Source: an uncultured bacterium (GTDB lineage: Bacteria; Lernaellota; Lernaellaia; Lernaellales; Lernaellaceae). From it: a stretch of DNA of 29,305 nucleotides. This document shows positions 1-29,305 of the stretch, in pieces. The DNA lies in contig CAZHPN010000052.1 in assembly GCA_964534375.1 (NCBI GenBank), forward strand, positions 4,246-33,550. Direction: 5' to 3'. Numbering within the stretch: position 1 is the stretch's first letter; each line of letters starts with the position of its first letter. The notes under the pieces are model-generated. The model saw only the letters and a list, made by a program, of their open reading frames with translations. It ran no database searches and was not told where the DNA came from. The position numbers were made by a program, and so were the translations under genes.

Positions 1-216
1 GCCCTGGGACCGCCGGCGTCTCGCCGGCCCCGGTCATTCAATGCCGCCGCGGTCGACCGACCGCGGAAACCTGGGAGCGCGGGTGTCCCCACCCGCCCTG
101 GGACCGCCGGCGTCTCGCCGGCCCCGGTCATTCAATGCCGCCGCGGTCGGCCGACCGCGGAAACCTGGGACCGCGGGTGTCCCCACCCGCCCTGGGAGCG
201 CGCGGGTCCTCACCCG
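1..216. repeat. Tandem array of 94-bp units built from REP-like palindromes (BIME-like)
   Basis: Unit 1-94 recurs at 95-188 nearly identically, with a partial third unit from 189. Each unit has CTGGGA[C/G]CGC-headed hairpins (GCCGGCgtctcGCCGGC; GCGGGTGtcccCACCCGC) and CCGCGGTCGaccgaCCGCGG. Confidence 0.8.
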
Positions 217-326
217 TCTTTCAACGTGTCGCGCGGGCTCCGTCGAATTCCTTTTCGGCACAGCCGAGGGCGGCTGCGCCACACACCGGTCATGTCGCAA
301 TCGGTGTGCGGCGTGCCCCCACCGCC

Positions 327-433
327 TTGACACCACCCGCATTCCGTCCTACCCAGAAAACATCACCCGCCGCGCCGCTTCCATGATTACGGCGGGCGCC
401 GGAGGCGAACATGAGAGTCGGACGCAACGACCC
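327..433 (+). repeat. 107-bp direct repeat, copy 1 (TTGACA + GGAG RBS + start of the SEC-C gene)
   Basis: Aligns without gaps to 1972-2078; the ATG is 84 nt after TTGACA in both copies. Confidence 0.85.
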
Positions 434-1844
434 TTGCCCCTGCGGCTCGGGAAAAAAATACAAAAAATGCTGCCTGGGCAAGGACGAGGCTCCCGCGCCG
501 GGCGAGCGCACGATCGGCGAGATGGCGCGCGGCAAGGAGACGATCGACCATTCGGTCCGCGATGCCGGCCCGGCCGGCCGGCGCGCGCTGATGGACGACC
601 CCGACTGGCGCCCCCTCATCTTGCGACGTCTCGTCGCTTGGACCTACGAAGGCGGCCAAGACGCGGAATTGCAACGGGCCAGGGACCGCTTTGGCGATCA
701 CGCGTCGTGGGAAGATTGGGCGCACCGCATGATGCAGGACGCCGTCAGCGCGTGGATTCTTTTCCATCACATCACGGCGAACGGGCAAACGTTCGTCGAG
801 AACTATCTGACGGAATTCGGCGCCGACTATCCGGCGGCGGAGCGGGAATTTCTGGCCCGGCTCGCCGCGGAGCGGTTTCGCGTCGTGGAGGTTCAGGACG
901 TCCGCGTGAACGACGTGGTGACGATCAAAGACCTGTATACGGAGGAAGCGATCGACGTGCAGCCACGCTGGGGCGCCAACCTCCTGGCCCGGTGGGATTT
1001 GCTCGTCGTGCGGCTGCGAGCCTATCAAAACCATCTGGTGTTCGACGCGGCGATTCCGATCGATCGCACGTGGAAGCACCTCTTTTTCGAAGCGCTCGAT
1101 GAAAGCGTCGTCGATCTGAGAAAAAAGGTGGAACCGCGCGCCGATGCGTCCAGCGTCTTGACGATTCTTCTGCCCGAACTGATCGATCTAATTTTGGACG
1201 GCCATCGCCTCAGCCTGCGGCCGCCCGAGTTCCGAACCACCGATAACGAGGAACTCGTGTTCTGCAAGGCGACGTATCGCGTCGTCGATGCGCCGGCCGT
1301 GCGTGAGGCGCTGGCCAAGCACCGAAGTTTCGCGGCGGACGAGCGCGGCGGATTCACCTGGCTCTCCGGTCACCGGCGCAAAGGGCCGTTGGCGCCCGGG
1401 GAAATCGTGCTGGGCAACGTCGGCTTCACGGGCGACAAATTGGTCTTGGAGACGAAATCCAAAGAGCGCCTGAAAAAAGGCAAAACGTTGCTCGCAAAAA
1501 CCGCCGGCGCGCACCTGCAACACCTGGCGGACTCCTTCGAGGATCCGCAGCAGGCGCTCCAGGCCGATAAACACCCCGCGCCGCCTCCGGAATCGACGAT
1601 TCCGCCCGAGATCGAGCGGCAACTGCTCGCGCAGTTCCTCGACGATCATTATCGCAAATGGCCGGACGAAAAACTTCCCGCCCTGCGCGGCATGACGCCG
1701 CGCCAGGCGTCGCGGAACGCCGCGATGCGCCCGGTGCTCGTCGATCTGATAAAGAGCATCGAAAACCAATCGGCCCGGTCGCCGCAATCGCTCGCGTACG
1801 ATTTTAGCTGGATCTGGAAGGAATTGGGCCTCGACAAGAGCTGA
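411..1844 (+). CDS. SEC-C motif protein with C-terminal MbcA/ParS(DUF2384)-like motif
   Basis: N-terminal GRNDPCPCGSGKKYKKCC is the SEC-C zinc motif. C-terminal W-P-D-E-K-L-P-A-L-R-G-M-T-P resembles the Xre/MbcA/ParS toxin-binding domain motif. GGAGG RBS upstream. Confidence 0.8.
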   Translation: MRVGRNDPCPCGSGKKYKKCCLGKDEAPAPGERTIGEMARGKETIDHSVRDAGPAGRRALMDDPDWRPLILRRLVAWTYEGGQDAELQRARDRFGDHASWEDWAHRMMQDAVSAWILFHHITANGQTFVENYLTEFGADYPAAEREFLARLAAERFRVVEVQDVRVNDVVTIKDLYTEEAIDVQPRWGANLLARWDLLVVRLRAYQNHLVFDAAIPIDRTWKHLFFEALDESVVDLRKKVEPRADASSVLTILLPELIDLILDGHRLSLRPPEFRTTDNEELVFCKATYRVVDAPAVREALAKHRSFAADERGGFTWLSGHRRKGPLAPGEIVLGNVGFTGDKLVLETKSKERLKKGKTLLAKTAGAHLQHLADSFEDPQQALQADKHPAPPPESTIPPEIERQLLAQFLDDHYRKWPDEKLPALRGMTPRQASRNAAMRPVLVDLIKSIENQSARSPQSLAYDFSWIWKELGLDKS

Positions 1845-1971
1845 GCGCATTGTCCGTGGCGCCCGCTTGCCGCGCCTCCATCATCTGTAAGAGCGCCTTT
1901 CCAGGCGCGATCTGACGCGCGGGCGCGGCAAGCAGCGCCCCGCACCCCGGCCGGCGGACGCGCCGGCCGTC

Positions 1972-2078
1972 TTGACACCATCCGCATTCCATCCTACCCA
2001 GAAAACACCAATCGCCGCGCCGCTTCCATTATTACGGCGCGAACCGGAGTCGAACATGAAAATCGGACGCCACCACCC
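1972..2078 (+). repeat. 107-bp direct repeat, copy 2
   Basis: TTGACACCATCCGCATTCCATCCTACCCAGAAAAC...GGAGTCGAACATGAAAATCGGACGC matches 327-433. Confidence 0.85.
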
Positions 2079-2250
2079 GCCGCCGGCGCCGGCGACCCCC
2101 GCCGCCGCAGCCGACATCCCCGCCACGCCCGCCGCCCGCGGCTTCGCCGCCTGCCCCTGCCCAAAAACCAAGTGCGAATTTCATGACGACTGCCGCGCCT
2201 GCGTCGCCAAACATGCGCGAAAAGGGCGGGCGCCGAGGTGCGAAAGGTAG
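2056..2250 (+). CDS. Small (64 aa) Cys-rich putative metal-binding protein
   Basis: GGAG RBS then ATG. MKIGRHHP is a degenerate SEC-C start, followed by a Pro/Ala linker and CPCPKTKCEFHDDCRACVAKH..PRC. Confidence 0.5.
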   Translation: MKIGRHHPPPAPATPAAAADIPATPAARGFAACPCPKTKCEFHDDCRACVAKHARKGRAPRCER

Positions 2251-2276
2251 CGGCGGAGCCGGACGCTGCTGACCGA
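2155..2276 (+). repeat. 122-bp direct repeat, left copy (flanks the low-GC island)
   Basis: Ungapped match to 10688-10809 (shared ACCAAGTGCGAATTTCATGACGAC...GCGCCGAGGTGCGAA.GGTAG.GGCGGAGCC). Confidence 0.85.
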
Positions 2277-2380
2277 TTCCCGAATCCCGGAACCCGGACA
2301 ACGAATCCCGGACCCCGGACCCCGGAACCCGGAACCCGAGCCCGGACACCGGACCCCGAATCCCGAATCCCGAATCCCGA
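2277..2380. repeat. Degenerate heptamer tandem repeat (CGAATCC/GGAACCC/GGACCCC)
   Basis: 7-nt periodicity is directly visible. Confidence 0.8.
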
Positions 2381-2605
2381 CCGTGACCGGCAATTGCGCC
2401 GTCGCGTTCATGTTCGAGGTGGCGGCACGGACAAGGCGTGCTAACATAGGGTCGGCGTTCGGCAAGAAGCGCCGAAGGCGAAGAAACGGCAGGCGAGTGC
2501 TATCAAGTAATGCGTTGCCAGATTGTCCCATTGGCCAGAGCGGCTGAAAGTAAGTTGCATCTTCAACCTTCCGACCCAACGCGCAAAAAAAAACGCAAAC
2601 AGGCG

Positions 2606-2635
2606 TTGACACGGCCCCTTACTGGTGGTAAGAAT
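2606..2635 (+). promoter_or_regulatory. Putative sigma70 promoter of the island operon
   Basis: Perfect TTGACA at 2606-2611, TGGTAAGAAT 17-18 nt downstream, A-tract upstream, ~30 nt before the first ATG. Confidence 0.45.
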
Positions 2636-2665
2636 TTCTTACGGATCATCTTACGGGGGTTCGCA

Positions 2666-2938
2666 ATGGACAAGAAAGACATTCTGAAGGCGTTAATAGC
2701 CGCGATAGAAGCTGTTCAGGAGGAAAGCGGTGAAGAGCCTGTGGAAATAACTCTCGACACCATCCCGATGAGTGATCTGCCCGGATTTGAAAGCCTACGG
2801 TCATTCGAAGCCATTTCGGTTTTCGAGGAGAAACTAAATTTAGAACTCCCGGAGAATCCTTTTCTAGACGCTCACGGGTCCATGAGTATTCGCGAACTTG
2901 CCGAGGTCGTTTACACGCGGATCGATACAAGGAACTAA
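2666..2938 (+). CDS. Acyl-carrier-protein-like small acidic protein (90 aa)
   Basis: ATG at 2666. Very acidic. DLPGFESL resembles the LGxDSL phosphopantetheine site, followed by ..FEEKLNLELP..SIRELAEVV typical of ACP helices II and IV. Confidence 0.7.
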   Translation: MDKKDILKALIAAIEAVQEESGEEPVEITLDTIPMSDLPGFESLRSFEAISVFEEKLNLELPENPFLDAHGSMSIRELAEVVYTRIDTRN

Positions 2939-2940
2939 AA

Positions 2941-3303
2941 ATGAAAGATGCCCCTACGACCAAAAAATCCGAACTTGCCAGACGTCTTCGAATCGCGAGG
3001 GAATGGGCTGGTCTTTCGCAATCGCAGGTCGCATTGAAATTGCAGCTACATCGCCCTACGATCTCGGAGTTGGAAGCCGGCAGACGAAAAGTGTCGGCCG
3101 AGGAACTGTTGCACTTTTCTAAGTTGTACGGCGTAAGTCTGTCTTGGCTGTCCGGCGAAGAAGAATCGTCATCACATAGTAATGACGTTCAAGTTGCTGC
3201 CCGGGAGTTGAGCAAACTTAAAAGTGAAGACCTGAAACGGTTACTCGACTTGCTCGCCGCCGTAAAGGAGGCAGGGGGCGCAGTAGATGAATCAAAGACG
3301 TGA
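2941..3303 (+). CDS. XRE-family HTH transcriptional regulator
   Basis: LARRLRIAREWAGLSQSQVA..LHRPTISELEAGRRKVS..ELLHFSKLYGVSLSWL is a classic HTH_3 pattern, with a C-terminal helical tail. Confidence 0.92.
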   Translation: MKDAPTTKKSELARRLRIAREWAGLSQSQVALKLQLHRPTISELEAGRRKVSAEELLHFSKLYGVSLSWLSGEEESSSHSNDVQVAARELSKLKSEDLKRLLDLLAAVKEAGGAVDESKT

Positions 3304-4156
3304 TCTCGCCAGACGCGCCGTGAGCGAGGCGTTGAAGGTGCGCCGGCGTTTAAACATTCCGCCGTGGGCGCCTATTTGTGTCTTCGACGCCGCTGAGAAT
3401 TTGGGCTTAGAGGTGCGTTTTCAGGACATCCCGAGCCTCGAAGGTTTATACTACAAGAGTTCTGCGCCGATCGTTTTTGTCTCTTCTCTTCGGCCGCCCG
3501 GAAGGCAAGCATTCACTTGCGGCCACGAAATCGGGCATTACATCTTCGATCACGGTAATCGAATCGATCAAGGACTTTCGGGTTCTTTTGATTCGGGCTC
3601 CGAAAGCGATCATGATGAATTGCTGGCAGATATTTTTTCTGGGTTCCTGCTCATGCCGCTGGCCGCCGTGAAAAAAGCGTTTTTCGTTCGCGGAATGAAT
3701 ATTTATGCCCCCAACGAACTCGACGTTTACAAGATTGCGAATTTTCTCGGCGTCGGTTATGAAACGCTTGTCTCTCACATGTGCTATGGTCTCAATGTTC
3801 TTGATCAAGCCGTGGCCAAGGATCTTTTGCGTTTTTCGCCGCAAGAGATCCGAAGTAGGTTCCTTGCGGATTCTAATGTTTTCAATATGGTGTTCGTCGA
3901 CCAGCATTGGATCGGGCGCGCGATCGACGCGCAGGTAAACGACATAATTGTCCTCCCGAAGCACAGCCAATTCGAAGGAACGTGCGTCTCCTTCGTCAAT
4001 GAAAGAGAATTTGGAAGTGTTTTTCGTTGTACGAAGCCCGGTCGAGGAAGATTTTTAGCTCAAACACAGGACTGGTCTGCCTTTGTACGAATCTCGCGTA
4101 CAAACTATATTGGAAGGGCCCTGTTCAGGCACGACGAGGACTCCGACTATGTATGA
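3287..4156 (+). CDS. ImmA/IrrE-family zinc metallopeptidase
   Basis: RQAFTCGHEIGH (HExxH) plus ELLADIFSGFLLMP (E..A..F...LLMP). Overlaps the XRE gene by 17 nt. Confidence 0.92.
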   Translation: MNQRRDLARRAVSEALKVRRRLNIPPWAPICVFDAAENLGLEVRFQDIPSLEGLYYKSSAPIVFVSSLRPPGRQAFTCGHEIGHYIFDHGNRIDQGLSGSFDSGSESDHDELLADIFSGFLLMPLAAVKKAFFVRGMNIYAPNELDVYKIANFLGVGYETLVSHMCYGLNVLDQAVAKDLLRFSPQEIRSRFLADSNVFNMVFVDQHWIGRAIDAQVNDIIVLPKHSQFEGTCVSFVNEREFGSVFRCTKPGRGRFLAQTQDWSAFVRISRTNYIGRALFRHDEDSDYV

Positions 4157-4934
4157 TCCGCTCGTTGTCTGCGAGTCAAATATTTCTATTGCATGGGCTC
4201 GACTTTTTCTCGCCGTCATGACGCCCGGAATAGAAGAGGTCGGTCCCGTTCTCGTGTGTTTAACCGTTCCGGACAACGGTGACGTGCGCACGGACACCTC
4301 TATTAGAGCAATGGTGGATAATCTACTCCGCGAAACCGACAACCAGTCGATTGACACTGTGGCAGCCACCATTTTCCCGATTTCCCTCTGGAACCCCGCG
4401 CGAGAGCGCGCTCTTCTATACGAACGATACGCTCGTATTTTCCGGAAGATAAAAAAGTGCCGGCAAAATGTGCGAGGAACTTATTTTCAACGATTGACTT
4501 CGTTCTCGCCGAATTGGACTGCCAGTGATTTTGATCCCGTCACACCGACGAATCAAATCGAGAATATTATTACTTTCTATAAGAGTGGGAACCACCGACG
4601 AAGCGCTCTTCAAGCGACGATTTTCGACCCGACGCGGGATCAGAAAAATCAGCGACAGACCCCATTTCCTTGTTTGCAGCAGATCGCATTAGCGCCACTC
4701 GGTGAACGCGAGTTGAGTATGAACGCATTCTACGCGACACAATTTGTCGTTGAACGCGCCTACGGAAATTATCTTGGGCTCGTCAATCTCGGCCGGTTTT
4801 TTGCACATGAATTGGGGTTACAATTCCGACAACTTAACTGCTTCGTCGGCGTTGCCAAAAAGGGACGCATCAACAAGAGCGACCTGTTTTCCACCGAGAA
4901 ACACATTCGTACGTTGTTAGAAATGAAGGAGTAA
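4149..4934 (+). CDS. Divergent thymidylate-synthase-fold protein (261 aa)
   Basis: Start placed at ATG 4149, overlapping the upstream stop. NQIENII..RRSALQATIFDP..PFPCLQQI..AYGNYLGL..FFAHELGL follows the TS core with the catalytic PC. RSxD and HxY are absent. Confidence 0.7.
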   Translation: MYDPLVVCESNISIAWARLFLAVMTPGIEEVGPVLVCLTVPDNGDVRTDTSIRAMVDNLLRETDNQSIDTVAATIFPISLWNPARERALLYERYARIFRKIKKCRQNVRGTYFQRLTSFSPNWTASDFDPVTPTNQIENIITFYKSGNHRRSALQATIFDPTRDQKNQRQTPFPCLQQIALAPLGERELSMNAFYATQFVVERAYGNYLGLVNLGRFFAHELGLQFRQLNCFVGVAKKGRINKSDLFSTEKHIRTLLEMKE

Positions 4935-4940
4935 CCTAAA

Positions 4941-5861
4941 ATGTCTTTTTTAGGTACTGAAACCCTGCAATTAGTGCTTCCCGGTCTCGTGCGTCCGTTC
5001 GCTCCCGAGAGGATCGAATGCGGAGCATACGAATTGGGCCTTGGTTGCGAATATTTTATCACCACCGATGAGTGCAAAAAGACCCTAGCGGTAGGCGCGC
5101 AATTAGTAATTCCGCCAGGCCAATTAGCGTTGTTGATCTCTGCGGAGTCGGTTAGCGTGCCCTGCAATATGATGGCCTTCATTTCGATCAAGTCAACAAT
5201 GAAGCTCGGCGGGCTAATAAGCGTTTCTGGTTTTCATGTTGACCCCGGTTTTGTCGGCCACCTTAAATTCACGGTTTACAACGCCGGCAGTCAGCCTACT
5301 ATTCTCGATGTTGGGCAGCCGCTTTTTCTAATTTGGTATGCGATGCTTGATGCACCGACACTTTATACATATAAGGGAAAGAGCCAAAATCAGAACGAGA
5401 TCACTGCGGAGGACGTGAAGCGGTTGCGCGGGGCCGTCCTGTCTCCTCCGGAGCTAAACAAAAAGATCGAAACGACACAACGCGAGGTCGAACATCTCAA
5501 ATGGCGCTTCAATACCGTTGTTCGCGTTTTCGAAGCCTTATTCGTCTTATTCCTCGGTGCCGCCGTGATCGGTCTTGCGAGTCATTTTCTCCTCCAGTGG
5601 CTCGAACCAAACCATGCGCACTCACTCGGCAATCCAGTTCCCGCCAGCGCCGGTTTAGCAAACTACGCAGCCGGAAAGTCAAGTCCGCTGCCGCCGCCTA
5701 TAACGCCTCCGGAGGCAGGGCCTCCTAAAGATATGAACGCCTCGCCGCGCGGAGGCGACCAGTCCCCTGAACAGACGTTGTACAAGGCGTCCGGTGATCC
5801 GGACCGATCCGGCGGGAATCCACGATCTTCCTCCGCCAAAGGAACACAAACAAAAAAATGA
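4941..5861 (+). CDS. dCTP deaminase/dUTPase-fold protein with C-terminal TM helix and Pro-rich tail
   Basis: YELGLG..IPPGQLALLISAESVSVP..KST..GFHVDPGFVGHLKFTVYN..Y.YKGK is the trimeric Dcd/Dut pattern. Hydrophobic VFEALFVLFLGAAVIGLASHFLLQWL follows. AGGAG RBS. Confidence 0.8.
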   Translation: MSFLGTETLQLVLPGLVRPFAPERIECGAYELGLGCEYFITTDECKKTLAVGAQLVIPPGQLALLISAESVSVPCNMMAFISIKSTMKLGGLISVSGFHVDPGFVGHLKFTVYNAGSQPTILDVGQPLFLIWYAMLDAPTLYTYKGKSQNQNEITAEDVKRLRGAVLSPPELNKKIETTQREVEHLKWRFNTVVRVFEALFVLFLGAAVIGLASHFLLQWLEPNHAHSLGNPVPASAGLANYAAGKSSPLPPPITPPEAGPPKDMNASPRGGDQSPEQTLYKASGDPDRSGGNPRSSSAKGTQTKK

Positions 5862-7615
5862 AGAAGCGCGCGACCCGTAAGAATTCTCTTTTGATTGTGT
5901 TTGAGGGGCCGGACGGCGTAGGAAAGACGACGCTGGCCCGAGGTCTTTTGCGTTTGTTGGCGGCCGCGGGAACATCATGCAATTATTTTTCTTTCCCAGG
6001 CAAGGAACCGGGATCGCTTGGCAATCTTGTTTACAACGTTCACCATGATCCCACCTCCTATGGGCTATCCTCATTAACCGCCGCGGCTCTACAAGCGCTT
6101 CATGTGGCGGCGCACCTTGAGGCCATCGAAACCAAGATTGTTCCCGCTCTCCGTAGTGGAAATGTTGTTGTTTTGGACAGATTTTGGTGGTCAACGGTCG
6201 TCTATGGCTCAGGCAATGGGGCCTCGATTGACTTCCTTTCAGACCTTGTGATGGCAGAAAAGCGTTTTTGGCAAAATATTCGGCCGGATATTGTTTTTTT
6301 GATTCGCCGCGACGACCAAGTCGCACTAACCGACGATGTTTACTCGCAATTGGAAAAAAGCTACCTCGCATTGATGAAGGAAGAGAGCAAATATTACCCT
6401 ACGTCTGTAATCGACAACGATCACGACATCGATTGCACGTTGCGAAAAATCGGTTCAGTAATCGACAATTTATTTTCTTCCGAGGTCGCCACGAGGTCTG
6501 CGTTGGCGAAGACTTGTCATGTTGACGCGCCGGACAATCACAAAGGTGACCGGGCTCAAATGGCTCTCGGCATTTTATCGAGCGGGACGCCTGGGCGGCA
6601 AACTCACCCGTCGCGGACAGCCCCCGTGATCAGGAGCCTTCCGCCGGCAGTACCGTCCGTTGTTTACGACACTTATTGGACTTTTGCGGCGAAGCGACAG
6701 GACATATTTTTCAATCGATATAATGGGACAACAACGCCGTGGACTGACGATCCAATATTGGCGCGACATAAATTCACGAACGCATACAGAGCCTCTGATC
6801 GCGTCAGCCAGTACCTTATTAGAAACGTCATTTATAAAAACGGTCATTCACCCGAAGATACGTTTTTTAGGATTCTCTTATTTAAGCTGTTTAACCGGAT
6901 CGAAACCTGGGAAACCTTGGAAGATACCGTAGGGGAGATAACGTATTCAGACTTTTCGCTTTCGCGGTATGACAGAATATTAAAAGCGCTCATGGACGAT
7001 GGAAAGCGGATTTATTCCGCCGCTTATATTATGCCCTCCTCCACACGGTTTGGACTTGAGAAGAAGCACCAGAATCATTTGAGAATTCTTGAATTGATGA
7101 TGAAGAGCTCCGCGCCTTCGAGGGTCATGGAATCGAGATCAATGCGCGATGTGTTTGAAATCATGAAATCGTACCCTATGATCGGTGATTTTTTGGCATA
7201 CCAATATTCCATAGACATCAACTATAGCGAGCTTACCGATTTTTCTGAGAACGACTTTGTCGTCCCTGGTCCGGGAGCAAGAAACGGTATTCGCAAGTGT
7301 TTTTCGGATTGCGGCGGTCTTAACGAAATCGATCTGATTCGACTTGTTACGGACCGGCAGGAATTAGAATTTCATCGGCTGGGGCTTTCTTTTCAATCGC
7401 TTTGGGGACGCTGTTTGCATTTGATCGACTGTCAGAACCTGTTTTGCGAGGTCGATAAATACTCCCGCGTCGCGCACCCCGAAATAAAAGGCATTAACGA
7501 CCGGACAAGGATCAAGCAGAAGTTCGTTCCGAAGACCGACGCAATTCGTTTCTGGTTTCCTCCGAAGTGGGGAATCAACGGGAACATAGAGGCGGCGCAG
7601 CCGAAAAAAGAATGA
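5858..7615 (+). CDS. Fusion: thymidylate-kinase-like P-loop domain + 5-hmdU DNA kinase helical (aGPT-Pplase1-type) domain
   Basis: N-terminal IVFEGPDGVGKTT..VVVLDRF..PDIVFL (Tmk-like). C-terminal PWTDDPIL..KFTNAYR..DRVSQ, LLFKLFN, FLAYQ..D, GPGARNG, QN.FCEVDKY.R match the phage thymidine-hypermodification kinase family as recalled. Confidence 0.8.
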   Translation: MKKRATRKNSLLIVFEGPDGVGKTTLARGLLRLLAAAGTSCNYFSFPGKEPGSLGNLVYNVHHDPTSYGLSSLTAAALQALHVAAHLEAIETKIVPALRSGNVVVLDRFWWSTVVYGSGNGASIDFLSDLVMAEKRFWQNIRPDIVFLIRRDDQVALTDDVYSQLEKSYLALMKEESKYYPTSVIDNDHDIDCTLRKIGSVIDNLFSSEVATRSALAKTCHVDAPDNHKGDRAQMALGILSSGTPGRQTHPSRTAPVIRSLPPAVPSVVYDTYWTFAAKRQDIFFNRYNGTTTPWTDDPILARHKFTNAYRASDRVSQYLIRNVIYKNGHSPEDTFFRILLFKLFNRIETWETLEDTVGEITYSDFSLSRYDRILKALMDDGKRIYSAAYIMPSSTRFGLEKKHQNHLRILELMMKSSAPSRVMESRSMRDVFEIMKSYPMIGDFLAYQYSIDINYSELTDFSENDFVVPGPGARNGIRKCFSDCGGLNEIDLIRLVTDRQELEFHRLGLSFQSLWGRCLHLIDCQNLFCEVDKYSRVAHPEIKGINDRTRIKQKFVPKTDAIRFWFPPKWGINGNIEAAQPKKE

Positions 7616-8625
7616 AAAACTTCGTGGCAGAAAATGCTAATGATCTGTGGATTCAGGCGTTTGATGCGCTCCGCGACGATGTAAGTGCGGACGAGCAGCC
7701 TAGCCGGGCCGGCCTCACGCGTGAACTACTACATGTAACATTTACGTTGAAGAATCCGCGGGAGAGATGGATTGTGGCGAGGGAGCCCGCGCTAAATCCA
7801 GCCTTTGCCGTAGCAGAATTAGTGTGGATAATCAACGGAAGAAATCAATCCGCGATTTTAAATTATTTCAACAAAAAGTTGCCACGCTTTGCCGGTGACG
7901 GCGAGACCTATCACGGCGCGTATGGGTTCCGAATTATAAACCACTTCAAGATCGACCAGCTTACAAGAGTATATGAGACGTTAAAAAACAATCCGGATAG
8001 CAGACAAGCTGTTCTGCAGATTTGGGATCCGATGGAGGATTTGCCAGATTCGAAAGGCCAACCGCGAGATATGGACATTCCGTGCAATATTAGTTCGATA
8101 ATAAAGATTCGGAGAAATCGGCTGGAGTGGTTCCAGATCATGAGAAGCAACGACCTGTTTCTTGGCACGCCTTATAATTTTGTTCAATGGACGAGCGTTC
8201 AGGAAATCATGGCGGGGTGGCTCGGGGTTGGGCTGGGAGAATACAATCAGCTGAGTGATAGTCTTCATGTTTATAAACGCGATCTTGGTAAAATATGCGT
8301 CGATGACCTCGCGGGAAACATTCGAAATGCGGATTCGTTAGATTACCCCAAGGAAGTGTCGGACAGGGCGTTTAAAGAGCTATACGAGAAGATTGACCGC
8401 ATGACGAAGGTAATAATAAACGAAAAGGATTTGGAAGAGATTTGTGAAAAGCGCGACGCCGTTCAGAGCTATCAAAACATGTTGCTCGTTGTCGGAGCCG
8501 AATGCGCAAGACGTAGGGGATGGAAGGCGTTGCAAGAAAGGCTGATCGGAGATTGCACGAATCCATTGTACAGTCTGCTATCGGAACGGTGGGTAAGTCG
8601 CGTAACAAGCAAGATGGCGCAGTAG
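7612..8625 (+). CDS. Thymidylate synthase family, probable dUMP hydroxymethylase type (337 aa)
   Basis: ATGA overlap at 7612. NPAFAVAELVW, GAYGFR, PDSRQAVLQIWDP, DIPCN, MRSNDLFLG.PYN, SLHVY are all present. Asn at the base-discriminator position implies dUMP. Confidence 0.82.
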   Translation: MKNFVAENANDLWIQAFDALRDDVSADEQPSRAGLTRELLHVTFTLKNPRERWIVAREPALNPAFAVAELVWIINGRNQSAILNYFNKKLPRFAGDGETYHGAYGFRIINHFKIDQLTRVYETLKNNPDSRQAVLQIWDPMEDLPDSKGQPRDMDIPCNISSIIKIRRNRLEWFQIMRSNDLFLGTPYNFVQWTSVQEIMAGWLGVGLGEYNQLSDSLHVYKRDLGKICVDDLAGNIRNADSLDYPKEVSDRAFKELYEKIDRMTKVIINEKDLEEICEKRDAVQSYQNMLLVVGAECARRRGWKALQERLIGDCTNPLYSLLSERWVSRVTSKMAQ

Positions 8626-8682
8626 CGACGGCGCTGCGATTGAGGGCGAACGCAAGGCTCGGCCCGACGGGCTTCTAATTGC

Positions 8683-8725
8683 GGTCGCGGTAGGGGCCTC
8701 GCTTCCAGTGGCCCCTACCGCGACC
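8683..8725. terminator. Perfect 16-bp hairpin with GTAG-type REP core between convergent genes
   Basis: GGTCGCGGTAGGGGCC - 11 nt loop - GGCCCCTACCGCGACC. Confidence 0.65.
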
Positions 8726-8746
8726 TGAATTCTGTCATGTGGCTCG

Positions 8747-9856
8747 TCAATATGCGACGCGTGCCGCCGGTGCGTCGGCGGTAGCGGCGGGGAGGATCGC
8801 CGCCCCAATGTCAAGCACTCGTTTATATCTAAGCGCCACGGACGTGAGCCTCGACGGGTGGCCCTTACCAGGACCGCGAGGGTGTCTCGCAAGAATATCA
8901 TCAACCCGCGTGCGGAGAAGATGCATCAGGAGAACGTCAGACGTGGACGCGTCGAGATCCCAATCCCCGTCACGAGTGTCCGCCAACCATTTCGAGAAAG
9001 TCGCTAACTCTGTTTTGGCGCTGTCTACGTCGCGCGGTGTTTTAAAATACTGTTTCAGAGCGGCAGGAGTGTCATAACCAAAAGCGACAAGCTCGTCCAA
9101 CACCTGGTTTGCATGGCTCCCTAAGTCCGGTAATTCAGGCAGATAGTTGCGCATTCGAGCGACGAAATCGAAAACGTCCGCAAATGGGTCCGTATCTTCG
9201 TGATGTCGTTTCTCGGCTTCTTCGAGAAGGTGCATGATGATCCCGTCGCCGGCGGTCAAGAGGTGCCCTAATTGATCTAGGTACTCATTCTCCCGGCGTG
9301 AAGGAAGCCCCATCTGCGGTTTATAGCGCAGGTCATGTTCGATTTCGTTCCACACGTGGGCTAGCATGCTGCTGACCTGAATTTCGCAGCCCAATCCCTT
9401 CAGATTGTCATACGTGCCGACGAGTTCAGATTCTGGTAAATATACCTGGCAATGGGTCGCACGATAGAATCCACGTTCCGCGTCTTTTATGTCGATGTCG
9501 ATTGGCGCTTCGTCCTTGCCGACGAAGGCCTTCGTAATTGCTGTTACAACTTTCGCACGGTCTCGCTCTTCGTATGTGGCAACCCGCACGCCGGCTAGGT
9601 CACTGACGCGATCGAACACATCGTCGACGCTATTCAACGCGTTCGCCTCTTCCGCGTCCGACAAATATTTCTTTAGTTTGCCTTCGAAACGCTTGGGATC
9701 TTTGGCCCGGAACGTTACTTGGCCGCGAATAGTATTGCCTTCCACAACGTCGTCGCGGCAGATTTCCTCGACGCGCTTCGCCAACTTCAAGTAGCGGTCG
9801 TACTCCCGCCAATACCGATCAACGGCTTCCACGATAATTGTTTCGTTCAGAGGCAT
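8747..9856 (-). CDS. RelA/SpoT (alarmone synthetase-like nucleotidyltransferase) domain protein with C-terminal extension
   Basis: RAKD..F..K, DLAGVRV, FYRATH, CEIQV, HVWNEIEHDLRYK motifs. ATG 9856 follows AAAAGGA; an alternative GTG start is at 9880. Confidence 0.85.
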   Translation of the reverse strand: MPLNETIIVEAVDRYWREYDRYLKLAKRVEEICRDDVVEGNTIRGQVTFRAKDPKRFEGKLKKYLSDAEEANALNSVDDVFDRVSDLAGVRVATYEERDRAKVVTAITKAFVGKDEAPIDIDIKDAERGFYRATHCQVYLPESELVGTYDNLKGLGCEIQVSSMLAHVWNEIEHDLRYKPQMGLPSRRENEYLDQLGHLLTAGDGIIMHLLEEAEKRHHEDTDPFADVFDFVARMRNYLPELPDLGSHANQVLDELVAFGYDTPAALKQYFKTPRDVDSAKTELATFSKWLADTRDGDWDLDASTSDVLLMHLLRTRVDDILARHPRGPGKGHPSRLTSVALRYKRVLDIGAAILPAATADAPAARVAY

Positions 9857-10129
9857 CGATCTTATCCTTTTCGCGTCCACCGATTGCGATCCAGCACCGT
9901 GCCGCTGTGCGAGTTCAGTTTGGGATGAACTGAAGCCATGCTTGGCAAGTGCCGAGACACACTCGTCGGCGCCGGCATTGTTCGTTTTTCGAGCATGACC
10001 CCGTCAGTGCCCGCCGCCGTTTCGCCGGGCAATCGGGAGCACACCACAATTGGAACGGAAGCGTCAAGACCGTGGCGCGTCAACGACGAACCTCCCGCGC
10101 CGTGAAGATTTCCCGGTCGTGGTTGCGCA

Positions 10130-10180
10130 GTGGGACGTCACCAGCGCCGACGACGGCGCGCGCATGGTGACAGGCCCCAC
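10130..10180. repeat. Imperfect REP-like hairpin downstream of the RAYT remnant
   Basis: GTGGGacGTCACCA ... TGGTGACaggcCCCAC. Confidence 0.45.
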
Positions 10181-10189
10181 GAACGGACA

Positions 10190-10343
10190 TCGTTCTCGTC
10201 GAGGTTTCGGATCGCGGGATAATTAACGATGTATTCGCGTACGCGGTTGAGGCCATCAGCGTCGCGAACCATATGCTCATAGGGGACCATGCCCCGCCGT
10301 TGTTTTTCGTGAAGATGGCGACACCCCCGACAATCGGACGCAA
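10190..10343 (-). pseudogene. C-terminal remnant of a REP-associated / IS200-like tyrosine transposase (RAYT)
   Basis: YEHMVRDADGLNRVREYIVNYP resembles the RAYT C-terminal YEHIIR...IREYI.NNP motif. LRPIVGG..W lies upstream in another frame (frameshift). No HUH N-terminus is seen. Confidence 0.65.
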
Positions 10344-10437
10344 AAGGGCGCCACGTACCGTTTCTGGCAGTCAGGCTCTTCATTGGCGTACTATGTTTGC
10401 GCCGGACCGCAACCGCCGGGGGCCGAAAGGCCCTTCG

Positions 10438-10719
10438 ATGCCTCACAAACAAAAAGTGCTCTCCTACACCGCCGGCTTTGAGCCGTTAGAAAACGGCGGT
10501 TACCTGGTCACCGTGCCGGCTTTGCCAGGGCTCGTGACCGATGGCGTGGACTTCGACGACGCCGTGGCGATGGCGAAGGACGCGATGGCAGGTCATTTGG
10601 CGGCGTTGGCGGCGTTGGGCGAGCCGATTCCGGCGGAGGCGCAGGCCATTCAGGGCGCCGAAGGGAGTGCCCGACAGCGATTTCTTTCCCTGCCCGAAGA
10701 CCAAGTGCGAATTTCATGA
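10438..10719 (+). CDS. hicB: HicB-family antitoxin, copy 1 (aberrant C-terminus)
   Basis: FEPLENGGYLVTVPALPGLVTDG...AVAMAKDA...GEPIP. GAAAGG upstream of ATG 10438. Confidence 0.8.
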   Translation: MPHKQKVLSYTAGFEPLENGGYLVTVPALPGLVTDGVDFDDAVAMAKDAMAGHLAALAALGEPIPAEAQAIQGAEGSARQRFLSLPEDQVRIS

Positions 10720-10809
10720 CGACGGCCGGACGTGGGTCGCCAAGCATGCCCGAAAAGGGCAGGCGCCGAGGTGCGAACGGTAGGGGCGGAGCCCGCCGCT
10801 GCCGACCGA
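10688..10809 (+). repeat. 122-bp direct repeat, right copy
   Basis: Matches 2155-2276. Encodes the degenerate PCPKTKCEFHDDGRTWVAKHARKGQAPRCER, out of frame with hicB copy 1. Confidence 0.85.
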
Positions 10810-10921
10810 ATGATGAAGCAGGGGGGCAGGACAAGTTGGCCGACAAGCCCGCTTTGCTGGGATGTGGGTCGCGTGTTATGTTTGTTATTGGCAGCGGGCA
10901 ACGAAACGGAAAGGGTGTTTG

Positions 10922-11194
10922 ATGCCGCGAAAAGAAAAAGTGCTTTCGTATACGGCTGTCTTCGAGCCCCTGGAAAACGGCGGCTACATGGTCACTGTGC
11001 CGGCGCTCCCGGGGCTTGTTACCGATGGCGTTGACTTCGAAGACGCCTTGGAAATGGCAAAGGACGCGATTCAAGGTCATATTGAAGCGTTGGCGGCATT
11101 GGGCGAGCCAATTCCTCGGGCCGACAACGACAAGCCAAAACGCGTCGCCGTGCGAGTCAATTTGAAAAAACCCTTAAAAGCAAAAGCGGTATGA
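10922..11194 (+). CDS. hicB: HicB-family antitoxin, copy 2
   Basis: YTAVFEPLENGGYMVTVPALPGLVTDG..EDALEMAKDAI..GEPIP. ATGA overlap with hicA. Confidence 0.9.
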   Translation: MPRKEKVLSYTAVFEPLENGGYMVTVPALPGLVTDGVDFEDALEMAKDAIQGHIEALAALGEPIPRADNDKPKRVAVRVNLKKPLKAKAV

Positions 11195-11421
11195 CGCGAC
11201 TGCCAGTAATGAGGCCGCGAGAGGTTATCAAAGCCCTCAAAGGGGCCGGCTTCATCATCGTTCGCCAGAAGGGCAGCCACATTCAATTTCACCACCCGTC
11301 GCGACCGGGCGTCGTCACGGTCCCGAACTATCACCGCGAGATTCCGCCGAAGGTCTTGAAGAGCATCGCCGCACAAGCCGGGTTTACGATAGCTGAATTC
11401 CTGGAATTGTTGGCGAGGTGA
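11191..11421 (+). CDS. hicA: HicA-family mRNA interferase toxin
   Basis: REVIKALKGAGF..VRQKGSHIQFHHP..VTVP.....I....LKSI..QAG. Confidence 0.92.
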   Translation: MTRLPVMRPREVIKALKGAGFIIVRQKGSHIQFHHPSRPGVVTVPNYHREIPPKVLKSIAAQAGFTIAEFLELLAR

Positions 11422-11627
11422 TCGTCGGACCGGCGACGGCGCGGCTGCTCTGAGCATAGACGAAAGGGTGAGACGATATTTCAAAGGGGGCGCCGCCCCC
11501 GCCTTCGAGGGGGCAGGCTCGCCGCGGGGCGCAACGAATCCGCTTGTTCTGTTCCAACAACCCAAAGAGCATCTGTACCACTGTCCCGCGATTTCTTCTC
11601 GCCACGCGAAGAATTGTTTCGAATTTC

Positions 11628-11778
11628 AACCACAGAGCCACAGAGTTCACGGAGCTCGATCAGAGAAAGCCGGGTCGTTTCGTGATGCCCGCGAACGGAG
11701 GCGATCGCGGGCGCACGAAACGACCCACCTCGCTCACTTTCTTGCTTCTCTCTGTGCCCTCTGTGAGACTCTGTGGTT
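11628..11778. repeat. Inverted array of 8-9-mer (CACAGAG / CTCTGTG) repeats
   Basis: AACCACAGAGCCACAGAGTTCACGGAG ... CTCTGTGCCCTCTGTGAGACTCTGTGGTT. A similar pair lies at ~12357-12451. Confidence 0.7.
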
Positions 11779-11846
11779 TAATGATCTTTCGTTGCGGCCG
11801 ACGGCCGCGCTGCGTAATTTGTGGATCAAACTGGTCATCTGTTCTT

Positions 11847-11871
11847 GGATTCCCGCCTCCGCGGGAATGAC
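11847..11871. repeat. ATTCCCGC-N-GCGGGAAT palindromic REP-like element
   Basis: GGATTCCCGCCTCCGCGGGAATGAC, a widespread small intergenic palindrome type. Confidence 0.65.
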
Positions 11872-12249
11872 GTCTCAAGGGGCGCGGCTCTCGTGCCGTG
11901 ATGGAGATAAATCGCTGACAAACCGGCTTTGGCCAGGCCTCGTCCCGCCAAGCAGCGATTATCCGGGACAAAGGTCCGGCTTGTCCCCATTCGCGTGCAT
12001 TCGCGTGAATTCGCGGTTAAATAAAACGATCTCGCCGCGGGGACCGCGGAGGTCCAGTTGGGACGGACATACACCGCGAAGTCACGCGGATAAACGGGAG
12101 AAAAGGCGATAAACTCCGGCTTGCCGCCGTACACGTGCCTTAGCCCACGTATCCCGGCAGCGGCAGTTAAGTCGGTTTATGTCAGTCGCGCAAATCGCGG
12201 CAAGAACGACGATAAACCGCTGCTAAACGGGAATGAATGACCCAAAGTA

Positions 12250-12265
12250 TGTTTCACGTGAAACA
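12250..12265. promoter_or_regulatory. parS: parS centromere-like site (ParB binding)
   Basis: Perfect palindrome TGTTTCACGTGAAACA matching the canonical chromosomal parS consensus; intergenic. Confidence 0.85.
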
Positions 12266-12449
12266 ATTATGCCGGAATTTCCGGCCGGCCGGGCCGCGTG
12301 TTTTGGTAAAATTACGAAACAAAGCCAATTTTGTTACGCGAAGTGAGGAGGCGGCTCACGCGGAGGGAGTGAAGGGCCTCAAACGGAGACACGGAGTCGC
12401 GCAGAGGATTTGAGAAGTTCTTCTCTCTGTGCCCTCTGTGCCTCTGTGG

Positions 12450-13118
12450 TTACGCAGTCGCTTCAATAAAATTCGCCAAAATCCGGCCGCCCCAATCGAC
12501 TTGGCGCAGGCCGGCCGTGGCGCGGGCGACGGAGAAGCGGGCGAGGGGGGTGATCCGGCGCGCCATCAGCCATTCGAACAGCACGATGCCGCCGTGCAGT
12601 TCGGGGTGAAATTGCACGCCCCAGACCGGTTTGTCGATCAGCCGGAACGCCTGAATGGCGCAGTCGGCGTTCGTCGCCAGGGCGCGCGCGCCGGGGCCGA
12701 GCGTCGCGACCTCGTCGAAGTGCAGCAGCACGAGCAGCGGGCGCGGCGGCAAGCCGGCGAAGAGCGCGTCGCTTTCGCACGCGACCTCGCGCCAACCAAA
12801 TTCCGGATGCGCGCAGCGACGCACGGCGGCGTCGCCCCACAAGGCGCGCGCAATGAGCTGGTGGCCGAAGCAAATGCCGAGAATCGACTTGCCGGCCGCG
12901 ACGGCGTCGCGGACGAAATCGATCTGCCGCAAGATCCAATCGTCGTTGGCGAGGATGGACGCCTCGCTGCCCGAGAGCACCAGGCGCTCGAACGAATCGA
13001 GCGCCGGCGGCGGCGCCGCGATGCCGTCGTGCACGATCGCCTCCGCGCCGAAGCGCCGGCGCAGCAGCGGCCCGACGCGCAAGAAGCCCATCGAGTTGTC
13101 GATAATCAGCGTGCGCAT
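12450..13118 (-). CDS. Type 1 glutamine amidotransferase (GuaA-like GATase domain)
   Basis: LVLSGS, ILGICFGHQL (nucleophile), GVQFHPE (His-Glu). Confidence 0.9.
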   Translation of the reverse strand: MRTLIIDNSMGFLRVGPLLRRRFGAEAIVHDGIAAPPPALDSFERLVLSGSEASILANDDWILRQIDFVRDAVAAGKSILGICFGHQLIARALWGDAAVRRCAHPEFGWREVACESDALFAGLPPRPLLVLLHFDEVATLGPGARALATNADCAIQAFRLIDKPVWGVQFHPELHGGIVLFEWLMARRITPLARFSVARATAGLRQVDWGGRILANFIEATA

Positions 13119-13136
13119 GCGATGTCGCCTTTCACT

Positions 13137-13865
13137 TCACGTACGCGTCGTCTCCAGCGCCGCGGCGATTTCGGCGGCGATGGCGTCCGCCGCGGCGGCC
13201 GGCTCGGGCGCGCGGATGATCGGGCGGCCGATGACGAGATAGTCGGCCCCGGCGGCGATGGCGGCGGCCGGCGTCATGATGCGCTTCTGGTCGCCCGCGG
13301 CCGCGTCGGCCGGGCGGATGCCGGGCGTCACCACGAGGAACTCGCGCCCGCACAGTTCCTTGATGGCCGCCGCTTCCTGCGCGCTGGCGACGACGCCGTC
13401 GAGGCCGTTATCCTTCGCGAGCTTCGCCAGGCGCAAGGCCGCGTCATGCGGCGAGCCGGTGAAACCGATCGCGTCGAGGTCGGCCTGATCGAGGCTGGTC
13501 AGCACGGTGACGCCGATCACCAACGGTCGCGCGCGCTCGCCTCCGCCCTCGTGCGCCGCCTGCGCCGCCGCGCGGCACATCGCCGCGCCGCCCGAGGCGT
13601 GCACGTTGACCATCCAGACGCCGAGGCGCGCCGCGGCCCGCACCGCGCCGGCGACGGTGTTGGGGATATCGTGAAACTTCAGATCGAGGAAGACGCGCAG
13701 GCCCAGGTCGTCAATCAACTGCGTCACGGCCGGGCCGGCCGAAACGAAGAACTCCTTGCCGACCTTCAGGGCGCCGATGTGGCCGACCAGCTTCGCGGCC
13801 AGCGCCGCGGCGGTCGCCGGCGAATCGACGTCGAGCGCGACGATGATGCGGTCACGCGGCTCCAT
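13137..13865 (-). CDS. pyrF: Orotidine-5'-phosphate decarboxylase
   Basis: IVALD, FLDLKFHDIPNTV, VTVLTS, VTPGIRP, DQKR, GRPI. Confidence 0.97.
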   Translation of the reverse strand: MEPRDRIIVALDVDSPATAAALAAKLVGHIGALKVGKEFFVSAGPAVTQLIDDLGLRVFLDLKFHDIPNTVAGAVRAAARLGVWMVNVHASGGAAMCRAAAQAAHEGGGERARPLVIGVTVLTSLDQADLDAIGFTGSPHDAALRLAKLAKDNGLDGVVASAQEAAAIKELCGREFLVVTPGIRPADAAAGDQKRIMTPAAAIAAGADYLVIGRPIIRAPEPAAAADAIAAEIAAALETTRT

Positions 13866-15573
13866 GCAAGCCCTCGTCCACCAGCGCCTTGACCCGCGCC
13901 GCCGCTTCGGCCACGGGCACGAGCGCGTATTCGGCCGCGTCGCGGCGCTTCAACTCGACCGCGCCGGTCGCCAGGCTCTTGCGGCCGACCGTGACGCGCA
14001 GCGGGTAGCCGATCAGGTCGGCGTCGTTGAACTTCACGCCGGGCCGTTCGTCGCGGTCGTCGAGCACCGCCTCGACGCCGAGCGCCAACAGTTCGTGGTA
14101 AATCTTCTCGGCGGCCTTCGCCTCGTCGCCGTCGGTCTTGCCCGCGGGCACGACCACCACGTGGTACGGCGCGAGCGGCATGGGCCAGATGATGCCCTTG
14201 TCGTCGTGGTTCTGCTCGATCGCCGCCGCGGCCGTGCGCCCGACGCCGATGCCGTAGCAGCCCATGACCATCGGCTTTTCCTGGCCGGCCACGTCGAGGA
14301 ACACGCAGCGCATCGGCTTGGCGTACTTCTCGCCGAGCTTGAAGATGTGCCCGACCTCGATGCCGCGTTCGATGTTGTACACGCCGCCGGCGGGGCAGGG
14401 GTCGCCGGCGAGCGCGAAGCGGATGTCGGCCCAGTGCGTGGGCGTAAAGTCGCGGCCGAGATTGAGGCCGGTGACGTGGTAGTCCTTTTGGTTGCCGCCG
14501 GCGACGAAATTGCCGCCGCCGCGCAGGTTGAAGTCGGCGACCACGCGGTCGAGCTTGAGGCCCTGCGGCCCGGCGAAACCGACCGGCGCGCCGGTGACGT
14601 TTGCAATCGTGTCCGGGTCGGCCAGTTCGAGCGAATCGGCGCGCAGCAGACGCTGCAGCTTGATCGGGTTGACCTCGTGGTTGCCGCGCACCAGGGCGGC
14701 CAGCGGCTTGCCGTCGGCGACGAAGATCAGCGTCTTGATCAGGTCGCCGGGCTGCACGCCGAGAAACGCCGAGACCTCGTCGATCGTGCGCTGGTCGGGC
14801 GTATGCACCAGTTCCACGCTCTTCAGCGGCCCCGCGAACGGCGCATCCGGCGGCGCGGGCAACTCGGCTTTTTCGACATTCGCCGCGTACTCGCCCGTGT
14901 CGCTGTAGACGATGGCGTCTTCGCCGGTGTCGGCCAGCACCATGAACTCGGCGCTGAAGCTGCCGCCGATGTTGCCCGAGTCGGCGGCGACCTCGCGGAA
15001 TTTCAGGCCGCAGCGCCGGAAGATGCGGTGGTACGTCTGCCGCATGATTTCGTAGGCGTGGTTGGCGCCGTCTTCGTCGACGTCGAAGCTGTAGGCGTCT
15101 TTCATGATGAATTCGCGGCCGCGCATCAGGCCGAAGCGCGGGCGGATTTCGTCGCGGAACTTGGTCTGAATCTGATAGAGGTTCAGCGGCAGTTCGCGGT
15201 ACGAGCGCACGTCGCCGCGCACCAGCGCCGTGATGACCTCCTCGTGCGTCGGCCCGAGGCAGAACTCGCGGCCGTGACGGTCCTTGAGGCGCTGCAACTC
15301 TGGCCCGTAGTGCGCCCAGCGGCCGGATTCCTGCCACAGCTCGGCCGGCTGCACCGCGGGCATCAGCACTTCCTGCGCGCCGGCGCGGTTCATTTCCTGG
15401 CGGATGATCTGCTCGACCTTGCGCAGCACGCGCAGGCCGAACGGCAGGTAGGTGTAAATCCCCGCCGCGACCTTGCGGATCATGCCGGCGCGCAGCATGA
15501 GCTGGTGGCTGACAACCTCGGCGTCCGACGGCGTTTCTTTGAGCGTCGGGGCAAACAGCTTGGAAAAACGCAC
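13852..15573 (-). CDS. proS: Proline--tRNA ligase (bacterial type with editing domain)
   Basis: SHQLMLRAG, LGPTHEE, KFRDEIRPRFGLMRGREF.MKDAYSF, GIEVGHIFKLG, MGCYGIG. Confidence 0.98.
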   Translation of the reverse strand: MRFSKLFAPTLKETPSDAEVVSHQLMLRAGMIRKVAAGIYTYLPFGLRVLRKVEQIIRQEMNRAGAQEVLMPAVQPAELWQESGRWAHYGPELQRLKDRHGREFCLGPTHEEVITALVRGDVRSYRELPLNLYQIQTKFRDEIRPRFGLMRGREFIMKDAYSFDVDEDGANHAYEIMRQTYHRIFRRCGLKFREVAADSGNIGGSFSAEFMVLADTGEDAIVYSDTGEYAANVEKAELPAPPDAPFAGPLKSVELVHTPDQRTIDEVSAFLGVQPGDLIKTLIFVADGKPLAALVRGNHEVNPIKLQRLLRADSLELADPDTIANVTGAPVGFAGPQGLKLDRVVADFNLRGGGNFVAGGNQKDYHVTGLNLGRDFTPTHWADIRFALAGDPCPAGGVYNIERGIEVGHIFKLGEKYAKPMRCVFLDVAGQEKPMVMGCYGIGVGRTAAAAIEQNHDDKGIIWPMPLAPYHVVVVPAGKTDGDEAKAAEKIYHELLALGVEAVLDDRDERPGVKFNDADLIGYPLRVTVGRKSLATGAVELKRRDAAEYALVPVAEAAARVKALVDEGLHGAA

Positions 15574-15577
15574 GCGT

Positions 15578-16654
15578 TCACTCCTTGTCTTGGCGGTTGG
15601 CGGACAACTCGGCGAGGGCCTCGCGCAGGCTCGGCGCGATTTCGCCGCGCGCGACTTTTTTCCAGAAATGGCCCTGTTTGTAAAGCAGGTAGCCGTCGCG
15701 GGCGGCGATCACGCCGAGGTCGGCCTCGCGGCTCTCGCCCGGACCGTTGACGCTGCAGCCCATCACGGCCACGTGCAGCGGCGTTTCGACGTTGCCGAAC
15801 GCTTCCTCCAGTTCCTCGACGACGCCCTCGATCGGCTGCTCGAGCCGGCCGCAATTCGGGCACGAGGTGATCGTCACGCCGCGCCGGCGCAGGCCGAGGC
15901 TCTTGAGGATTTCCCAACCCGCGCGCACCTCGGGCAACGGATCGCCCGTCAGGCTGACGCGAATCGTATCGCCGATGCCCTCCGCGAGCAGCACGCCGAT
16001 GCCGACGGCGCTGCGGATCGCGCCCGTCCAGGCCGTGCCGGCTTCGGTGACGCCCAGGTGCAACGGCACGTCGCTGCGTTCGGCAAAGAGGCGGTTGGCG
16101 GCGATGGTGCGCGGCACGTCGCTGGCTTTCAGACTGACTTTGATGTCGCCGAATTTGAGGTCTTCCAGCAGGTTCACATTGTCGAGCGCGGACTGCACCA
16201 TCGCCTCCGCCGTCGGGCCGCCGAATTCGGTGAGCAGCCGCTTTTCAAGGCTGCCGGCGTTGACGCCGATGCGGATCGGCACGCGGCGGTCGAGGCAGGC
16301 GTTGACGACCGCTTCGACGCGTTCGCGCGAGCCGATGTTGCCGGGGTTGATGCGCAGCATGGCCACGCCGGCTTCGAGACTGCGCAGCGCGAGCTTGTAA
16401 TCGAAATGGATGTCGGCGACGAGCGGCACGCTCGTGCGTTTGACGATCTCGAACAAGGCGTCGGCGGCCGGCTGGTCGGGCACGGCCAGGCGGACGATCT
16501 CCGCGCCGGCGCCTTGCAGGGCGTTGACCTGGGCGACTGTGGCGTCGACGTTGCGCGTGTCGGTGTTGGTCATCGACTGCACGACGATCGGCGCGCCGCC
16601 GCCGATGGGCACGCGACCGACCATGATTTGGCGGGTCTGTCGGCGCTTAATCAT
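15578..16654 (-). CDS. ispG: (E)-4-hydroxy-3-methylbut-2-enyl diphosphate synthase
   Basis: VQSMTNTDT, ADIHF, RINPGNIG, RIGVNAGSL, GDTIRVSL, SCPNCGR, VMGC.VNGPGE. Confidence 0.97.
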   Translation of the reverse strand: MIKRRQTRQIMVGRVPIGGGAPIVVQSMTNTDTRNVDATVAQVNALQGAGAEIVRLAVPDQPAADALFEIVKRTSVPLVADIHFDYKLALRSLEAGVAMLRINPGNIGSRERVEAVVNACLDRRVPIRIGVNAGSLEKRLLTEFGGPTAEAMVQSALDNVNLLEDLKFGDIKVSLKASDVPRTIAANRLFAERSDVPLHLGVTEAGTAWTGAIRSAVGIGVLLAEGIGDTIRVSLTGDPLPEVRAGWEILKSLGLRRRGVTITSCPNCGRLEQPIEGVVEELEEAFGNVETPLHVAVMGCSVNGPGESREADLGVIAARDGYLLYKQGHFWKKVARGEIAPSLREALAELSANRQDKE

Positions 16655-16683
16655 TGGATTCTCCGGGCCGCGAATGCCGAATA

Positions 16684-16765
16684 ATAGGACTTATAAGACC
16701 TATGGGACGTATAGGTCTTGCCGCGGCGACCTCGCCCGGAATTTGCGATTCGCAATTCGCAATTG
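16684..16765. repeat. Short 9-mer (ATAGGAC.T) and 7-mer (ATTCGCA) repeats in the ntrX-ispG spacer
   Basis: ATAGGACTTATAAGACCTATGGGACGTATAGGTCTT and ATTTGCGATTCGCAATTCGCAATT. Confidence 0.5.
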
Positions 16766-16768
16766 GCA

Positions 16769-18145
16769 TCAGTCGTTTTCCTTGGAGGTCCCGCCAATGC
16801 CCAGGCTGCGAATCTTGCGGTGCAGGTTCGTCCGTTCGATGCCCAGCGCCTCGGCGGTCTTGGTGACGTTGCCGTTAAATTCTTCGAGCTTGCGCAGCAG
16901 GAACTCGCGCTCGAACGCGGCCTTGGCCTCGCGGAAACCGGCGATCGTGAAAATTTCGTCGGCCGGTTCGGCCTTGGCCGGCGCGGGCTTGAGCGCCTGG
17001 CCGACGTGCTCGGACGTCACCGCGTCGGCGCGGGTCATGATGACCAGCCGCTCGATGATGTTCTTCAATTCGCGCACGTTGCCCGGCCAGTCGTAGTCGG
17101 TCAGCCGCGCGATCGCCTCCTGGGTGAAAGTGCGCAGCGGCAGCCCCGAGCGCGCGCAGAACGCCCGCGTGAAGAATTCGACGAATTGCGGAATATCCTG
17201 CTTGCGTTCGCGCAGCGGCGGCACGTGCAGCGGGATGACGTTCAGGCGGTAAAAGAGGTCTTCGCGGAAGCGGCCGGCGGCGATCTCCTGTTCGAGATCC
17301 TTGTTGGTCGCGGCGATGACCCGCACGTCGACCGGAATGACTTCCGCACCGCCGACGCGTTGAAAGCTCTTTTCCTGCAAGACGCGCAGCACCTTCGCCT
17401 GCGTCTTGACGCTCATATCGGCGATTTCGTCGAGGAAGATCGTGCCGCCGTCGGCCAGGTCGAACTTGCCGCGGCGCCGTTCGTTCGCGCCGGTGAAGGC
17501 GCCTTTTTCGTGGCCGAAGAGTTCGGATTCGATCAGCTCGTCCGGAATCGCGGCGCAGTTGACCTCGACGAACGGCTCTTTCGCGCGCTTCGACTGCACA
17601 TGGATCTGCCGTGCGACCAGCTCCTTGCCGCTGCCGTTCTCGCCGGTGACCAGCACCCAGCCATCGGTCGGCGCGGCGAGCGAAATCTGCTCGCGCAGAT
17701 GCTGGATCGACGCGTGATCGCCGAGCATCTCGTGCTTGGCGTCGATCGTCTCGGTCAGCCGCTTGTTTTCCTGCTCGAGGCGGATCAGATCCATCACGCG
17801 GCCGACCGTCAGCATCGTCTCCGGCAGCGACAACGGCTTCTCGATGAAATCGTACGCGCCCAGCTTGATCGCCTTGACCGCGGTCTCGATGTTGCCGTGG
17901 CCGCTGATCATCACGACCTGCAGGTTGCTGTCGAATTCCTTCATCTTCGCCAGGGTCTGTAGGCCGTCGATGCCGGGCATCCAGATGTCGAGCATCACCA
18001 AGTCCGGCTTTTCGTGCCGCACGACGCGCAGGGCTTCCTCGCCGCTGCCCACCGCCCGCACGGTGTAGCCCTCGTCCTCCAGCACCCCGGCGAGCGTCTC
18101 GCGGATGTCCGGCTCGTCGTCAACGATGAGAATTCTTCGGTCCAC
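16769..18145 (-). CDS. Sigma54-dependent response regulator (NtrX/NtrC-like)
   Basis: REC (ILIVDDE, LDIWMP), AAA+ (GENGSGKE, GAFTGA, LDEI, WPGNVREL) and Fis HTH. Start placed at GTG 18145 after GAGGTG. Confidence 0.93.
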   Translation of the reverse strand: MDRRILIVDDEPDIRETLAGVLEDEGYTVRAVGSGEEALRVVRHEKPDLVMLDIWMPGIDGLQTLAKMKEFDSNLQVVMISGHGNIETAVKAIKLGAYDFIEKPLSLPETMLTVGRVMDLIRLEQENKRLTETIDAKHEMLGDHASIQHLREQISLAAPTDGWVLVTGENGSGKELVARQIHVQSKRAKEPFVEVNCAAIPDELIESELFGHEKGAFTGANERRRGKFDLADGGTIFLDEIADMSVKTQAKVLRVLQEKSFQRVGGAEVIPVDVRVIAATNKDLEQEIAAGRFREDLFYRLNVIPLHVPPLRERKQDIPQFVEFFTRAFCARSGLPLRTFTQEAIARLTDYDWPGNVRELKNIIERLVIMTRADAVTSEHVGQALKPAPAKAEPADEIFTIAGFREAKAAFEREFLLRKLEEFNGNVTKTAEALGIERTNLHRKIRSLGIGGTSKEND

Positions 18146-18223
18146 CGTCACCTCGGTGAAAACAGTTGTAAACGCGAATTGTAGCAGATTTGCAACAGTT
18201 GCAAAGACGGCGAACCGAGGCGG

Positions 18224-18311
18224 AAGGAACAAGGAAAAAGGAAAAAGGAAAAAAGCAGGCGCCGCCCACTGGGCCAGACTTTTTACTTTTGCCTTTTGCC
18301 TCTTTCCTTTT
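18224..18311. repeat. Inverted heptamer arrays (AAGGAAA / TTTTGCC) forming a hairpin
   Basis: AAGGAACAAGGAAAAAGGAAAAAGGAAAAAAG ... TTTTACTTTTGCCTTTTGCCTCTTTCCTTT. Confidence 0.65.
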
Positions 18312-18331
18312 CGGTGAATACGCCGCGCTGC

Positions 18332-20644
18332 TTACGCCTTTGCGGTCTCCGAATTTTCCTCAGCCGCTTTTTCGACCGGCCGGATCGGCAGCGTGATCGT
18401 CACCACCGTCCCGTGCGGTTGGTTGTCGCGCAACTGAATCGCGCCGCCGTGGTCGGTGACGATGCGGTGGACGATCGCCAGGCCCAGGCCCGTGCCCATC
18501 TTTTTCGTCGAGAAATACGGCTCGAATAGACGGCTGCGGTAGGCCTTGGGGATGCCGGCGCCCGTGTCGCCGATCTCAATGACGACCTGCTTCTTCTCGT
18601 CTTCGTGCCGAATGCGTGCGGTCACCCGGCCCGGGCCCTCGATGGCTTCGACCGCGTTGTCGATGACGTTGATCAAGGCGCGTTTGAGCTGGTCGTGGTC
18701 CGCCAGAATCGCCGGCAGGGCGGGCGGAATCTCGACGTCGAAATCGATCCGCCGGTGCGCCTCGCGATAGAGAATGACGACCTCGTTGAGGATCGCGGCG
18801 AGGTCGGTCGGCGCGGGCCGCGCTTCGGCGAGGCGGGCGAAGTCGGAGAATTCCTGCACCATGCGCTTCATTTCTTCGACCTGCCGGATGATGACGCCGG
18901 TCGAATCGGAAAAGACGGTGTCCTGCTCGGAATCGAAGCGCTGGCCGTAGCGCTTGCGCAGGCGTTGTGCGGCGAGTTGAATCGGCGTCAGCGGGTTCTT
19001 GATCTCGTGCGCGATGCGGCGCGCGATTTCCTGCCACGCGCCGACGCGTTGCGCTTTCAGCAATTCCGTGAGGTCTTCGACGACCAGCACCGCGCCGGCC
19101 ACGCCGCCCGGCGCCGTTTTGTGTACGGACAGAATCGCCAGCAAGGTGTGGAGTGCGCCGCCGATCGTCACCTCGATTTGGCTTTGGACCGTCCACTTTT
19201 TGCCCTTGAACAACGCCTCGCCGAGCTTCTTGAAGGCTTCGGCGAACTCGGCCGGAAAGACGTCCGTCCAGGTCTTGGTCGTCGCCTGCTCGGCCTTGAC
19301 GCCCAGAATGCGCTCGGCGCTCGGGTTGACCGTCAGCACGCGCCCCTCGTTGTCGAACGACAGCACTCCCGCCGCGACGTTGTTCAGGATCGCTTCCATG
19401 CTCGCGCGGCGGCGCTCCAACTCGACGTTGGTCGCTTCCAGATCGGCGTAGGCGCCTTCCAGCGCCTTGTGGCTGGTGGCGAGGTCGTCGAGCATCTTGT
19501 TGAAGGCTTCGACCAGCGTGCCGATTTCGTCGTCGGCGACCTTTTGCAGGCGCAGGTTCATTTCGCCGGCCGCGACCTTCCGCGCGCCCTCGGAGATCGT
19601 TTGCAGCGGGTCCGTGATCTGCCGCGCCAGATAGAAGCCCATCCACGTCGCGGAAAACAGAATGAACAAGCTGATGAGCCCCAGAAAGATGAAGTAGCTC
19701 GAACGAATCGGCGTCTCGTACAGGCGCAGCCCGTGGTATTCCTTGTACGTTTGCTGGATGTGTTTCATCTTCTCCAGCAAACCCTCCGGCACGTAATAGC
19801 CGACCAAAACCACCGCCGCGACCTCGCCTTGCGGCGTGATCACGGGCGCCAGGCCGCGGGCCAGTTCGGCGTCGCCGATGCGGTCCACGTCGTGCGCGGC
19901 CTGCTTGTTGAAGCCTTTTTGCAGAAAATCGCGTTCCGGCTTCGGCCACAGGTTCTTGGGAATGGCGCTGCTGCGCACGGCCAGCGGCGCGCGATCGGGC
20001 GTGGCGAAGACCTCGATCGACTCGACCTGCAACATCTGCCGCCGTTCTTCGATCGTGTATTGCAGGTCCTCGGCGGCCTTGCCCGCGGCGGCGAAGGTCG
20101 ACGGCGCGCTCCAGGTTTTAAAGCGCGGGTCCCGGCTCAGGAAGTTGGCGATGTCCTGCGCCTGGCTGATCGAACGGTTGTAAATGGTCTCGTAGTATTT
20201 CTGCGCGACTTCGAGCGATTCGTTGAGGCTGCCCTCGATTTGCAGGCTGAACCAGCGCTCGATGGCGTTGGTGATGAAACTCATGGACACGAGGAAGAGC
20301 ACGATGGTCGGCACGGTGGCAAAGGCGGCGAAGGCGACGACCAGCCGCGTGCGCAGGCGCGAGCCGAGCACCCGCCGCCGCCGCTCGAACACCAGCTTGG
20401 TCAGGTTGCGGAAAATCAGAAACAGCAGCACGCAGGCGAGCAGCACGATGACGTTGATCACCGTGAAATAGAGAAGATTGCTGCCGCCGGTCGCGCGGCG
20501 AAAATCGTAAAAGTAGTATTCCAGCAAAATCAGCAGCGTCAGGACGATCGCCACGACGATCGCGATGACGATTTCCCGGCGGCGCTGCCGGCCCTCGCGC
20601 ATCTTGATGTATTCTTCCTCAAGGGGCGGGCGCGGTTGGCTCAT
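18332..20644 (-). CDS. NtrY-like PAS/HAMP sensor histidine kinase
   Basis: Three N-terminal TM helices, GSRLRTRLV, ERWFS, HAMP, PAS, AWQEIARRIAHEIKNPLTPIQL, FEPYFSTK..GTGLGL. Confidence 0.93.
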   Translation of the reverse strand: MSQPRPPLEEEYIKMREGRQRRREIVIAIVVAIVLTLLILLEYYFYDFRRATGGSNLLYFTVINVIVLLACVLLFLIFRNLTKLVFERRRRVLGSRLRTRLVVAFAAFATVPTIVLFLVSMSFITNAIERWFSLQIEGSLNESLEVAQKYYETIYNRSISQAQDIANFLSRDPRFKTWSAPSTFAAAGKAAEDLQYTIEERRQMLQVESIEVFATPDRAPLAVRSSAIPKNLWPKPERDFLQKGFNKQAAHDVDRIGDAELARGLAPVITPQGEVAAVVLVGYYVPEGLLEKMKHIQQTYKEYHGLRLYETPIRSSYFIFLGLISLFILFSATWMGFYLARQITDPLQTISEGARKVAAGEMNLRLQKVADDEIGTLVEAFNKMLDDLATSHKALEGAYADLEATNVELERRRASMEAILNNVAAGVLSFDNEGRVLTVNPSAERILGVKAEQATTKTWTDVFPAEFAEAFKKLGEALFKGKKWTVQSQIEVTIGGALHTLLAILSVHKTAPGGVAGAVLVVEDLTELLKAQRVGAWQEIARRIAHEIKNPLTPIQLAAQRLRKRYGQRFDSEQDTVFSDSTGVIIRQVEEMKRMVQEFSDFARLAEARPAPTDLAAILNEVVILYREAHRRIDFDVEIPPALPAILADHDQLKRALINVIDNAVEAIEGPGRVTARIRHEDEKKQVVIEIGDTGAGIPKAYRSRLFEPYFSTKKMGTGLGLAIVHRIVTDHGGAIQLRDNQPHGTVVTITLPIRPVEKAAEENSETAKA

Positions 20645-21218
20645 GAGCGACCTTCGCCGGCAGGTCGATGCGCTGCCAGGCGGTTTCGAAGTTCCACGAA
20701 CTGGTGAAGACGCGGTTCACATAAAAGGGCAACTCGACCGTTTCCGTGGTGGCTTTGACGCGCACGTAATACGACGACGACGCCTCCAGCGCCGGGGCCA
20801 CCGCGACGGGGAAGTCCGCGAATTCGGTCATCCACTTTTTCGCCTGCGGGAAATCGGAGGTTTGCTTCGGTTTCGCATCCTCGTCGAACTCGACGGTGAA
20901 GATTTTCTTCAAGGTGTCGTAGCGAATCGTGCGCTTCACGGTCCAGTTGTACACGCGCATGTTCGGCCAGGCGGTGATGACGCGGTAGACTTCAAACACG
21001 TAGTTGAACGTCTGCGGAATGCCCGAGAGAATCGCCTCTTCCCGTTTCGAGTCGAAAGCGTCGAGCAGGACGAACGACACCGAATAGATCTGGCCGTTGC
21101 GCGAACTGGAGGCGTTGGCGAGGTGGGCGTCTCCCGCCGCCGCCGGATTTGGCGCGAGAAAAATGGCCAGGCAGGTCCCGAGCAAAACCCCGAGCCAGCA
21201 GACGGGTGTGGCGCGCAT
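20619..21218 (-). CDS. DUF4390-like exported protein
   Basis: Signal peptide after ATG 21218 (GGAG RBS). EAILSGIP..F.Y..E, IRYD.L...F motifs. Usual position upstream of ntrY. Confidence 0.7.
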   Translation of the reverse strand: MRATPVCWLGVLLGTCLAIFLAPNPAAAGDAHLANASSSRNGQIYSVSFVLLDAFDSKREEAILSGIPQTFNYVFEVYRVITAWPNMRVYNWTVKRTIRYDTLKKIFTVEFDEDAKPKQTSDFPQAKKWMTEFADFPVAVAPALEASSSYYVRVKATTETVELPFYVNRVFTSSWNFETAWQRIDLPAKVAHEPTAPAP

Positions 21219-21337
21219 GGCTCTCCATACTGGTGCGCAGGCATCGTACCCGGAAGGTCGGAGACGATCAACCGACGGCTTGTTCACCGCCGGCCGGCCC
21301 GTTATCCTGCGGGCGCCAATCATCGCAGGAGCGCGGC

Positions 21338-22639
21338 ATGAGCCTGTTTTCGCGAAAAAAAACGAAGGCCGTGGTCGTCGGGCTGGACGGCGTGCCCTAT
21401 TCGCTGCTTAACAAGCTGTCGGCGCAGGGCGTCGTGCCGCGCTTGACCGAAATCATGAAAATCGGGCCCCTGCGGCGGATGGAAGTGACCGTGCCGGAAA
21501 TCTCGGCGGTGAGCTGGCCGAGTTTCATGACGGGCGTCGATCCGGGCGCGCACGGCATCTTCGGGTTCACGGAACTCGTCCCCGGGACGTACGACACAAC
21601 GTTCCCGAATTACGCCAGCCTCAAGGCGCCGACGATCTGGGACAGGCTCGAACAGCAGGGCAAGCGCAGCGTCGTCATCAATCAGCCGGGCACGTACCCC
21701 GCCCGGCGGCTGGCGGGCGCGCTGGTCTCGGGCTTCGTCGCCATCGAACTGCACAAGGCGGTGTTTCCGGCGAAGTACATCGGTCCGTTGCGGCGCCTCA
21801 ACTACGAGATCGACATCGACACCGCGCGCGCCCGCCGCGACCACGCGTATGCCCTGCGCGAACTGGAGTCGACGCTCGAAGGCCGGCAGCGCGCGGTCGA
21901 GATGTTCTGGCACGTCGAGGATTGGGATTTCTTCGAGGTCATCGTCACCGGCACCGACCGCCTGCACCATTTTCTGTGGCACGCCCTGGTCGACGAGAAT
22001 CACGAACTGCACAGCCGCACGATCAACTACTACCGCAACGTCGACCGCTTCGTCGGCGAGATGGCCGACCGTTATCGCGCCGAAACCAAAGACGACAGCC
22101 TGACCGGCCTTTTCCTGCTCAGCGATCACGGGTTCTGCGCGCTGGAGAAAGAGGTCGCCCTCAATCGGTTCCTCATGGAAAAGGGCCTCGTGAAATTCAC
22201 CGCCGACCCGCCGGCGGACCTCAGCCAGATCGCGCCGGAATCGAAAGTTCTCGTGCTCGATCCGAATCGCGTCTACGTGCACCGGCGCGGGAAATATCCC
22301 AACGGCCGCGTCGATGCGGCCGACGCCCCCAAAGTCCTGGCCGACGCCCGGGCGGCGCTCGCCGAAATGTCGTACGACGGCAAAAAGCTCGTGCGGCGGT
22401 TCTTCACGCGCGAGGATGCCTATCACGGCCCGCACGCCGCGAGCGGCCCCGACTTGGTGGCCGTGTCCATCAACGGCTACGATTTCAAGGGCGCGGTGGA
22501 TCGCACAGAGGTTTTCGGCAATTTCGGCTTCACCGGCATGCACAACCAGGACGACGCGTTTTTATGGACGGCGCAGCCGTGCGCCGAGGTCCCATTTATC
22601 ACCGATGTCGCCGGTTTGATTCTCGAACATTTGGGATAA
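21338..22639 (+). CDS. Alkaline-phosphatase-superfamily phosphodiesterase / nucleotide pyrophosphatase
   Basis: VVVGLDG, PEISAVSWPSFMTG..PGAHGIFGF, TDRLHH, LSDHGF, GMH. AGGAG RBS before ATG 21338. Confidence 0.88.
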   Translation: MSLFSRKKTKAVVVGLDGVPYSLLNKLSAQGVVPRLTEIMKIGPLRRMEVTVPEISAVSWPSFMTGVDPGAHGIFGFTELVPGTYDTTFPNYASLKAPTIWDRLEQQGKRSVVINQPGTYPARRLAGALVSGFVAIELHKAVFPAKYIGPLRRLNYEIDIDTARARRDHAYALRELESTLEGRQRAVEMFWHVEDWDFFEVIVTGTDRLHHFLWHALVDENHELHSRTINYYRNVDRFVGEMADRYRAETKDDSLTGLFLLSDHGFCALEKEVALNRFLMEKGLVKFTADPPADLSQIAPESKVLVLDPNRVYVHRRGKYPNGRVDAADAPKVLADARAALAEMSYDGKKLVRRFFTREDAYHGPHAASGPDLVAVSINGYDFKGAVDRTEVFGNFGFTGMHNQDDAFLWTAQPCAEVPFITDVAGLILEHLG

Positions 22640-22677
22640 CGTGTGCGCGGCCGTTCCCGGCCGCGGACTAACACGCA

Positions 22678-23214
22678 TCAGGCCGATTTTGCGTTGAAGA
22701 GCGTTTCGATCCGGCGTTTCAACATTCGACTCCGAAACAAAATACGGATCTGGACCACGACCGTCGGCAAAATAAGTGTGAGGAGAGACCCAAACAGATC
22801 CGCCTTCGAAATACCTCCGTGTTGAACGCTCCCCCCGATGATGACCGCCGTCACAGCGGCGGTCCAAAATGTCAAAAACGCGATCGCCGCGTACGTGATG
22901 CGCATCGTTACGGCGATTCGGAGGCCCGTTGCCCCGGGCGTGAAACGGCCGACGACGATCGGCCCCTCGGGGTTCCACGTGCGCATCATGCCGCCGAAAA
23001 TGTGGGGAAGAACGGGCTTGAATTTGAATCCGTCGCGCGAGACCCTGCCGAGGAATTGCTTTTCCGTGACGAAATGAAAACCGCGTTCCTGCTCCGTGAC
23101 GGCGGCGAGGGCGGCGACCGCGTCGTCGACGGTCATGGCCGTTTCGATTTCGAAAGATTCCCACGGCCACAGCTTCATTCTCGGTCCCGCGATCTTTTTT
23201 GCACTTTCTTGCAT
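22678..23214 (-). CDS. Hypothetical membrane protein (two C-terminal TM helices)
   Basis: 178-aa ORF with protein-like composition and two hydrophobic segments. Start may be at the second Met (MKLWP). Confidence 0.6.
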   Translation of the reverse strand: MQESAKKIAGPRMKLWPWESFEIETAMTVDDAVAALAAVTEQERGFHFVTEKQFLGRVSRDGFKFKPVLPHIFGGMMRTWNPEGPIVVGRFTPGATGLRIAVTMRITYAAIAFLTFWTAAVTAVIIGGSVQHGGISKADLFGSLLTLILPTVVVQIRILFRSRMLKRRIETLFNAKSA

Positions 23215-23560
23215 TTTAGTCGAGGCCGCCGCGCGGTCAAACGAGGGCGATGATTGAAACTGGAATGCTGCGAACTGCCGTTACTATTGTCGCGGGTCTG
23301 ATTCTCGAACGCCTAGCCCCGTGCGGGCGGCGACGCTCCCCATTCGAAATATTTTGCGATATAAGAAGCGGCGCGACGGGTTTGCCCGGCGCGGATCTGC
23401 AACGTCAAAATATCACCGAACACCGCAATTTCGAAAAAAAATTACGCTCGGCGTCTAGCCACGCGAAAAATAACGATTAAATTGATTGCCGTGGCAAACA
23501 GGTGGTAAGGCGATTCGGGTGTTTCAACAGAATAACGATAACCATTATGAGGAGACGAAA

Positions 23561-24004
23561 ATGAACCGGGCGCAAGTATTGAAAGACATCGAAGCGACGT
23601 TGGGTGTGGTGCCTGCCTTTTTCAAGGCCGTATCCGATGCGACTCTCGAAATGGAATGGAACCTTTTCCGTCGCGTGCAACTCCAACAGGGCGCCGTGCC
23701 GGCGAAATATCGCGAATTGATCGCGTTGGCCGCCTGCGCCACGTGCCAGTGCCAATACGGCGCGATGTATCACACGGAGATGGCGCGGCAATGCGGCGCG
23801 AACGACATGGAAATCCAGGAAGCGCTGCAGTGCGCGCAGTCGGCGGCCGGCTGGAACGTTTATCGCAACGGCCTCCAGTTGGATTGGAATCAATGCCGCA
23901 ACGAAATCGCGCAGATCGCCAAGCATTTGCAGAACACCGGCGGGCTGACGGCGGGCGCCGGCCAGGCCGGGGCCGCTCGCGACCAGGCGCATCAGAACGC
24001 CTGA
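23561..24004 (+). CDS. Carboxymuconolactone decarboxylase/AhpD-family protein
   Basis: GAGGAG RBS. IEATLGVVPAFF, VPAKYRELIALA...CQY...HTEMARQCGA...EIQEA. Confidence 0.85.
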   Translation: MNRAQVLKDIEATLGVVPAFFKAVSDATLEMEWNLFRRVQLQQGAVPAKYRELIALAACATCQCQYGAMYHTEMARQCGANDMEIQEALQCAQSAAGWNVYRNGLQLDWNQCRNEIAQIAKHLQNTGGLTAGAGQAGAARDQAHQNA

Positions 24005-24022
24005 GCGGACCAAGAAAGGCCG

Positions 24023-24118
24023 CCGAATTCCGGGAACGCGCGGGCGCGGCTCATCAGCCGCGAAGGATCGGGGCCGACAGGCGAGCCGCCGCGCGCTCGC
24101 GACGTTCCCGGAATTCGG
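24023..24118. repeat. Long inverted repeat between convergent genes
   Basis: CCGAATTCCGGGAACG (24023-38) and CGTTCCCGGAATTCGG (24103-18) are perfect 16-bp arms with imperfect inner pairing. Confidence 0.7.
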
Positions 24119-24310
24119 AGCCCGGAGAATTGTGATAGCGAGAGTCCCCGGCGAAGAGCCGGGGATTTGTCTTTAATGAGATATCGATGAGGTCCACGGT
24201 CGATGGTGCGGCGAATCGCGCATCGGCCGGAGACGGCGGCGCGTCGAAACCGGCCCGATTGTTTTTGTCAGCACGATTCGCGAGCGAAACGTCAATTCGG
24301 GCGCGCGCGG

Positions 24311-25726
24311 TCAGCGAGCCGGCGCGTCGGGCGATTTCTGGGGAATCGTGAAATACACGGTGGCGCCGCGGCCTTCGCCCGGGCTTTCCAGCCAAATCCG
24401 GCCGCCGTGGAGTTCGACCAGTCGGCGGGAGAGCGGCAAGCCGAGGCCGGTCCCTTGCTGCTGGCGCGCGAGGCTCGAATCGACTTGCACGAACGCTTCG
24501 AAGATGCGCGTCTGGTCCTCGGGCCGCACGCCGATGCCGGTGTCGGCGACGGCGACGACCAGTTCGCCGTTCTGCTCCGCCGCCCGCAGTTCGATCGCGC
24601 CGCTATCGGGCGTGAACTTCACGGAATTCGCCAGCAGGTTATAGAGGATCTGCCGCAACTTGCGCCGGTCGCCCCAGATCCGGCGGTCGGCCAAGGCCGG
24701 GGGCAGCTTCGTCGCCAGCGAAATCCGGCGCGCCGCCGCCCGCTCGTGCACGGTCGCCAGCGCGTCGGCGAACAGGTCGCCGAGCCGCGCCCACTCCGGC
24801 GTCAACTCCATTTTCCCGGCTTCGACCTTCGACAGGTCCAGCACATCATTGATGAGTTGCAACAGGTGGGAGCCGCTGGCGTGGATGCTGCGGGCGTATT
24901 GCGCCTGTTGTTCGGTCAACTCGCCCGCCAGGCCCCCGGCCAGGACCTGGGCGAAACCGAGGATGGCGTTGAGGGGCGTGCGCAGTTCGTGGCTCATGTT
25001 CGTCAGAAATTCACTTTTCGCGCGGTTCGCGATTTCCGCCTCGCGCTGCAGCCGCCGGCGCTTCTCCTGGTTTCGTTCCAGCGAACGCCGGTACAGGTAC
25101 AGCGCGGAAAAAATCGCGCCGCTGCTGACGAAATAGACGGCGCCGTTCATGACGATCAGGCGCGGATCGAGAAACGTCGCCGCCAACTGCCGGCCGTTGC
25201 GCAAAAACGGCGCGAACGAGAGGACGCCGAAAAACTCCAGCGCGAGCACGGCCAGCAGGCCCAAGTTGCTGCCGATCAAGAACATGACGATGCCGCGCGG
25301 GCGGCCGTACCAGAAAAAAGCGGCGGCGGCGGCCATAATCAGGATGGTCTGCAGCGAACTGAACGTGCCCAACAGGTGCATATGCACCAGGGCGGCGACG
25401 GCGAAAAGCGACAGCATGACGATGATGCTTGGATAATGGAAAGAGAGTGCGCGGTCGCCGATCCGGCGGGCGACCAGATTGGACGCCACGAACGCAACGA
25501 TCGCCAGCCACAGCACGACATCGACGGCCAACGAAAGCTTGACAAATCGCGGATTGAAAATGTCGTCGTATTGGAGCGTAAGCGTCGCGATGGTCTGGCC
25601 GACAAACAGCGGCGTGAAAAAAAGCAACACGGCGAAGCCGCCGTAAACAATGCGCGTTCGCGATTCGCGCAACGACGCAACGTCGCCGGCGTCGACCTGG
25701 TTGTTTTTTGATTCGCCGTGGTCCAT
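24311..25726 (-). CDS. Membrane-bound sensor histidine kinase (orphan)
   Basis: About six TM segments, then ANRAKSEFLTNMSHELRTPLNAI, NLLANSVKFT, DTGIG, GTGLGL. Confidence 0.92.
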   Translation of the reverse strand: MDHGESKNNQVDAGDVASLRESRTRIVYGGFAVLLFFTPLFVGQTIATLTLQYDDIFNPRFVKLSLAVDVVLWLAIVAFVASNLVARRIGDRALSFHYPSIIVMLSLFAVAALVHMHLLGTFSSLQTILIMAAAAAFFWYGRPRGIVMFLIGSNLGLLAVLALEFFGVLSFAPFLRNGRQLAATFLDPRLIVMNGAVYFVSSGAIFSALYLYRRSLERNQEKRRRLQREAEIANRAKSEFLTNMSHELRTPLNAILGFAQVLAGGLAGELTEQQAQYARSIHASGSHLLQLINDVLDLSKVEAGKMELTPEWARLGDLFADALATVHERAAARRISLATKLPPALADRRIWGDRRKLRQILYNLLANSVKFTPDSGAIELRAAEQNGELVVAVADTGIGVRPEDQTRIFEAFVQVDSSLARQQQGTGLGLPLSRRLVELHGGRIWLESPGEGRGATVYFTIPQKSPDAPAR

Positions 25727-25892
25727 CCCGGGGGCATTTTACGCGCGGTTTCGCGAAAAACCAACGCCAAGAAACGAAATCGGCCGAACTTGGAGAAAAG
25801 TGCGGCGGCGCCGCCGGTTGAACTCGCGGAAAAGATCGTTACGTTTTCTCGATTTTCGAAACCGAAGGGCAACACGAGTACGGAGGATCGCC

Positions 25893-26804
25893 ATGCCTAC
25901 GACCCGAACGATTCGCAAGGTGTTGAAAGCGAAAACGACCCTCGAAGGCGCGGGCGTCCATCTGCACCGCGCCATCGGCAACGGCGACGCGCCGATGTTC
26001 GACCCGTTTTTGCTGTTGGACGATTTCCGCAACGACATCCCGGCGCATTATCTCAAGGGTTTTCCGTGGCACCCGCACCGCGGGATCGAGACGATCACCT
26101 ACATGCTCGCGGGCAACGTGGAGCACGGCGACAGCATGGGCAATAAAGGCGTGATCTCGGCGGGCGACATCCAATGGATGACGGCGGGCAGCGGCATCAT
26201 TCATCAGGAAATGCCGAAGGGCGACCGCGAAGGGCTGATGTACGGCTTTCAGCTTTGGGCCAATCTGCCGCGCTCGCACAAGATGATGGACCCGCGCTAC
26301 CGCGGCATCGTCAGCAGCGAGGTGCCGGTGGCGGAGTTGGCCGGCGGCGTGAACGTCCGCGTCATTTGCGGCAAGGTCGACGGCCAGGTCGGGCCGGTGC
26401 GCGATGTCGTCACCGATCCGGAATATCTGGACGTGAGCGTGCCCGCCGGGGCCGAATTCACGCACCCCACGGCGCGCGGCCACACGGTGTTCGCCTACGT
26501 CATCGACGGCAAAGGCAGCTTTTGCGGCGTGAACGATCCGTTCGCCTACGAGGCGGAAGGCGTCAACTATTTCGACATGGACCGCGACCCGTTCCTCGGC
26601 AACCGTACGCTCGTTTTCTTCAACGACGGCGACCGGATCGCCGCGACCGGCGGCGACGAAGGCGTGCGTTTCTTGCTGATCTCGGGCCGGCCGATCGGCG
26701 AGCCCGTGGCGTGGTACGGCCCGATCGTGATGAACACCGAGGAAGAACTGCGCGTCGCGTTCGACGAGTATCGCCGCGGCACGTTCATCAAGAAACGGAA
26801 ATAA
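25893..26804 (+). CDS. Pirin-family protein
   Basis: DPFLLLD, GFPWHPHRGIETITY, H.DSMG, QWMTAGSGIIHQE, QLWANLP, YGPIVMNT. GGAGG RBS. Confidence 0.95.
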   Translation: MPTTRTIRKVLKAKTTLEGAGVHLHRAIGNGDAPMFDPFLLLDDFRNDIPAHYLKGFPWHPHRGIETITYMLAGNVEHGDSMGNKGVISAGDIQWMTAGSGIIHQEMPKGDREGLMYGFQLWANLPRSHKMMDPRYRGIVSSEVPVAELAGGVNVRVICGKVDGQVGPVRDVVTDPEYLDVSVPAGAEFTHPTARGHTVFAYVIDGKGSFCGVNDPFAYEAEGVNYFDMDRDPFLGNRTLVFFNDGDRIAATGGDEGVRFLLISGRPIGEPVAWYGPIVMNTEEELRVAFDEYRRGTFIKKRK

Positions 26805-26805
26805 C

Positions 26806-26955
26806 TAGTGGTCGGTGGTCAGTGGTCAGCGAACAGCGAACAGTGAACAGCGAACAATGAACAGTGAACGACGAACAGTGAACAGTCGCCAGGTATCCGA
26901 CGCAAAGCGCCCGATCAATCACTCCGCGCCACTGGCCACTGGCCACTGACCACTA
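26806..26955. repeat. Nested heptamer arrays with inverted outer arms
   Basis: (AGTGGTC)x3 ... (ACTGGCC/ACTGACC)x3 inverted, enclosing about nine (G[T/C]GAACA)-type units. Confidence 0.75.
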
Positions 26956-27048
26956 TCGAAGCACTGGAATTTACCGTGACGGTTGCGTATTATTTTGGCG
27001 TGACCGTCCCCGAAAGCAGGAAGTAACATCTTCAGGAGGTAGGCCCAA

Positions 27049-27315
27049 ATGAAACGAGCCGTTTTGGTGCTGTTGCTTTTGGCGCTCGCCGTGGGCGTGC
27101 TGGCGCTCGTCGCCTGTTCCAAGCCCGAGCCGCCGCCCCCGCCGCCGCCGCCGGTCGTGCATCACGCGAAGCCAGCGGAACCGGCAGCGGCAGCGCCGAC
27201 TCCGACCCCGACCCCGCCGCCGGTCGTGCAACCGACGCCTCCGCCGGCGCCGCCCGCGGCCAAACCGGCTCCGGCGGCCAAAAAAGGCGAAGCGAAGAAG
27301 AAGAAAAAAGACTAG
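27049..27315 (+). CDS. Small Pro/Ala/Lys-rich lipoprotein
   Basis: AGGAGG RBS. MKR + hydrophobic core + LVAC lipobox. Confidence 0.75.
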   Translation: MKRAVLVLLLLALAVGVLALVACSKPEPPPPPPPPVVHHAKPAEPAAAAPTPTPTPPPVVQPTPPPAPPAAKPAPAAKKGEAKKKKKD

Positions 27316-27456
27316 CGTCAGTTTGGAAACTTCGCCGCCTCCCTGGGGCGCCCAGCCGGGCGTCTCAGGGGCGTTCGGCCGCTGGTTTGAGCGTCGCCGG
27401 CGCCGGACGGCCGCCACTGCTATGGTGAGTTCGGCCGCACGGTCGCAGCCGGGCCG

Positions 27457-27561
27457 TGGGAATCATGGGAAATACGGGAGTCATGACAGGCATGGGAAGC
27501 CTAGAGTCGCCTAACGCCCAGGGCTCCCATTACCCCCAGAACTCCCAGAATTCCCATGACT
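27457..27561. repeat. Inverted 9-mer arrays (TGGGAATCA / TTCCCATGA) between convergent genes
   Basis: TGGGAATCATGGGAAATACGGGAGTCATG ... CTCCCATTACCCCCAGAACTCCCAGAATTCCCATGACT. Confidence 0.6.
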
Positions 27562-27755
27562 GCGCGCACTAAGCCATGGCTGCTGCCCGCGCGGTTCTGC
27601 GGTGTGGTGTCTTTCGGCGGCGATTAGCCGAACGGCCCGGCCGAGCGTTTTTCACCCATAAAGTTACCGATAAATAGCCATAAATCACGACGACGCGGAG
27701 TGGTCGCCCGCTGGCGTGGAAATCGTTTCGCTTCGGTCGCGCGGCGAATATCGGG

Positions 27756-27956
27756 TCAGGTTGCCTTCTTCTTCATCCCCATCACCAACATCACGACGCC
27801 GAAGATCAACATGACGCCGCCCCACCAGAGGTTGATGTTGACGTCGAGCGAGCGGGCGTACATCGGATCGCCGCTCGTGAACGCGCCGTAGAGGGTGAGA
27901 ATCAAACCGAGCAAAGCGAACATGCCGCCGATCGGAATGCGGATATCCAGGCGCAT
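27756..27956 (-). CDS. Small two-TM membrane protein accompanying the sodium:solute symporter
   Basis: GGAGG RBS. LDIR.PIG.MF...G, NINLWWG..ML.FG. Directly downstream of the symporter. Confidence 0.8.
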   Translation of the reverse strand: MRLDIRIPIGGMFALLGLILTLYGAFTSGDPMYARSLDVNINLWWGGVMLIFGVVMLVMGMKKKAT

Positions 27957-27974
27957 GGCGGGTTCCTCCGTTTC

Positions 27975-29305
27975 TCAGTAGAACACGAGGTTGAGCACGA
28001 TGGTCAGGGCGAGCACGACGATCGCCAGCGTCGCCGGCCGCTGCCACCACGTTTTCGAATCGTCTTCGGGCTTCGGCGTCAGCGAGTAGACGAGGCCCTT
28101 GAGATCGCTTTCGGCCCGCGGCTGGGTGGCCAGGCTGATGACGATCGACACCACCAGGCAAACGGCGAAGGCCCAGATCGCCGTCCAGAAATTCTGCGAC
28201 ATTTCGCTCGGGAAGTGCTGCAAGACGCCGAGGTAGCCGCCCTTGAAGCCGACCGTCGCCCCGGCCGGCAGCGAAATCCCTTGGTGCACGGCCGCCGCCA
28301 GCGTGCCGGCGAGCAGGCCGAAGAACGCGCCGTGGCCGGTCGTGCGTTTCCAGAACATGCCGAGCGCGAAGGTGGCGAAGAGCGGCGCGTTGACGAACGC
28401 GAAGACCAACTGCAGCAAGTCCATGATGTTGTTGTACGACTTGGCGACGTACGCCGCGCCGAGCGACAGGACAATGCCGACGACGGTCGTCGCCCGCCCC
28501 ATCCAGAGCAGGTGCTCGTCGGTGGCGCCTTTATTGATATAGCCCTGATAGAGGTCGTACGTCCACACCGTGTTGAACGCCGTGACGTTGCCCGCCATCC
28601 CGGACATGAACGACGCGAGCAAGGCGGTCAGGCCCAGGCCCAGCAAGCCCGCCGGCAGCAGCGCGATGAGCATTTTCGGCGTCGCCAGGTCGTAATCGAG
28701 CACCACGCGGCCGCGGCTGTCGAAGATCGGCTTGCCGGCGTCGTCGTGCTTCGGCGGCACCAGACCCTCTTCCACGTCGGCGACGGGGGCCGCGGCGCCG
28801 GCGGCCATCGCGGCCGGCGGCTGGTGGGCCATTTTGTTGGCGTAGTCGGCGGTGAGCGCCATGGCGATCATGCCGGGCACGATGACCAGGAACGGGAACA
28901 GCATCTTGGGGACCGCGGCGATCAACGGCGTGCGGCGCGCGGCGGACATCGAATCGGCCGCCATCGCGCGTTGCACAACGAGAAAGTCGGTGCACCAGTA
29001 GCCGAACGACAGCACGAAACCCAGGCCCATGATCAGGCCGAACCACTCGACGCCGAACGGGTTGGCCGACGAGCTGCCCATGTGCGACCACGACGAGGTG
29101 TAGGCCGTCGGCGAAAAGCCGTTGGCCGTCGCGACGACCGCGAGCTTGGCCTTGAGCCCGTCCCAGCCGCCGATGCGTTTGAGGCCGAGTACGACGACGG
29201 GGATGAACCCGAAGACGATCAGGAAGAACTGCAGCACCTCGTTGTAGATGGCGCTGGTCAGGCCGCCGAGGAAAATGTAGACGAGCACGATCGCCGCCGA
29301 GATGA
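27975..29305 (-). CDS. Sodium:solute symporter (SSS) family protein, 5'-truncated by the window edge
   Basis: Y..LGGL.SAIYNEVLQ, YWCTDFLVVQRAMAA, ALLASFMS, FALGMFWKR. The frame is open to the window end. Confidence 0.93.
   Translation of the reverse strand, partial: ISAAIVLVYIFLGGLTSAIYNEVLQFFLIVFGFIPVVVLGLKRIGGWDGLKAKLAVVATANGFSPTAYTSSWSHMGSSSANPFGVEWFGLIMGLGFVLSFGYWCTDFLVVQRAMAADSMSAARRTPLIAAVPKMLFPFLVIVPGMIAMALTADYANKMAHQPPAAMAAGAAAPVADVEEGLVPPKHDDAGKPIFDSRGRVVLDYDLATPKMLIALLPAGLLGLGLTALLASFMSGMAGNVTAFNTVWTYDLYQGYINKGATDEHLLWMGRATTVVGIVLSLGAAYVAKSYNNIMDLLQLVFAFVNAPLFATFALGMFWKRTTGHGAFFGLLAGTLAAAVHQGISLPAGATVGFKGGYLGVLQHFPSEMSQNFWTAIWAFAVCLVVSIVISLATQPRAESDLKGLVYSLTPKPEDDSKTWWQRPATLAIVVLALTIVLNLVFY

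Follow-up and report, generated by a model that had tools for sequence, protein, structure and literature searches.

The closest described relatives of the protein considered here are enzymes of the Dcd/dUTPase superfamily. Escherichia coli Dcd and the Mycobacterium tuberculosis Dcd-dUTPase (1xs1, 2qxx, and 4a6a) are trimeric, allosteric enzymes that bind dTTP. According to passages of PMC4827122, dTTP binding switches all three sites of Dcd and Dcd-dUTPase trimers in concert, and Dcd enzymes accommodate the 5-methyl group of dTTP only in the inactive state of a loop. Passages of the same source describe the Asp of dUTPase motif III as catalytic, its replacement by Asn abolishing catalysis and leaving binding unaffected. 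A second group is formed by the archaeal Dcd-like monofunctional dUTPases, represented by P45 (9ln0 and 9ln3) and by the Thermococcus pacificus enzyme with dUMP (8y1w). These enzymes are soluble and only about 155 residues long. Their motif III is of the form D-P-G-aromatic, their lid is of the Dcd type (Y-x-G-x-Y-Q), and they keep R-S-S-L-A-R and E-R-F-x-Q (E-R-F-V-Q in P45). At the site of E. coli Dcd Glu138, P45 and the T. pacificus enzyme read L-T-L-M-L-Y-N, so that real dUTPases of this fold lack the Glu. We know of no membrane-anchored enzyme of the superfamily, and searches for such enzymes found none.

Other systems relevant to this locus deal with 5-hydroxymethyluracil (hmU). Cassettes that pair a thymidylate-synthase-like (TS-like) enzyme with a 5-hmdU DNA kinase had formerly been known from thymidine-hypermodifying phages alone, and Dcd-like genes in such neighbourhoods may already have been described (Burroughs et al. 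2015; Iyer et al. 2013). The dTTPase/dUTPase enzymes of hmU phages are not known to be membrane proteins. As set out in passages of PMC8989533, these phages use a dUMP hydroxymethylase, a dTTPase and dTMPase, a dCMP deaminase, and a dNMP kinase. For one bacterial TS-like/5-hmdU-kinase cassette, protection of E. coli from phages has been demonstrated. This system, DS-4 (working identifier NTTI), was validated in DefensePredictor, and no mechanism is given for it in passages of that source (PMC13092281).

The window analysed here, a stretch of 29,305 nucleotides from an uncultured bacterium of the Lernaellota, carries on its forward strand a gene (4941..5861, ATG start) for a protein of 306 residues, called Dcd-TM below. 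Dcd-TM is a membrane-anchored protein of the Dcd/dUTPase superfamily and is incapable of deamination. It belongs to a large, uncharacterised family located in cassettes that, by their gene content, are predicted to be regulated by DNA damage and to make and phosphorylate 5-hydroxymethyluracil. The family adds to such cassettes a conserved, membrane-anchored, non-deaminating component of the Dcd/dUTPase type.

The Dcd/dUTPase-Fold Head

The head of Dcd-TM (residues 1-150, 4941..5390, forward strand) has the Dcd/dUTPase fold that the original prediction had read from its motifs. Pfam DCD (PF22769) matches residues 17-132 with an E-value of 8.5e-13 and 49 bits, the cut-off being 27, and the AlphaFold2 model has a mean pLDDT of 82.4, with core residues 1-150 mostly above 90. 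Foldseek matches the E. coli and M. tuberculosis structures at E values of about 1e-12. The closest structures are the archaeal dUTPases 9ln0 (E 4.3e-14, TM 0.87) and 8y1w (E 7e-13), with target TM scores of 0.87-0.88, and the same two entries are the closest in sequence by phmmer (E 7e-16 and 1e-13). The N-terminus, MSFLGTETL, fits the family consensus MxFWSSEtL.

E. coli Dcd, taken from its annotated record, served as the reference for residue alignment with MAFFT and also with HMMER. R110-S111-S112-L-A-R115 of the reference corresponds to K84-S85-T86-M-K88-L89, and L-E138-F-Y-N to F-T111-V-Y-N. The KSTMKL and KFTVYN segments had been placed correctly from the sequence alone, and the deaminase residues are truly lost. 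The nucleotide-binding motif G.VDPGF.G, which had been reported as retained, is present as G-F-H-V-D101-P-G-F, and motif II reads K84-S85. A point absent from the original prediction is Ser94, at a position that is Asn in 193 of 194 relatives and His121 in Dcd. The residues G-A-V-x-S (164-168) were also considered as the counterpart of the C-terminal G-A-V-A-S of E. coli Dcd, and this candidate was rejected as MAFFT did not pair the two.

Conserved and Lost Residues in the Family

At E<=1e-30 the family profile retrieves about 805 clusters at 50% identity, and relatives are encoded in 479 species genomes. As the architecture is shared across so large a family, it is not a product of chance. 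Residues were counted by column over 194 aligned relatives. The Glu138 position is occupied by Ser in 133, Ala in 51, Thr in 8, and Gly in 2, and by Glu in none. Arg is found at the Arg115 position in 12 relatives and Ser at the Ser111 position in 31; the former deaminase positions are now small or hydrophobic (A/F/S, F/L, and S/A/T). Judged from these columns, the deaminase triad is lost family-wide, and a dCTP deaminase is excluded for every one of the 194 members examined.

This corrects a widespread annotation. The databases name the family "dCTP deaminase," and the ESM Atlas gave only "dCTP deaminase family" clusters. The name would suit an ordinary housekeeping dCTP deaminase or dUTPase whose membrane segment had been mispredicted, an identity that is extremely improbable. 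For the deaminase it is already refuted by the lost triad, and the NCBIfam dCTP_deam score of 61.7 bits lies below the equivalog cut-off of 92.8. A hydrophobic segment is predicted in at least 185 of the 194 relatives. The genome encodes a separate soluble Dut (PF00692, E 4.4e-33), which agrees with the earlier view that Dcd-TM is not the housekeeping enzyme. The distribution of the cassette is sporadic and island-like: GC is 0.50 in the island compared with 0.64-0.66 in the flanks, and among 17 genomes from the window's phylum, HMUDK_hel, a domain encoded next to Dcd-TM, turned up in 1. Because the genome has its own soluble Dut, Dcd-TM is an accessory paralogue in this low-GC island.

The motif III Asp (D101) and the aromatic residue after D-P-G (F/Y/W104) are present in all 194 relatives, and motif II keeps its basic residue (K/R84) in 193. 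Other hydrolytic elements have changed. The motif II Ser is kept in just 31, although Dcd-TM itself has it (S85), the motif I Asp is replaced by Glu in 172 and by a non-acidic residue in 22, and motif IV Arg...Gln has no counterpart, the invariant residues F129 and W132 being found instead. Residues invariant specifically in this family are Q61, S82, K88, N94, S96, and H99, and G97 is invariant too. A joint alignment with Dcd enzymes shows no variation at G38, E95, G117, L118, D128, and G130 (E. coli numbering). The family is set apart from the archaeal dUTPases by K/R-A-G-x-K, F...W, a conserved elbow, a stalk, a transmembrane (TM) helix, and a tail, and from Dcd by the lost Ser111/Arg115/Glu138 triad and by the membrane anchor.

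The original prediction had moved from the lost deaminase residues to a receptor function. This step does not follow, as the closest archaeal dUTPases, 9ln0 and 8y1w, are also without the Glu, and the membrane-anchored dUTPase-type enzyme, which had been named as the alternative, is at least as likely as a receptor.

No close homologue was found in 50,697 phage records, where the best matches, at 30% identity, were archaeal-virus dUTPases. The search for shorter, soluble forms of the family gave 6 matches only, some on contigs of about 1 kb, and that for longer, fused forms gave none, which is weak evidence.

The Membrane Anchor

The Dcd-type lid (Y144-x-G-x4-Q151), kept together with motif III, leads into a conserved elbow; the two span residues 144-168 (5370..5444, forward strand). 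The elbow motif I-T-x-x-D-V-x-x-L-x-G-x-V-A-S-P is specific to the family. Among the 194 relatives, Y144 is conserved in 181, Q151 in 143, I154 in 169, D158 in 157, G164 in 190, S168 in 177, and P169 in 185. The AlphaFold2 model places a helix at residues 156-165 and a single long helix at 169-221, of which the first part is the stalk (residues 169-198, 5445..5534, forward strand). Its heptad positions L172, I176, T179, V183, L186, F190, and V193 show the 4-3 hydrophobic spacing of a coiled coil, and L172 is kept in 183 of 194 relatives. The stalk length is variable, the distance from HVDPG to the TM segment being 100 residues or less in 128 of 169 proteins, 101-120 in 28, and more than 120 in 13.

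A single TM helix follows (A199-L221, 5535..5603, forward strand), with a Kyte-Doolittle value of 2.35 in the 19-residue window starting at residue 200. The corresponding score reaches 1.6 or more in 170 of 194 relatives and 1.0-1.6 in 15, and 3 further relatives have the segment in one of two scans only. Across the family the 12 residues before the TM segment contain on average 2.49 Lys and Arg, as against 1.23 after it, which suggests that the head is cytoplasmic. The tail (residues 222-306, with the stop codon 5604..5861, forward strand) would then be extracytoplasmic. It is disordered, with a pLDDT of about 50, and its 85 residues include 15 Pro and consist to 54% of Pro, Ser, Gly, and Ala. 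Tail length within the family ranges from 0 to 111 residues (median 37), and Pfam domains were found in the tails of just 1 of 16 long members (DUF4440). Neither the TM sequence nor the tail is conserved. The coiled coil, the one TM helix, and the disordered Pro-rich tail had all been anticipated, and the presence of the helix is conserved in the family.

The Surrounding Cassette

The locus was compared with 80 related Dcd-TM cassettes and with an unbiased set of 12 HMUDK cassettes. All the genes described here lie on the forward strand. A CapH/CapP pair heads the operon: a CapH-like HTH repressor (2941..3303; PADLOC capH E 6.7e-12, Pfam HTH_3 E 1.1e-13) and a CapP-like M78 (ImmA/IrrE) metallopeptidase (3287..4156; PADLOC capP E 5.2e-18, Pfam Peptidase_M78 E 4.8e-13), encoded in 51 and 49 of the 80 related loci, respectively. 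Directly upstream of capH, a carrier-protein-like ORF of 90 residues (2666..2938) is a tentative part of the cassette. It has a weak match to PP-binding (PF00550, E 0.015, below the cut-off; profile positions 5-64 of 67) and a G-F-E-S-L serine motif, and tblastn places it upstream of capH in 11 of 80 loci. An inverted-repeat search for a CapH operator at 2450-3000 gave none, and a scan of 2400-9000 was uninformative, with 9 promoter-like and 7 terminator-like sites where 5.3 and 9.2, respectively, were expected.

The gene before Dcd-TM encodes TSL1 (4083..4934), a divergent TS-like protein with an F-P-C motif (NCBIfam TIGR03283 E 7.1e-10, far below the cut-off), which is present in 55 of 80 loci. 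Translation probably begins at the ATG near 4149, because homologues align from about residue 17-26. The gene after Dcd-TM encodes a Tmk-fused 5-hmdU DNA kinase (5858..7615; HMUDK_hel, PF18723, E 2.1e-113; Thymidylate_kin, PF02223, E 9.5e-18), and HMUDK_hel genes occur in 72 of 80 loci. Further downstream lies TSL2 (7567..8625; Thymidylat_synt, PF00303, E 1.4e-21), a TS-like protein present in 40 of 80 loci and a candidate dUMP hydroxymethylase, which probably starts at the ATG near 7612. Its translation contains P-C and R-S-x-D...P-Y-N, and we take the P-Y-N (Asn) form to mark uracil-type TS enzymes. PADLOC gave no match to a model for Dcd-TM or for either TS-like protein. MazG NTP-pyrophosphatase domains (MazG/MazG_C) are encoded in 34 of 80 loci, and since they recur in these sister cassettes, dNTP hydrolysis is a usual component of them.

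Dcd-TM is separated from TSL1 by a gap of 6 nt, and its stop codon overlaps the kinase start (ATGA), which suggests coupled translation. This tight packing with its partners would also suit a non-catalytic anchor or regulator, whose head binds a nucleotide or a partner protein and either tethers the kinase and the TS-like proteins to the inner membrane or tunes their activity, neither dNTP hydrolysis nor membrane damage being due to Dcd-TM. Such a role is unlikely. It fits a family whose invariant residues lie outside the classical catalytic set, whose stalk varies in length, and whose tail is dispensable. However, the gene order relative to the partners varies among related loci, and D101 and the lid are strictly conserved, which argues for a working nucleotide site.

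Proposed Function

The preferred reading, which is held tentatively, is that Dcd-TM is a membrane-anchored dUTP/dTTP pyrophosphatase feeding the hmU pathway. Its head, probably a trimer, would face the cytoplasm and be held at the membrane by the short helical stalk and one TM helix per subunit. It would most likely bind a pyrimidine dNTP with Mg and hydrolyse it to dNMP and PPi, the substrate being presumably dUTP, dTTP, or both; this is the same task as that of the dTTPase/dUTPase of 5-hydroxymethyluracil phages. The dUMP produced would be supplied to the TS-like hydroxymethylase or hydroxymethylases, and competing dTTP would be lowered. The 5-hmdU would pass into DNA during replication, and the Tmk-fused 5-hmdU DNA kinase would phosphorylate it there. 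Expression of the whole operon would be switched on when CapP cleaves CapH after DNA damage or phage infection, and a defensive role of this particular cassette seems plausible.

The adjoining genes of the 5-hmdU pathway, HMUDK_hel and the TS-like genes, favour this enzyme as far as genomic context can indicate. The closest matches being archaeal dUTPases, the conserved D101, aromatic residue after D-P-G, motif II basic residue, and lid, and the MazG domains of sister cassettes all speak for it as well. Furthermore, the remodelled pocket may take a 5-substituted uracil, because the deaminase positions have become small or hydrophobic and the 5-methyl group of dTTP requires the inactive loop. 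Conversely, the erosion of the motif II Ser and motif IV and the altered motif I Asp speak against hydrolysis on alignment grounds, as do the invariant residues peculiar to this family and the Ser that replaces the near-invariant N94 in this protein. An ordinary dUTPase would be redundant with the host Dut, and the enzyme model offers no reason for a membrane anchor.

The same erosion of motifs II and IV is what a nucleotide-gated membrane effector would allow. According to this explanation, which is that of the original prediction and is possible but rather unlikely, a non-catalytic trimer binds a 5-substituted dUTP, for example 5-hmdUTP made by the cassette, or dTTP; a switch of the loop and lid then passes via the stalk to three TM helices, the membrane is perturbed, and infection is aborted. 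The remodelled segment, with K88, N94, S96, and G97 invariant, is exactly the loop that switches in Dcd trimers, for which concerted switching on dTTP binding is described in passages of PMC4827122, and the lid is directly continuous with the conserved elbow and the helix of the stalk. Control by CapH/CapP is shared with toxic abortive-infection operons, and in at least 5 loci (L005, L007, L024, L030, and L038) the Dcd-TM gene is divergent from the rest of the cassette. On the other hand, a stalk of variable length with an unconserved TM sequence and tail suits a passive tether, and the absence of a PADLOC model for the protein adds to the doubt. Pfam found no cyclase or CD-NTase in the operon and no TIR in the window; an effector of this kind would be without a known signal synthase.

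Comparison with DS-4 and Other Defence Systems

The present cassette and DS-4 both bring together a TS-like gene with an HMUDK_hel protein and a P-loop kinase, which in DS-4 is a dNMP kinase; here the three are matched in adjacent genes by PF00303, PF18723, and PF02223. In two cassettes of DS-4 architecture (L095 and L115), HMUDK_hel is 46-53% identical to that of the window. DS-4 differs in having TIR and Nmad2, both of which are missing from the present operon by Pfam, and in being without a Dcd-like gene, CapH/CapP, and a second TS-like gene. The Dcd-TM gene is present in 4 of the 12 unbiased HMUDK cassettes and is not essential to the pathway, as it is absent from the other 8.

The original prediction had supposed that homologous operons might fill the Dcd-TM slot with other effectors. 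In part this is what is seen, since DS-4 and 5 of the 12 unbiased cassettes have TIR+Nmad2 and no Dcd-TM, that is, 5 of 8 unbiased loci without Dcd-TM as compared with 0 of 4 with it, which favours an effector. Nevertheless, 23 of the 80 Dcd-TM cassettes carry TIR+Nmad2 too and 3 of the 12 unbiased ones have neither, and the complementarity is not significant (Fisher p 0.08 for unbiased loci and 0.05 with seeded loci, relatedness uncorrected).

A more specific form of the effector hypothesis makes the trimer a new kind of immune effector, which senses cassette-made 5-hmdUTP or a phosphorylated derivative and, by the concerted loop and lid switch known from Dcd trimers, drives its three C-terminal TM helices to disrupt the membrane; this is unlikely. 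A sensor of 5-substituted dUTP would amount to deoxynucleotide second-messenger signalling built from DNA-hypermodification enzymes, and any nucleotide-gated membrane effector of this family would represent a new class of effectors and put the dUTPase fold to a new use. A tethered dTTP/dUTP pyrophosphatase, for its part, would lend weight to the view that bacteria direct the hmU chemistry of phages against replicating DNA.

These possibilities correspond to two sets of known proteins. The dTTPase/dUTPase of hmU phages (passages of PMC8989533) carries out the role proposed here for Dcd-TM, the depletion of dTTP and the supply of dUMP, and is likened to it by function alone. A parallel with membrane effectors of nucleotide-signalling immunity had also been drawn, and it holds for the architecture. 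Membrane effectors such as Cam1 and Cap15 have an oligomeric ligand-binding head with one TM helix attached, and Cam1, Cap15, and the Pycsar TM effectors would resemble Dcd-TM in combining a ligand-binding domain and a membrane helix within a defence operon. The parallel does not extend to the signal, because the operons of these effectors contain a dedicated signal synthase, and none is recognisable in that of Dcd-TM. They have no homology to Dcd-TM, and the TM helix is N-terminal in Cam1, whereas it is C-terminal in Dcd-TM.

Domain architecture and distribution

The ORF at 4941-5861 (+) encodes a protein of 306 aa, here called Dcd-TM. PF22769 (dCTP-deaminase-like) covers residues 17-132 (Pfam, E 8.5e-13), and the NCBIfam dCTP deaminase equivalog falls short of its cut-off (61.7 against 92.8 bits). 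The AlphaFold2 model (44 relatives as input, mean pLDDT 82.4) consists of a beta-rich core (residues 1-150, pLDDT mostly >90), a short helix (156-165), a single long helix (169-221) and disordered residues 222-306. Hydrophobic residues in the N-terminal part of the long helix are spaced 4-3 (L172, I176, T179, V183, L186, F190, V193), its C-terminal end is a hydrophobic run of 23 residues (A199-L221), and the tail contains 15 Pro per 85 residues. All elements listed in the original prediction, namely the Dcd/dUTPase-fold domain, the predicted coiled coil (here the helix with a 4-3 repeat), the transmembrane (TM) stretch and the Pro-rich disordered tail, were found.

Dcd-TM represents a genuine family, which is large and so far uncharacterised. 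A word-indexed search returned 202 related proteins, and when 1.84 billion representatives were searched with a profile, 805 matched at E<=1e-30, the best 150 of which are all 200-372 aa long. One search, for short TM-less relatives, yielded six matches, some from contigs of about 1 kb, and another, for longer fusions, yielded none. Relatives are encoded in 479 of the species genomes scanned, across many bacterial phyla, and also on plasmids; no close relative occurs among 50,697 phage records. Full-text literature searches turned up no account of a Dcd-like protein anchored in the membrane.

The nucleotide site

References from annotated records (E. coli dcd, SIRV1 dUTPase) were aligned with family members. 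E. coli R110-S111-S112-L-A-R115 pairs with K84-S85-T86-M87-K88-L89, D128 with D101 and E138 with T111. The predicted loss of deaminase residues is borne out for E138 (T111) and R115 (L89); S111 is kept as S85. The family alignment comprises 194 unique relatives, deduplicated from 120 listed of the 202 search matches and 75 ORFs of related loci. At the Glu138 position it has S in 133, A in 51, T in 8, G in 2 and Glu in none; at Arg115, F in 99, L in 37, R in 12 and others; at Ser111, A in 119, F in 38, S in 31 and others. Judged from these sequences, the family as a whole cannot have dCTP deaminase activity.

That the protein is a housekeeping Dcd or Dut can in practice be ruled out, given the 0/194 count for Glu at the E. 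coli Glu138 position and a separate, ordinary soluble Dut encoded elsewhere in the genome.

The nucleotide-binding motif is retained, as originally claimed. D101 and an aromatic residue at position 104 are present in 194/194 relatives and K/R84 in 193/194, and the lid residues Y144 and Q151 in 181 and 143, respectively. Invariant or nearly invariant residues specific to the family are Q61, S82, K88, N94, S96, G97, H99, F129 and W132, and a conserved elbow, also family-specific, reads I154-T-x-x-D158-V-x-x-L-x-G164-x-V-A-S168-P169-x-x-L172. N94 is found in 193/194; the sole exception is the window's protein, whose Ser94, aligned with E. coli His121, could alter or weaken the function of that copy.

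The top PDB sequence matches are 9ln0 ("thermostable enzyme dUTPase P45") and 8y1w ("Thermococcus pacificus dUTPase complexed with dUMP"), with Foldseek E-values of 4e-14 and 7e-13 and target TM-scores of 0.87-0.88. Like the target, both lack Glu at the Glu138 site, where they read L-T-L-M-L-Y-N, whereas SIRV1 dUTPase retains it. Since these working dUTPases do without the Glu, its loss alone does not amount to lost enzymology. In contrast to 9ln0 and 8y1w, most family members have Ala in place of the motif II Ser, motif IV E-R-F-x-Q has become F...W, and the motif I Asp is replaced by Glu in 172/194 relatives and by a non-acidic residue in 22/194. By sequence, the family has retained the nucleotide site and remodelled the central loop, a combination compatible with a catalytic as well as a non-catalytic protein.

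Membrane helix, stalk and tail

The TM helix was scored with a 19-residue Kyte-Doolittle window after the core, counted at >=1.6, with 1.0-1.6 as a weaker class. Of 194 relatives, 170 and 15 fall in these classes and 9 fail, three of them having missed the motif anchor only, with a hydrophobic segment visible in another scan. The TM helix is therefore a family feature, a hydrophobic segment being carried by at least 185/194 relatives; only five have two. Basic residues number 2.49 per 12 on the N-terminal flank against 1.23 on the other, a bias that puts the head, by prediction, in the cytoplasm. The span from H-V-D-P-G to the TM helix is at most 100 residues in 128/169 proteins and reaches 166, the longest spans being due to repeat insertions in the stalk. 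Tails are 0-111 aa long (median 37), with a Pfam domain in only 1/16 long members.

These features bear on the mechanism first proposed, a sensor-effector gated by a nucleotide and acting on the membrane. The concerted allostery of Dcd trimers and the lid that leads straight into the stalk are in keeping with it, as are the CapH/CapP control of the cassette and the divergent transcription of Dcd-TM at some loci. However, the stalk is variable, the TM sequence is unconserved, and the cassette contains no signal synthase of a known kind. The proposal is rather improbable, at about one chance in five.

The cassette and its surroundings

The operon, by tentative assignment, starts with a carrier-protein-like ORF of 90 aa (2666-2938, +), directly upstream of capH, with a serine motif G-F-E-S-L and a weak, below-cut-off match to PF00550 (phosphopantetheine attachment, E 0.015). 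A counterpart lies upstream of capH in 11/80 related loci. ACPS, a phosphopantetheinyl transferase, occurs in 25/80 related cassettes. A CapH-like HTH gene (PADLOC E 7e-12) and a CapP-like M78 peptidase gene (PADLOC E 5e-18) come second and third. Between the latter and Dcd-TM lies TSL1 (4083-4934), a divergent TS-like gene (TIGR03283, E 7e-10) that keeps the P-C motif and not the R-S-x-D phosphate-binding motif, and that occurs together with CapH/CapP in related loci. The 5-hmdU DNA kinase domain HMUDK_hel (HMUDK) is part of a Tmk-fused gene (5858-7615), and a second TS-like gene, TSL2 (7567-8625; PF00303, E 1e-21), is last. According to the CapH/CapP papers, CapP is activated by ssDNA and cleaves CapH, whereby immune operons are derepressed; no mention of this cassette was found in them.

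The cassette is an acquired island. Its GC content is 0.50 vs 0.64-0.66 on either side, and HMUDK_hel occurs in 1/17 genomes of the phylum, the window's own. It is adjoined by HicAB modules, comprising a HicB-like ORF (10273-10719, +) and then a HicB/HicA toxin-antitoxin pair (10862-11194 and 11191-11421, +), and by a convergent RelA/SpoT-like nucleotidyltransferase gene (8747-9880, -; PF04607, E 2e-10; weak PADLOC match to PDC-S33). The latter has a counterpart in 0/80 related loci and is thus probably a separate island gene. A 94-bp tandem repeat (2.1 copies, 97% identity) occupies the window edge (1-201).

Composition of related loci

Over the 80 related loci, tblastn found HMUDK in 72, capH in 51, capP in 49, TSL1 in 55 and TSL2 in 40, several misses lying at contig ends. 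The commonest layout, capHP-TSL1-DcdTM-kinase/HMUDK-TSL2 (19 loci), is the window's type; the second is capHP-TSL1-HMUDK-MazG_C-ACPS-DcdTM (17 loci). Besides ACPS, accessory genes (Pfam identity from cluster representatives, tblastn counts) include MazG/MazG_C (34), ThsB-like TIR (23), Nmad2 (22), papain-like peptidase (10), SLOG (8), TIR_2 (7) and radical SAM (4). The module of TSL2 with a Tmk-like kinase and that of MazG_C with ACPS almost exclude each other, meeting in 1/80 loci, which suggests two alternative builds of the same cassette.

At several loci (L019, L037, L057, L064, L077 and others), the CapP-like peptidase has beside it, or fused to it, a C1 peptidase of the papain family and an I42 inhibitor domain of the chagasin type. 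A plasmid locus (L118; NZ_CP133481.1, 5167-10843) has the variant order Dcd-TM, small ORF, HTH, ImmA/IrrE peptidase, C1 peptidase and hypothetical gene, with genes for uracil-DNA glycosylase and MazG on the opposite strand; HMUDK was not found there within the 12 kb examined.

It had been asked whether homologous operons swap Dcd-TM for other effectors. In each of three phyla, 401 genomes were sampled for HMUDK_hel loci independently of Dcd-TM, with matches in 5, 5 and 9 genomes; once three seed genomes had been set aside, along with four matches that were weak (E 1e-13 to 1e-22), 12 loci of about 17 kb each were kept. Dcd-TM is present in 4, TIR+Nmad2 in 5, neither in 3 and both in none. One locus, L116, has the window's layout with TIR+Nmad2 and without Dcd-TM, and the overall pattern looks like alternation. 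However, TIR and/or Nmad2 stand beside Dcd-TM in 23/80 Dcd-TM-seeded loci; cassettes such as L110 (capHP-TSL1-HMUDK-MazG-MazG_C, then ribonucleotide reductase) carry neither module; and the association does not reach significance (Fisher p 0.08 for the 12 loci, 0.05 with seeded loci, with no correction for relatedness). The answer is thus mixed, and Dcd-TM is an optional module of the cassette rather than a fixed effector slot.

Possible function and relation to known systems

The leading reading, still short of an even chance, is that Dcd-TM may be a membrane-anchored dUTP/dTTP pyrophosphatase-type enzyme. It is most closely related to dUTPases, the family keeps the catalytic Asp and the lid with little or no variation, MazG pyrophosphatases turn up repeatedly in sister cassettes, and the logic of the hmU-phage pathway requires such an enzyme. 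The alternative named in the original prediction, a membrane-anchored dUTPase, is thereby somewhat more likely than the effector mechanism favoured there. The small or hydrophobic substitutes at the deaminase positions suggest space for a 5-substituent; in Dcd enzymes, the dTTP methyl is described as fitting only in the inactive loop state (PMC4827122). Because of this likely room and the host Dut already present, the favoured candidate substrate would be either dTTP alone or both dTTP and dUTP. Neither the membrane anchor nor the erosion of motifs II and IV is accounted for by the enzyme reading. That the protein is instead a non-catalytic anchoring subunit is unlikely, a little under one chance in five.

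The definition of 5-hmdU DNA kinases comes from phages with thymidine hypermodification, where the upstream pathway comprises a TS-like dUMP hydroxymethylase, dTTPase and dTMPase, dCMP deaminase and dNMP kinase (PMC8989533). DS-4, a validated E. coli defence system, encodes a TS-like protein, a dNMP kinase labelled "adenylate kinase", and HMUDK_hel, TIR and Nmad2 proteins, and 5-hmU kinase and TS are named among the domains newly validated in defence (DefensePredictor, PMC13092281). Unlike the window's cassette, DS-4 lacks a Dcd-like gene. Dcd-TM adds a new form to two kinds already known, proteins of the dUTPase superfamily and defence cassettes of the TS/HMUDK type.
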